From: Thalia democratica
Lineage: Eukaryota
DNA length: 64,000 nucleotides
Assembly (NCBI GenBank): GCA_965202585.1
Contig: OZ241829.1
Location: 66,774,001-66,838,000, forward strand
Reading direction: 5' to 3'
A program made the translations under genes and the position numbers. Below the pieces are notes generated by a model. That model was not told where the DNA came from, did not search any database, and was given only the letters and a program-made list of their open reading frames with translations. Below, one piece after another: positions 1-64,000 of the stretch. The stretch's first letter is position 1, and every line of letters starts with the position of its first letter.

Positions 1-3000
1 GGTGCTGAAAGTTCATGCAGCTCCAGAATTCAGCTTTTCAACATTTTATTGTATTGAAAACTTGTATACGTATAAAATGCAGCTGACACAGATTGAGCTT
101 GCAGCTCCAATTTTACGAACATTTTGAACATCAAATATAAAAAATTGGAAAATACTAATTTAGCAGGCAAGTTAATGACGTTCATGTACACATTTGGTTG
201 TATTTTTTGTACAACTTCATGATAACATAACTTTCTTATATTTTAGCTAAAACAATTTTTTTTAATATCATTTTAAAACCCAATTCCTCAACTTTATAAT
301 AAAGTTACTTTGACGTAGTTTTGGGCTGTACAGCTAAATCAGGATCCCCATTAAAGGCTTAAACTCTAAAATAAAAAAATAAAAAAGCATAATTCTTCAT
401 TTTTTAGGTGGAGCTACAGCTCGAGCGTTCCACCCCACACGACTCCCTTGGTGTGAACAAAACTAGAAAAAAATTAAAATCTTTTAATATTATTGTTAGT
501 AACATTCACTACTGAAGTATGATTTTATACTAGCATAAGTATAAGCTCTATCAACTACATTCCTTTGTATATAATATATCAATTATGTTTGTTAATTAAA
601 AACGAAAAGTTAAACTGTTATGACGCATTTCCATGAAAAAACATCATTTGATTAATGAAAAAGTATCAATGAACTTAATACAGGTTGTACTTAGCAATGA
701 TTTACTTTTTGACAGTAAGTTTGATAGTTAAACTTTTAATCGTCACTAAGAATTTTTAGTTAAAGTTTTGTCTTCTTTGCAAAGCTTGGGTAAATATTTC
801 TCTTTCGACCACAAATATTTGGAGTGAGTTTACGTTTAATTTGATAATACCTAAAAAACCTATATGGATTAATCAAATAAAGTATATTGTCAGATAAAAA
901 CTCACTGCTTTTATTAAGACGTATATGAAAAGTATAAAACATAGTTTTTACTTAGTAAGCAGCTGAAGTCTGGAAGCTATAAAATTCACGTCGTTAATTA
1001 AACTTTTTGAGTATTAAAAATAAAATTACTTGAAATTATAACATCCTTATTCTTGCATAGTGTTTAATTTTTGAATTTCAAACCAACTTTGACTAAATTA
1101 GAACGTTGTTTAAATATATTTTATTTTTTACTTATACAATGTGAAAACACATTTTAATAGCAATAAAAAAAAAACTTAGGAATTTTAATTAGCCAGAAAA
1201 ATACTTTTTTTTGCATTATGAGTAGATACTAGTGTAGATACTAGAGTAGATGCTATTTAGCGCTGCGAAGTCTCACTGGTGTTTAAAAATTAAAAAACAA
1301 TAGTAAAGTCGGCTTAGCTTTGTACTAAGTTAGAAAAGTGGAAATTTAGTTCCATAGATGTGTGTTTTTTGGGCACTACAAATATTACTGTGTTGTTTAT
1401 CAATTTTCATTAAGTTGTCACACTGATTCTCACAATCATCAAAATTATTTTTCATTAACCTGTCTTAGCAATCAAGCAATTATGAAATTTCTTTTAAACA
1501 CTAATTCATAGTGTTTTTTATCACTAGGAAAAATAGTATCAAACTAAGTTTTACAATGAATAAATAAATTAAATTTTACTGAGCCTAATAACCCAAGAAT
1601 GGGGCAAGTACCAACCTCAACACTTAAAAAGGCCTTCAGTTTAAATCGTTTCTGTAAGAGCGATGAATTAGCACCAAAGAAGCTGCTAATTAAAATCTAC
1701 TATCGTTTATGTCGTAAATGGCTCTTCAGCGCTTTCTTAAACTTGAGGGAAATTTAGCAGTTACGTCATCTGTGACCCAAAAAACTGGCTACAACAAAAC
1801 ACAATGACGACAGTGAGGCACGTTTAAGTATTACGATCAGTGCTAGCACATTATAAGTAGCTGAGTCAGGCGATGCTTTCTTCAAAGTTTAAATTTTGAT
1901 CTATACGCTAAGTTTTGTTCATAACAAAAGTCTAGTTTGTAACTGAAAACTTTTTTCCGTAAAACCTAAGAAGTAAATTGTAGTAATTTTGTCGTAAGTA
2001 CACAATTCTAGGAGTACTTTTGCGCCAAAAACTTTGTGTTTAACACGTTTGGAGCCTTTTTGAAGTTCTTACTTTATTCAACTGTCCAAATATTTAAATT
2101 AAGTTTTCAAAAGCGTATATAGCTTTGTAATAAAAATAAAATTACAAGGCTAAACATTGATTTAACATAAACTTAAAGTGTTTATTCTAGTAAAACAATT
2201 AGGAGGTCAGTATGAGTTTCAAAACAAAAAGTAACAGAAACTATGAAGAAAATAAAAGTGTTCGTAAAACCAAAGTTCTTCATATTTAGAACAACCTGAA
2301 AACTAAATTTCGAATACAGGTTTTGAATATTAAAGTTATAAATTAGAAATTTTAAACTTATTTTTAATTTGTTTACGTTTGAAGTAGAACATTTACATTT
2401 TAAAGCTTACTTTACGACTGTATATTTAACAGTTAGTTTAAATATTATTGACGAAAAATATATTGTTATGCATTTTGAAATTTTAAGTTCACCTAAGGAA
2501 CTCTTTAAGCAAAACTTGATTTTTTAATCAACTTTAAAAATAAAAGTGTTTTCTATATAGTTTCAAACTTTATAACTAAATAAAGCGTCTTTTTATACAT
2601 TACTTATGAATTATTCATACTAAACACCGTTTCATTTTATCTCAAAATTATATTTCTAACTTCGCTTCTTTATTGTTTGATATATATCAAGAATAAAGTT
2701 AGCTACTTTAGTATACTTTAAAAACATATGTAAATAACGCAAAAAGGTCAAAAAAGTCTTAATAAAATTTTACATAACTTAAACAGAAAAGAAGCAAGCT
2801 AACGCCTATTTTTCATAAAGCTACTTATATATTTAAACATTATTAGTAAGATATTGAATAAGTCTCATGGCTATTAATTTTTCTAAATTGCGATGGTTTA
2901 ATATCTTTTTAGGAAGTAATACTTTTGTTTTTGATAACTTCTAATAAAAAAACGTTAATTTAAATTCAGAAAAAACTGAAAATAAACATTTTTTGAACTA

Positions 3001-3680
3001 AGATTTATGAGTAAACTGAAAGAAAAATCTTCATAGTTTATATAGTTGTAAGCAAAACAAAGTTTTTCACATTATGCAATTTAAAGTATTTTTGTTATAT
3101 ACTTTTTTTAATAAACTTTATCACTAAAACAAAACTTTAACAAAAGTTTGACTTTTTAATTGGTTAATAGCTTACAGGGTGTCATATATTACTATAGACA
3201 CAAAGTTTAAACAATTTAAAATGAACAAAAGTATTGGTTAGTTCTATAACATAACTAGGTAATAACAAAATGTATTGGTTGATTATGTATGAAAGCGTTT
3301 ACCGATTAGTACTATTATTATACGATCCAAAAATGGTAGTACAATTATTTCAGAGATTGTGTTACAATTTTAATGTTTTGTAATACATAAGTTTTTTTAT
3401 TATATAAATTGATATTTTTTTTTATGTGTCAATAAAAAGTCTCTACAATTATGTTGTAGATAGATCAGGGTATTTGAATAAAGTTTGCTTGAACAAATAC
3501 AAAATAATATATTTTTTTACTGAAGTGAATCCATTAAAAACAGTTTTAGAATGAAATTTATTTAGTTCGAGTGGTAACTTAAATCACAAAAAGAAATAAA
3601 AACATTCTAATCAAAAATAAAAAAAGTTTAGATTAAATTATAGTACAAAACATAGAAATGATAAATAGTGATTTTAAAGG

Positions 3681-3720
3681 ACACGCCGCTTGGATACCTT
3701 TAAAGGTCTTGTCCAGGACA
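3681..3720 (+). repeat. 3' fragment of ~130-bp structured interspersed repeat (copy 1 of 6)
   Basis: ACACGCCGCTTGGATACCTTTAAAGGTCTTGTCCAGGACA matches the 3' end of the copies at 24421-24542 and 63445-63557. Confidence 0.7.
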
Positions 3721-4200
3721 ACATAACTTCTTATCTGTAAAATTTATTTACTGCTATAGAGATGATCAATATAAACAAGATATTTGTTATATATTCTTAA
3801 TAGAATGCTGTTACAAAATATTAATAAATGATATAAAAGAATAAACTATAGTTTTACTATTGCATCAAAAAATAAACATATACAATATTTATTATAAACA
3901 GTTATTTCATTTTTGTTTTCTCACCACAGTTTATTTCGAATTTAGTTATTTTGAGAAAAATTTATCTCAACCAAACATCTTAATTAGTAACTAATTAAGC
4001 TATGTTTTGTTTTTGAAAGGTTCTATATATTCTAACGTACAAATTTATACATCACCAATCTAAAAAAAAATTTTTTTAGTTATTTTACAATTCTGTTTTT
4101 ATCATCTAGAAATGCAAATAAAATAGTTTTAAGGTTATATTTAACTTTTACCACAAAAACGAAATGATTATAACTTCAAAAAGTTTTTAAAATTATCATG

Positions 4201-5030
4201 ATCTAGGTTGTTAATTAATACCCATAAAACTCATTTAAATTTGATAATAGTTTATATATTCGTCTTCTTCTGTTTAATAAAGTTCATGTTATAAAATGAG
4301 ATAGTAAATAAACAAAATGTAAATCTCAGCTAGGTTGTAAATCTAGGTTGTTAATTAATACCCATAAAACTCATTTAAATTTGATAATAGTTTATATATT
4401 CGTCTTCTTCTGTTTAATAAAGTTCATGTTATAAAATGAGATAGTAAATAAACAAAATGTAAATCTCAGCTAGGTTGTAAATCTAGGTTGTTAATAAATA
4501 CCCATAAAACTCATTCAAATTTGATAATAGTTTATATATTCGTCTTCTTTTGTATAATAGAATTCATGTTATAAAATGAGATAGTAAATAAACAAAATGT
4601 AAATCTCAGCTAGGTTGTAAATCTAGGTTGTTAATTAATACCCATAAAACTCATTTAAATTTGATAATAGTTTATATATTCGTCTTCTTCTGTTTAATAA
4701 AGTTCATGTTATAAAATGAGATAGTAAATAAACAAAATGTAAATCTCAGCTAGGTTGTAAATCTAGGTTGTTAATAAATACCCATAAAACTCATTCAAAT
4801 TTGATAATAGTTTATATATTCGTCTTCTTTTGTATAATAGAATTCATGTTATAAAATGAGATAGTAAATAAACAAAATGTAAATCTCAGCTAGGTTGTAA
4901 ATCTAGGTTGTTAATTAATACCCATAAAACTCATTTAAATTTGATAATAGTTTATATATTCGTCTTCTTCTGTTTAATAAAGTTCATGTTATAAAATGAG
5001 ATAGTAAATAAACAAAATGTAAATCTCAGC
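4201..5030 (+). repeat. Tandem array, 140-bp unit, ~5.9 copies, variant order A-A-B-A-B-A
   Basis: Units start at 4201, 4341, 4481, 4621, 4761 and 4901 (ATCTAGGTTGTTAAT...AAATCTCAGCTAGGTTGTAA). B units (4481, 4761) share diagnostic changes (TTAATAAATA, TCATTCAAAT, TTTTGTATAATAGAATTC). Confidence 0.97.
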
Positions 5031-6849
5031 GAACACTCAATCACACTGCAAATTTTATTTTAAGTTGAAAAAATATTTATTATTTTAAGCTGAAGTAGAG
5101 TCTAATGGAGTAGATTGAACTTGATAAGTTTCAAATTAAAACCTTGACTTTTGCAGCATGAGTAGTGAACAGCATTTGAACAAATCATTAAAGTATGATT
5201 ACCCTGGAAACAGATACTCGCTTTTTATTGGAGGATTGGACCCCGTTACGTAATTTTTTTATTATTTTACCTCCCTCTCTGCGCAAATAAGCAACCGCGC
5301 ATTTGATTAGCGGAACTTTATCAACTCTGCTAAGAGTTTTAGAAACTTTAGAAATACTTGAAGTCTTGTTGTATGTTAGCATGTAGTCTACTTCACACTC
5401 ATTGTATATAGCATCCAAATTGTTATCAATCATCTTTTTTTTAATAACTTCTGTAACTTTAGTAATAGTAGTTTTAGACGCGTATACTTCATTTCCCGTT
5501 TTTTCAGCTTTAATTTGATATTCGACGATCGCAATGAACTGTAGTGTCGAAATCGATTTTTTCTTTACGTTTGCAAATTTTTAGTAAAAATGATTTGATT
5601 GCTTAAGAAATTATTGTTTAAATATGCTTTCATAAACGTTATTGTCGTTGTCGCTTGACAATTCAGTAAGCATTTCACAAGCTTTTCTAGAAAGTTTTAA
5701 TGAATTAACATCCGTAAAATTATTATTTCTTTGTTCTGTAACTAGTTTTAACAAAGATGAACGCGTTTGCCTTTTCACTTTTTGGTTACAAACAATCATA
5801 TCTCGAAAATTTCTTAAGCATATGTTTGTTACTACGTTTGTACTAGATTCTTTACAAGAATCACCATAATACAAAAACACATTATTTATTCTGCTCATGA
5901 GATTTTTAAAATCATTCCACTGTTTTTCTAGTACCAAAAGGAAGCCATCAAAATTTACTACTTTCATTTTTTTCCATAACTGAAGATAGAAGATAATCTT
6001 GAATCGTATTTTTAAATTTTTGGCTGAAAACACCGTCATAATTAAATAGCATAGAGTGGCAAGACGCTAGATATATTTCAATAATATTGTCAAGTTCGGT
6101 ATTGCTGTTTTTAATCAACTCACTTAACTGAAGTTTACCTGGATTACCTCGCAAAGCGCATTTTTCTTCAGGAAATAGATTAAATTCTTCTAAACGGCTT
6201 ATTACGCCTAAACTAAGGGGTTTTATTAATGCTGACCTTTTAAAGTTTGCTGTTAAAAACAGTTGTTCGTGAAAAACTTCCTCCAGGAAGCCTTTGTTTA
6301 CTTGAGTAAACGACATCACGTTTTCGCAATTTTGGTATTTCTTTTTATTATTTTAACCGAAACAGTCAAAAACAAATGAACTTCAGCAAGTCTTTTAGAC
6401 AGCAGAATACTGTGTCTTTGAACTTTAACATCAATTATGTCAGTGACACCAATATTTCTAATTTTCTTCGCAATTTCAACTTCACTCGTAACGGGGTCCA
6501 ATCCTCCAATAAAAAGCGAGTATCTGTTTCCAGGGTAATCATACTTTAATGATTTGTTCAAATGCTGTTCACTACTCATGCTGCAAAAGTCAAGGTTTTA
6601 ATTTGAAACTTATCAAGTTCAATCTACTCCATTAGACTCTACTTCAGCTTAAAATAATAAATATTTTTTCAACTTAAAATAAAATTTGCAGTGTGATTGA
6701 GTGTTCGCTGAGATTTACATTTTGTTTATTTACTATCTCATTTTATAACATGAACTTTATTAAACAGAAGAAGACGAATATATAAACTATTATCAAATTT
6801 AAATGAGTTTTATGGGTATTAATTAACAACCTAGATTTACAACCTAGCT
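4888..6849. repeat. Pair of apparently identical 363-bp inverted repeats (arm 1 4888-5250, arm 2 6487-6849) around a 1.24-kb spacer
   Basis: The reverse complement of 6487-6849 reads the same as 4888-5250: last array unit, 5' leader and first 31 codons MSSEQ...GLDPVT (ATG at 5158 on +, 6579 on -). Confidence 0.95.
5251..6579 (-). pseudogene. N-terminal half of an RRM (CPSF6/7-like) - cullin (CUL3-like) chimeric gene, inverted
   Basis: KYDYPGNRYSLFIGGL...NIGVTDIIDVK...VNKGFL aligns by eye to the CPSF6 RRM region (VYTYTGKRIALYIGNL...SLGVNDILEIK...CNKQFL). Downstream WNDFKNLMSRINNVFLY...KACEMLTEL...VYESIF...YLRREGGK aligns to CUL3 repeats (WNDHQTAMVMIRDILMY...NACQMLMIL...VYEEDF...YLREQGK). Frameshifts near 6325 and 5970 (A7 run); in-frame TAA at 5611-5613 and 5581-5583; no introns. 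Confidence 0.88.
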
Positions 6850-6850
6850 A

Positions 6851-8104
6851 GTTAACGTAATCAGTTTGAAAGACAAATTGGACGAAATATTGCGCAAGAG
6901 CTTTTGCAATGATGCAATTTTAAGTAGAGTTGTTAATACAAAATATGAAAATCTAATCAAGAGCATGTCAACGTGTGCTTTGTTTTTACCAGTTTTAATT
7001 AATACGAAATTTAAAAAAGTTGTGAAGAAAAGAGTAGATGTCTACTTGCCTGAAACGTTTGAAAAAGCTCTTACTATTTTTAGTTTAATGAATAGAAACT
7101 ATGACTTTGAAGAAATTTTTGAGAAACATCTTCGCAAAAGATTGCTACATGACAAAACTTCTATCGAGCTTGAGAAAAAGCTTATAGAAAAATTTGAAGC
7201 TAATTGCAGTACAATCGCAACTAGGAAACTTAAGGGATTGCTGGAAGATTTTGAAGAATCTGCACTTGGCAAATAAGAAGTTATTATTTACAGCGACAAA
7301 GAGCAAAATATTGACCTATCTGCTACTGTGCTTAATTCATCGTTGTGGCCAAAACAATAAATTTTTTGCAAACCGACATCGCTAAAAAGCGTGTTAGACT
7401 CATTTTGCGTCTTCAAAAATTTTTATGCTCAAAAACATCCGGGAAGGAAATTAGAGTTATCAAGTGGTCGAGGAAAAGCGTAAGTCAGGTTTATTTTGGG
7501 TAGTGAAAAATCTGAAGGCAAGATTCTTCTAGTAAACAATTTGCAGATGGTTACGGTGCTGCTTTTCAATCAGCATAACAAAATGACTTGGAAGCAAATT
7601 GTCAACGAGAGTAAAATTCCATTAGAACTACTTAAAATCATTCTTTAATCCCTGACCCGACCCCTCGTGGTTAACAATGTCGAAGGACCGAATGTTCTAA
7701 AAAGCTTGCGTGGTACCAAACATCCGGCTGAAAACAACCTCTTTTTTGTAAATAGTCATTTCACCGTCAAATTAAAAATAGTCAAAATTCCAGTGGTTTT
7801 CCCAACATTCAACAAATTCAAAAAGGAGCAACAGTCAGAGGTAAAAAGAAGGAAAGAAGAGGAAATAGATTATGCAATGGTTTGCACTATGAGAGTCGAA
7901 AAGAAAATTGAATATCAGAAACTTGTTGTTGAAGTTATAACGAAGCTCGCTGAAAAGTTCAAACCGAGCTTAAATACTATCAAAGAGAGAATTGAGCATC
8001 TGATTGATAGAGGAAAAATTAGATGCGATTATAAAAACCGGTCAATTTTTTATTATGTGTCTGGTGAATATACATGGAAACCTCCTTATTACGTTTTTCA
8101 CTAA
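6851..8104 (+). pseudogene. C-terminal half of the same cullin (cullin homology domain and neddylation/WHB domain)
   Basis: One continuous frame: FEEIFEKHLRKRLL (CUL3 FERYYKQHLARRLL), VLNSSLWP, FYAQKHPGRKL, LQMVTVLLFN, RRKEEEIDYAMVCTMRVEKK...IKERIEHLIDRG...IFYYVS. Four in-frame TAA at 7274, 7358, 7481 and 7646. Confidence 0.92.
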
Positions 8105-9029
8105 TAGAATATTTTAGTTGATTTATAATTATGTTGTTGTATATGGTTTTTTTTTGTAATTTTGATTTTTGTATAAAATGAATTAATTGACGTTGTGTTG
8201 TCCTCAAAAGTTCTTTTAAATTTTTATATATGAGCCAGGTGTAGTTCTACTAATTATTAACTTATAAAACTATAAGTAATGAGTTAGAAAAAAAACAATT
8301 AATAATTTAAATCTAGAAGAGATTTTGAATATAACTAAAAGGTACGTTTTTAGTTTTCAACTTTTAATCTCATACTTTAAGATAAATATTTAAACAATTT
8401 CTTTATTTAATTTTATTTGTGTTTTCATTTAAAGTAAAAAAAAAGTAACCATTTAATTGCTTTATATCTTTACGTTAAGTTACTTTTTTCACTTTAACTT
8501 ATATAAAAGTCAAAAAGTTTAATGTTTATTTTTCTAAGTATGATTTTATCGTTACTTTTTAAATTAGGCTTTTTACTTTAATTACTTAATTTCTGTAGTA
8601 GTAATGTATTTGTTTACGTTTCATTTCACAAAATAGTATGAGCTGAAACGTTTAAAAACTGAACTTAAAAAAAAAAAATTCAACAGTTTAATACCAAATA
8701 ACTCTACAATTTTTGTTCTAAACATTTAACATTAACAGTCAATTTACACAAAATTCTTGTGAATATTTTCTGAGTAAAAAGCTTTTAAACCAGTTTTACT
8801 TTTCTATCATCTTCGCTAAAAATAGTTTAAAAATGTGTTAAACCATACTGTGTCACATTTGTAACAAAGTTCATGGTACTATTTTGAAATATAACTTATC
8901 AAAACCTTTAATTTAAGAAAATATATACTGTAAACCTTAAATTTCGTAGTCGGTTTAGTTCTTAACGTATAGTAAGCATATTTGTTTGGAAACATTTAGA
9001 ACTTAATGTTAAAAGAGGTAAAACAGTTA

Positions 9030-9660
9030 TAACAAACACAGATAACTATAAATATTTGGGAATAATTTTAGACAAAAATTTAAAATGGACACAACACGTA
9101 GAAGCTATAAAAACAAAATTACAAAAAAAAAATGGTTTATTATATAAAACAAGACATTTCTTAATTGAAAAAGCGTTAAATTTAATCTTTAATTCTTTAT
9201 TTATCTGCAATCTTAGATATGGCTTGTTGTGCTGGGGAAGGGCAAATAAAAAATATATAAATGATATCAGTGTTCTCATAAACAGAGCACTTAGATGCAT
9301 ACATTATAAGAAATATGATGATAGTGTAAGAGAATTAAAAACCCAGAAAAAACTATTAGATGTTGAAAGTCAGTATATATATAAAATAGGGCTGTTTATG
9401 TTTAAGTTTAACAATAACTTGTCACCAGATAATTTTAAAAAATACTATAAAAGTGTAGCAAATGTCCATAATTATCATACGAGGTCTTCAGAAACAAATT
9501 TTTTCCTACCTAGATTCAACAGCACATTAGGTCATAAATCGCTATCACAAAGAAGTTAGTTATGGATTAAGCTACCATTAAATCTAAAATATATAAGTTG
9601 TTTTGGAAAGTTCCAGGATGAACTTAAAAGTTGTCTTTTAAATAGTGATTCTCAAGGTCA
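9030..9660 (+). mobile_element. 5'-truncated non-LTR retrotransposon (CR1/L2-like), C-terminal part of RT ORF
   Basis: YKYLGIILDKNLKWTQHV...LRYGLLCWG...NVHNYHTRS...W.KLP are typical post-RT motifs of CR1/L2-group LINEs. Confidence 0.85.
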
Positions 9661-10754
9661 TTAGTGATCATACCTACTCGTCTGTTTACTTTGTTTTAGG
9701 AAATAATAGTATTTGTAAATTACTATCCAAAATTTTATTTATTTTTTTATACTTTTGTTTTTTTTTTGTTCGAAAGTTGATTTGTTTGGTTACATTAACA
9801 TTAGTTTAGTCTAGCTTTTAGCATTTTCTATCTGGTTATGTTTTAAGAATATTCTTTAAGATTACTATTTTGAATTAAGTTCAGAACACTTAAAAACTTT
9901 TTTTTTTATGCTTACAGTTTTTTTTTATAGTATACAAATGTAAAAAAGTAGTTATAGATGTTTTTACTTTAGCAAAAAATAAAGTGTTTAAATAGTAAAC
10001 TAAAATAACTGTTCCAAGTAAACTTAAGTTTTTTTTTTTTGTTTTTTTGAGGAAATTAAAGAAAATATTCTTCTTTTTATGTTTGCAAATTTTACTTGCT
10101 TTCTATCATTACAGTTTTAGACTTGGACAAGTATTCAAAAGAATATAAAATAAAAATAATATTTCAAAATAGAAGAAAGTTTGTTGTTGTAAATATCATT
10201 TTTGTTAAAATTATTATAGTTTTTTATCTTTTTTCTTATTAAAAGCATAAATTTTACAGTATTTACCTTCATATTTTGTAAAAGTTAAGTACAGTTATTA
10301 TAAAAATCACTTCTTAAAAATTCTTAAAAAAGAAATTACAATAGTTTATTTAGCTATTCAAACGTAAAATTGTTTTTACTGTTCAAGTTAAATTATTAAA
10401 TAAAATAAAAAATACCTTTTTAACAAAATTACTTATAAAAAAAAGTTTTTTTTTTTCAAATTCAGCGTATTATCTTTTACTTTCTTTAAAGAAGTTGTAA
10501 CCTATAACTCAAGTATTCACACGTTTGTTATTAGTGTTGTTTATCTACTTTTAAAAGTTAGTTTAAAGTTTTATATCTATTATTTTATTCATTAGTCATT
10601 AAACAAGATTCATAATACATTATTAAACACAAAATTCAGTTAATTTTCGTTTAGTTTCATTTTATTTCATTTTTTTCGTTTAATTGATTGTTCATTACTT
10701 AAGATCTAAATATTTAAATAATAAAAAAACTACGTGTAATAGCTCGTAAGAAAC

Positions 10755-10860
10755 TTTTTAAGCATGTGGTGTACGACTCAATAACCAAAAGGTTCCTTTG
10801 TACACCTGGTACTTAGACCAAACTTTTTGAGCACTTTTTTTATCTATCAATAAACAATAT
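10755..10860 (-). repeat. ~130-bp structured interspersed repeat (copy 2)
   Basis: Plus strand GTGGTGTACGACTCAATAACCAAAAGGTTCC...TACACCTGGTACTTAGACCAAA...ATCAATAAACAATAT is the reverse complement of the family consensus. Confidence 0.75.
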
Positions 10861-10869
10861 ACAAAACAC

Positions 10870-11885
10870 AACTATATTTCATGAGAAAGCTGATAATTTC
10901 ATGGACCGTTTGTCCTTTGCAACAGACAATTCTGACATCACTTCAACAATTTAAGAAAACAACGAAACAGTATAATCAAAATTTTTATGTTTACAACTTA
11001 GGTTTTCTTAAAAAAATACAAATAGCATCAAGTTTAATTAAATCAGAATGTCAAAACAACTTTTAATAATTTTTAATCTTTTTAAATTATAATTACTTGC
11101 ATAGTTAGGGTTGTTTACTAGGTGTTATGCAATAGCAGCTCATTTTGAAGTATTTATTACTATAATAGATTTAGTTTTGTTATTACTCATACGAAATTCA
11201 TCGATACTTTTTGGAATATGTTCCTTTATTCTTTTGCCAAATTGTCTTGAGGTCATCCCGACATAACTAGCTTCACAGAAGCAGTTAAACTGGTAAACTA
11301 CCATACTTTGTTTAAATTCTGCTATCGGATCTTTGCCCCCAGGTCTAAACATTGGTTTGGATACGAAAATAACGAACGGCTTTGCCGAATGATAAGTCCT
11401 ACTTACTAATTGACAAATATTTCTTTCTAAAACTCTTGAGTTCTTATTGACATAAGGTACTAAAATAATCAAGCATTTCTCCGACTCTGCTGGCTTTATT
11501 TAGTTTAAACTTTTAAGATGTAAATTTTATTAACAAGTTCTTGTGGATAGCTATTTTTATTTAGTATCAATTTTTTTTTTTTTTCATCAGCAAACAATTC
11601 TTTTGAACAGATTTTGTATGCTCGATGGCAGAGCGTTCTTATCAAATTTGTCTTTCTCTTCATGCTACAGAATAAATGAAAGTTTAAATAGTTCCCAGTA
11701 AAAGTTTTCTTCCTATAAACAGATGTCAAAAATTGGTTCCTTTGTCGTTTAACTAAAACGTCAAGAAAAGCCAATTCATCGTTATTTTCCTTTACTGATG
11801 TAAATTTTATTGTAGAATGTGTTTTGTTCAACACACTAAAGAGTTCATCAACCTCTTCCTCATCTTTTCCTGAAGCCAGCAGGGC
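10870..11885 (-). mobile_element. Penelope-like retroelement (Poseidon-type), 5'-truncated: RT thumb plus GIY-YIG endonuclease
   Basis: LAFLDVLV...TSVYRKKTFTGNYLNF (PLE RT C-terminus); VVYQFNCFCEASYVGMTSRQFGKRIKEH (GIY-YIG); continues degenerately to ...KPKLCKHKNFDYTVSLFS. Confidence 0.92.
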
Positions 11886-11904
11886 CGTAGAAATTCTTGA
11901 TTCC

Positions 11905-12430
11905 TTTAGTACTGCCTTATGTCAATAAGAGCTCAAGAGTTTTAGAAAGAAATATCTTTCAATTATTAAGTAGGACTTATCATTCAGCAAAGCCGATCGT
12001 TATTTTTGTATCAAAACTAATGTTTAGACCTTAGGCAAAGATCCGATAGCAGAATTTAAACAAAGTATGGTAGTTTACCAGTTTAACTGCTTCTGTGAAG
12101 CTAGTTATGACGGGATGACCTCAAGACAATTTGGCAAAATTACAAAGGAACATATTCCAAAAAGTATCGATGAAATTTTGTATGAGTAATAACAAAACTA
12201 AATCTATTATAGTAATAAATGCTTGATCTGCTATTGCAGAACACCTAGTAAATAACCTTGACTGTGCAAGTAATTATAATTTAAAACGATTTAAAATTAT
12301 TAAAATATGTTTTGACATTTCTGATTTAATTAAACATGAGGCTATTTGTATTTTGTTAAGAAAGCCTAAGTTCTGTAAGATTTTGACCATACTGTTTTGA
12401 CCATATTTCGTTGTTTTCTTAAATTGTTTT
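11905..12430 (+). mobile_element. Inverted partial copy of the 3' half of the adjacent Penelope-like element
   Basis: 11905-12430 is a diverged reverse complement of ~10945-11465 (GIY-YIG region and 3' end), arranged head-to-head with the main copy. Confidence 0.88.
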
Positions 12431-14141
12431 ACTGGAAAAAATAATAAGAATAGCTTAAATTTTTCTGTTTGAAACATGTGTTGAAATCTATTTTTATTTG
12501 AATATTTTAATAATATTGTACAAAACATAGATTTTTTTTAAATATATACTGCTAAAAGTAGCATGTAACTTTTTAAAGTGTAAAAGTATGAAAAAAAAAA
12601 TTATGACAAAAATATTTCCGTTAAAATTAATTAGTTCGAGAATCGGGTTTAAAATTAAGTTAAAACTTTAGTTAATTTAGTAAAACAAGTTTTTAACCTT
12701 GTTTTAAGATATATGTCTTTTATATTTAAGTAAACCAAATAATCAATATTACTGTAAACACACAAATTCTACTCATAAACATTACAAAAGAGCTATTGAG
12801 TAAAGACACTCAAACATAGTTTTTAACAAGCATGTTATAAAAAAAATGGTTTGAATCGTACATAAACGAAAAGTAAAAACTTGTTAACATAAGCAATTTG
12901 TTTACTATGTTTCATTCTCTACCTAGCTTGGAGTTAAAGAAAAAAAATTAACAAAAATGATTTAAAAAACACAAAGTAATAATTACATTTATGGTTCACA
13001 ATTCTTGGTATCTAATATTAAGATTTTAAAAACAATAGCAAAAGGATATATGCCCAAATGTTTTTGACTTTGGTTTTTTAGTTTAGTTTGTGTTAATGAA
13101 AAGAAATCTTTTAATTAAAAGTTTCAGAAAATTGAAGGTTTATGTTATCTTTTTCTGTATTGTTTTTTTGAATATAAGCTACACTGCTACTTTTTTAGTT
13201 GTAAACACTAGACTGATAAATTTATTAAAAGAGACCTACACTGCTTAAACATGTAAAAATAAAATGATTTGTTAGTTAATTTTTTTACAAAATGTCTTAA
13301 TTTGTTTTAATTTTGTTTTTTAATTCTTAAGCGAAATACGCAGAAATTAAATTTAGTAAAAGAAAATTTAAATTGCGTAACTTTCTTACTTTTTATTGTG
13401 TTTACATAACTTTTTTTGTTCTAAAAGATGTAGTTTAAAAATAATCTGTTAAAAAAATTGGTTTGCATATTTTGCATATACATGATGTGTTTATTTATAA
13501 AAAGGCCTTTTTTAAATGTAGTCAAATAAATTCAAAAAAAAAAAAAGATGATTAGGTTTTTTTGGTGAGTTAGCTAGTTAACTGTAAGCTGCCAATTTGA
13601 TAGGTTAGTTGTCCACTTGCATTCATATTTTTCGGTACCTGAAACGAATTATAACGTTTTTGATAAATGAATTAATATTTTATACTAAACTAGTAAAACA
13701 AGTACAACTAGTAAACTAAAAATGTACTTTTTTTATCGACGCTATAAAGCATTTTTGAATCCTTAAATTTGGTTTAGTTGGCATCTAAGATCTTTTTTTT
13801 TTAATTATTCGGAAAGGAAAACTAATAGAACTTAGATTAAGAATTTTGAACAACTTGAGAAATTTTAACATTTTGTTTGTTGTAAACAGATTTATAAAAA
13901 GTAAAGCAATCAAAACTTTAAAAGTTTTGGTCTTAAAATACCTTACACACCATCAAAAATCAAACTTTAAATTATCACAAGTAAACGAAATACTTGTATA
14001 AGTTTAAAAGTTGAAACTAAATCATTTTATTGTTTACCAACCGTGTACTTTAAGGCAAATAAGGTTAAAACTAAAGAAAGGTTGAAATAAGATTGAAAAC
14101 ATTGGGTACAATAATTAAACTACCTTATGAAATAAAACTAT

Positions 14142-14256
14142 ACAAGACGTTAAAAGGTATCCGTGGTGTGCGACTCGACAACCAAAAGGTTTTTAGTGCA
14201 CCAAATCCTAGGACCAAATAACTTAAGCGTTTTTATTGTTGTTAAATAAAGTATAT
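14142..14256 (-). repeat. ~130-bp structured interspersed repeat (copy 3)
   Basis: Plus strand ACAAGACGTTAAAAGGTATCCGTGGTGTGCGACTCGACAACCAAAAGGTTTTTAGTGCACCAAATCCTAGGACCAAA. Confidence 0.8.
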
Positions 14257-15080
14257 ACTAACTAAACTAGAAATTGTTAATTCAATAAAGCTACTTTAGT
14301 ATATAAATTAAAAATAATAGACCTTTGTAAAATAACATTTTTTTAAGTACAATAGCATGAATAACAAAAGCAGTAAATGGAGAAGAATTAAAAAAAAATA
14401 CTTTTAGTGAGTAAAGTAAGCATTTAAAAAGAAAGCAAGTTTGAAAACTAGTTATATAAGGTTTTTCATTCGAAAAGAAAAACTTTAAAAAAAATTAGTT
14501 ACCTCTCGTAATATGTCATCTGTAGATATAATGGTAAGTTTGAAAACTATTGTTACAATGAATATAAACCATTTTTAAACTACTTGAATTAGAATTTATT
14601 TATCAAAGCAGTAGTAATTGCATAAGAGCTCTTATAACACTGTTAAGTTACAACTTTCTTTTAATAAAATATATAAAGGTTTGATAAAAATGAAACAGTA
14701 ATAAAACTTTATAAAGTATTTTATTTTACTTTCTGTTCAAAAAATATTTTTATTGTCTTTAGTTATTTAGTATTATTAGTTAATTAATTTTTAAAATTTA
14801 TGATATTAGTAGTAACTTAAAGAACATTAAGGAATCTAACAATGTATCAAAAAAGACAATAACAACAGCAGTAAAAAGTCTAAAGTAAACATTTAAAACA
14901 ATAAAACATTCTTTGTGTTTTTGAAAATTTATACAAAACATCTTTGATGATTTCAACTAGGTACTTGAAATAAAATTTTATATTTATTAGCATACTTTAA
15001 GATATAAAAAAGATAAAACTGTGAACTTTTTTCTACGATATTATTCTAACAGTTTTATCGAAAACAACTTTAAACTAACG

Positions 15081-18000
15081 TTAGCAGCTTTCGTTGTGAT
15101 GCCGAGAGCATTCTGGTGCTTGCAAAAGCGGTACAGTGAAGCTTGCTGTGTTTTTCAAGCCCATCATCGCATTGTAATAGTTCACAAAGTGTTTACTGTG
15201 GCTGAAAATTGTCAATACAACAATTGCAGTCAAACTTTACAAAACACTATTTAAGCTGGTGTAAAAATTTTTTAAATTTCAAATGAACAATTTAAAAGTT
15301 TGGTTTGTTAAGTTAGATTTTTGTTAAATGCTTAAGACTAAAATAAAGAGTTACTCACAGTTACAGTATGATTTATTTAAACTTAGGTACATAATTTTAA
15401 TACTTATTTATTTTTTTTTTTTCAGTTAGAATGAACAAAATGATATCTATTAGCAACTAAGTAAACTTAAATTTAAAAGAATCAACACAACAAAGTGTTT
15501 TTTTTTATTTGCTGATGTGTTATAAATTATCAGTAAGTTAAATATCAGTGGAAGAAAATTTATAAATAAACAAAACTTTTTAATACTTTTTCATGAAATT
15601 TAAAACTACAAACAAAGAAATAAATACTAATAGCTTTAAATATACAGCTACTCTTTTGCTAGTCTACCAAATACTTTTTTCAAACTTTTTTTTTCAATAA
15701 TAAATTTTAGTATTTATAAGCAGTGTTATTTTATATTTTATCAACAAATTAATGTATTTGATTTATAAAAGTAAAAAAAACTTTATAGTTTTTTAAAGAA
15801 TCAATATATTAAAATAAAAAGCTAACATAATTTGTTTTACCAATTAAAAATGAAGCATTTTTAAATGGAAAATATGAAATACATACAATTTTGTTGAACT
15901 ATTTTACCAAGTTTATATTTTATACTTAAACATTTGTTCAGCCTGTAACATGACAGTTAAAAGTTAGGCAATTTTATAAAATATTTATCTTATTTTTTCA
16001 GTTCTTACCGTTATTTTCAGATAAATTGTATTTAAAAAAAATGGTTATTTTTAAATAAACAGTTAAATTAAAAAAAAAACAAGTATTAACGAAACCTTCT
16101 TCCATATAGGTTACAAGAAATGTTAGGAAGGGCAACAGCCTTTGAAAAACTCGTATTAGAAGTAGAAACATCAGTCATCGATGGTGGAACAATTGTGTTT
16201 GAGTGGAACATGTTAGAATATGCCGAAGATAGCATCAATGCTCGTGCTTGAGCCGATGCTTGTTCTTTCACCTGTGTATTGGTTTTTTGTCATAATTACT
16301 TAAAAATACATTTTATTTGTTGGCAAATAAATAGTATCCAACTTTGGCATTAACTTTCTAGCAAAGAAAATACTAAGTCTTAAAAAAACTAAGTCAAAAG
16401 CTGTAGTTACATATTTTCAAAAGTTAACAAAAAGGTTTGTTCATACCAATTTCATCATCCGACCACAAGCTGTCCTGGGTTTCGTTCTCATTGAAACTCT
16501 ACATTCAGTCGCAACAGGAAAACTTGCAGTCTGCGCCTACTGATGAGTTTCAATAAGAACGGAATCCGGGTATCCGTCTACCAAAAGCTTGTGGTCTGAA
16601 GCTCGAATTTGATCAAACCTTTTTGTTAGGCTTAGGCTCTGTAGATTTTGAAAAAATATTGTAAAACTAAAAAACAATCCTACCGAAAACCCAATTTGAT
16701 TGTTTTTGAAAAAAGGTATCTGTGAGGCATTGACATCAAGCTTGACGTGTCCACGAGATCTGTTATTCAATAAGATTTTAGTACACTAAAGTTAAAATTT
16801 AGAACCTAGAAAAAGCATACTTTAATAGACTTCAAAGTATTTAAATGACTTTAGTTTTTTTTTCTGTTTTGTTTAAACTAAATTTATCTGTTTTGTTTGT
16901 GGATTAAATTGTGCTAGTTTTTGTTATTAAGCTGAGTACTTTTTAACTCAAAGTATAACATATAAACTTTTTTTTTTTAGTAGTAATAAGTATTTCATTT
17001 TACTGCAGTATTTTTATTATCGATAAAAAAGTCAACGCCGTAATAGATACTTTGTTTATTCAAATGCAGTTCTATTTAGTTTAAACTAATAATTTCAGAA
17101 ATAATGAAGCTATCAAAAAGTAAACAGTAAAAAAAACGTTAACTGATGACATGTTTTATTTGTGTATAACCAGTCTTTAATACACTAACTAGTCTTTATT
17201 TTGTATCTACAAAAATTTAAGTATTTTTATACAGTGTTAACAAGCAAATAGTGTGTAGCTCGATGAACGAAAAGTATTTCTGCACCTATCGAATCAATAG
17301 TAGTGAACCTTAAATATTTTCTGTCTTTATTCTACACTTAAAAACAACTAAAATACATGCAAGCTTAAAAGTTAATGACAAAATATAACCAAAAATAAAA
17401 ACATAATCAACAACAAAATTTAATTACGTTCTAAAAGAATATGTTTTGATATTAAATATAAAAACTACTTATTGAAGAATCATAATTCGTCAATATATTT
17501 AAGATAAAAAGAAGTTTACCCTCAAAACCTGAAAACTTTTAAGAGAAAATTTTCATGTTACACATTATACGAAGCAGACACCTAATTGAGGTTTCTATTA
17601 ATAACGTAATAACTACAACATTCATAAATTCAAAGCACAGTTTTTTGAGCTTTAAAATAACTAAACGTTAAAAAAGTCATTAGAATTATAAAAACAATTA
17701 GACCTACTTCATTAACAAAACATTCTTGTTCTAACTATTTTAAGTTATTTATAGTTTAGCCTAGCGCATTTATATACTCAGTGTTTTAACTTAATTCTGC
17801 CCGTGGCAAAAACAATTAGGTCTACTTGACCAACAGCACAAAAATATTCCAACTGTACTAGCTAAACATCATTAAATCAAGTGAATTCACGCCTTAGATT
17901 TTTTTCTCACCCCGTGAGTTTCTGGGGTCTTCGTTTTCGGTACTCCCCCTCGTCGACCGTCCAAACTGCCCCTTTTGCGTCCTCGACCCGAACGAAGCAT

Positions 18001-21000
18001 TTGTGCAGGGACAAGTTGTGTCGGACGGCGTTCTAAAAACAAAATTGAAATCTGAAAACGAAGTTGTTTGTAAATAGTACAAACAGTAGGTTTACTGTGT
18101 TTTGGAATGCGTAAAAATATAGAAGGTAGAACATAAAACAAATGCATTTCAAAAAAAAAAAAAAAAAAAAAAAAGATGAGCTTATTTTAAAAATAATTTT
18201 AAAAAGTTTTATTTCTAAAATACCTTCCATGTGGCTCCGTTTTGCCTGAAAAAGCAAAACTTGTTCTGAAACCAGTTGTAAATTTCATTCAGGGTCATTT
18301 GACTTTCCCGGGTTTGAATGATCGCCTGAAAGTGTTTAATAAAATTAGTATACTAAAACTAAAATGGACCTGGTCAACGAAATGACCTCTTAGTCATTTA
18401 GCTGTACACAATGTAAATTTAAAGTTGAAACATTTGTTTAAAATGTCTAACTTAAACAGCTTACTTGTCGTATGAGCTGAGCATAGGTGTGTTTAGGCCT
18501 GATGAAGTTTACTGAGTAGTAATGTGAATTTCTTTCCAAATCTGTATCAAATAGAACGATTTGAGTTTTTTTCTTGTATGACCGATAACATTGTTAGTTA
18601 ATTTTTTTAAAAGAAAATATTTTAATTTGAACCATTTTATTAATATTAATGAGCAGTACAATTTTGTTAATTAATGAAAAATCAAGTATATAGAAGTTGC
18701 AAAACACTTTAGTTATCTAAAATACAAAATTTTAAATATATTAAATGTTTCTCTTTAGTGCATTTAACTACTCAAAAATACAAAATAAAAGTGCTCAAAA
18801 TTAAATTTACTTTAAAATGTTCTCATGTTTAAACTTACCAATGGAAATTTCATCTTCTGCACAGCCAGCCGAGCAGCCATCCGGGCTTGCAGTTCGAAAA
18901 AAACCAGCTACTCGTTGGTTGTTTACGCCATTCGGCTTTGACGCGTTTTTCGTGGAAAAGTTGTCGTCACCTGCCAAACTTCGACATTTGTTTTGTCGAT
19001 AATCAACCGCGCTGACACCTACTTCAGTGGCATCTGTTTCAACTTTTCCGACGACCGAACAATTTACGTTTTGTTGTCCGTTTGACACGCTTGAATGCGC
19101 ACCAATCGTGTCGCAAGATGCTTGCGGTAGTTTCTGCAAAATGTTAAAAATCAAGTACAGTTTAATACTCAAGTGTAGGTTACAAACGTAAAAAGTTTGT
19201 TTGTGATATAATTTAAAATATATTTGGCAGATTTATGGCATATGCTTTAACCCTTTTTCTGCAATAAGTGTCTAATGTACTTGAGTGTAGTTATATATCT
19301 AAGCATTAGTTTGGAATTAAAAATGTATAGACATGTTATTGATGCATGGTAATTTATTTTGAAATAATTAAGACTAATAACTTTTGTCTACAAAGAAAAA
19401 AATCTAAATAGATTCGATCAATTCTGTTTGTTTTAAACAGATTGATCGTTTATTCAAAAGAGCTTACTCTTTAAAACATGATAAAACGAGTTTATGAAAC
19501 ACACTGATGAAAATTTTGTTTAGCTGATAAAGAGCTGAAAAGCGTATTGTTAAAAAAAAGGCGGGCAAATTCAACACTTGAGTGAAAAGAAATGTTTAGA
19601 CGGAAAAACATGTATGACACTCAAAAACACTTGATGAGTAACTGGATACTTGAAGTTTTGACTTGCGACTGTAGTATTGCAACTTTACGCACAAAATGTG
19701 CAATTTGGAGTTTTTGTACAAAACCAAGTATTCACAGTTGTAACAAACAAACACTTGTAGCATATTTATTGGTTATTTGGTACTATAGTGTCAATAAACA
19801 AATAAGCTTGCTGGAAGTTTCAGCCAGTACACTCGTTCTTTAAACTTGTTTTAATACAGAAAAGTCTTCAAAAGCTACAAAAAACGCAAACAAATTATTT
19901 TAGTAGAAAACATACACTAACAAAACAAGCACTCAAGCAACAGTGCGAAATTACCTCTGTTCCGCTCAACTTGTAAGATGTTAGGTCGCGATGAGCACTT
20001 GTTGACGTGTTTTCAATTTTTAAAGATTTGTTGTCAGGCGAGCGACTTGCGAAGCTCAATCTTAATTTTTCCGTGTCACCTTTCGCGCGATCATCAATCT
20101 TTATGACGTTGTAGTTTTGCAATGAGGGCAGATAGTTTGCATGAGGCTTCGTCAAATCGCAAAAATGCTTCATGGCTCGGTACAACTCTTTTGCTTGCTT
20201 TATCTTCAAAAATTAACATTTTAGCTTTGAATTTTAAATTACTAAAGGCTTTAGACGCTTTGTCACTCACTTAAATTTTAAATAATTTTTTTTTGAATAA
20301 AAACTTGCAGGAAATAGTTATAAATATTCACGAACTAAGCATTAATTTTAAACGGTAACATACAACGTTACATAACTGTTTTTAAACTTTAAAGGTTAAC
20401 TAAAAATGCATAATGATAAACTTTCACTGTTAAAAAAACATGTTAATATTAGGTTAAGTAATACAATTTGGAAAAAAATAAATGTAGAACGAGCTTTTAT
20501 ATGACACCAACGAGCTATCAAAGCTTGTTCTAAACTCTATATGAGTATAAGTTACCTGACGTTGTAAGTTTCTTATGTGGTTTGATTGAAAAGCACATTG
20601 CTCTCTGCTACGATCGCACCAAGAATGATGTTGGTACAAGTGCCTACACACCGTTGTAAAGTTGAAAAACAACAATGATTATAAAGTACTAAACAACTAA
20701 CTTTTATACCCTAAAAAACTAATAGCTTAGAGAATTATGACTTAAATGTTGTTTTAAAGTTTTAGCTACACCAAAAAATACTTATTCGAATTAAAAAAAA
20801 AAATACGTTTTGAAATTGGTAATGTTGGAAAATTGCTCTTCGCATTCAATCCATTGACACTTTCCTTCAGTGTATAATGACTGTATTGACAAAGGGGGCT
20901 TGTCGTCACTACAGCCTTTAATTGTTTTGACTTTGTTTGAATTAACATTGTTATCGTCTGTACTTGCACCATTAGTATCGTGAGTTTTGTTACGACTAAA

Positions 21001-22609
21001 AAATAACTTGTAATTTAACTTAACATTAAATTTTGTGGTAAAAACTTTAGAATAAAATATTCGACTTTGGTTAAAAAAAATATAAGTTACAAAAATTGTA
21101 TTTCAACTCGACGTGAATATACAATTTATTAAACACTTTGAATTAATTTATAAGTTCAATTTTGGTATAACAAAAACTTGCATTTAAAATGTTAACATTG
21201 CATGCTTGGAATTAATAGAAATATTTTAAATGTTTAAACTATGTATGTAAATATCTTACCAAGGTGGTAGATGTTTTATATCGCTTGTTAATAGTGAGTT
21301 TTCCAAATGATACTTGTGATGCGCTTTCCTATATTCTTGTGATTGAACAATGTTTGCAGCATTTACATTTACTGCCTTTTCATCATCATTCGACAATTGT
21401 CCTAAATATTGAAAGAAATATGTTCGTGATAATTTAATTTATAAAAATAAAGCGTTGTTTTTTACGTACTTGGATAAAGTTAATGTAGTATGTTTTTATA
21501 TAATACAAGGTTTTAAATCGTAAAAGAAGTATTTTCGTGATAATTTACTTTTAAATAAAAAACAGCTTTCTTTTTGCTTTTGGTTAGGAATATGTTTAAT
21601 GTACAAAGATTGCAAGCACAAAACTTTAATACAAAAACTTCCTGGTAGAAAAAAAATAATTTTTATGTATATTCTTTTTTTCTTACTTTAAAATTAATAT
21701 TAGAGCAAGAAATGCTCAAAATACTTTATTTTTTTACACATTTAAAATTTACTACACTTTATATAAAGCTAGGAAAATAAAGAAGAATACTGAAAGTTTT
21801 TAGATAAAAAACACATTTTTTATGGTAAAGTCATCAATCTTTTAAACCTTTTACTAGTTGTAAGGCAAGCAATTGCAGTTGGTTACGACTAAAATACTGG
21901 CTTAAATCACGTTCATCAGGCTGTTGATGTTGCTCGATCGATTTCTTAAAACATTTCTGTAAAAAAGTATGTTGTTTTAAACTCCCAGGCACATAAACGC
22001 AGTCAAAGCTAACAAAAGTTTGCTGGCTGCCAATCTGAAGCCAAAAAAGGAAACGGCAATAAAAGACCGCACCTGTTTATGTACCAACAACAACACAAGA
22101 TCGAACAAAAACAACATAACACAAGCGGACAAACAATAACAAATCCGTCATCAGGTATTTGTTATTATATTGTTGGAATGACTTTTATAGTTTTGCCACC
22201 TATAAGCCGTTGGCAGGTTTAAATTTGATACAGCATTAAGATCGGCTGAAATATTAGGACTTACCTCAAGCTAACTTTTAGTGTTACAGCGTAATACTTT
22301 AATCATTAAAAGTAGAATTTTTAAAATCTGAACCTCATCGATTTTTCCTTCAGAGTCCGAACAATTTTCAAGTTCGACCTTCAACCTTTTGTTCACCCGC
22401 TCCTTCAGGTCTCGGTCGAATCTTCGTTTGTTGCCGACGTTGTTGTTCGAGCGGTTGTTTTTGTCGTCCTGCAACAGGCCGCTGTTGTTTGTTGCGATGT
22501 TGTTGTTTTGCAGCAAATCGATTCCGTTGCATTGCACGCTCGTTTGCGATTTCTGCTCGTTTGGCGTTCCGTCCGGACTGGCGACTGACATGCTGATTGT
22601 TTTGAACAT
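15081..22609 (-). CDS. FoxP: Forkhead box P transcription factor (multi-exon)
   Basis: Phase-consistent exons: 22334-22609, 21848-21956, 21260-21401, 20807-20995, 20556-20643, 19955-20203, 18839-19133, 18465-18541, 18224-18325, 17911-18032, 16684-16759, 16096-16271 (or to the stop at 16086), tentative last exon 15081-15234. C2H2 finger [25 protein letters not shown] followed by the zipper [10 protein letters not shown]...; forkhead [13 protein letters not shown]|[34 protein letters not shown]|[38 protein letters not shown], with introns at the LIRQ| and TWK| positions known from vertebrate FOXP. Upstream exons may exist (acceptor near 22637, frame open). 3' end less certain. Confidence 0.93.
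16411..16660. mobile_element. Fold-back (MITE-like) element with ~110-bp inverted arms carrying hammerhead-ribozyme motifs; in FoxP intron 16272-16683
   Basis: The left arm ATATTTTCAAAAGTTAACAAAAAGGTTTG...CGACCACAAGC...GGGTTTCGTTCTCATTGAAACTC pairs with the right arm GAGTTTCAATAAGAACGGAATCCGGG...GCTTGTGGTCTGA...CAAACCTTTTTGTTAG...TTTTGAAAAAATAT. Same termini as 61991-62201. Confidence 0.8.
16540..16572 (+). ncRNA. Minimal type-I hammerhead ribozyme core (degenerate copy)
   Basis: CTGATGA-GTTT(CAATAA)GAAC-GGAA-TCCGGG-TA. The other three arms supply GAAA(A)CCCGGGTC or GAAACCCAGG, giving consensus CTGATGAGTTTCAATAAGAACGAAACCCGGGTC. Helix I cannot be confirmed here. Confidence 0.6.
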
Positions 22610-24420
22610 TTTTGCTGACTTGTTGAAGCAATTTTTCTAGTTAAAATATGTATTTACACGAAAATCTATATATACCTGAGTTAAGTGACAGTAGTAATTA
22701 AAATGTGAAGAGTTTTCATTCTTATTTATTGTGTAAATATTATAGTTTCTACAAGATACTTAATTACATATTTTTATAAAAGCTTTAACTTATTAATATT
22801 TATTTTTTTACGTTTAAAGCAAACTATAAAACGTATTTTATGACTTTCATTTGTTTAGTGTTTTTTGAGTATTTTTTATTTTAACAAAAGTGATTTACTA
22901 AAAAAAAAAAACATGTGTTTTTAATCAGGAACAAAAATATAAAGTTTCTTTTGTATTTTTCACACTAAAAGATTTAGTGTGAAAATTTTAACTGAAACAC
23001 TGTTGAAAACAAATTCAAATTTACTTTAGACTTACATGGTTTGTAGTAAGTACTACTTATTAACTTTTTTTAAATTTCTATATAGAATTTTTTTTTTTAA
23101 TTTTATAAATAGAAAGTATTTATTAAAAAAATTTAAAGTATAAGACATAAATTCTTTTTTTAAATATTGATTTTTAAGTATTTTGCGACTAAAAATTAGT
23201 GAAAATGTCACTGTACGTCTAAATAGACAATCTAACACTGTTTGTAGTAGAAGGTAAAAAAAATTAACAGATCTAAAAAAGGCATACTTTTTTTACTGTA
23301 GTATAGTTAAAATCCAGTCTGACTTGCATATTTGCTGATTAAGTTTAGTTAAGAACTGGTATAAGAAATAATAACTAACAATCTTAGAATATGAATAAGT
23401 TTAAAGAAGTGTTCATACTACATTAAATTAAACGTCTGTTTTTTTAATGTAAAATTTCAACCTTTTAATTTTCTAATTTTTTCTTATATAGTTGATGTAA
23501 ATTCTATTTTTAGATTAATAAATAACAACATGAAACTTGTTTGTAAAACTAAAAAACACAAACTTTTGAAAATGCTATTTTTGAACTTATATACATTTAA
23601 GCAAAATCTGATAATTTTTTTTTACTTAAACTAAGATAACATCTGAAAAAACTTAACTATTTAAAAAAAAAATCTTAAATCTATAATTTTTAAAACTCTA
23701 TAAGCTTGATATTTAATTTTCAAAAATGTTAATTAAAACTAACTTAAAACAAAATAAATAATATGCTAACTACTTTGATAATTAGTTTTAAGAGCTTTGC
23801 AAAATGCAAATAAAGACTATTTGCTTTAGAGTTTGACTTAAAAGCCTTTTTTATAACTATCTCGTTTTCAAAAACTTTGTCATTTTTTGAGCTATGATGA
23901 ATCGTTAAATTGTTCGCTTTTAGGTGACTGACTAACTTAATTTAAATAATAATTGTTTATCGAGTTTAATATTAAATAATTAATAGGTATACATAACTTT
24001 GAAAAACTTAAAAACGAATACAAATAAATAGTTTTAACTTAAATTACATGTATAAACAGGTAATTTTATCTCTTATATTATAAATACTATGACTAGAACC
24101 AGTTTTTTTCTATTATTATAATACTTAAAGTGGTTCATCAACCGTATGTTGTACTTTATTTTATTTTTTACCAATAGGTACTTTTGAAAACATTAGTTAA
24201 TAGATTAAAAGAAAAACAATATAAACTACTTTGAAAAACAGATTTTAGAGGTTTCAGCAAAATATAGAACAAAGGAAATTTTTTACTGTTTTATAATTTC
24301 TTACCGTTGTTTATTTTTATTTAAAATCATCAAGATTAACTCAATAAATAACTAGTTTTAATAAAACAAATGTTATTCGTATTTTTAAACTTATAAGCTT
24401 TTAGAACTAATTTTCATTGT

Positions 24421-24542
24421 TGTTTATTAAATGACAAAAATAAGCTCAAAGTGTTTGGTCCTAGATTTCAGTGCACGAAGAACCTTCCGGCTATCGAGTC
24501 GTACACCACTTGGATACCTTTTAAAGTCTTGTCCAGGACAGC
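24421..24542 (+). repeat. ~130-bp structured interspersed repeat (copy 4, most complete)
   Basis: TGTTTATTAAATGACAAAAA...TTTGGTCCTAGATTTCAGTGCACGAAGAACCTTCCGGCTATCGAGTCGTACACCACTTGGATACCTTTTAAAGTCTTGTCCAGGACAGC. Confidence 0.8.
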
Positions 24543-27500
24543 CCTTAATATTTTAAATATTAAGGATAACCTACTTTGTTTAGTTAATTTGTGAATTAAA
24601 GTAATTAAGCATGTAGTTTAAAACAAAAATAATGAAGTTTATAAAAACAAAACTTTATTCTTAAAAAGCGTAAAAGATGGAATCGACATTTTTATTTATG
24701 AGCTGATGTTTTTTTAAATTTTAGATTACAACTTTTAAATCATTTTAACAAGCTTTTGTTTTCGTCAAACGTTTTCAGACACTTACCGTAAGACATACAA
24801 ACATTTCAATAAAAACAAGTACACAACATAAAATTTTTTTTTACTTACGACCGTGACACACAATGTTCACGATTATGTTTAGAAAAACATTTTTTCAGTT
24901 TTTATTAGATGTCGTAATTAAAAGTAAACTGTGTTTTTACTAAATTTACTTTATCTGTTTGTTGTACTTTTATGTATTTTAAATTCATTGTATTTTGTAG
25001 CAGTAGAGCGATTTCAATTTTTCATGCTATTAAAAATTAGATAATTAGATAATTAATTAAATACAAATTTTCAGCCATTAAAATTAGTTTTTTGTATTTC
25101 TTAACACATTTTAATCTCATCAATAAAGGGCTATTTCACACAAAATTGTTTTTTGATTATTTCAACAACTGTTGCAAAGAAGCAACTTGTATGCTTGATT
25201 ACTAAAACTTACAAATCAGCCAACCGCAAGCAAATTAGTATATACAAATAAATCTTTAAATTTTTATAACACGCTTAATAGTCAAAAACAACATTACAGA
25301 GCGATAAAAGTTGCGCTAATCTCAATCGCGTTTACAAAATACACCACGCTCAACTTTAAAACAATTAATCTGCGCTTAAAACTTATCACGTTTGTTTACA
25401 GCCAAAATAAAAAGGTTAAACTTTCGCTTCGTTGTACAATTTGAAAAACAATTGCAATGTTGACGAGGCTTGTATTCTTCTCCGGATAAAATTTAAGGCT
25501 GTAAGCAGCTAAATGTTTGTTTTAAGGGTACGTTGCTTTTGATAACGCCCGAGTCGCATCGAGGTGATTTTGTTCTTTTGTGTGACCTACCAAGCACAAA
25601 CAAGATGCTAGCAGCCAATTCACACGTGTTAATGTCAAAAAGGTCACTGTGTCAGACGGGAAAATAACTTGTGATGTTGCATTTGCTTACGTGATATAGT
25701 TTACTTTTTAGCAATGGGGTTACAAGCATAACACTTTTTGTGATTTTTGTACAAGTGAACACTAACTTTAACTACTGACGAGTTTTGTGTTTGGTAAGAA
25801 CAGCTGTACAGTGTTTACAACAAGCATACAATATCTAAAAAATAGCTTTCAGTTTTTATTTTAAGTTAAAATAGATCAAAAGTCTTGTTTTGGTTGTGCG
25901 ACTGTGTTACATATTTACTTAAGTCCTACAAATTAATAAATATAATATACGTCAGATCTGAGCAGACTTTTTTTTTCACCCGCTACTGTTTTATTTTCTT
26001 TATTTTTTTTTTAGTTGAAAATCTGATTATTTCCTTGAACAATAAAGTTATTAATTAATAACGAAAGAATTAATACAAATTATAAAGTAAACTTACTTAC
26101 ATTCAATCCAATAGACCATACGTAAGTAATCAAAACTCAGTTGAAATAGTTAAATTTTTAATTTATAAAAAGTTTTTAGACGAGTTATACCAGCAAGCCG
26201 TATTTTTGGAATATGAACTCATAATATGCATCTTAATTTCATTTTCATTAAAGTTTGTGCTATCTTTAAAAATTCTTCTTGTTTTATTTGTTAAAATTCT
26301 ATTTTCTTAGATATACGAACAAAAAAAGTGTCTGAGACCTATTTTATTCCTAAAGTAAAACACGTACTTAATCCTATTATTTAACTTTACAATGATTTCA
26401 AAAATTTTAGTTTAAGTAACTTTTAATTTTAATACAGCTCTTACTTTAATACCATTCTCCTACCACTTTTATTTTTGACACTAAGATATTTGTATAAACT
26501 ACTAATTGCATTTGTTTTTAAATGTATTTTAAACTAATTTACTAAGTTTTTTTTTAACGATAATTATTTTATACTATAATGTAAAGATTTAAGAGATGTT
26601 TTGTATTAATGTCCAAATGCACTTTAATTATTTTTTTAATTTTATTATTAACTACAAACTAAGCCATAGTGCTTAGCACGAAGTCTGAGTTTTTTTAAGG
26701 TTTATAAATGTTTAACATTGTGTACATGTACTATAACAAACGCTTAACATTATCATATCAAACATATGTAGCAGTATTTGTAAAAATCGTCTTCTGTAAC
26801 TTAGCTGTTAATAAGCTTACCCACACAATAACAAAACACAGGTTATAGTGTTAAAAGGTGCATTTTTACGCAGGTTGTTTTTCAGTAAAAAGTTATTAGA
26901 TTAGTTTTTTTATTGTTAATAAATTACTGTGCTACAAAAAATTGAAATTTTTTCACAAAATTCTTTTATTTTATTAACTTTATCAAAATTTAATTTACTT
27001 ACTATTTACTCATTTAACAACTATTTTTATATTCTAAAATCTTTGTGCTTTAGTTGTTGCAGGTTCATCTATATTTACAACCTATTTAATTGTCTAACTT
27101 CTTAAAACTTATTTTTGGTAGCTTGTTTTTGAAGAAAAGCATTAGTTTTTTTATTTTTTAACATTCGTTTATAAACGGTTTGTATTAACTACAAGAGCCG
27201 TGTTGTAACTCACTTTTGTTAATACTTTTAAAAACTGTTTAATTTAAAATTTTACACGTTGAAAAATATGCAAACTTTACAACTTTCGAATATGTTTAAC
27301 ATTAAAATAGATTTTTTGAATTAAGAGATTCATGAAAATAATTTAAAACAAAGTAAAGCTTATGTTTTACGGTGACAAAATTTCTTTCAAAAAATTAGAT
27401 GTCTGATTACAGATGATTTTATGAACAACAAAGTTATATACTTGAAGTGTCTAAACTTATCTTTATTGAAAATTGCATTACTTTATTTACTTGGTATTTG

Positions 27501-30500
27501 GTTATAAGACAATATATTGTGTTTTGAAATAGAATGACAAACAAACATTGATCACAATAACTTTTAAGGCTTGTTAATGTGTTTAAACAAATTTTGTTTG
27601 CCTAGCAGCGACTATTGTTAGGCTTTCGAAAACATCACAAATAAAACGCTTTGTTGAAAACAAAGATAAAAAAAGAAAATATGACTTGCCATTTCAAAAT
27701 TTATTTGATCAGTTGTTTTTAATGAATAAAGTTCGTAGTGTAATACATGCCTAAAACGAAGTGTTGTATGGGTTTCATACCTTATAAAAAAGCAAGTGCT
27801 TATAAAAGCTTCAAAACAAAATTTCAAATAAAATGATAACCAAACAATAGTTTAAAATCTTTCGTCATTTTCCTACAAAATTTTTTTGTTAAACAACTTT
27901 AAACTATTTGATACAAGTAAAAACATAAAGATGCATTAAAGCTCTAGATATTAATTAAATAAATTTAAGTTTTAGTTTATAGTTTTTGTCGGGTCTAAAA
28001 ATATATTTCTTAGATATTTCTGCGGTGTATTGACAAAACAAAGTATATTTAGTAAACGTTTTCATAATGAATTAGCTTAAACGTATATTGCAATGTAGAT
28101 AACACACAGTGCTACCACAAATGAAAAAAATATAACTTTGTTAAACAAATTAACAAAAGATGGTAGTGTAATAAGCAATTTGATCTTAAAAAAATATATT
28201 ATCAAACTACACAGAATTTGATAGACATATTATTAAAAAAAAAATTTTTTTTTTTCTAAGTTAAACATATTCATACATAACATAATGATATTTATTTCAT
28301 ACATATATTTTTAAAAAATTTTAAAATTAGTTTATTATTAACATCTTTACTTTTTACCTGTCAACTAAGTTCGGTAATGCACTTTTGCAAGTGACAATTA
28401 CTCGATACTGTTTTACTTGTAAATAGTTTGTTAGCAAATCAATTTATGCCAACACAACAATGTTTAACAAACACATAAATGAAGGAAAATGTGTATATTA
28501 CAAGGAGAAATCTTATACATTAGATTTAATGTTTTTATATTATGGATTTATCTACATATTAGTTTTGTAATTGCGTACACCATTAAGTTAAAAATAAAGA
28601 CTTATTATATAAAATCATCAATTTAAAAAAAATATTGGCACACATATGTTTACAATACACTCGAAATATTTTTAATTTTTTCCAAAAAAATTTTGCGTGA
28701 AAATATTCTATCAAAAACTCGAAAAACAAGCTGTTCCACAAATAAAATAAAACAGTTTTAGTTAAAGTTATTACCTTTAACATTTATCATATGACCTTTA
28801 GCAATCACATTTTAATTAGACTATTTTTGATACTTTTTGCGTTGATACTATCATTATCTCATGAAATATCTTGCATCTCATTGGATTGTTTTTAATAGAA
28901 TGGGCTTATTTTTACGATTACTATTGTATGTCCTCTATGCGGGGGGGCATCCAGTAAACAAATAAGCTAAGGGCAGAACAGTCGCATATTTATAGTTAAA
29001 AATGTTTGAAGTGAAAAAATTTCTGTAGAAAAGTAAATTAATGAATTAGTGAAATATGATTCAAACTAGGCTTGTAAATTACAACAAAAAATTAAAACTA
29101 TTAAACAACTAATACTTATTTTTTATTAGCAGCACAAAAGATTATTTATTTGATATATATTTTTTACTTTTAAAATGTTTAAAAACCTTTAAAAAAAAAG
29201 TAGTTTTGAAATATATTATATAATATATAGACTATATTTTTAAAATAAAAAAAAAAAAAAATACATGAGTTAAAAAGAATTTTCAAATTTCAAATATTTT
29301 CTGTGCACTTTAATAACTTCTATGCACACTAGTGTGAAAAGGTGCTCAGCTTGAAGACTGCTGCAATAAATTTTGTTACTGCTGTATTTTTGTTAAACAC
29401 TTAAATGTAGCTTTTTGTTTTTTTGATTACGACAGTTTAGTAGTAAACAAACAACAAGCACTTTAAAATAAACTGGTGACTCCGCGTCTGTAAAGTTTTA
29501 AAGGATTTTGCCACTGTCTAAACACTTTTAAGTACTTAACCAGCTCTGACCACTTTAGTTTTGAATACATTTTAGTCCGAATCTAAAGATATTTGAAATG
29601 TACAGTATAAAAAAGAAAATAATCTCAGCATACCAAACTTTGTTTGTTTGTAAAACATAGATTAAAACATCTGTTTAGCTTCTGAAAACACTTGAGTCAA
29701 AAGCTACTTAATAAAAACAAAGTTTTCGTCGAATAATGACTAATAAATCCTTCAATAACAAACTTAATGTTTGCAATCTAATCATTGTTATTTCATGGAA
29801 AATTGTTTAAACATTAGAGTTTTAGTAGTTGACCGATTCATTCTTTACAAAAGACTAAACTGAACAACTGAACAGTTTTTACATTGAAAAGATTTATATT
29901 TTTTAAATTATCACTTTAAACTAGTTTAACGAAATAACAGTAACAATAACAGTAAAATTAACAATATTAATAATAACGAATAAGTTAAAAGAAAATTAAC
30001 CGGTTCAAAAAAATATTTAAAGTAAAAATTATACTGTTTTTAATTTAAGGAGCTAAAAGTAAAGTACACATATAATGTCAATGATCTAAAGTTTATACTT
30101 TTTTTAAACTTTAATAAACCTCATGCAACTATATTTAGTAGCTTATTACAGTGCAACCTTGGTTATTGAGCCCCGCAAATCCGATATTGTTATTTTCTTT
30201 TTCATTGACTCATATTTTAGTTTACAATTAGTGTTTATAAAAGCTTTAACAAATTTTAGCCGTAAGCTACTTACAAAATGCATATGTCACTACAACCTTA
30301 AATTTCAAAGATATTTATGCCGAAAGCAATAGTATAAATATTATTTTGTAGCTTTAAAGCAAATCAGATTAATACCATATTTAGTTTTAATGATTATGTT
30401 ACATATGCACAATCTAGTGTTATTTAAATCTAACTTAAATAATACAAGAAAAATACAAAATGCAAATATTCGTTTTATTCAGAAAAATTCTTTCGATTGA

Positions 30501-31320
30501 CGACTTTCAATCTAATTAGTTCACAACAAAACATTGATAACAGCACCAGATGACATTTTAAATATATCACAAAAAACATTCGTGCGTAAGTAAAACGTTA
30601 TTTTAAGTTTCCTACTACTTAACTAAGTTAAGGTTAACTATTAAACCTATAAAATATTACAGAACTAGTTCAAATAAATTTCTCGCATACTATAAATCAG
30701 TTTTCATAAACGAATTGAAAATTAAATACTATTCCATACAAATGTCATAAACTCTAATTTAAAAAAAAATAGTTACTAAAAACAAATATTTAAATTTCTT
30801 ATATTATCTATTCTTTTAAATCCATCAATAGAAACTTATTCCTATTGAATTGTCATGAATTGAGATCTTTAACTTTTGCTTTGACCATTTGCTTGCATAC
30901 TTATGTGCTATTTTAAACGAAGCTTTCACGTATTTTTACATAGCCTAGGATTGTTTTCTTTAAAATAGAATTTTTCAACTGAAATTGAATCTAAATCTAG
31001 AAGAAAAAGATATATGTTAAAAATTCAAACACGTGTCTATACAATAAGTTTTTATTAACTAGGTACTTTTGGTTATTTTATGTTTTTATTGTGTTTTGCA
31101 TCGGACAACCAATATTTTTTTGTGTTAAGTGTTGATTTTTTATTATATGAATTAATTATATACTGTTTAAAGTTATGCTAAGAATTTTAGTTAATTTAGA
31201 CTTTATTTATTTATATAACATTTTATACCATAAAATATTAATATTAATTAAATAAGTAAGCAATCAGTTAATAATGTTTTAGTTTTACATACGCATAAAT
31301 GGTTTTTTGTATCATATATA

Positions 31321-31475
31321 ACAGGCCATCAAGGGCCGTTATCGTTGTATTATTATAACTTAATAAGATTGACTTGACATTCGTTTGTCAAAATAGTATT
31401 CTTAATAATTACTCAAAGTATTTTGAAAGACTTTAACCCGCAAAAGACTCTTTTAAATTTAAAGTGGCCCGCAAG
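31321..31475. mobile_element. Possible internal remnant of a hAT-type MITE
   Basis: GGCCATCAAGGGCCG and GTGGCCCGC subterminal-like motifs resemble those of the MITE at 52134-52452; no TIR or TSD found. Confidence 0.3.
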
Positions 31476-31964
31476 CAAGTATAAATAAGAAATTTAGAAA
31501 CTACTTGTAGAAAGCAGTATATCGAAACAACTGTTGTGATTAAAACAGAAATTTGCAACTTTTTTTTATTGTATCTAGCTCCTTACTTGTAGTAAACTGA
31601 GCACTCCACTGAAATAAATAGCGTTACAATGATATTTAAGTCGTTACATCAATTTTGCATGATTGTAGCCTTAATTTTAAACCTAGACAGTTGTGATACA
31701 GTAACATGAAACAACTGTCCTTTTTTAAGTTTCACCTTTTCCATTAGACTTGTAAAAAACACTTCGCAACGGGCGCTGTGTTTACAATTATAAATACAAC
31801 CTAGTTTAATTTTATTATTTATATAAAACAGCATACACTAATTTTGTTAACTATTTAAGAAAAACACATTTATTGAAATATATAACCGTTTATTAAAAAT
31901 GTAGCGCTAAAAAACAATAACATCATACTATTTTAAAAATCTAAATACTCTGCTGTTGAAGCCG

Positions 31965-32045
31965 CCAGTGTGATGTCATAAGTCAAGTTACGTCATTTCA
32001 GTATTTTCACATCATATTTATTCAGTGACGTCATTTTCTGTGTCA
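31965..32045. promoter_or_regulatory. Cluster of CRE/ATF-type bZIP sites in a locally GC-richer island
   Basis: TGATGTCA (31971), TTACGTCA (31988) and TGACGTCA (32026) within 63 bp. Confidence 0.35.
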
Positions 32046-33160
32046 CTTTTTTTTTCCACCGTCAGCATCTCTCTAATTCCTATTCCGATCCCTCTTAGTG
32101 TCTCGTTCGCGTTTCTAGATGAGAGCTGTAAATGATAAAATGTTTTTGAATTTACACAGCTAATACGGAATGTATGTACAAGAGTTAGAAAAAATTTTAA
32201 ACTACAATAGCTTTCTAGTTAAGCTATTAATTAGAATAATGTGTTTATAGACTTAAACATTTTTTTTAATTGGTATGAAAATTTTTTAAAACTGAGCTCT
32301 CAAAATTAATTTAAACTTTTAATCAGAAACCAACCTATGATTTGACACGAAAAAATTTACATCAAAATTTTTTATAAACAGCTTGTTCAGCTAAAGGTTT
32401 ATTAACTATCGACAGTGTTTAACTGTATAAAACAACATACCTTAAAATTAAATGAGAGTAAAAAATAAATACAAGTCTTATTGTATACTGTTTAGAATAT
32501 AATTAACATTTAATAGTCTATACTCTATAGTTTCAAATTATTAAATTATATTTAACGATTATATCGTGTATGAGTTAAAATTGATATATCTGAGTATATC
32601 ACACGGTTGCTACTACTGTAAGCAAAACATTCAGAATGAAATACAACAAAAACAGCCTAAAATTATGTAACAATAAATGATTAACGAAGTTTATCTATAT
32701 TTTAGTGGAAAATGGTTAAAATTATCCGAACTATTTTTAACAAGACTTTTTTTTAATTTGTAGAGCATATTGCTATAGAAATAGAAATAGTTACAACAGC
32801 AAAGTTTAGATTAACTTGTTTTACAAAATAGTGTACTTGTGCTTTATTGGAATTCAATGTTTATAAGTAAATGAAAAAGTAAGACGGTGTATTTAAAAAG
32901 TAGTATAAATACTGGTTGTTTTACCAAATTATACTTTTTTTTAAATTAAAAGTTAATCTTTAGTTATGTCAGAGTGCTTAAAGGTTTTTATATATCTTTC
33001 GGAGTATACATAATTTGTTGGTATTAAATGTGGAAAAAATATTTCATTGACGAAAAAAAACTAAACTATAAAGTTTTACCTAGGTCAAACAACTTTTCAA
33101 ACGTATTTTTTTTAACGTCGTTTACTGAATGTTTTTCATCAAACGTCGCAATATTAATAT

Positions 33161-36100
33161 TCAAAAAGAAGTTGTATACATGTTCATCACATATGCAATT
33201 GAATCATTGAAAACAGCGGCGAAAGTCTGCAGAGTGTAAGCCTGGACTTTCTTTTGTCGTTAAATAAATTCGAGTTATAAAAATAAAAACAAGCAAACAA
33301 ACATTTTTCTTTCCCTTAAAACTTAATACTATCTAGATTAAATAGTTATTTTGAACAAATTATTAACTTCATATCTTCTACATAAATAACCAAACAAACG
33401 TTTTCTTTTCCTTTCATTCCCGTCCTGATGACGTCATATTCCCGCGGAACGAATCCGCGCGAACCCACAAAGTCTGCAATCGATTGCAGCGTGTCTGTTG
33501 CGTGCAAGAACCTGCGCGTGACTTGACCTCCAATGGGCAGTTTGAACTTAATCGTGCACGTCTGTGGAAAATTATTTGTCTGATTTGCATTTTCGTTTAA
33601 AATGTCTTGTGATGTCTGTTGGAAAGTATCCAGCTCTGACATCTCCTTTGAAAAGTTAAGAGAAAAAAACAAACAGATTTCTATCCTTTATGAACATTTA
33701 TAATGGTTAGATTAAAAGATGTATACTTGAAATGACTTCATACTTGTTTCAAGGAATATACAACGTCTAAGGTTTCGAACAATTAAAACATCTTCATGGT
33801 TTAATAGTTAAAGAAGTTTAAAACGTACCATAAATTTTAAATCTTATTAAGGGTGAGCAATAAAAAAGGTAAACAACGCGCAAGTGTTCCAAACTGTTAT
33901 CACCAAATACTTGCACTATTTTAATATAATGTAACATCTTCTTGAATTTATGTAATAATATTTCATATTACCCTGAAGATACTACCGATATTTACCCAAC
34001 TGTTGGGTTAAAAATGTTCTACGGTAAAAACGGATCTCAAGGTACTTAATTTTTTTATCCTTTCTACATTCTAAACATCAGTTTTAAACGATGAAAATTT
34101 ATATTGCACAAATGTTTGTTGAATAGTTTAAAAAAATGCTTAATATCGCTTGTACTCAACAAGATTAGCTCAATGTAATTTCATTGAGTTGGAAACAAAC
34201 AACCGTTTTTTCAAGAACAAAAGATGCAAATATCAAAAACAGTGATAAACAAACTTTCTCATCAGCTGACGGCTCAGCGGGAACCACGCGCTGAAGTCTT
34301 GAGATTTCTCCTGCCCTCACTTCCTCCTCCTTCTCCCTCGTCTTCTCCTTCTTCTCTTCTTCTTCCTTCCTTCTCGCCTCCTCCTTTCTCTTGCGCTCTT
34401 TCTCTTCGGCCTGTTAGAAAAATTAATCAGGTTCAGGTTGTTTTTAGATTTGAAGAGTGTTATTACGTTTTGGCTAGATAAAGTACAAGCCAAGTTTACG
34501 CAAGTGTGGTTATACCAGTTAGAAAAAAATAAAGCGAAGTATAAAAAGTAAACGTAAGTCTCTACGAAAGGTTTTGAAATTCATGAAAAAATGTTATGAG
34601 GAAAGATACAAATCCATAAAACAAATACGAATTTTGAACCTATAACAAAACATTGAAAATTAGAAATATTGTTAATAGTTTTCAACTGCTTTCTTTGAAA
34701 TTCAAGTCGTAACAAGTTAGACGATAATTTAGTTGAATCTAGGTAATTTTTATAACAGAAAATAAAAACCTTTGCTTTGTCAATTGCAAGTGACTTCTTG
34801 TATTCTATGTCCTGCTGTTTTCTTATTGCTGCATTTAGTAAAATTTGTTGCATTTTCACCTAAGTTTAAAGATGTTGTGTAAGAATATCTAATTTTTGAC
34901 AACTAAGTAATAAATAATCTCTGCTAGAGTTAATTTAAACTACCATTAAGAAAAACACTAGTAAAGCTAGGGCAAAGTACGGTACGCCAACTAAAAGCTT
35001 AGTTTGCGATTTTGAGCTTGGAAGTATATTAGTAAATCAAATAATAAAAAATATCAGATAAATGTTTTTTGCAAGTTTCTTTTAAAATAAGACTTTTAAA
35101 ATGAGTAACTTTTATGATACAATATTGCAATACTACGCAGCTTTCTAGATTTATTTAACGAGTTCTACTTCCAAAGTAATTCTCGAAGTAAATCTGACCA
35201 ACCGCCAAAGATATACTGCACACCTTGACACTAGCAACATTATTTATCTTATTTAGCAAAACTTTATAACAAATTAACCTCTTTAGCTATTTCATTGTTC
35301 TTGCTCACCTTCATAGTTGTTGACACTTTTGCTATAAAATCATTGACTTTTTCTGGGTCATGCATGCCTATAAACGATATATTTTCAATATAACACTATG
35401 CTTCTGACAGTATTTTTTTTATTTTAAAAATCAACAACGCTTTGTGCTACTCAGATGAAAAGTTCGCTTTGTAATTTAAAATCGTTGATCGCTAGCAAAT
35501 TTTTATTTTACCAACGTATACTTTTTATAAATGAAGATACATTAAATAACTGAAATCTTTTTGTCCCTACTACTTGTACTTTGAAATAAATTGTAAGCTA
35601 GTTAAACTAAGTTAGTGGCAGTTGTTTTCATAGCAAAAACAAACATTTAAAATTGAAACAATTTTATACTTTATGTACGACAATAACAACTAAAAAAATA
35701 TTACCTTTAATTTCTTCATGAAACCTGCAGTCTTTACCCTTGCCAGTCAGCAGCAGCAGCAAGGGATACTTATCAACTTCTGTGGTGCTTTCTATTGTGT
35801 GACACACATCTTTGCAGTGGTTCTCGCACAGAGCCATCAATCTAAAACAGGTTTAAAAGTAATTGAACTAAAGACTTTTTAGAAGAAAGCAAAAAATAGT
35901 GTTCAGTAAAAATTTTAGTTGATATTTTCAGTAAAGGTCAAAGAAAGTGTTGATTTGGATTTTGAACAAACATATCTTTGTTGTATAATTCTTATATATA
36001 TACAAAAAAAAGTTGAAATAAAAAAGTAAGGTGTACTTGAAACTCCACTAACAACGTATTTTTTTACGTTAGTGTTTAACAATATAAATTATTTATTACT

Positions 36101-37972
36101 AATAACAAACTTTTGTTTGTTGTGATTAGAGCTCACGTCCCAGCCCCAGCAAACAAAATCTTCATCAAGATTTTTTCTCACTTTCTCGTTGCATAGAATG
36201 GTTTGAATGAAAATATTTGAATACAAACTTTGTTTGTGATATAGGAAGACGGCTGTAAAAATTTAAATTATTTAAAATAAGTTATAGTATCTTGTTTAAG
36301 AATCATTTTGGAACATTGTTAAAAAGTTAGCTAACTGTTTTCTGGTAAAAAGATTACACATACATAAATACATAAATGCTTATTTACCAAATTTAATCAT
36401 ATTTAGTTAAAATAGCCATTTTATGCTCATTTTAGTGAGTAAAAAATAATTAAGCGACGATAAATATTTCAGAAATCTAGACCACAAAGAACATTTATAT
36501 TAGATACATATACAAGCAAGTCTATATACCGAAAGCCTTTCTGGTCATAGGTGAGCCTCCGAACGCTTCTTCGATCGCTTTATCAAGTGGCTTGCTGGAA
36601 AATTGAGGCGCATCTTCGTGCCTGCGTTTCAATTCCGTTACAAACTGATGCAGAGCCGCTTCATCGTCCTCAATTTTTTCCGGCACTGTTGTGAATGTGT
36701 AAAATAATTGCGTTTTATAAACTTAATCTTAAAATAACACATAAAAGTGAGTAAATTTTCGTCAGAGTATATTATAACATGATGGATAATAAAAATATAT
36801 CTAAAAATGGTGTCCATTATTATTTTAAAATAGGATGGATAACACTGAAGATGTTATCAGGTTAAAACTTAGATTGTTAGTGCATATCATGATTTAAAAA
36901 CAAACATGTAATTTCTTATTCTTATATTTAAGTCCTTTTTTTTAAATTAAAGTTATTTGCACTTAAACTCTGCCTCATTTCTTAACTTGGACGGTATGCA
37001 TTTTAAAATATTCTCCTCACCAACATACTAAACTAATACACATCAAATAAAATGTTTAAAAGTAAAAAAAAAACATAGAAGAATAACGTTTTCAACTTAC
37101 TAAGATCTTTCGTCTCATTCGTCTTTGCGTGACTGACATCTTCAAAATCAATATAGTCATCATCACTCTCTAGTGAAGAATAATCATCACTTGAAAAATT
37201 TTCATGCATATTTGAGTTGCCACCTTCAAAAAAGACACGTGCATTTGAAATTAAAACTACGATTTAGAATTAATAAAAGTTAAAATATTTTTTGTCATTT
37301 AAACAACCAGTTTAGCTAGTAACACACAAGCATCATTGATTCAGCTCGACATTATTCGAACTAGCAAACAAAAAAGTTACCTTCTGCCTGCTTACCATTT
37401 TCATTTGGAGCATCTTCGGAACCCGGGATCTTGGCAGCAGCTTTTTTCTCCTTATCATCATCACGGTCATCCGAGTCGGTTATTACCACAGCAGAAGAAT
37501 TGCCGGACACATGAGGAGGTGGGGAGGCGGGGTGGACTTTAGTGGGTGAATAATGCCGCGCTGCTGTATTCATTTTTGTTTCAACTTCTTCTTTGCTTTC
37601 GCTGCTGCTGACCTTCACTTTTGCCACCTGCTTCAGAGAAGGTTTCCCGTAAGACGAAGCCGAACTCTGCGCGGCAGTCTTTCCCTGCTTGGTTTTTCTT
37701 GTACGCTTCGCCTGTTTCTTGCCTGGCACGCTCTTTTGAGCTCCTCTTAAAGTAGGAACTTCTGCTTCGGCTTGATCGTTATGAGCTTGATCGTTCTTCT
37801 TGGAAAGCCTAGCGCTTCTTCTCGTGGGGACGGCAACTGGGGTCTTTCGGCTGGTCGGAGCTTTAAAGTCCTCGTCAGCTTCATTTGTAGTCGATCTGCT
37901 TCTTCTAGTCTTTCCAGCAGGAGCCGAACCTTGGGAAGATGTTGCGCGCTTTGCTTTTCTCTTTCTTGGCAT
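33161..37972 (-). CDS. FAF1-like UAS-coiled coil-UBX p97/VCP adaptor with a novel basic N-terminus
   Basis: Phase-consistent exons: 37381-37972, 37101-37223, 36530-36685, 36111-36252, 35705-35841, 35309-35367, 34770-34859, 34255-34410, 33400-33561 (alternative acceptor 33645), tentative last exon 33161-33241. MPEKIEDDEAALHQFVTEL...AVFLYHKQSLYSNIFIQTILCNEKVRKNLDEDFVCWGWD...DKYPLLLL aligns to the FAF1 UAS; RKQQDIEYKKSLAIDKAK to the coiled coil; IKFKLPIGGQVTRRFLHATDTLQSIADFVGSRGF to the UBX. Confidence 0.88.
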
Positions 37973-38672
37973 TTAAGTTGTTTTTAGTATTTTTTTAACT
38001 GCGAGTTTTAATAAAGCTTTTTTTTTTTTATACTGCGTACAAATCAGTTACATTACTTTAGTAACTTTCAAATTAAACTGTCGTGTACCTATTGACAGTT
38101 GAATTTCGCTTAGTTGTGATGGTAGAGTAATTGTAATACTGTTTTCAATGATTAAAAAACCTTATACTTTCATTAGATCAAAATAGTTTACAATACTGTT
38201 TGAATAAAACAAGTATGTAACTTATATAAATTCGCTTTTTTCAAGCCTTACTAAGCTATAACTAACAGTTACCATAAAAAAGTGAAAAGTAAAAATAACT
38301 TGGAACATGTTGCATTACAGAGACGTGTCTATTTAAATCAAAACTGTAGTTTTAAACTTTATTTTATTTTGATATGATCTACAACTATTTTTTCTTAGGT
38401 TAAGAAACTTTAATTAAATACACTAAATAAACATCCAAAGTAGTAAAATGTAATTTTAGTCTACCAATAACCAACTTTAGCCAATTAAACATACTTTATA
38501 GTTTGAAAATGAATACTAAACCAAATCAGTTTACTTAAAACCATGGAAAGTACAGAAAATATACATGCGTTATTTTTTACTTTACATTGTTTTAATGAAA
38601 GGGCTTCAAAAAAGCTTTTCTAAAAGTTTTTATTAATAATATAAAATTACTAAAAAATAAACTATAGTTTCA

Positions 38673-39097
38673 ACTGGTTACATGACAATTCAAATTCGGA
38701 AAACTCAAATTCCGAAAATTCAAATTCTAAAAAAATATGTAAAAGAATATAAATCATTAAACAATATAAATTTGATAAAAATAAAAAGTTCATATGTAGA
38801 ACTTATCAATATCTACAAGCCACTTTTTTATTTTTTGCAAAATCTTAAACATATTTCAATATGTTAAAAGTACTAAAAATCAATATGTTTTTTACTTTGT
38901 TTAAGCCATATCTCCAAAATTATTTAATAACTTGCGAAAAGAAAAAAATTGCTTGTATACATTAATATAACCTACATATTAATTTTTATATTTGACAAAT
39001 ATACATTACTTTTTAATTTGTCGCTCTTTCAATTTTTTATTAAGAATTTAAATTGTTGGAATTTGAGTTGTCCGAATTCAAATAATCGTGCACCCGT
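38673..39097. mobile_element. MITE, 425 bp, ~40-bp imperfect TIRs, 4-bp TTCA target-site duplication
   Basis: Left ACTGGTTACATGACAATTCAAATTCGGAAAACTCAAATTCC versus reverse complement of right ACGGGTGCACGATTATTTGAATTCGGACAACTCAAATTCC; TTCA at 38669-38672 and 39098-39101. Confidence 0.75.
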
Positions 39098-39867
39098 TTC
39101 AACTTCAAGAAACTAAAGTTTTGATTAAAATTCTCTTGATAGATGTTAACTTCTTTTCTGTAAGTCTTGTACTTATATTCCTTTCTTAAATAAAACTTTC
39201 AAGCTTTTAATGTTTAGTAAGTACAAACTAAAATAGAATGCTAACTAATTAAATCACAATATTTATACACATATCTTTTATTCAAGTTTAACTAGTATTA
39301 TCGTGTTTTTATTTTAGAGATATTGTATATGTAAAAAAATATTTTTAAAATTTTGTCAGCTGATGTACCCAACAAATTTACAAATGAATAGAAATCAAAT
39401 TGAAAAGTAGTCCAGGGTTAATAAAAAGCAGTCTTTTATTTACTCAACCTTGAAATTATTAAAATATAACAAACAAAAGTTTTACGCTTCATTGCTCATT
39501 TGACACGTGAAATTTTATTATTTTACCAACTGTGAAGTAGTTACTGTGCGTAGTTGTTAAGAAAAATTAAAAAAAGACAAATGTGAGAGCAGACATCTTC
39601 TTATCGTAAGTTTTATTTTTACAGACTTTTTAAATCATGCAAAACAAGTGAATGATTTATAAAAGATTTAAATTTTGTCTTTTACCTCAAGTTCATTTCA
39701 TTAGCTATAATTTTTATAAAAGTGGGAAAATATTATCGTTCTATTTGTAACGCTTTTACAAATCACGAAATAAGCTAAAGAAGTTTATATATCTTTATTC
39801 TAAATGCATTACATATTTACCTTTTTATTTTGTCTTTTATGTAATTTGAACCAACTAAAAACTTTAA

Positions 39868-41600
39868 AGTGTAAGTAGACACCATTTGTAAAAAATAAAA
39901 TGAAAGAAATGTACTAATAAAGATTATTAAAACTAATCTTCGGTTGCTCCTTATTCTCTGCAAACTACAAATACTAAGTTGAAAGTGAAACATTTATAAA
40001 ATGTCAAAAACTGTTTAAAGCCAAAATTTCATTAAGCTATTAATAACAAGCAACACAAAAAGCTTGAAAATTCAAAAACTAACAATGCTACTCAGAGAAG
40101 GAAAAATACTCTTCTGATTAAACCTTTTTAAACTCTAAACACTAGGGGCGTGTTAGTAGGCTTTTTAAAGTGGAAAGTCACAATTTTTTTTCAGTTTAAA
40201 AACACAGACTATGTTGTAGCGTTTCTTAGGGATAGTGTGAACAAAAATTTTTTAAGTTAAACTAATATTAACTAATACCAGTGTTTGTTCATAGATATTT
40301 TTTAAAAGTACGCCGTTAAATTTAGAACTAAAGTTATAATAACTCTCTATGAATTAAATGTTAATTACTAACAAGTTAAATATTTTACCGTATATTTCAT
40401 TTACTTTTAAAATTTCACTTTATAGTAATCTTAAATAAGAATAAGCATTAACTACCTTTTTATTAAAATCTAAATATACATAGCGGTTGTAATATTAAAC
40501 TTTAGTATTTAATTACATTTAAAGTTTAATGAAACATAAACTATTTTGGTTTTTAACCTTCATATTTTTAATTGAAAAGTTATTATTATTTAATTATAAC
40601 TTTTTCACAAAGAACAAAATATGCTAAAAAAGCTTTTTTTTTATTTAAATACTTAACTCACCTTTTCATTTTGTGAAAAGTAACTTATTAAGTTAGAAGT
40701 TATTATCTTTTATTTAATAACCTTTTCACAGAGAACAAAATAAGCTTATAAGCCTATTTACTTATTTTAGGAATGTTTAACTCATCTTTTTATTTTGACA
40801 CTTTTTTAATTTAAACCAATTAGAAACTTGATAGTGCAAGTAGACACCATTTGTAAAAAAAATAGTTAAAAAACAACAAATAAAAATAATTTAAATTAAT
40901 CTTCTGCTGACTTATTTTCTTCAATAAATAAAAAATATAGAATTAAAATGGAAAAGTAGTAAAATGTTGAATACCTTATAGAGCCAAAGTTTTATTAGCT
41001 ATCAACTAGAAAAAACACAAAAAGCTTAAAATTATCATAATAACCAACAACACTACCCATAGAAGAGACTATTCTGATAAAATAAAAATAAATTCCTACT
41101 TTAAACTCCAGGGGCGCATTACTAGGTTTATTTAAGTGGGAGCTAAAATTTTTTTATTTTTTTCAATAGCATTATATTTCCATTGCAGCTTTAAATAAAA
41201 AATTTTATAAATTAAACTAACTCTGTTGTAGCGTCTGTTAAGTATAATGTAAACAAAACTATGTTTAATTAAACTAATATTTAAATAATACCAATGTTCA
41301 TTTATTTATATACTTTAAAGGTTAACCATTAAATTTTAAAACAAACTGTTATAATTTCCATTAACTAACTATAAATTTTTGACAAGTTTAATATGTTACA
41401 ATAGGTTTTATCTTAAACTTGCACTACTTATTTTATTTAAACAATTTTAAGCATTAGGTATCTTTAGTTACAATATAATGTAAACTTTTTATTTTTAAAT
41501 GTTTTGAATTACTTTATAAAACTTTGAGTATCATTATAATAAATAGACTTTTTATTAAACTTTAGTATTAAACCATCTTTAAGTTTAAAGAAGCATAAGT
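39868..41600 (+). repeat. Old diverged direct duplication (~39868-40545 and ~40834-41600)
   Basis: Colinear shared anchors: AAGTAGACACCATTTGTAAAAAA, CACAAAAAGCTT, AGGGGCG...TAGG...AAGTGG, TGTTGTAGCGT, ATTAAACTTTAGTATT. Confidence 0.7.
40579..40797 (+). repeat. Two diverged ~120-bp tandem units
   Basis: GTTATTAT...TTTTCACA(A/G)AGAACAAAAT...TTAACTCA(C/T)CTTTT...ATTTTG repeated at ~40579 and ~40699. Confidence 0.55.
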
Positions 41601-43995
41601 AATTTCAGTAAGACAACACTGATTAACATTTCAATCTTTAAGTTATATGTTGGTCGTGTAACTAAAATGACTTGATCAGTTTATTGTGAACTTCAAGAAT
41701 AAAAAACAAAATCAGAAAAACCTGAAAAATATATGAAAAATAAGTTAAAACCTTCCGGTAGTCAGCTAAAATGCAACCCATATTCAAAGTGTTAATTATT
41801 AAGATTAGCAAAAATTTCTTTCACATTAGCTTATTTTCTGATAGTAAGCATTATTAGAATTTAGTAGCTAATATAGAACAAATTGTATAACAAACTCAAC
41901 TAGTATACTTCCTAAGTTTGCTACATTCATAAGTGTATACTTAAAAGCTAAAAAAATAGTGTTATTCAATAATCTGTTACTCAGCATAAGACAGCTCTAG
42001 TTTAACTAAACTTACTCTCAATTGTTAATAAATTAAAGCTAACCAGTACCATATTTTTGCATGTGAAAAAAATAATATTATTTGATCAGTTTTAATAATT
42101 ATTAAAAACATAATTTTCAACTTGTAAACTTAAAGCTAGTACTTTTAAATAATAACCTCAAGAAAAGTAAACTTAAAACTAAGTCTTAAGGTATACATAA
42201 AAGAAAAATTACCAACTTTTTTTTTTCAAAAGTAACCTTATGATTTCAGCTTTTTTCATGACTATTTACAATTCAAAATATACATATTAATGAATTCAAA
42301 TATTTATATACAAAACTCACTAACTCTTTAATAACAACTATACAACTATTTGAACACTAGGGGAGTTTTTAAACTTTTATGAGTGAGGTCTTGTGATTTA
42401 TTAAAGGGTAAAGAGTATGTTATGTAGTATTAAGTTAACAATTAATACAATGAAGTAAAGGTATACTCCTTTTTTTATAGTATCTGATTTTTATTTTATT
42501 CTTTGACTTTTTCTTCCATTATAAAAATTGGGAATATAGTTTTTTTTTTAAGTTGTTCAGCTGACGAAGACATTGTTATTAATAACTTACTATAATAAAA
42601 AAAATATTGAAGTAGTTTAATACTAAAATACAAAGAAGTGTCTAGAATTTTTTTAGTGGGGTTAAACATTTTCTTTTTTGTAAAATAGATAATTTTGTGT
42701 ATTAGCATCTGGTAAAACACTTTTTAACATTTCATAACTGTCTACTACATGACTGTCTAAAGTTTCTCAGGTACATAAAAATGTTTAAACTTGAAACAAC
42801 TGAAAAAACTAGTAAAACAGAATGCAAAACTTTGAAAGTAAAACAAACTAATTAAAGTTCTTTAGTTTTTAGTAAAACAACTAACATATAAACCAAGTCC
42901 TGTTTTCATTGACAAATTGAAAATTTTGCTATCATTTTGATGCTAACATGAAAAAAAAATGTTTTATACATAAGATACTAAAAATTAAGTACTAATCAAA
43001 GCTAGTAGTTAAGTTATCTAATAGAAGAAATATTTAACGTTATGTATTTAAGTTACAATCAAAAAGTTCCAGTTGAAATAATTTTGCTAATAATCAAATT
43101 TAAATTAGTAACTAGTTATACTTATGAAAACACACTAATTTCAGAAGTGTCATACACTTTTATTAAGTTTTAATTTTAGTTTGTACAATTTAAAGTTTGC
43201 AATAAAATTATCTTAGTTTTACCTTTTTAAGAATATAAAAATAACTACTGGGATTATATTTGTCAAAGTTGAGTATAATAAGTTGCATATAAAAGAAGAA
43301 AATTAAAAATATTTTTTCACTTAAACCTATATTTTTCTTTGGTTCTTAACCAATATTTACCTAATCAAAACAAACGTTAAAGAATTTTAAGAAACAGTTG
43401 TTTAAATTTTTTTTTAATAGTTTTAATTTTAATTTACAAAAAAAAAGGTAATAAAATTATTTATAATCATACAAGGTAACTTTCTAAAAAGTTTAGGTCC
43501 TAAGCTTTAAAAGTTGAATTTAGATAGCTTCGTAGTGATATCTTTGTATGACATTTTAATTTGCCCTTTTCATAAGATTCTACAGTACTCTTTGACTTTA
43601 ATAGCTAAAATCTATATAACTATAACAAATATATTTTAAGTAGACAACAACTTTTGTCAAACATCAGTAAAATAAGTTTAACTCTAACCTTTTTTTATGT
43701 TTTAACTTACTAATCTAATTACACTTTTTTATTAGCTTAGATATGTTGTAATTAAAAATCAAATGAAAAGGTATGGCATTATAACTTTCTAGTAAACTAC
43801 TGTAATCATATTATATTTGATATAAAAAGATTAAAACCCTAACTCTTCTTTAAATTAGAAACCAAAATGACAACTACATAATTTAATTAACTAAAAACTA
43901 ACAAAACATTTAGAAAAATATTTGGTTTTATAAGTTAATTAAAAAGAATATTAATCATAGGGTATAAAATAGAAATAGAATTTAAGTGACTAAAA

Positions 43996-45376
43996 CAGGG
44001 TTGCAACAGATCATGCTAAAAAAAAATTCCTGACTTTTCTAAATCAAACTCTTAACTTAAACTTATTCTAAAATACATAATCTAACACTTGTAACTATAT
44101 AAAGCTTTTTATTTAATTTTAACACAGGTTAAAAGAACAGCTTGTTTTTGCTGAACTCAATCATCAAACTTCCATTACATCACTTGAACCATCTGTGTAT
44201 TTGCAATTAACAGCCAACTAAGCAAAATACTTGTATAGATACTTTATAAACGCAGCTTGTTTGAAAAAGACTAAATTTTTTAGCATTTCCTAACATAAAT
44301 GTATCTTTAATAACGAAATGACATATAAGGAACTTTTACAATTAAAATCTTGAATTAATAACTAACTTTCACAACTAAAACCTTAAAACAATAATGAACT
44401 TATACAACTAAAACTTTTAAAAAATTAAGAACTTAATTAAACACTTTTTTTTTAAATATGTACAAAATTTTATTTTCTCCTTCTCTTATTATCACTTCAA
44501 CCTCATCATCCAATGAAGATCTGGTTTCCTTCATCTGGTCTGCATCCCGCTTCAATTTTTGGTAGTTAAAACCATTTTTCTCATTTTATTGAATTCGTTC
44601 TCATCTGCTTCCGTTACATTTGTCGAAGATAATCTTTTCTCTAAATCTAGCCACAATTTGTGGGCTTCATTTCTTTTCTTTTCAGGGTTGCCACTCATTT
44701 TTCAAAAATTTTTACAAGTTTTTAAAAGTACACATTTTTGGGTCTATTTTTATTTAAAATTAAATTTGGGGTAAGAAACTGTCCTAAAAGGCATAAAAAC
44801 ATTGAAAAGTTACTGCAAAGCTACTTTAAGTAGGTTTATTTATAAAAAACATATTTGATAATTACAAAAACTTTTTATTTATAAGATAGATTTTTTGAGT
44901 CAAATCAAAATTTTACTACTTACCATGCGAAAATTGTTAAAATTTCAGTTTTTTTAGCACTTTTTGTTTTGTAAGATTTTTTCAAACAATTCAAATTCCA
45001 GGTTTTTCCAGAATTTTTTTGCCAAACTAGTCAAATTCTAGGTTTTTCTAGGTTTCCAGGTAAAGTGACAATCCCGTTTATACCAGATGAAGGCATTGGA
45101 ATGAAATAGTTTTGTAAATTTCTAGGAAAATTTTGCAACTTTAGTCTGACTTTAAAGGGTTTCTAATTAATTTTTTACCATATAAAGGCTTTGAAAAATA
45201 TGGGATTTTTTAAACTTAAACTGATAAGGTCTAACAATTTTTTTATTTTGTCAAATTTCCTGACTTTCCCTGACTTTTTTCAAAAGACCCTATTTTTCCC
45301 TGACTTTTGTCTTTTTTTAATGATTTTCCTGACTTTTCCTGGTTTCCTGATTTCTCTTGACCTTGTGGCAACCCTG
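43996..45376. mobile_element. Non-autonomous TIR DNA transposon (hAT-like CAGGGTTGC termini) with 6-bp CTAAAA TSD
   Basis: CAGGGTTGCAAC at 43996 and GTGGCAACCCTG ending at 45376; shared CCTGACTTTT subterminal repeats; CTAAAA at 43990-43995 and 45377-45382. Confidence 0.7.
44683..45076. mobile_element. Nested related MITE
   Basis: CAGGGTTGCCAC at 44683 and degenerate GTGACAATCCCG ending at 45076, CCAGGTTTTTC subterminal repeats; interrupts a coding-like sequence on the minus strand. Confidence 0.6.
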
Positions 45377-46139
45377 CTAAAAGAATACTTTTGTTTTTAA
45401 TACCAATTTTAAAAACAGATATATGATTTTATGCAAAATACATTCAAATTTTAAATATTCAATTTTAGTTTATAACTAAAACAGACAATTAAAAGACAAA
45501 ACAAGTTCTGAATTTTTTGTTAATTTCTAAAACTAAACCATAAATTTACATTAGACTTTAACTACACCATTTCTTTTAAGTATTTTCTAAAAATTAAATG
45601 TGTATTTTTTATTTTATAAAAAAGATAACTATACTTTTTTTTATTTATCTACAAAAATCTTTTATTATATAAAAAAAAAACTTACATGAATTGGATTCTT
45701 AGCATTGGAAAAACAACAGTTGTATTGGTAAATTTTCACAAAATTTAACTTGAATATTTGATTTTATATCTAAATAGCCAACTAACTACATTTATTTATT
45801 TTTTGTTAAATAGGGTATTCATCTAAACTTGATGTTTCAATAGTTTATTAAATGATTCCTAAAAGAAAATCACTTAGTCTGACCCCCATACTCTCATTCT
45901 GCATTAGTTAATATTCCAATGGCTGTTCTGATAGTTTGAATTGAAATTATATTTTATTATATATTTTTTAAATGTAAATTTATAATTGAAAACTATAATT
46001 CTGAAAACTAAAATGAAATTCAAACTATACTTTTGTTGCTTATATTTATGGTTATGAGATGAAATTACTTATTACTTTTTATTTTTGGCTTATTTCATGT
46101 ATTAAATAATAAATATGATATGTGCGATACTTTTGATAA

Positions 46140-47915
46140 AATTGTATATATACATATATATATATAAAATAAGGTTAATGTTTAAACTTAAACACTTTCA
46201 ACTGAGCCCACTTTTCTGCGTTTAATACGCGTCTTCAGCCAAGTTGTATTCAATGAAAAACAAACTTGTAAGTACAGCAATAAAATTATACAAAATTAGG
46301 TATTACGTAATAATAGAATAGATAGTTAATTTTTGACAAAATTATTAACAGAAATTTTAGATAAATTGTTTTCGATAATGTATGCAGCCAGTTTGTAATT
46401 CGTTTCTTTTGTTTAGAGATTCAGATTTTTTAACTTTTAAAATTTCGATTTTTTCCGCATTGCACAATTTACATCCGTTTTTTAAATTATACTTATTTTT
46501 CGTTCTTGTTAATATTTCCCACTAAATTTTAAAATTGACCTTGTAATTTTTTAGTTTCCAAATGTACTGCGATAATGTTGTCGTATTTTTATGTTTTTCG
46601 TGTTTGAAGCTGTACTTGTGCTTTGTGTAGCGATTCTTGAACGATAGTCCAGTCGAGCCGACATAAAACTTGTCTGATTTTCAGTTATGACTGTCGCTTT
46701 ATATATAATATTTTCCATTAGGCAACTTCCATTTACTGGGCATTCTTGTTTTTTGCAGTCACACATTCGCCTCTCTTTGTCCTGCGTGTCTAACATCTTT
46801 CGATTGTGTGCCATTATAAGTTGTTTCATGTTTGGCATGCAGGAATAGGACACTTTTAGTGTCTTCCTGTTAAAAACTTTACAATATGGATGGTCTTCAG
46901 TAAAGTTTTTGTCCACAATCTCTAGGAAGCGCTTCCCAACCCGTGTTGCCACACTTTTGCAGAATGGAGCATTGAAATATAAAATATTTTATCTCCTTCT
47001 TTTCTTGTTCTTACCCTTCTCGCTTTTGTGGCTATAGGCTAACTCGTGATCGTACCCACTTTCTCTTGTAGCTTCCTGGTATTGCTGGGTTGTTTCCTTA
47101 AAAATGCTTTGACTGCTAGAAATCTTATGGAGGCGGTTATTTACTGCGACCGGTATGTGTTTTAAAACATGCTCTGGGTGGTTTGACTTGCTATTCACAT
47201 AAACCATATGTGCATTTGGTTTTCTATACGCCTTATGGTTTTCATTTTGAAGATCTAAAGTTACATCTAAGAAGTCTGTTACAAACAGATTAGCTTCAAT
47301 AGTGACATCAAAACCAATGTTTTTAAAGACTTTTCTTAGATGTTTGACTTTTCTCTCCATATCTGGACCCGGTAGAATGTCCACCACTGCTAAACCATCG
47401 TCACGATATATACCAAAGTTACCATCTCTAAAGATTTTTTCCTTCTTCAATATATCTAAAATATATAGGCCAACCAGTTTGCAAATTTCTGCGCCATGAA
47501 AGCTTCCCATTGGTACATCAAAGCTGTTCTTGTTGTGCTTTTTCGACTATGGTTCACCCTCGTGGAACAGTACTGATTTGCAGCAATGTCTGATTAGCTC
47601 TTTTTCATTCTCCGTGATTTTAGTTAGGCCTGCAGCAAATTTGAAGGAGTTTTCCAAAATTGTTGCTGAGATGGCTGGATAAAAGCTCACTATATCAAAT
47701 TTGATAAACCTTGAAGTTGATTTATTGCTTAAGCTATTGAACCACTTCAATACCTCATAAGTATTTTTCCATTGTATTAAATTACTTTTTGATCTTATAA
47801 GATTGTTGATTTTATCTAAATTTGTTTTTGCAGGTTTGCCATTAAATGTTTTTGCCGGATTAATTATTCTACAACTTAGTTTATTTTGGAAGTTTGGTTT
47901 ATGATCTTTTAAGGC
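46140..47915 (-). mobile_element. Penelope-like retroelement (Neptune-type), 5'-truncated, frameshifted
   Basis: DHKPNF...CRIINPAK; KFDIVSFYPAI; PMGSFHGAEI...GIYRDDGL (RT); TDFLDVTLDL; KVSYSCMPNM...CDCKKQECPVNGSCLMENIIYKATV (Cys-rich linker and GIY-YIG); TA microsatellite at the 3' end (~46146-46166). Confidence 0.93.
46198..46238 (-). ncRNA. Candidate variant hammerhead motif in the Penelope 3' terminal region
   Basis: Minus strand CTGAAGA-C-GCGT(ATTAA)ACGC-A-GAAA-AGTGGGCTC-AGTTG; core and helix II present, helices I and III imperfect. Confidence 0.35.
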
Positions 47916-50388
47916 ATATATTTATACTGTTTGATACACAAGTACTGTTTACCAGCAAGACATTTAGACTCTGTTGTTTTTAATAAACTTGTAACGATTA
48001 TACTTTCTATATATAAAGTATTCTTATAACATTTTAATATCTTGTAAGAATATTTAGTTAAAATTATTTCAGATAGTTATCAAACTAAAAACCAAGTTTT
48101 TAAAGGTATCTGAAATATTAAGATTCTGTGTATTTTATAGATAAGTTTGAACAAAGGTTTTAAACAAATAATTCTACTCATTTAAGCTACAATTGCAAAT
48201 ATATTTTCTCTATTCAAATAATATAAAAGAAAACTGTTAGTCAAATAGAAATGCAATATTCCATATTGAATATTTGAATTTTTAGGTCAACTTGCAAAGC
48301 CATGGAATTTTGTTGCCGAAATTTTCCTATCACTAAAAATATAATAGAACATGTTGAAAAGACTAGCTTCTATAAAAACAGAAACCATAATGTTAAAGAA
48401 AAGTTGTCAGTGGCAAAGTTCAAGCTTTTTTAACCCACAAAAAACTGTTTTGAGTGCAAATCTATGTTTTGAAATTTCAAACATTATTATGCAGAGCAGT
48501 GATGCAATACAATTAAGTGTTACTTAAGGTTACGACGCAATTTAACAAGCAGTAAATTTAAGTTAAACAATGTTTGTTTTAATTTGTTTTCATTTTGTTA
48601 AAGTTGTTTTAAGAGCTAACGTTTTAGATATTGTTTGAGATTTTTTCATAGTTTTACCTTTTTATAGTTCAAAATTAATACCTTAAACTTAAAATATTTT
48701 GAAATAATAAGTACATTTTACTGTGTTTTTATCAATGTCAGAGAGAACAATCTTCTAAGCATAAGTCATATATAAACGTTGTTTAAATTTTAAGTTTTCA
48801 CTAATTTTTTATTTCTCTATAAAGTTTTTCAATAAAAGTCTTTAGAAGTAGGTATCTTTTAAATAAAATTGAATTATTTGTTTTTCAATTTAACCAAGCA
48901 TCTTTGAATGAAAATGTTAAGTTATCATAAAAAAAATTATATTTTTCTATTTAATGGAAAAAATTCACTTACAATGTTAAATTATCATTATTAGGTACAT
49001 CTTATTATTAAAATTAATCAATTTTTGATCTAATAAAAGCAATCAAAAATACAATAGAAAAATGTTTAATACACGAAAAGTTACTGTACATTTTTAATCG
49101 ACTAAAAATAAGAAAAAAATCTAGTTGCAATAAATATGCACAAAATTGCATTGCTAGCTTTTTTTAAGCTTATTCTCTCACTTCTTAAACTATTTTCTTT
49201 TGTTTACTACAGTGCGTGCTTTACAACTCTCTCATTTACAGCTTTAATTACGACAAAAATAAACTCTGGTAAGTATGACGTGAATGAACTTTTTACAACT
49301 TAATGAAAAAAGCTATTGTAAAACTAAGAGGTTTTTCTAATATTGTAAACAAAAAACAGTATGTGATTTGGTCAAAAATTAAAAATTAAACCCTTTGAGT
49401 TATAAAAATATTCGAAAATGGATTTTTAAAACACTTTTAGTTTATTAATTTTGTATTAAAAGTTTTCTCAAAGTTGTGACACATTGAAATCTTTTCAAAG
49501 TTTATACATACTTTTCTTCAAAATTAACTTATAAAACTATGTCATTTTTTACGTTGTTCTTTAAAAAGTATGAACCAAACTTTACTTTATATAAAAGATT
49601 TAGAATAAAACTTTTGCAAAATATTTTAATTAAAACAATAAACAATCGCTTGTTAATTCAATTTTTGTTAATTCAAATTTTTCATGGGTCACAAAGGAAA
49701 CCTGAAACCAATCAAAACATGATCTGTTAAAATATTTCTAAATTAAATAAGAATGAATTAGTTTTTTAAAATATTAGTTTAATGTCATTTAAAATTCTTT
49801 TTATTTTTCCTATAAAATTTAAGTTTTTCCTTTTATAACACTTTAAGATTTTTTTAACAAAAATGTTTAGATATATTTTTTTTTATTTGTAAAAATAAAA
49901 ATGTTTTTTAGAAAATAATGAATTTAGCCTTCTTATAAAAAAATCAAAATGATTAAAATAATAAAATAGTAAGAGTTATGTAGTAGTTTAAAAAAATTTA
50001 AGTTGTACTAAGAACATAAATACTGTAAAAGATATAAGTTTTTAGATGAATAATTTGTTTAGGGTTTTTTTTAATAACTTTTTTAGAAATGGAGTCAGAA
50101 AACAAAACATAAAGTAAACTTTTACATATACTTTGTACACAGTAAATCTAAGCAAAAAAAAGTTTATCTTTAAAAATGAGCTTTATTAGAGTGATCTTCT
50201 TTCAAGTTTAAAATTAATAAAAATAAATTTGTTAACAAACTTATTAAAACTAATTAGTATTGTGTAAACTATATATAATTAGAAATTAAATACTTAGGAA
50301 GTAGTTTATATAAAAATTTACAAGTTTCATTTTGGCTCACATCAAAGTAGTTATAACTTCTGCACATAGAAAAACAAACATCAAAACT

Positions 50389-53300
50389 TTATAGAAAATT
50401 ATCAAATTCTCCAGATTCCAAGCTCTCTTTGTTCTTCTTCCTCGAATATCTGAACCCGATCAGCTTGGTAAAGAAAACTTTCCTGTCAAACTCCTTGCTA
50501 AGATCGTAGCACCTGCGCTTCCTGAACTCCCCGCACAAAACCTCCTCTCTCTCCGCCACCCCCGAATCGAACACCACGTAGACCCCTTTCACCTTCCTCC
50601 TTAGCAACGAGCGCGTCCCGACGACGAACTCGTCCTTCCACGTAGCGTTGCGCCCCCTGGCGACGAACTCCTCGTAACTGCTCCTGCCGAAGGGTGAAAG
50701 GTACAAAACAAAGCGGGTTCCACCACCGATGGCGTCGTTGAGCAGCTCGGTGTTCCTGTCGAACTCGCCCCTTTTCAGCCACCCGCTGAAGAACACATGG
50801 GCGAACCGACCGCTAGATTTAAGGTTTCTCGCTAAACTTCCCGCCCTCCTCATATATTCTGTCGATTGGTCGCCGCTGGACACCAGTATGACGAGGCGGT
50901 CTTTGGCGGGATCCGTCGGCATCTTGAAGTAGAAATAAATAAGCCCTGTGTGAATTAAATGTGTTTTTAAGTTTAACTGTTGTCAGTTTTTTTAGAAAAA
51001 TGATAATGTATTAAGACAAAAAAAAACAATTTATAATCTATCAACTTTTTTTTATTCATTTATCTTAACGCAACAAACCTACAGTAACAAACATGATCAC
51101 AGCGCAAATTGAGTACAATAAAATGAGCAAAGTAGAATATTGAGATTCCTTCTGCTTTGCCTCTTCATCACTTTGATCATTTACTTTAATGTAAAAAAAA
51201 TAATCAGCATATTTATCAATAAGGGTATGACTTCAACAAAAAGAAACACGATAAATTTTTTAGTAGTGATATTTTTTTTTTTAATTTAAATTTTGTTATA
51301 TTAGTTTTTCTGAAATAAATGGGTAACAAACACGTAGGTAGTGTCCGAGTTATAAAGTTTATTTCGCATCGTTTTCCATTCACAGGGAAGTAGTGAAAGG
51401 TGATGAAGTACTGAATAGGCCACGCCGTCAAGCTTGCGTTTTCAAATTGCGGATCTCCCAGAGGATTCACGTTGAACACAAAACGTGTCTGAAACAATTA
51501 CTTTATTACAGTTGCAAAATTTCTATGACTTAATATTCATACAACTACTCGATACAGCCATGTGTGCTAGTACAAACCAAAGGTTTATACAGTGTTCTAA
51601 GTGACACAAAAGTCGTCTGGAATTTTTATAACAATAATTAGTGACGTCAGCAGGTTGAATTAAATTTATCTTATATTGGCTGTAATTATGTTTAAAATTT
51701 TTTATTAGTTATGTTAAACTGCAAAAAACTTTACAATATTAGACATAACTACAGTTAAGAGAGGTTCATGTTATATCAAACCCTAGATGGCGTCATAATG
51801 TATCGTCGTTTATACATTTGTATTATCAAATAACTAGTCTAACAGATATAAAGTTGTTAGATTAATTTTAAGTGTATTTGAATTTTTTTTTATAATGTTC
51901 ACCATTATTATTTTTTTATCTAGTAGAGTATGTTTGAGGTAGAAGTTAGTAGTTAATCTTTTATAATGCTGTTTTTTTTTTCTCGCTCTTTTACAAGCTA
52001 GTAAAAAATTAGAGTGTAATTTCAATAAAATTATATACAAACTTTTTTACTAAGTGATAAAAAAACTGTTCAGTTATAAAAAAAACAGGCTAAATACTAT
52101 ATTTAATCTTTTCCTTCATGTCTTAGACTAAATCAGAGGCTCACGGGCTAAACACGGCCCTCAAAGCCAAAATCTGCGGCCCGCATGGTATTTTATCTAA
52201 AAACATACATTTTTAAAGCCATAAAAATAAAAATAAATTAATAAAAACTACGCATTAGGCTCCTTATTCAGTAAATAGTTAACTTGTGCTTTATTATTGC
52301 GTACTTTATCTTATTTTTCGCTTAAAACAGTATTTTTATACTAATTATTACAACTATTTTAAAATTTTTACAGCCCTCAAAGACGTTTTTCTAAACAGTG
52401 CGGCTCACGAGCAATTTTTTTCCCACAAGTTACAAAAGGCTACCGACCGCTGGACTAAGTAAATCCTTTTTATTCTTGTTTAATTGAACTAACCTTTAAC
52501 CCTTTGTCGAATCTTTTTGGAAACGGGAAAAAGTAATAGGCCTTGTTACTGTCACTGAAAGTAGTCAACTGAACTATGAGACCTTTGAGATTGTCAGAAT
52601 CGTTTTGTGCGAGTTCTGTATTTGAGTTAAGTTAGTTTTTCACAAAATTATATCTTAGAAAAGATGCTTGTAAAAACTGTTTTAGTTTGAATAAAAATGT
52701 TTTTAAAAATAAGATGTTAGAGCTATTAAGATCGTAGTAAACAAAACAAATACATCGAAAAATTGCGTAGAAATTTGATTTATTTTAAACAAACTGTAAA
52801 TTAAATTGATTTAATTTAACTGTGAAAACATAAATATACCAAACTAAAAGGAATATAATGGTTACAAATTTATTGTAAAAAAAAAAAAAATTAAGTTAGT
52901 TTTACTATACAAAACTGCTGTTGAAAATAAATCAAGCTATAAGTAAACTGACCGACAGTGTAGTTAAGCTGTATGTACTCAACCATTTTTCCATTTTCAA
53001 TCGGCCTGACTAATTCTGCACTGCATCTATTGAAAGTTCTATCGAACCCTGTGTCATCTAAAACAAAATACTAAAGTAATACGTCTGTGTGTGACGATTT
53101 AAAAAATGTTTGCACTCAATGCAGACTTAGAACTCTAACAAACTGTTTTAACTAAATTTAAGTTATCTTATAAATTAAATATCTCAAGAAATTTCTTAAT
53201 TTATTCTACATATCCATTGTCAGTTTTTAGTAGACTTGCTTGTGATCAGCGTAAAAGTATAAAACATTCTTAAAGTAATAAATTTAATAAAATTTTGTTT

Positions 53301-53509
53301 TAAATTAAATTAGATTTAATCCTATGATAATACTAACTTGCTTCATTTTCAAACTTTCTTTCAATCCAACACTCGGTATTGTTCGGATAAGTTCTGTTGA
53401 TGCTTTCAGTAAACCTCTCATGACACTGAATCACGTCATCGGGATCATTGTCACTTACAGCACGGCTTGAAGACAGCAGAACGACAAAAAGCAAACTTAA
53501 AATTTTCAT
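50389..53509 (-). CDS. IL-17 receptor-like single-pass membrane protein with SEFIR domain (405 aa)
   Basis: Six phase-consistent exons: 53338-53509, 52953-53057, 52494-52615, 51332-51488, 51079-51183, 50389-50945 (exon-4 donor least certain). Signal peptide MKILSLLFVVLLSSSRA; TM LLILLYSICAVIMFVTVGLIYFYF; cytoplasmic RLVILVSSG...SLARNL...RFVLYLS...DEFVVGTRSLL...VYVVFDS...CYDLSKEF resembles SEFIR (KVWIIYS...KIIVLCS...DLFTAAMNMIL...YVVCYF...RYPLMDRF). Confidence 0.8.
52134..52452. mobile_element. hAT-type MITE in intron 3 of the SEFIR gene
   Basis: CAGAGG... and ...CCGACCGCTG termini, GCGGCCCGC/GCGGCTCAC subterminal motifs, 8-bp TSD GACTAAAT (52126-52133) / GACTAAGT (52453-52460). Confidence 0.75.
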
Positions 53510-56500
53510 CTGTTTTGTTGAATTACTTAAACTGTGTGTAAACTTCTTTTTTAATTGTTTTATAACATAAAGCTTTTATGCTTCTAAAAACTGACTGGTT
53601 ATCAATATTTTTTTCTGTTTTATGAACTAAAGTATTAAAATTTTAAAATTAAACTTTTCTGTCAGGCTTAACGCATAGCTATTTGAATATAAGTGCTCCA
53701 CTGTATTTTACGGTTTAGATATGTTTTCCATCCTTGACCTCAATAATCAATAGTATTAAAATCAATACTGCATTACTTAAAACTGAAAACTTAGCTTCTG
53801 TTCAGAAATATTTATTTGAACATAGATTTTAAAAAGAAAGTTACCGTTGTTTTAACTAGCAGTACAGCTCAAGTCGTGCAGACCTGCTTAACAAATTTTT
53901 AACATAAACTTACAAACTTTAAGTATTTTACTTTAAAAAAGTTTAACGTTTCTCAATTAAAGTTGTTTACTCTAAACTAAAAACTGAAAATTTAAATATA
54001 ACTTTTTCACTTCACAGCGTAACTAAGATAATTTTATCGTTTTGGCAAATAACTATTGGATATTTTAACCTAAAACTTTGTATGTTGGATATACTTTTAA
54101 CTTTGTGTAAAAAAGTGTTATAGTAGTAAGTAGTCTACGAATAATTAAAAATCCTTTTAATTGTGTGATAGCATTTAGTTTTTATTAAACAAAACAAGAA
54201 AATTATGTTTATTTGTTGGATAAAAAGATAATTTATTTTGTTTTTATCACAAGATGCTTGATTATCGTATAAAAAACTAAGCATGATTTAAAATATATAA
54301 TAGAAAAACACACCGTATGTAATTATTGCGTAGTATCAAAAAAATACAAGTAACCTAAAACTTTAACTATGTTAGAAACAAAAGCAAGAAACAAACTATC
54401 GTACTTAAATGTTTATCTAAAGTTATTCAATAAATTAGTTTAAATTTATATCATTTATTTAAAAAAAAATCATCAACAGGACACATAAACTAAGCTATCA
54501 AAGCAAACACTTTAAATAATTGTTTAAAAACTATCAACTTATATAAAAATGCTCTACTTTAAGCTTTATGTACTGTTAATTTAATTAAATAACAAACTAC
54601 GTTACAAAAAAAATATTTTGGGTTTAATCAAAACTACTTCTTTCTAACAAATAAGTATGTTCAATAAAAGGTGTTATAATAAACTCTAAGTTAGTTTATG
54701 TTTAAACTAAGAAAAAGACTAATTACAAAAAAGCATTTTATAAAACTATAAATCAAATGTCATTTCTTTAGATATTCTTACATTAACTAATTTCTACAAT
54801 GTAGCAAAAAGCTATATGCAAATAGAAAAAGAAGAAGGCTTTTTGTAAACAGCTTGGAATTATGCGGATATTTCATTGGCACTCAAATGAAAAACCTTTT
54901 TTCTTTTTCTTAGCAAACCACAACACGCGTTTCTCAACAACTATCAAACTTGAACGAAGTGCATTTGCTTCACATATAAGCTTCACGTGCTGTAAACTTT
55001 TACATAAAAAGCTCAATATGCTAAACTTGAATGATTTAACTTATGAGTTTTGTTAGTATGACTAAAAATACGTTATTCTGTTAACTATTTATTTCCGATG
55101 TTCGTAAGTTTTTAAGAAAAAATGTATAAAAGTGTAAGTTATGTTAATTGCTTTTTTTTATGGTTTAAAATTGTTTGTTTTATGTAAATATTTACTCACA
55201 AAGCATTTTATAAGTATATATAAGTTTCATTACTTTTTATTTAGTTGATAGTTGATTTCTTAACTAAAAAACTGAAACAAATTAGCAAATAAACAAGTGA
55301 AATTTTTTATTACTTCGAAATTTAAATATGTTTGTTAACTTTTTATGGCAGTACAGAATACTTAATAAACAATATTCTAAAAGCATTTAAAAGTGTTGTA
55401 CCATGAACAACAAAAGTATAAGCTACAAATCAGCTTTAAACACCAAATACAAGACTTTTAATGAATTGTATAAAGTTAGCATTATGCTAGCAAGTTGATG
55501 GCACAATTTTTTTGGTTTATAACCAACATAATTCTTAAGTCTAGTTAGCTATAACTCTAACAAGCGTAATACTACAAACTTAATGAATGTAATTTTTAGA
55601 TTATAGTTGAAATTTTTTTTTTCTAAAGCAAAACATAAAAAAAAATAAGCTAGACAAATGTTTAAGTTTATTTACTTTGCTGTCTATCTTTACTGCTCAT
55701 TTTAGATTGAATTTGACATATATTTGCTCACTAGTTATGAATAAATTTAATTCCTCACGTTAATTTTACTGTAAAAAAAACGTTTAAAAATTTTATATGC
55801 ATAAAGTTAATAACCGTTACTATTCTGCAACGTTGCGGTTATGTCTGCAACTATTTGCATATAACTTAAGCTAGAGCTTAATTTCACCGAACTTCTACTT
55901 TATGCTTTTATAACTAGTCTGTACAGAGTTGACTGTAAAGATTAAATAACATATGTACAGTGTTATAGATAAGAAAAACATGTGTCAAAACATTGTAAGA
56001 CAAAATCCCTTGAGAATTAACCATGCTTTTTAAATAAGCTTGTAAAATTCTTTTGTACTTTAAAACTTATTGGTCTTGTAAACTTTTTTTTTGATTTAAC
56101 TTTTTTCGTAGAAAAAAAGAATATTTAAAATGTCCTAGAATTAATCTGCTCATTTAAAAGAAACTAAACAACTAGTATATCTTCTTTTTTTAGTTACTTG
56201 CTTGAAGTTTGCTAAAAGCTGAATAACATTTTAAAATTTTAAGTTTTTATCTTACCAACTTTTTTAGTTTGTTTAGACTTTTATGAACTTTTCTAATTAA
56301 CTAAAAATATTTGGAAAAGTTTGGTATGGTGGTGAAATTCTCATCAGGTTTTTACGAAGTTTATGCAGCTACTTGAACCTTAGAAAGCATTTATAACAAA
56401 AACGTTTTGTGAAAACTTAAGTTAATAAGAATAACTGCTGACCTTTAACAACAAGAAAATGTTTTTTTGAATAAAAACTATAATGAGTCGAACTAAGTTA

Positions 56501-57716
56501 TTGTTTTACTATAATTCCTTCAAGACACTTTAATTAACAGTAATTATAAACAAATCGGAAAACACAAATAGTTGTTTAATTACTTTACATTTCAAGTAAA
56601 TATAAGTTATGAACGTTTTCATTTCGTTTATCCCTATGAAATTACATTTGTAACAATATTAATAAAAAAATTATAAGTATTTATAACATAAGAAAATATT
56701 AGAATTATTGTATCTACGATTACCTTGGTAGACTAAAATAAAAAAATTGACGAATGGCATAATCACCATAAGATTTTTTAGTAATAAAATATTTATTTTT
56801 GAATTTGGGAAAGAAATAGACCTTGTGAGAAAAAATAGATGAAAAGAGCAAACATATTTAAAACAAATCAATGAAAATTTATTCGTGAATGAAAACCTAC
56901 AACAAATTGATTTGTTGTAAAAATTTTAAATACTACATAATTAAAAAAAATACTTTTCAAACATTCAAATTTGAATAACTTCAAATTTAGACAGATAAAT
57001 TAGATCAATAAAAACGTTAAAAATCTAACACGTTATGAACTATTAGTTAAAGTTTATTAAAGTTTATTTACAAATATACAAGTATGGCTTACAATTAATT
57101 TTGCGTTTAATTCACATTGAAAAAAAAATCTAAGATTGGCATTAGAAATTGCTTACACGAAACATAGTTTGAAGTTTTTAAAGTTTAAAAATCATTAATT
57201 AGAAAAAAAGTCAAGGTAAAATTGAAAAGGCTTTACAAAATTTTGGACCATGGTACAATAAATGGAAAAAGTAAAAAAAAAAAGAATCATTCTATAATCA
57301 TACTTATAAGTTTAACTAGGTAATTTTTTTTTTTTGCATCACCATCACAATTGAAACATATGTAAAATTAGCGTTTGTTTTTTAATGAGTATAATTTAAG
57401 ATATGCATCATAGCACAGTTTTTAAATCCATTTTGTTAACTATGAATTTACACTAAACTAAAAGAAAAACTAGTAAATACACAGTAAACTAACAAATAAT
57501 TTTTTTTGCAACTTAGTTAAGACAAACACAAGTAAAACTAATTATACATTGAAGTTTACATATATTTACACAAAACACTTTATTTTAAGTGCATGTATTT
57601 GTTCGTTAAAAAAATCTAACAACATAACGTTTTAATTACAACAAAAAATCTGCTGAATCAGCAGTATTTCTTAAAAAGACATGATTCAGCAATTATTTTG
57701 TTTACATGCCATTTTG

Positions 57717-60700
57717 TTATTCTAGAAAAGTAGATCTTTTTATAGTAGAAGCGGACCCTGTTGAATCTTCAGCGAGATTTCTTCTAAAACTCATCATCGC
57801 ATCCCCTGTTGATAAATAGAAAATAATTGACTAAATTCAATTGTTTTTTGATCATTTAAACATTAATCCTACAGTTCAATTTATTCTTTTTTATTTTATT
57901 TAATGAGCATTTATTGTTTCTATATCAGCTATTAAAGCGTGAGAGGATAAAATAAACTTCAGTATAATTTATTTATTATATCATAACAATTGGTTTGTCC
58001 GTTGTTTAAACTTAAATATTAATATTTGATAAACATTTTTTTGAAATCGTAAACATTCATGAGTCACTTTATAGATTATTTCTACATCAGCTGTTGAAAA
58101 ATAATTAATACCTATTTAAATAAATAAAAATATTAAGCCTTGTATTTCTTAATATATCTTAACCATTGATTTGCCCGATGTTTAATCTTTTATATAATAC
58201 CTACTAAAACTTATTGTAAATTATAAATATTTCTTAAGTTATTTAATAAATTACCATCATATCAAATCTTAAAAAAATAAGAGAAAAAAACTTCAAAACT
58301 TATTTTTATTATGTTATAACCATTTAAACGCCCGTTGTTTAAACTGATAATATTTTTTAGAACATTGTTAAAGTTATACAACTTTTAAGTTTACAGATGA
58401 CAATCATATTAGTTCTCAAAAAACAATATTCACAAGTAAATAAAAAAATTCAAGCCTTGTTTTAGGGGTCTGACGGGCGGTGGCGCCCCGGAGGCCCTCC
58501 TCACCCTCCGGTATCCCTCTCCAACGGGTCTCTTCACCCGGAAGTCCGGCTCGTATTCCCCCAGCGAGTTGTTCCTCCTCCCGTGGTGCTGGTACCTGCC
58601 TCCGTTGTATACAAAGTCTATAGTTTCCTGCGTGGCGCGCGGTTTGCTCCCCCGCCGGGCTGCTTGCTCCAGGGAGGCGGAAGGCTGATGTTACGCCATG
58701 AAGTTTAAATTTTGTACACATAAGAGGCTGAAGTTTAATGTTAAAATGACTGCTTTACCAACGTTCATGCAGATTTAAAAATAGTTTTTTGTTTTGTTAT
58801 TACGTATTAAAGTACGAAATCCGAAGCTTGTTTTAGTGAAGAAAAGGCTGTGGTGACGTCATAATGTTAAAAGAAGGGATTCAAAATTTTTGCATAAGAA
58901 ATCTCAGTCTGTTTTATTAAACGGTTTTCAAAGTGTTTTTGTATGGTTTTGTGACGTAAATGAGTTTCTTTTTCTTTTTTCTTTTATTTTGATAAACCTC
59001 AAAACCATGTTTTCTGATTAAATACTTGGGAACCAAAGTTTTCCTTAAAAAAAAATTAAATATTTACATACGCTTGTTTATGCTTAATCATTGATGAGAA
59101 TTTATCCTAAATGTATAAAAAAATATGCTGATACTATTATTATATTGTTTTTTGTGCAATGTTGGACTCAGGCATCGAAACCTGAGCCACTTAAACTGGA
59201 CACACAATGAGAAAAGTAAAGATAAAATAAAATACGTAAATACAAAATGTTAAACAAATTGAAAAAAAGCTCTTTAATAAGTTTAAAAACGATAACTTTG
59301 TACATACAAACAGATTTGTACAAAATAATTAAAAGTAAATAAAAATTCTGTTAGGGGGAGGCGTAGGAAAATAAAACTAACTAATATTACAAATAGATAA
59401 ATCGAAAGTTCACTAGTTAATCAATAGATTTATTTATTTTACTGTATTGTTTTGTGGAAAGTTACTGAATTTTATTGATATTTATACTATTTTAATTAAA
59501 TCTCTTTAGCTTTAACGAAAATGTTCCACCCTCTCACACGATACCACATCCTATGGAAACTTGTTCCACATAGTCTTTGCTTTGTGATAAAACAAACCAT
59601 GCCACTGACTGTTGTTAAAATTGCGTTTACATTTTATGTTTCTATTATTTCCTCTTAACCGGTATCTATTATGTGAAAAACTGAAAAATTTACTAAAAAA
59701 AACTTTATAATTGCCATTAATAATTTCATAAAGCCTTAATAAGTCAAACTCTCATCTTCTATATTCCAGAAATCTCAATTCAAGTTTAACCAATCTATCA
59801 TTATATGATGTATTGGATATGTTACAGCAACTACATACTTAAATTTCTTTGCACAGATTTCTTTGCACAAATTCAATTTTGTCAATGGTTTTTTTTTAAA
59901 CAGGGTGACCAAATTTCGGTTTTGTATTCAAGCGTAGGAAGAACGTATATCATAAATAGTTTTGTCAGAATAGTAGCTGCATTAGTTTTAATTTTTTTTG
60001 ATATTTGATAGGTTGAAACTTGTGCAGCATTATATGAATAATGTATGTGTTCGTTCCATTTTAATTTTTCATAGATATATGTTCCTAAACTCTTAAAAAC
60101 TTTAACTTTTAATATCTTAACGTTATTTATTAATAGGTCAATCGGTTCAAACTTTTTTGTTTTTCTTAATAGTTAGACTTTTACATATTTTAGTATTTAA
60201 TTTGAATTTTATTGTTTTAGCCATTTGGAGATATTATCTAGATTAGATTTTAAAGAGGTATTTGTCTTACTAAATTTTTTGTACTATCTTCAAGTAAATC
60301 ATATCACTTTTAATATCAATGTTTGAACTAATATTGTTAATGTAAATTAAAAAAAAGGGGGACCAATTATATTACCTTGTGGTACTCAACTGTATATTGA
60401 TAAAGGGGCTGACAGCGTATCATTTAATGACCACCCTTTATAAACTCCAAATTAAAAAAAAACTATTGAGCCATTTTACTAAGGATTCATGTAGTCCATA
60501 CTGACTCAATACTTTTAATATTCGTTTGTGTTATACTGAATTGAAAGCTTTTTTAATATCCGTTTAAACTATATTTGTTTTTGAGATAAGGAGCTGTCCA
60601 TGAATGTAAGCTTGTTAATAGGTGAATGTTTGACGAGCGGTTAGGGACAAAACCAAATTATTTATCAGATAGTAAATTATACTCAAAAAGATGATTTCGA

Positions 60701-63436
60701 GTTTTTATAGATATAATGTGTTCAAAAATTCGAGAAAAGCCACTAGGTAAAGATATTGGCCTATAGTTAAACGCGTTGTGTTTGTTACCTTTCTTATATA
60801 CTGGATTGACAAAGGACATTTACCATTGCTTTGGTACTTGAGCTAATTCTATTGAGAAATTTAAATCAATGAAAGTGGAAAAATTTTTGATGAAATTGCG
60901 TACTTAATACAATAAGGCAGGATATTTTCTTGGGTTTTAATGATTTTATCTTTTAGGTTGTTAATTTAATATATACGTCTTCATAAGTTATAAAAAGCTT
61001 TGCATTTTTATACAACTTTTTTATAGTATAAATTTAAGTGATAGAAAACTATACAAACTTGTGAATTTAAAGCTAAGCTGTACCAGGAGGTGCTTTCAAG
61101 TTCAATAGGTTTATTGTTTATTGAACGACATAAAAGTATAGTCCAAGGACCTGGTATACGAAAAACCTTTCGGTTATCGAGTCATGCACCAGAACAGTTT
61201 AACGCCATGCCTAGGACCAAATTTGCTTAAACCATTTAAGAACTAGTTTAATTGTTGGGTAACATAAGAGCAAAATGAATTAAAGTGGATTAAAAGTTAT
61301 TAATCCTTAAACATTTTTTTTAGTTCAGCACAGTTTCTTTTTGTAATAAATAAACAAGCAACACAATAGCTACGTAAGACTTGAACTTTAATTAACTGTT
61401 GTGTTTCGTTAAAATTAATCTTTTTTTTTTGTTGTACGTTGTAACATAGAAAAACTGGTTACAGGAACTGTTTTAAGCTAGCTAGCGTATACTTGCAATT
61501 AATGATTTATATGAAGTTAAGAACCATCGCAAATTGTTCAAAAAGCATGTATAATTTTAACATTTTCATGTAAAATTATTGGACACAAAAAAATAGTTTT
61601 AGTATTAATTTGATCAAAATTAATAATATTTTATAAAGCTTTAATATTCAACTGTTTTAAAATCTAATTAAGATATGTTAAATGTAAGTTTTTAAATAAT
61701 ATATAGTAATTTTTTTTTTAATTTTTTAAGTCTTTCAATGACAAAAACAAAAAGCATAAAGTATGTTTAGTTTGTAAAACTAAATAATTTGTGAGTAAAA
61801 TTTTTAAACAATAAAATAAACAAAAACTTGTAAGATAACAAAACATTTAATTTCGTTGATTAGTAAAAAAATTGTTGAAAATATTAGTTTTATACGACTA
61901 AACTGTATACAGTGATTAAGTAACATTAAACTTTCTACCAAACTTGGTTAAGAGACTTAAAAAATTATAAAACTCCATTAGAGGAGATAAACAATTTCAA
62001 GTTAACGTAAAAGTTTAATCTTACCATTTCGTTCATCAGACCACAAGCCTTCGGTAGACAGAGACCCGGGTTTCGTTATTTTTTTGGTTGGAACGAAAGT
62101 TTACTTTCAATAAGAAGAAAACCCGGGTCTCAGTCTACCGATAGCTTGTGGTCTGATGATGGCAGTGGTGTGATTAAACTTTTACGTAAACTTGAAATTG
62201 TAATTTGCATAAGAAATTTAAAGCTTAGGCTTGTTAGACCTTAACCAATGATTTCTTAGGTAGTTAGCAATTTCAAACTAACATTCTTTTTTTTCATTGA
62301 TTCCATTTTAGCTCTTCTCTTCGCCTGCTCCTCTCTCACTTCCCTCCGCATTTTCACAAACACCGAGTCCTCCGAGCTCGACCTGGAGGGAGTGTTGTCG
62401 GGTTTTATAGCGATTTGGTTTATCGATCTGTAGAGTAAAATTTGTTACCAATTAAATAAGGTAAATTTTTACAGGTTTATGTGGTCCAAACAAACTTCTG
62501 CATGGATATATTCACACGCTATAACTGCGTAAGTGCCTGTGAAAGTAAAAGTTTGGCTAAAAAATTGTTAATATTACATTAAACATAGTATTGTATTTAG
62601 TTAGCTAAAAACTTTACACAAGAAAGAAAACATTTAATCTTTGTTGATATAATATAAGTAAAAAAAACAATATTTGACATGTAATACATAAATTCTTATA
62701 CTTTTCAGGGGTCTGTTGAATTGACGACCTTTCGGGCGTGGCGTCGGTCTGCGAGCTCATCTTATTAAGTGACGTCACAACGACATTCGAATCTGACGTC
62801 ACCGTTCTACTGCCTACCGCAGACGTTATTTTCGTTTCAGATGCGCCAGAGTTGGACACCCAACTGTCACTTTTGACATTGAAACTCGACAGGTCTGTGA
62901 CGACATAATCATATAAATTTCATGTTATTGTTTATATAAGATAGTTTTCGTTTATAAACGAAGATTTTATACGTGTAAATAATAGTAATAGAAACGGGCA
63001 TTTTTTTAAATTGATTTTGTTAAAATAGATTATAAATCATCATTTAAATCATTGTTTCGTTTATAGTCCCAAACTATTTTTCTACCGCGAAAAGCAAAAG
63101 TACCGAAATTTTAAACTTAGGTTAGTTTAAGTAACAAAATATTATTTCGACTAACTTATCAATATATTTATCAATATATTTATAGTTTAGTTTAATAGTT
63201 TTTCTTTATTTTTAGTTATTTTCATTTAAAAGAGACATTTTACGCTTTGTAAGTTAGTTATATTTTTAGTACATAAGCTAGAAAACTGTATGAATTAGAG
63301 TGCTCAATACTAAAGTGCTTAATTATAAAAATTTTACTCAACAATTGTTACTTTAGCTAACATTTTTTCTCCTAAAAGGATCTTTTAACATTGTTACTTG
63401 AAACCTCTGAAGATCCTTTTGAAGAAACAGTGTTAG
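57717..63436 (-). CDS. 3' portion of an unrecognised multi-exon gene (Ser/Thr-rich, short coiled coil, Arg/Gly/Tyr-rich C-terminus); continues beyond the window
   Basis: Exons 63398-63436 (tentative), 62702-62894, 62283-62427, 58684 to ~58450 (donor uncertain) and 57717-57805 have compatible phases and GC3-rich codons. Peptides include LSSFNVKSDSWVSNSGASETK, MRREVREEQAKRRAKMESMKKKN, ETIDFVYNGGRYQHHGRR and GDAMMSFRRNL...STFLE*. Confidence 0.65.
59500..60900 (-). mobile_element. Degraded CR1/L2-like LINE RT fragment
   Basis: Minus strand DIKKAFNSV.HKRIL...YGL...LVKWLNSF and VPQGNIIGP...IYINNI (RT motifs), plus an ..WNK.P.DVV-like 3' motif; many stops. Confidence 0.8.
61111..61235 (+). repeat. 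~130-bp structured interspersed repeat (copy 5, rearranged; ends in the reverse-orientation terminus CCTAGGACCAAA)
   Basis: TTATTGTTTATTGAACGACA...GTCCAAGGACCTGGTATACGAAAAACCTTTCGGTTATCGAGTCATGCACCAG...CCTAGGACCAAA. Confidence 0.7.
61991..62201. mobile_element. Fold-back (MITE-like) element, second copy of the hammerhead-bearing family
   Basis: ACAATTTCAAGTTAACGTAAAAGTTTAATC...TCATCAGACCACAAGC..TCGGTAGAC.GAGACCCGGGTTT is mirrored by AAACCCGGGTCTC.GTCTACCGA..GCTTGTGGTCTGATGA...GATTAAACTTTTACGTAAACTTGAAATTGT. Confidence 0.85.
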
Positions 63437-63444
63437 CTATTATA

Positions 63445-63557
63445 GTTCATTGAACGACAAGAAAAAAACGTTAAAAGTTGTTTGTCCTAAGACCTTGTGC
63501 CTTCCAATTATCGAGTTGAACACCAAGGAAACCTTTTAACGTCTTGTCCAGGACAGC
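63445..63557 (+). repeat. ~130-bp structured interspersed repeat (copy 6)
   Basis: TTGAACGACAAG...TTTGTCCTAAGACCTTGTGC...TTATCGAGTTGAACACCAAGGAAACCTTTTAACGTCTTGTCCAGGACAGC. Confidence 0.75.
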
Positions 63558-64000
63558 TAAAGTAGTAATCGTTGAATAAAACTTTTATATATTCTTGGTA
63601 ATATAGTTTTTAAATATTTCAAATTAGAAATTACAAAAATTAAGTCTTTTGATTCTAAAAGCAATTAAAAAACTTAAGTAAGTAAGTAAAAAATGTGCAA
63701 CACACACAATAGTTAAGTGCAATAGATAGTTAAGGGCTTAATAGTCAAGTGCCATACAAGCACTTAATTGATTAAAGAATTTCCTTTTATAGTTGAAATA
63801 AATTTAACAAGCTGAGTTTATAACAAAAAAAATTGCTTATTTGTTTTTGTTTTATATAAATTTTCTCTTTTGAAGTAGCTTTAATATTCAGTGTAGTGTT
63901 TTTTTGATGCATTCTGTGTAAGGTTTGTTCGATTTTAGTTTTTGAAAGTTAAAGTTATTTTGCATAACTAAATTAAACATAAAAATTATTCTAACTTTTA

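Follow-up and report, generated by a model that had tools for sequence, protein, structure and literature searches.

An intronless gene that joins an RRM to a cullin is confirmed as real and so far undescribed. One copy lies at positions 5158–8104 of the window, the 64,000-nt stretch of DNA analysed here. With good confidence, the window copy is a decayed, rearranged copy of a genuine lineage-specific RRM-cullin gene. The intact gene encodes, at a similarly high level of confidence, a ~114-aa CPSF6/7-type RRM head that a flexible linker of ~55 aa connects to a complete cullin of CUL3 descent.

In the usual view, a cullin serves purely as a scaffold, depends on separate adaptor and receptor proteins and is activated by NEDD8. 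A cullin that is under selection, has its own RRM-type recognition domain at the adaptor end and lacks the NEDD8 lysine would represent a novel design for making or blocking a cullin ligase, and would directly and physically link the ubiquitin system to mRNA 3′-end factors. Literature searches turned up nothing relevant on the RRM-cullin architecture or on non-neddylatable lineage-specific cullins. The window itself yields a more modest result, a dead copy whose main value is as a dated case of a decaying gene and of an inversion with duplicated breakpoints.

Structure and decay of the window copy

The first-pass annotation had read two oppositely oriented parts of the window as one intronless RRM-linker-cullin gene, and the alignments bear this out. 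Re-oriented 5251–6849 joined to 6850–8104 aligns end to end, at 80% nucleotide identity, with two collinear metagenome copies, and a single 2,701-nt HSP connects the re-oriented sequence to the independent collinear contig L001. The minus strand of 5251–6579 starts with MSSEQ... and encodes the RRM, followed by N-terminal parts of the cullin (Pfam Cullin profile 67–176 and 199–297). The plus strand of 6848–8101 continues collinearly (profile 313–453, 469–488, 504–531 and 544–585) and ends in Cullin_Nedd8.

On the minus strand, the RRM head, recognized by its PDB matches to CPSF6/7, occupies 6238–6579 (approximately residues 1–114 in the numbering of the intact protein P0159; the low end is approximate). 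It is followed by the linker to the first cullin helices at approximately 6080–6237 (P0159 residues 107–161) and by the cullin N-terminal part at 5251–6079, equivalent to CUL3 residues ~17–330. The plus strand encodes the cullin C-terminal part at 6850–8104, which ends at a shared TAA stop (8102–8104). It includes the Cullin_Nedd8 (WHB) domain at 7856–8014, where the NEDD8-acceptor codon is AGA (Arg, 7892–7894), and a family-specific extension past the normal cullin end, GEYTWKPPYYVFH, at 8063–8101.

The inverted block, the 5′ 1.6 kb of the window copy, spans 5251–6849 and is bounded by perfect inverted repeats of 363 nt (4888–5250 and 6487–6849, 100% complementary). Directly 5′ of the gene is a 140-nt tandem array at 4201–5030 on the plus strand (5.9 copies by TRF, in two alternating variants). 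The left arm, also on the plus strand, contains codons 1–31 from the ATG at 5158, preceded by the 5′ flank and an array unit. It joins the inverted body without a gap, and reading stops there at TAA 5251–5253. The unique inverted segment, 5251–6486 on the minus strand, encodes codons 32 to ~443, with the remaining RRM, the linker, cullin repeats 1 and 2 and part of repeat 3. The right arm, 6487–6849 on the minus strand, contains codons 1–31 (6487–6579), the 5′ flank and one inverted array unit. An acceptor-like TTTTGCAG lies immediately upstream of its ATG.

Eight lesions interrupt the frame, an exact match to the earlier count of about six stops and two frameshifts. All six in-frame stops are TAA, located at 5611–5613 and 5581–5583 on the minus strand and at 7274, 7358, 7481 and 7646 on the plus strand. 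Both frameshifts are 1 nt long: a deletion near 6340 within the RRM head and an insertion near 5973 in the cullin N-terminal part. Relative to contigs L001 and L005, 26 nt are absent at the junction 6849/6850, the 5′ edge of the C-terminal part. Two in-frame indels are also present, one of them a 6-nt deletion near 6148 in the linker. A relative-rate test against the RRM-less cullin P0002 counted 67 window-specific and 47 L005-specific amino-acid changes (p = 0.075), which hints only weakly that the window branch decayed faster.

The breakpoint coincides with a TTACGTAA-type palindrome and shows 5-nt microhomology. Such a pattern would be expected from an inversion with a single staggered break or from template switching, and the palindrome and microhomology are likewise compatible with replication template switching. 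The inversion was probably late and not the cause of gene death, because the arms are identical yet the gene already has eight lesions.

It is possible, but on balance doubtful, that the inversion and its 363-nt duplication are an assembly or library artefact and that the pseudogene is collinear in the real genome. Inverted duplications can arise from chimeric long reads, the tandem array adjoins the left arm, and the arms are 100% identical despite 20% divergence of the gene from its relatives. However, a unique spacer of 1,236 nt separates the arms, which argues against a simple fold-back. The breakpoint is at a ATTACGTAAT palindrome that is also present in relatives, and it shows a 5-nt microhomology (TTACG) to RRM codons 30–31 together with the 26-nt loss. 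Palindrome, microhomology and loss are typical of break repair or template switching and thus speak against an artefact. An artefact would in any case leave the six stops and two frameshifts in place.

No second copy of the RRM-cullin gene was found by tblastn across the 64-kb window, and an Rfam search of the window returned no match. ORFs in the neighbourhood look retroelement-like by eye only and had no Pfam match.

Relatives and selection

The existence of an intact fusion in this or a related species had been raised as a possibility, and one is present on Tara Oceans contig L005. Its 871-aa ORF (P0159), which is known from this single low-coverage metagenome contig (L001 and L005 are both mosaic), encodes the RRM head, a low-confidence linker of ~55 aa and a complete cullin. 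Pfam detects Cullin (E 2.5e-100, 337.5 bits over profile 41–620) and Cullin_Nedd8. Contig L001 holds a second RRM-cullin copy with one frameshift, in which the RRM and the cullin N-terminus lie within one 341-aa frame (ORF1).

The intact RRM-cullin most likely comes from a related marine organism, a sister species, judging from sequence divergence. An unrelated gene in the window has a relative with 83% amino-acid identity in a Tara sample shared with the RRM-cullin relative (dS 0.55), and the dS of the RRM-cullin, 0.41, is comparable. Relatives of the intact unrelated ORF at 50392–50922 are metagenome sequences only. The flanks of the RRM-cullin are homologous outside the ORF.

No relative was detected in scans of JGI metagenome contigs or in IMG/VR scans queried with P0002 and P0159. 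When the 506-aa C-terminal ORF served as query in a word-based search for homologues, only the query itself and distant cullins were returned. ESM Atlas look-alikes were generic RRM clusters and ordinary cullin clusters, none of which combined both domains.

NG86 dN/dS is 0.38 for the window copy versus L001, 0.42 for the window copy versus L005 and 0.46 for L005 versus L001. Across the copies the range is 0.37–0.46, RRM included. The RRM alone gives 0.42–0.45 in the two comparisons with the window copy, and L005 and L001 differ there at only 3 sites, so that this pair is uninformative for the RRM. A control gene has a dN/dS of 0.18. By these values the copies diverged under purifying selection, although a dN/dS of ~0.4 indicates weak constraint relative to the control gene. 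They agree with the earlier proposal that the gene evolved for a long time as a functional gene.

RRM head

The first 87 aa were searched against 177,635 distinct PDB sequences, and the best matches were CPSF6 (E 0.0019) and CPSF7 (E 0.094). The alignment covers Y-x-Y-x-G-x-R/K...L-F/Y-I-G, before and in RNP2. A profile of four heads matched only CPSF6 (2.8e-5) and CPSF7 (3.1e-5) in PDB, with the next RRM protein at E > 0.6, and single-sequence searches again returned CPSF6 and CPSF7. The top Foldseek match of the RRM model, which is of moderate confidence (pLDDT 65), is the CFIm68 RRM (3p5t). Atlas look-alikes of the head are generic RRMs and not CPSF6/7 in particular; the predicted fold of the head is also that of an RRM. 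Search scores and the model match thus support CPSF6/7 RRMs as the nearest relatives of the head, as the first-pass annotation had proposed from the residues before RNP2 and the post-RRM NKxFL motif.

Pfam RRM_1 has no match in the window piece, L001 ORF1, P0157 or P0159, and the P0158 match scores 16.6 bits against a cut-off of 20.7. The head is therefore missed by standard Pfam annotation, and the architecture is invisible in domain databases. The head is also found on the non-cullin proteins P0157/P0160 and P0158. P0157 has a second, degenerate RRM copy at residues 182–234 and a tail without a Pfam match. Its occurrence on different bodies suggests that domains are being actively shuffled within the lineage.

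Cullin part

The window pieces score 57.7, 38.6 and 69.6 bits against Pfam Cullin (PF00888, cut-off 33.2) and are collinear. Cullin_Nedd8 (PF10557, cut-off 36.9) scores 44.8 bits in the window piece 7649–8101 and 45.6 in P0159. WHB scores are 45–48 bits in the RRM-cullins versus 84 in P0002. In phmmer searches of PDB, CUL3 ranks first with 226 bits, followed by CUL4A/B (160), CUL1 (105), CUL2 (89) and CUL5 (62). The cullin N-terminal part matches CUL3 only, with the alignment beginning at CUL3 residue ~17. CUL3 is also the top Foldseek match of the AF2 model (TM 0.83), whose pLDDT is >90 throughout the cullin, including the alpha/beta domain, and <50 for P0159 residues 107–161. The score ranking and the predicted fold support a CUL3-like cullin, the affinity that had been suggested for it.

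The NEDD8-acceptor position is Arg in all three RRM-cullins (VCTMR in the window copy, ICIMR in P0159 and MCIMR in P0001). Among 55 other cullins, 51 have Lys at this position, as does P0002. Helix H2, LSFEELYRNAY in human CUL3, is known from CUL3-BTB structures as the BTB-docking helix. In the RRM-cullins it reads NNILEIYLASCY versus the consensus LSFEELYRxAY, with only the Glu and Tyr of EELY kept. Helix H2 of P0002 reads NDLSEIYQACYY.

Proposed function

Tentatively, and with somewhat less than an even chance of being right, the most likely function of the intact protein is that of a self-targeting, neddylation-independent cullin scaffold; otherwise it would be a decoy. The RRM head would be tethered flexibly to the N-terminus of the cullin, the position where CUL3 normally docks BTB substrate adaptors, and would replace the adaptor. 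It would bring the putative RBX1-binding C-terminal domain to the partner of the head, which by analogy with CPSF6/7 may be NUDT21/CFIm25 or an RNP. With Arg in place of the NEDD8 lysine and most H2 consensus residues exchanged, the protein could act as a ligase only without neddylation and without BTB adaptors.

Less probably, the intact protein would act as a decoy or as a dominant-negative cullin, a lineage-specific inhibitor instead of a ligase. Lacking neddylation, it would sequester RBX1 or the partner of the head without catalysing ubiquitylation. Cullins with a Lys-to-Arg change are classically inactive or dominant-negative, which favours a decoy. So do the change of the acceptor Lys to Arg and of the preceding Arg to Cys in all three copies, the low score of the WHB domain (only 45–48 bits, compared with 84 in P0002) and the relaxed constraint (dN/dS ~0.4). 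On the other side, the whole 750-aa scaffold is kept, including an alpha/beta domain modelled at pLDDT >90, and pure sequestering would need less. Lysines also directly follow the acceptor site (RVKKK).

A broader role for the head is a speculative and rather improbable extension of the self-targeting scaffold. The ~114-aa head would be a portable targeting module of the lineage, placed on several effector bodies, and would bring ubiquitin- or SUMO-pathway enzymes to the CFIm/3′-end-processing machinery or to particular RNPs. The bodies that carry the head here are a CUL3-derived, non-neddylatable cullin and an RRM-repeat protein. If this were true, the RRM-cullin would be the first cullin ligase to dispense with adaptors and to have its substrate receptor built into the scaffold.

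Origin of the gene

An origin from a giant virus, as an endogenised Nucleocytoviricota cullin-like gene and no host CUL3 paralogue, is very improbable and was rejected. The gene is intronless, AT-rich and known only from short metagenome contigs, and among its Atlas look-alikes, two clusters (ranks 37 and 49) consist of Nucleocytoviricota cullin-like proteins. Against this, the IMG/VR scans with P0002 and P0159 gave no relative, CUL3 is by far the best match, all copies have the acceptor-like motif upstream of the ATG, and the window neighbourhood contains a spliced host-type UBX exon (Pfam).

A processed (retro-)pseudogene was also considered and rejected. Homology with L005 extends past the ORF by 165 nt on the 5′ side and by at least 200 nt on the 3′ side, a poly(A) tract is absent, and all family members, including P0002, are intronless.

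Two further readings have practically no probability and were rejected. Chance adjacency of unrelated RRM and cullin pseudogene fragments, suggested by the opposite strands of the window parts and the missing Pfam match of the RRM, is contradicted by a junction common to three independent assemblies. It is excluded by the occurrence of the RRM and cullin N-terminus in one ORF in L001 (341 aa) and L005 (871 aa) and by the single HSP with an independent collinear contig, in line with the earlier view that the parts belong together. Retained coding through TAA as a sense codon, e.g., for Glu, would fit internal stops that are TAA in six of six cases, four of them aligned with Glu codons of relatives, but the ORF ends at a homologous TAA in the window copy, L001 and L005, internal TAA is absent from the intact L005 ORF, one substitution turns GAA into TAA in a genome of 26% GC, and the gene is also broken by two frameshifts, the 26-nt loss and the inversion.

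Comparison with known systems

In the staggered-break model for Drosophila inversions, inverted duplications are left at the breakpoints. The window resembles such inversions in carrying a 363-nt breakpoint segment at both ends, in opposite orientations, around a block that is simply inverted. The differences are the persisting 100% identity of the arms and the location of one breakpoint at a short palindrome with microhomology.

The RRM head shares with the CPSF6 and CPSF7 RRMs the pre-RNP2 Y-x-Y-x-G, the RNP2 L-F/Y-I-G, the IGV-D-I motif and the post-RRM NK-FL motif. Its RNP1-like SKxYAEV corresponds to SKGYAEV of CPSF7, and the predicted fold is likewise beta-alpha-beta-beta-alpha-beta with an extra N-terminal strand. 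However, identity is ~25%, and after residue ~114 the linker and cullin follow, without a proline-rich or C-terminal RS/RE-like region. The cullin in place of these regions points to a borrowed domain, not a CPSF6/7 orthologue. In P0157/P0160 and P0158, the N-terminal ~114 residues share 60% identity with the head of the RRM-cullin (E 8e-39), the ATG context is as in the RRM-cullins, and the only PDB matches are CPSF7 and CPSF6, whereas the body is not a cullin.

The RRM-cullin has the full architecture of CUL3, with three cullin repeats, an alpha/beta domain and WHB/Cullin_Nedd8. It differs from CUL3 in its ~28% identity, the added N-terminal head and linker, the change of the neddylation motif from IVRIMK to (I/M/V)C(I/T)MR, with Lys replaced by Arg, and a C-terminal extension of 13–17 aa with a WKP..YVF core common to the window copy, P0159 and P0001. 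Closest to the cullin part is P0002, a cullin without an RRM encoded on Tara Oceans contig L002, with 45–47% identity; all other cullins among 1.84 billion proteins are at most 35% identical. P0002 is likewise intronless, AT-rich and CUL3-like. Unlike the RRM-cullins, it is 751 aa in length, lacks the RRM head, and keeps VRIMK and the canonical ...YKYLA end. By these sequence features, the fusion seems to have arisen from a parental type like P0002.

Results

Three copies document an RRM-cullin gene: an intact ORF, a near-intact ORF, and a pseudogene, which is the copy at 5158–8104 of the window. The sequence around this copy has 26% GC and is eukaryotic. A repeat search identified a perfect inverted repeat of 363 nt with arms at 4888–5250 and 6487–6849 and a 1,236-nt spacer. 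Directly upstream of the gene and abutting its 5′ flank is a tandem array (4201–5030; 5.9 copies of a 140-nt unit, 96% matches), in which two sequence variants alternate and from which the inversion took one unit along. Both repeat arms contain a single array unit, some 130 nt of the 5′ flank, and codons 1–31 of an ORF beginning MSSEQHLNKSLKYDYPGNRYSLFIGGLDPVT. The ORF continues on the minus strand from 6579 to 5251, then on the plus strand from 6850 to a TAA at 8102–8104. Minus-strand pieces match positions 67–176 and 199–297 of the Pfam Cullin profile, and plus-strand pieces match positions 313–453, 469–488, 504–531, and 544–585, followed by Cullin_Nedd8. The strict profile order bears out the re-orientation and joining made in the first-pass annotation.

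When 1.84 billion cluster representatives were searched with phmmer, the piece at 6848–7273 had close matches only in P0001 (53% identity) and P0002 (47%); every other cullin was ≤36% identical. P0001 lies on a 2.7-kb metagenome contig, L001, along which the whole gene is collinear. A 341-aa ORF encodes the RRM head, linker, and cullin N-terminus in one frame, and after one 1-nt frameshift a 506-aa ORF covers the remainder. When re-oriented, the window sequence aligns to L001 in one 2,701-nt HSP at 80% identity, unbroken across the inversion junction. Cluster look-up found P0159, whose 871-aa ORF on Tara Oceans contig L005 (PRJEB4352) is uninterrupted and has Pfam matches to Cullin (2.5e-100) and Cullin_Nedd8 (7.7e-12). 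The RRM-cullin junction is shared by three independent assemblies, so the fusion is neither an assembly chimera nor a chance juxtaposition; it was correctly read as a real gene.

Lesions were called by aligning the window copy to a collinear relative, and the earlier estimate (~6 stops, 2 frameshifts) proved exact. The frameshifts are single-nucleotide changes, a deletion near 6340 and an insertion near 5973. Two further losses, 6 nt near 6148 and 3 nt near 5409, keep the frame, and 26 nt are missing precisely where 6849 meets 6850. Each of the six disabling stops is a TAA, two on the minus strand (5611–5613 and 5581–5583) and four on the plus strand (7274, 7358, 7481, and 7646). The corresponding codons of the relatives all encode amino acids (GAA in three cases, GAG, AAT/AAA, and GCG/GCA). 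Half of the stops differ from L005 by a one-step GAA to TAA change, as the strong AT bias would lead one to expect. The window copy is a dead pseudogene.

With U for the 5′ flank, A for codons 1–31, B for the unique inverted stretch (codons 32 to ~443), C for the rest of the cullin on the plus strand, and primes for inverted parts, its layout is array-U-A, then B′ A′ U′ unit′, then C. This matches the expected product of an inversion with one staggered break and fill-in of the 363-nt overlap on both sides; the same layout would result from template switching during replication. The breakpoint region in L001 and L005 holds the palindrome ATTACGTAAT. ACGTAAT occurs at both window junctions. TTACG is common to the left junction and RRM codons 30–31, and the rearranged copy lacks 26 nt. 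The arms do not differ at any of 363 nt despite eight disabling lesions in the gene, and therefore the inversion is probably recent and not what inactivated the gene. Alternatively, gene conversion held the arms identical, or the inversion is an artefact of the reads or the assembly.

The RRM head was not detected by Pfam in the window piece or its relatives, so that of the domains expected by the first-pass annotation Pfam returned Cullin and Cullin_Nedd8 and missed the RRM. Among solved structures in PDB, the head matched only CPSF6 and CPSF7. E-values were 0.0019 and 0.094, respectively, for the window piece, 0.0011 and 0.0063 for L001 ORF1 (beside CUL3 matches), and 2.8e-5 and 3.1e-5 for a four-sequence head profile, with the next RRM protein at E > 0.6. 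The profile alignment spans the pre-RNP2 motif, RNP2, IGV-D-I, an RNP1-like SK-YAEV, and the post-domain NK-FL. An AF2 model of residues 1–125 (mean pLDDT 65, core 70–84) has an RRM fold with an extra N-terminal strand. Foldseek ranked the CFIm68 RRM first and CPSF7 seventh with weak E-values (4e-3), and Atlas look-alikes were generic RRMs. The proposed grouping of the head with CPSF6/7 is based on the PDB ranking.

A region-restricted search with head residues 1–110 found the same CPSF6/7-like head on proteins that have no cullin: P0157 (L003, 807–2069) and P0160 (L007, 806–2068), both 420 aa, and P0158 (L004, 32–610; 192 aa). The P0157 and P0159 heads are 60% identical over 114 residues (E 8e-39). 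P0157 has CPSF6/CPSF7-type PDB matches (E 0.0019 and 0.011) and a second, degenerate RRM copy at 182–234, as well as a tail that matches no Pfam family. In every head-bearing gene, a pyrimidine-rich tract ending in AG lies 1 nt before the ATG (TTTTGCAG, CTTTCTAG, TTATTTTAG; window 6580–6600, minus strand; L001 55–72; L005 150–168; L003 ~790–806; L004 ~15–31). It looks like a candidate 3′ splice or trans-splice/spliced-leader acceptor.

By the Nei-Gojobori method, dN/dS was 0.37–0.46 for the whole gene and 0.42–0.45 for RRM codons of the window against L001 or L005. Whole-gene values were dN 0.171, dS 0.453–0.458, and dN/dS 0.37–0.38 for window and L001; 0.172, 0.412, and 0.42 for window and L005; and 0.035, 0.077, and 0.46 for L005 and L001, a pair that differs at only 3 RRM sites and so is uninformative on RRM selection. 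These codon comparisons show purifying selection on the RRM-cullin. L005 and L001 are 99–100% identical in codons 1–620 and only 82–91% in codons 621–871 (dS 0.24, dN/dS 0.49). The mosaic points to at least two recombining paralogues or haplotypes, or else to a chimeric assembly.

Homology between L005 and the window extends outside the ORF on both sides, by 165 nt at the 5′ end and by 200 nt or more at the 3′ end, and the homologous flanks of the window copy have no poly(A) tract; a recent retrocopy is therefore ruled out. An intact, unrelated 177-aa ORF at 50392–50922 (minus strand) served as control. It is GC-richer than its surroundings, matches no Pfam family, and has relatives (57–83% identical) only in marine or other metagenomes. 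The closest (83% aa, 80% nt including flanks), on contig L006, is from the same Tara sample as L005 (dN 0.10, dS 0.55, dN/dS 0.18), and its divergence is on par with that of the RRM-cullin. On the simplest reading, L005 derives from a sister species and is a possible orthologue of the window locus. With P0002 as outgroup, private amino-acid changes number 67 in the window lineage and 47 in L005 (p = 0.075). The window copy was probably functional through most of its history, as first proposed.

Elsewhere in the window, 33349–33687 (minus strand) is an exon that encodes a partial UBX domain (21.9 bits against Pfam UBX, cut-off 21). ORFs at 8966–9556 (plus), 11143–11921 (minus), and 46554–47921 (minus) resemble retroelement remains by eye only (RT tail motifs, a GIY-YIG-like stretch). 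They have no Pfam RT match, the sole match being a weak one to Pox_D5 (11143–11499, 22.2 bits).

Discussion

The cullin is CUL3-like, as annotated at first pass. Its C-terminal 506 aa score 226 bits against CUL3, 160 against CUL4, 105 against CUL1, 89 against CUL2, and 62 against CUL5, and the N-terminal part matches CUL3 only, from residue ~17. The full-length AF2 model (mean pLDDT 82.6, pTM 0.70) superposes best on CUL3 (TM 0.83). Its pLDDT is >90 almost throughout the cullin, <50 at residues 107–161, and 50–64 for the RRM in this alignment.

RRM-cullins combine this architecture with a flexible tether, NEDD8-lysine loss, and a divergent H2. The head would sit at the scaffold's receptor end. 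The most likely function, put forward tentatively, is that of a self-targeting cullin-RBX1 scaffold that would work independently of BTB proteins and NEDD8 and be directed at a partner of the CPSF6/7-type RRM, for which NUDT21/CFIm25 or an RNP would be candidates. Next comes a non-catalytic decoy or trap, which we consider somewhat less likely. No paper describing the architecture was found in the literature, nor does it occur in any Atlas cluster among the look-alikes, in agreement with the first-pass annotation, which knew of no description of it; it is invisible to Pfam-based annotation.

The neddylation motif IVRIMK of cullins is ICIMR, MCIMR, or VCTMR in RRM-cullins, in a column where 51 of 55 other cullins and P0002 have Lys. 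Helix H2, which from CUL3-BTB structures we take to be the BTB-docking helix, reads NNILEIYLASCY versus the consensus LSFEELYRxAY. A C-terminal extension with a conserved WKP..YVF core runs 13–17 aa past the normal cullin end. Because all three changes are common to the intact, near-intact, and pseudogene copies, they are family traits and not decay. In contrast, P0002, an RRM-less, intronless cullin of 751 aa on Tara Oceans contig L002, keeps VRIMK and the canonical ...YLA end and looks like the parental type.
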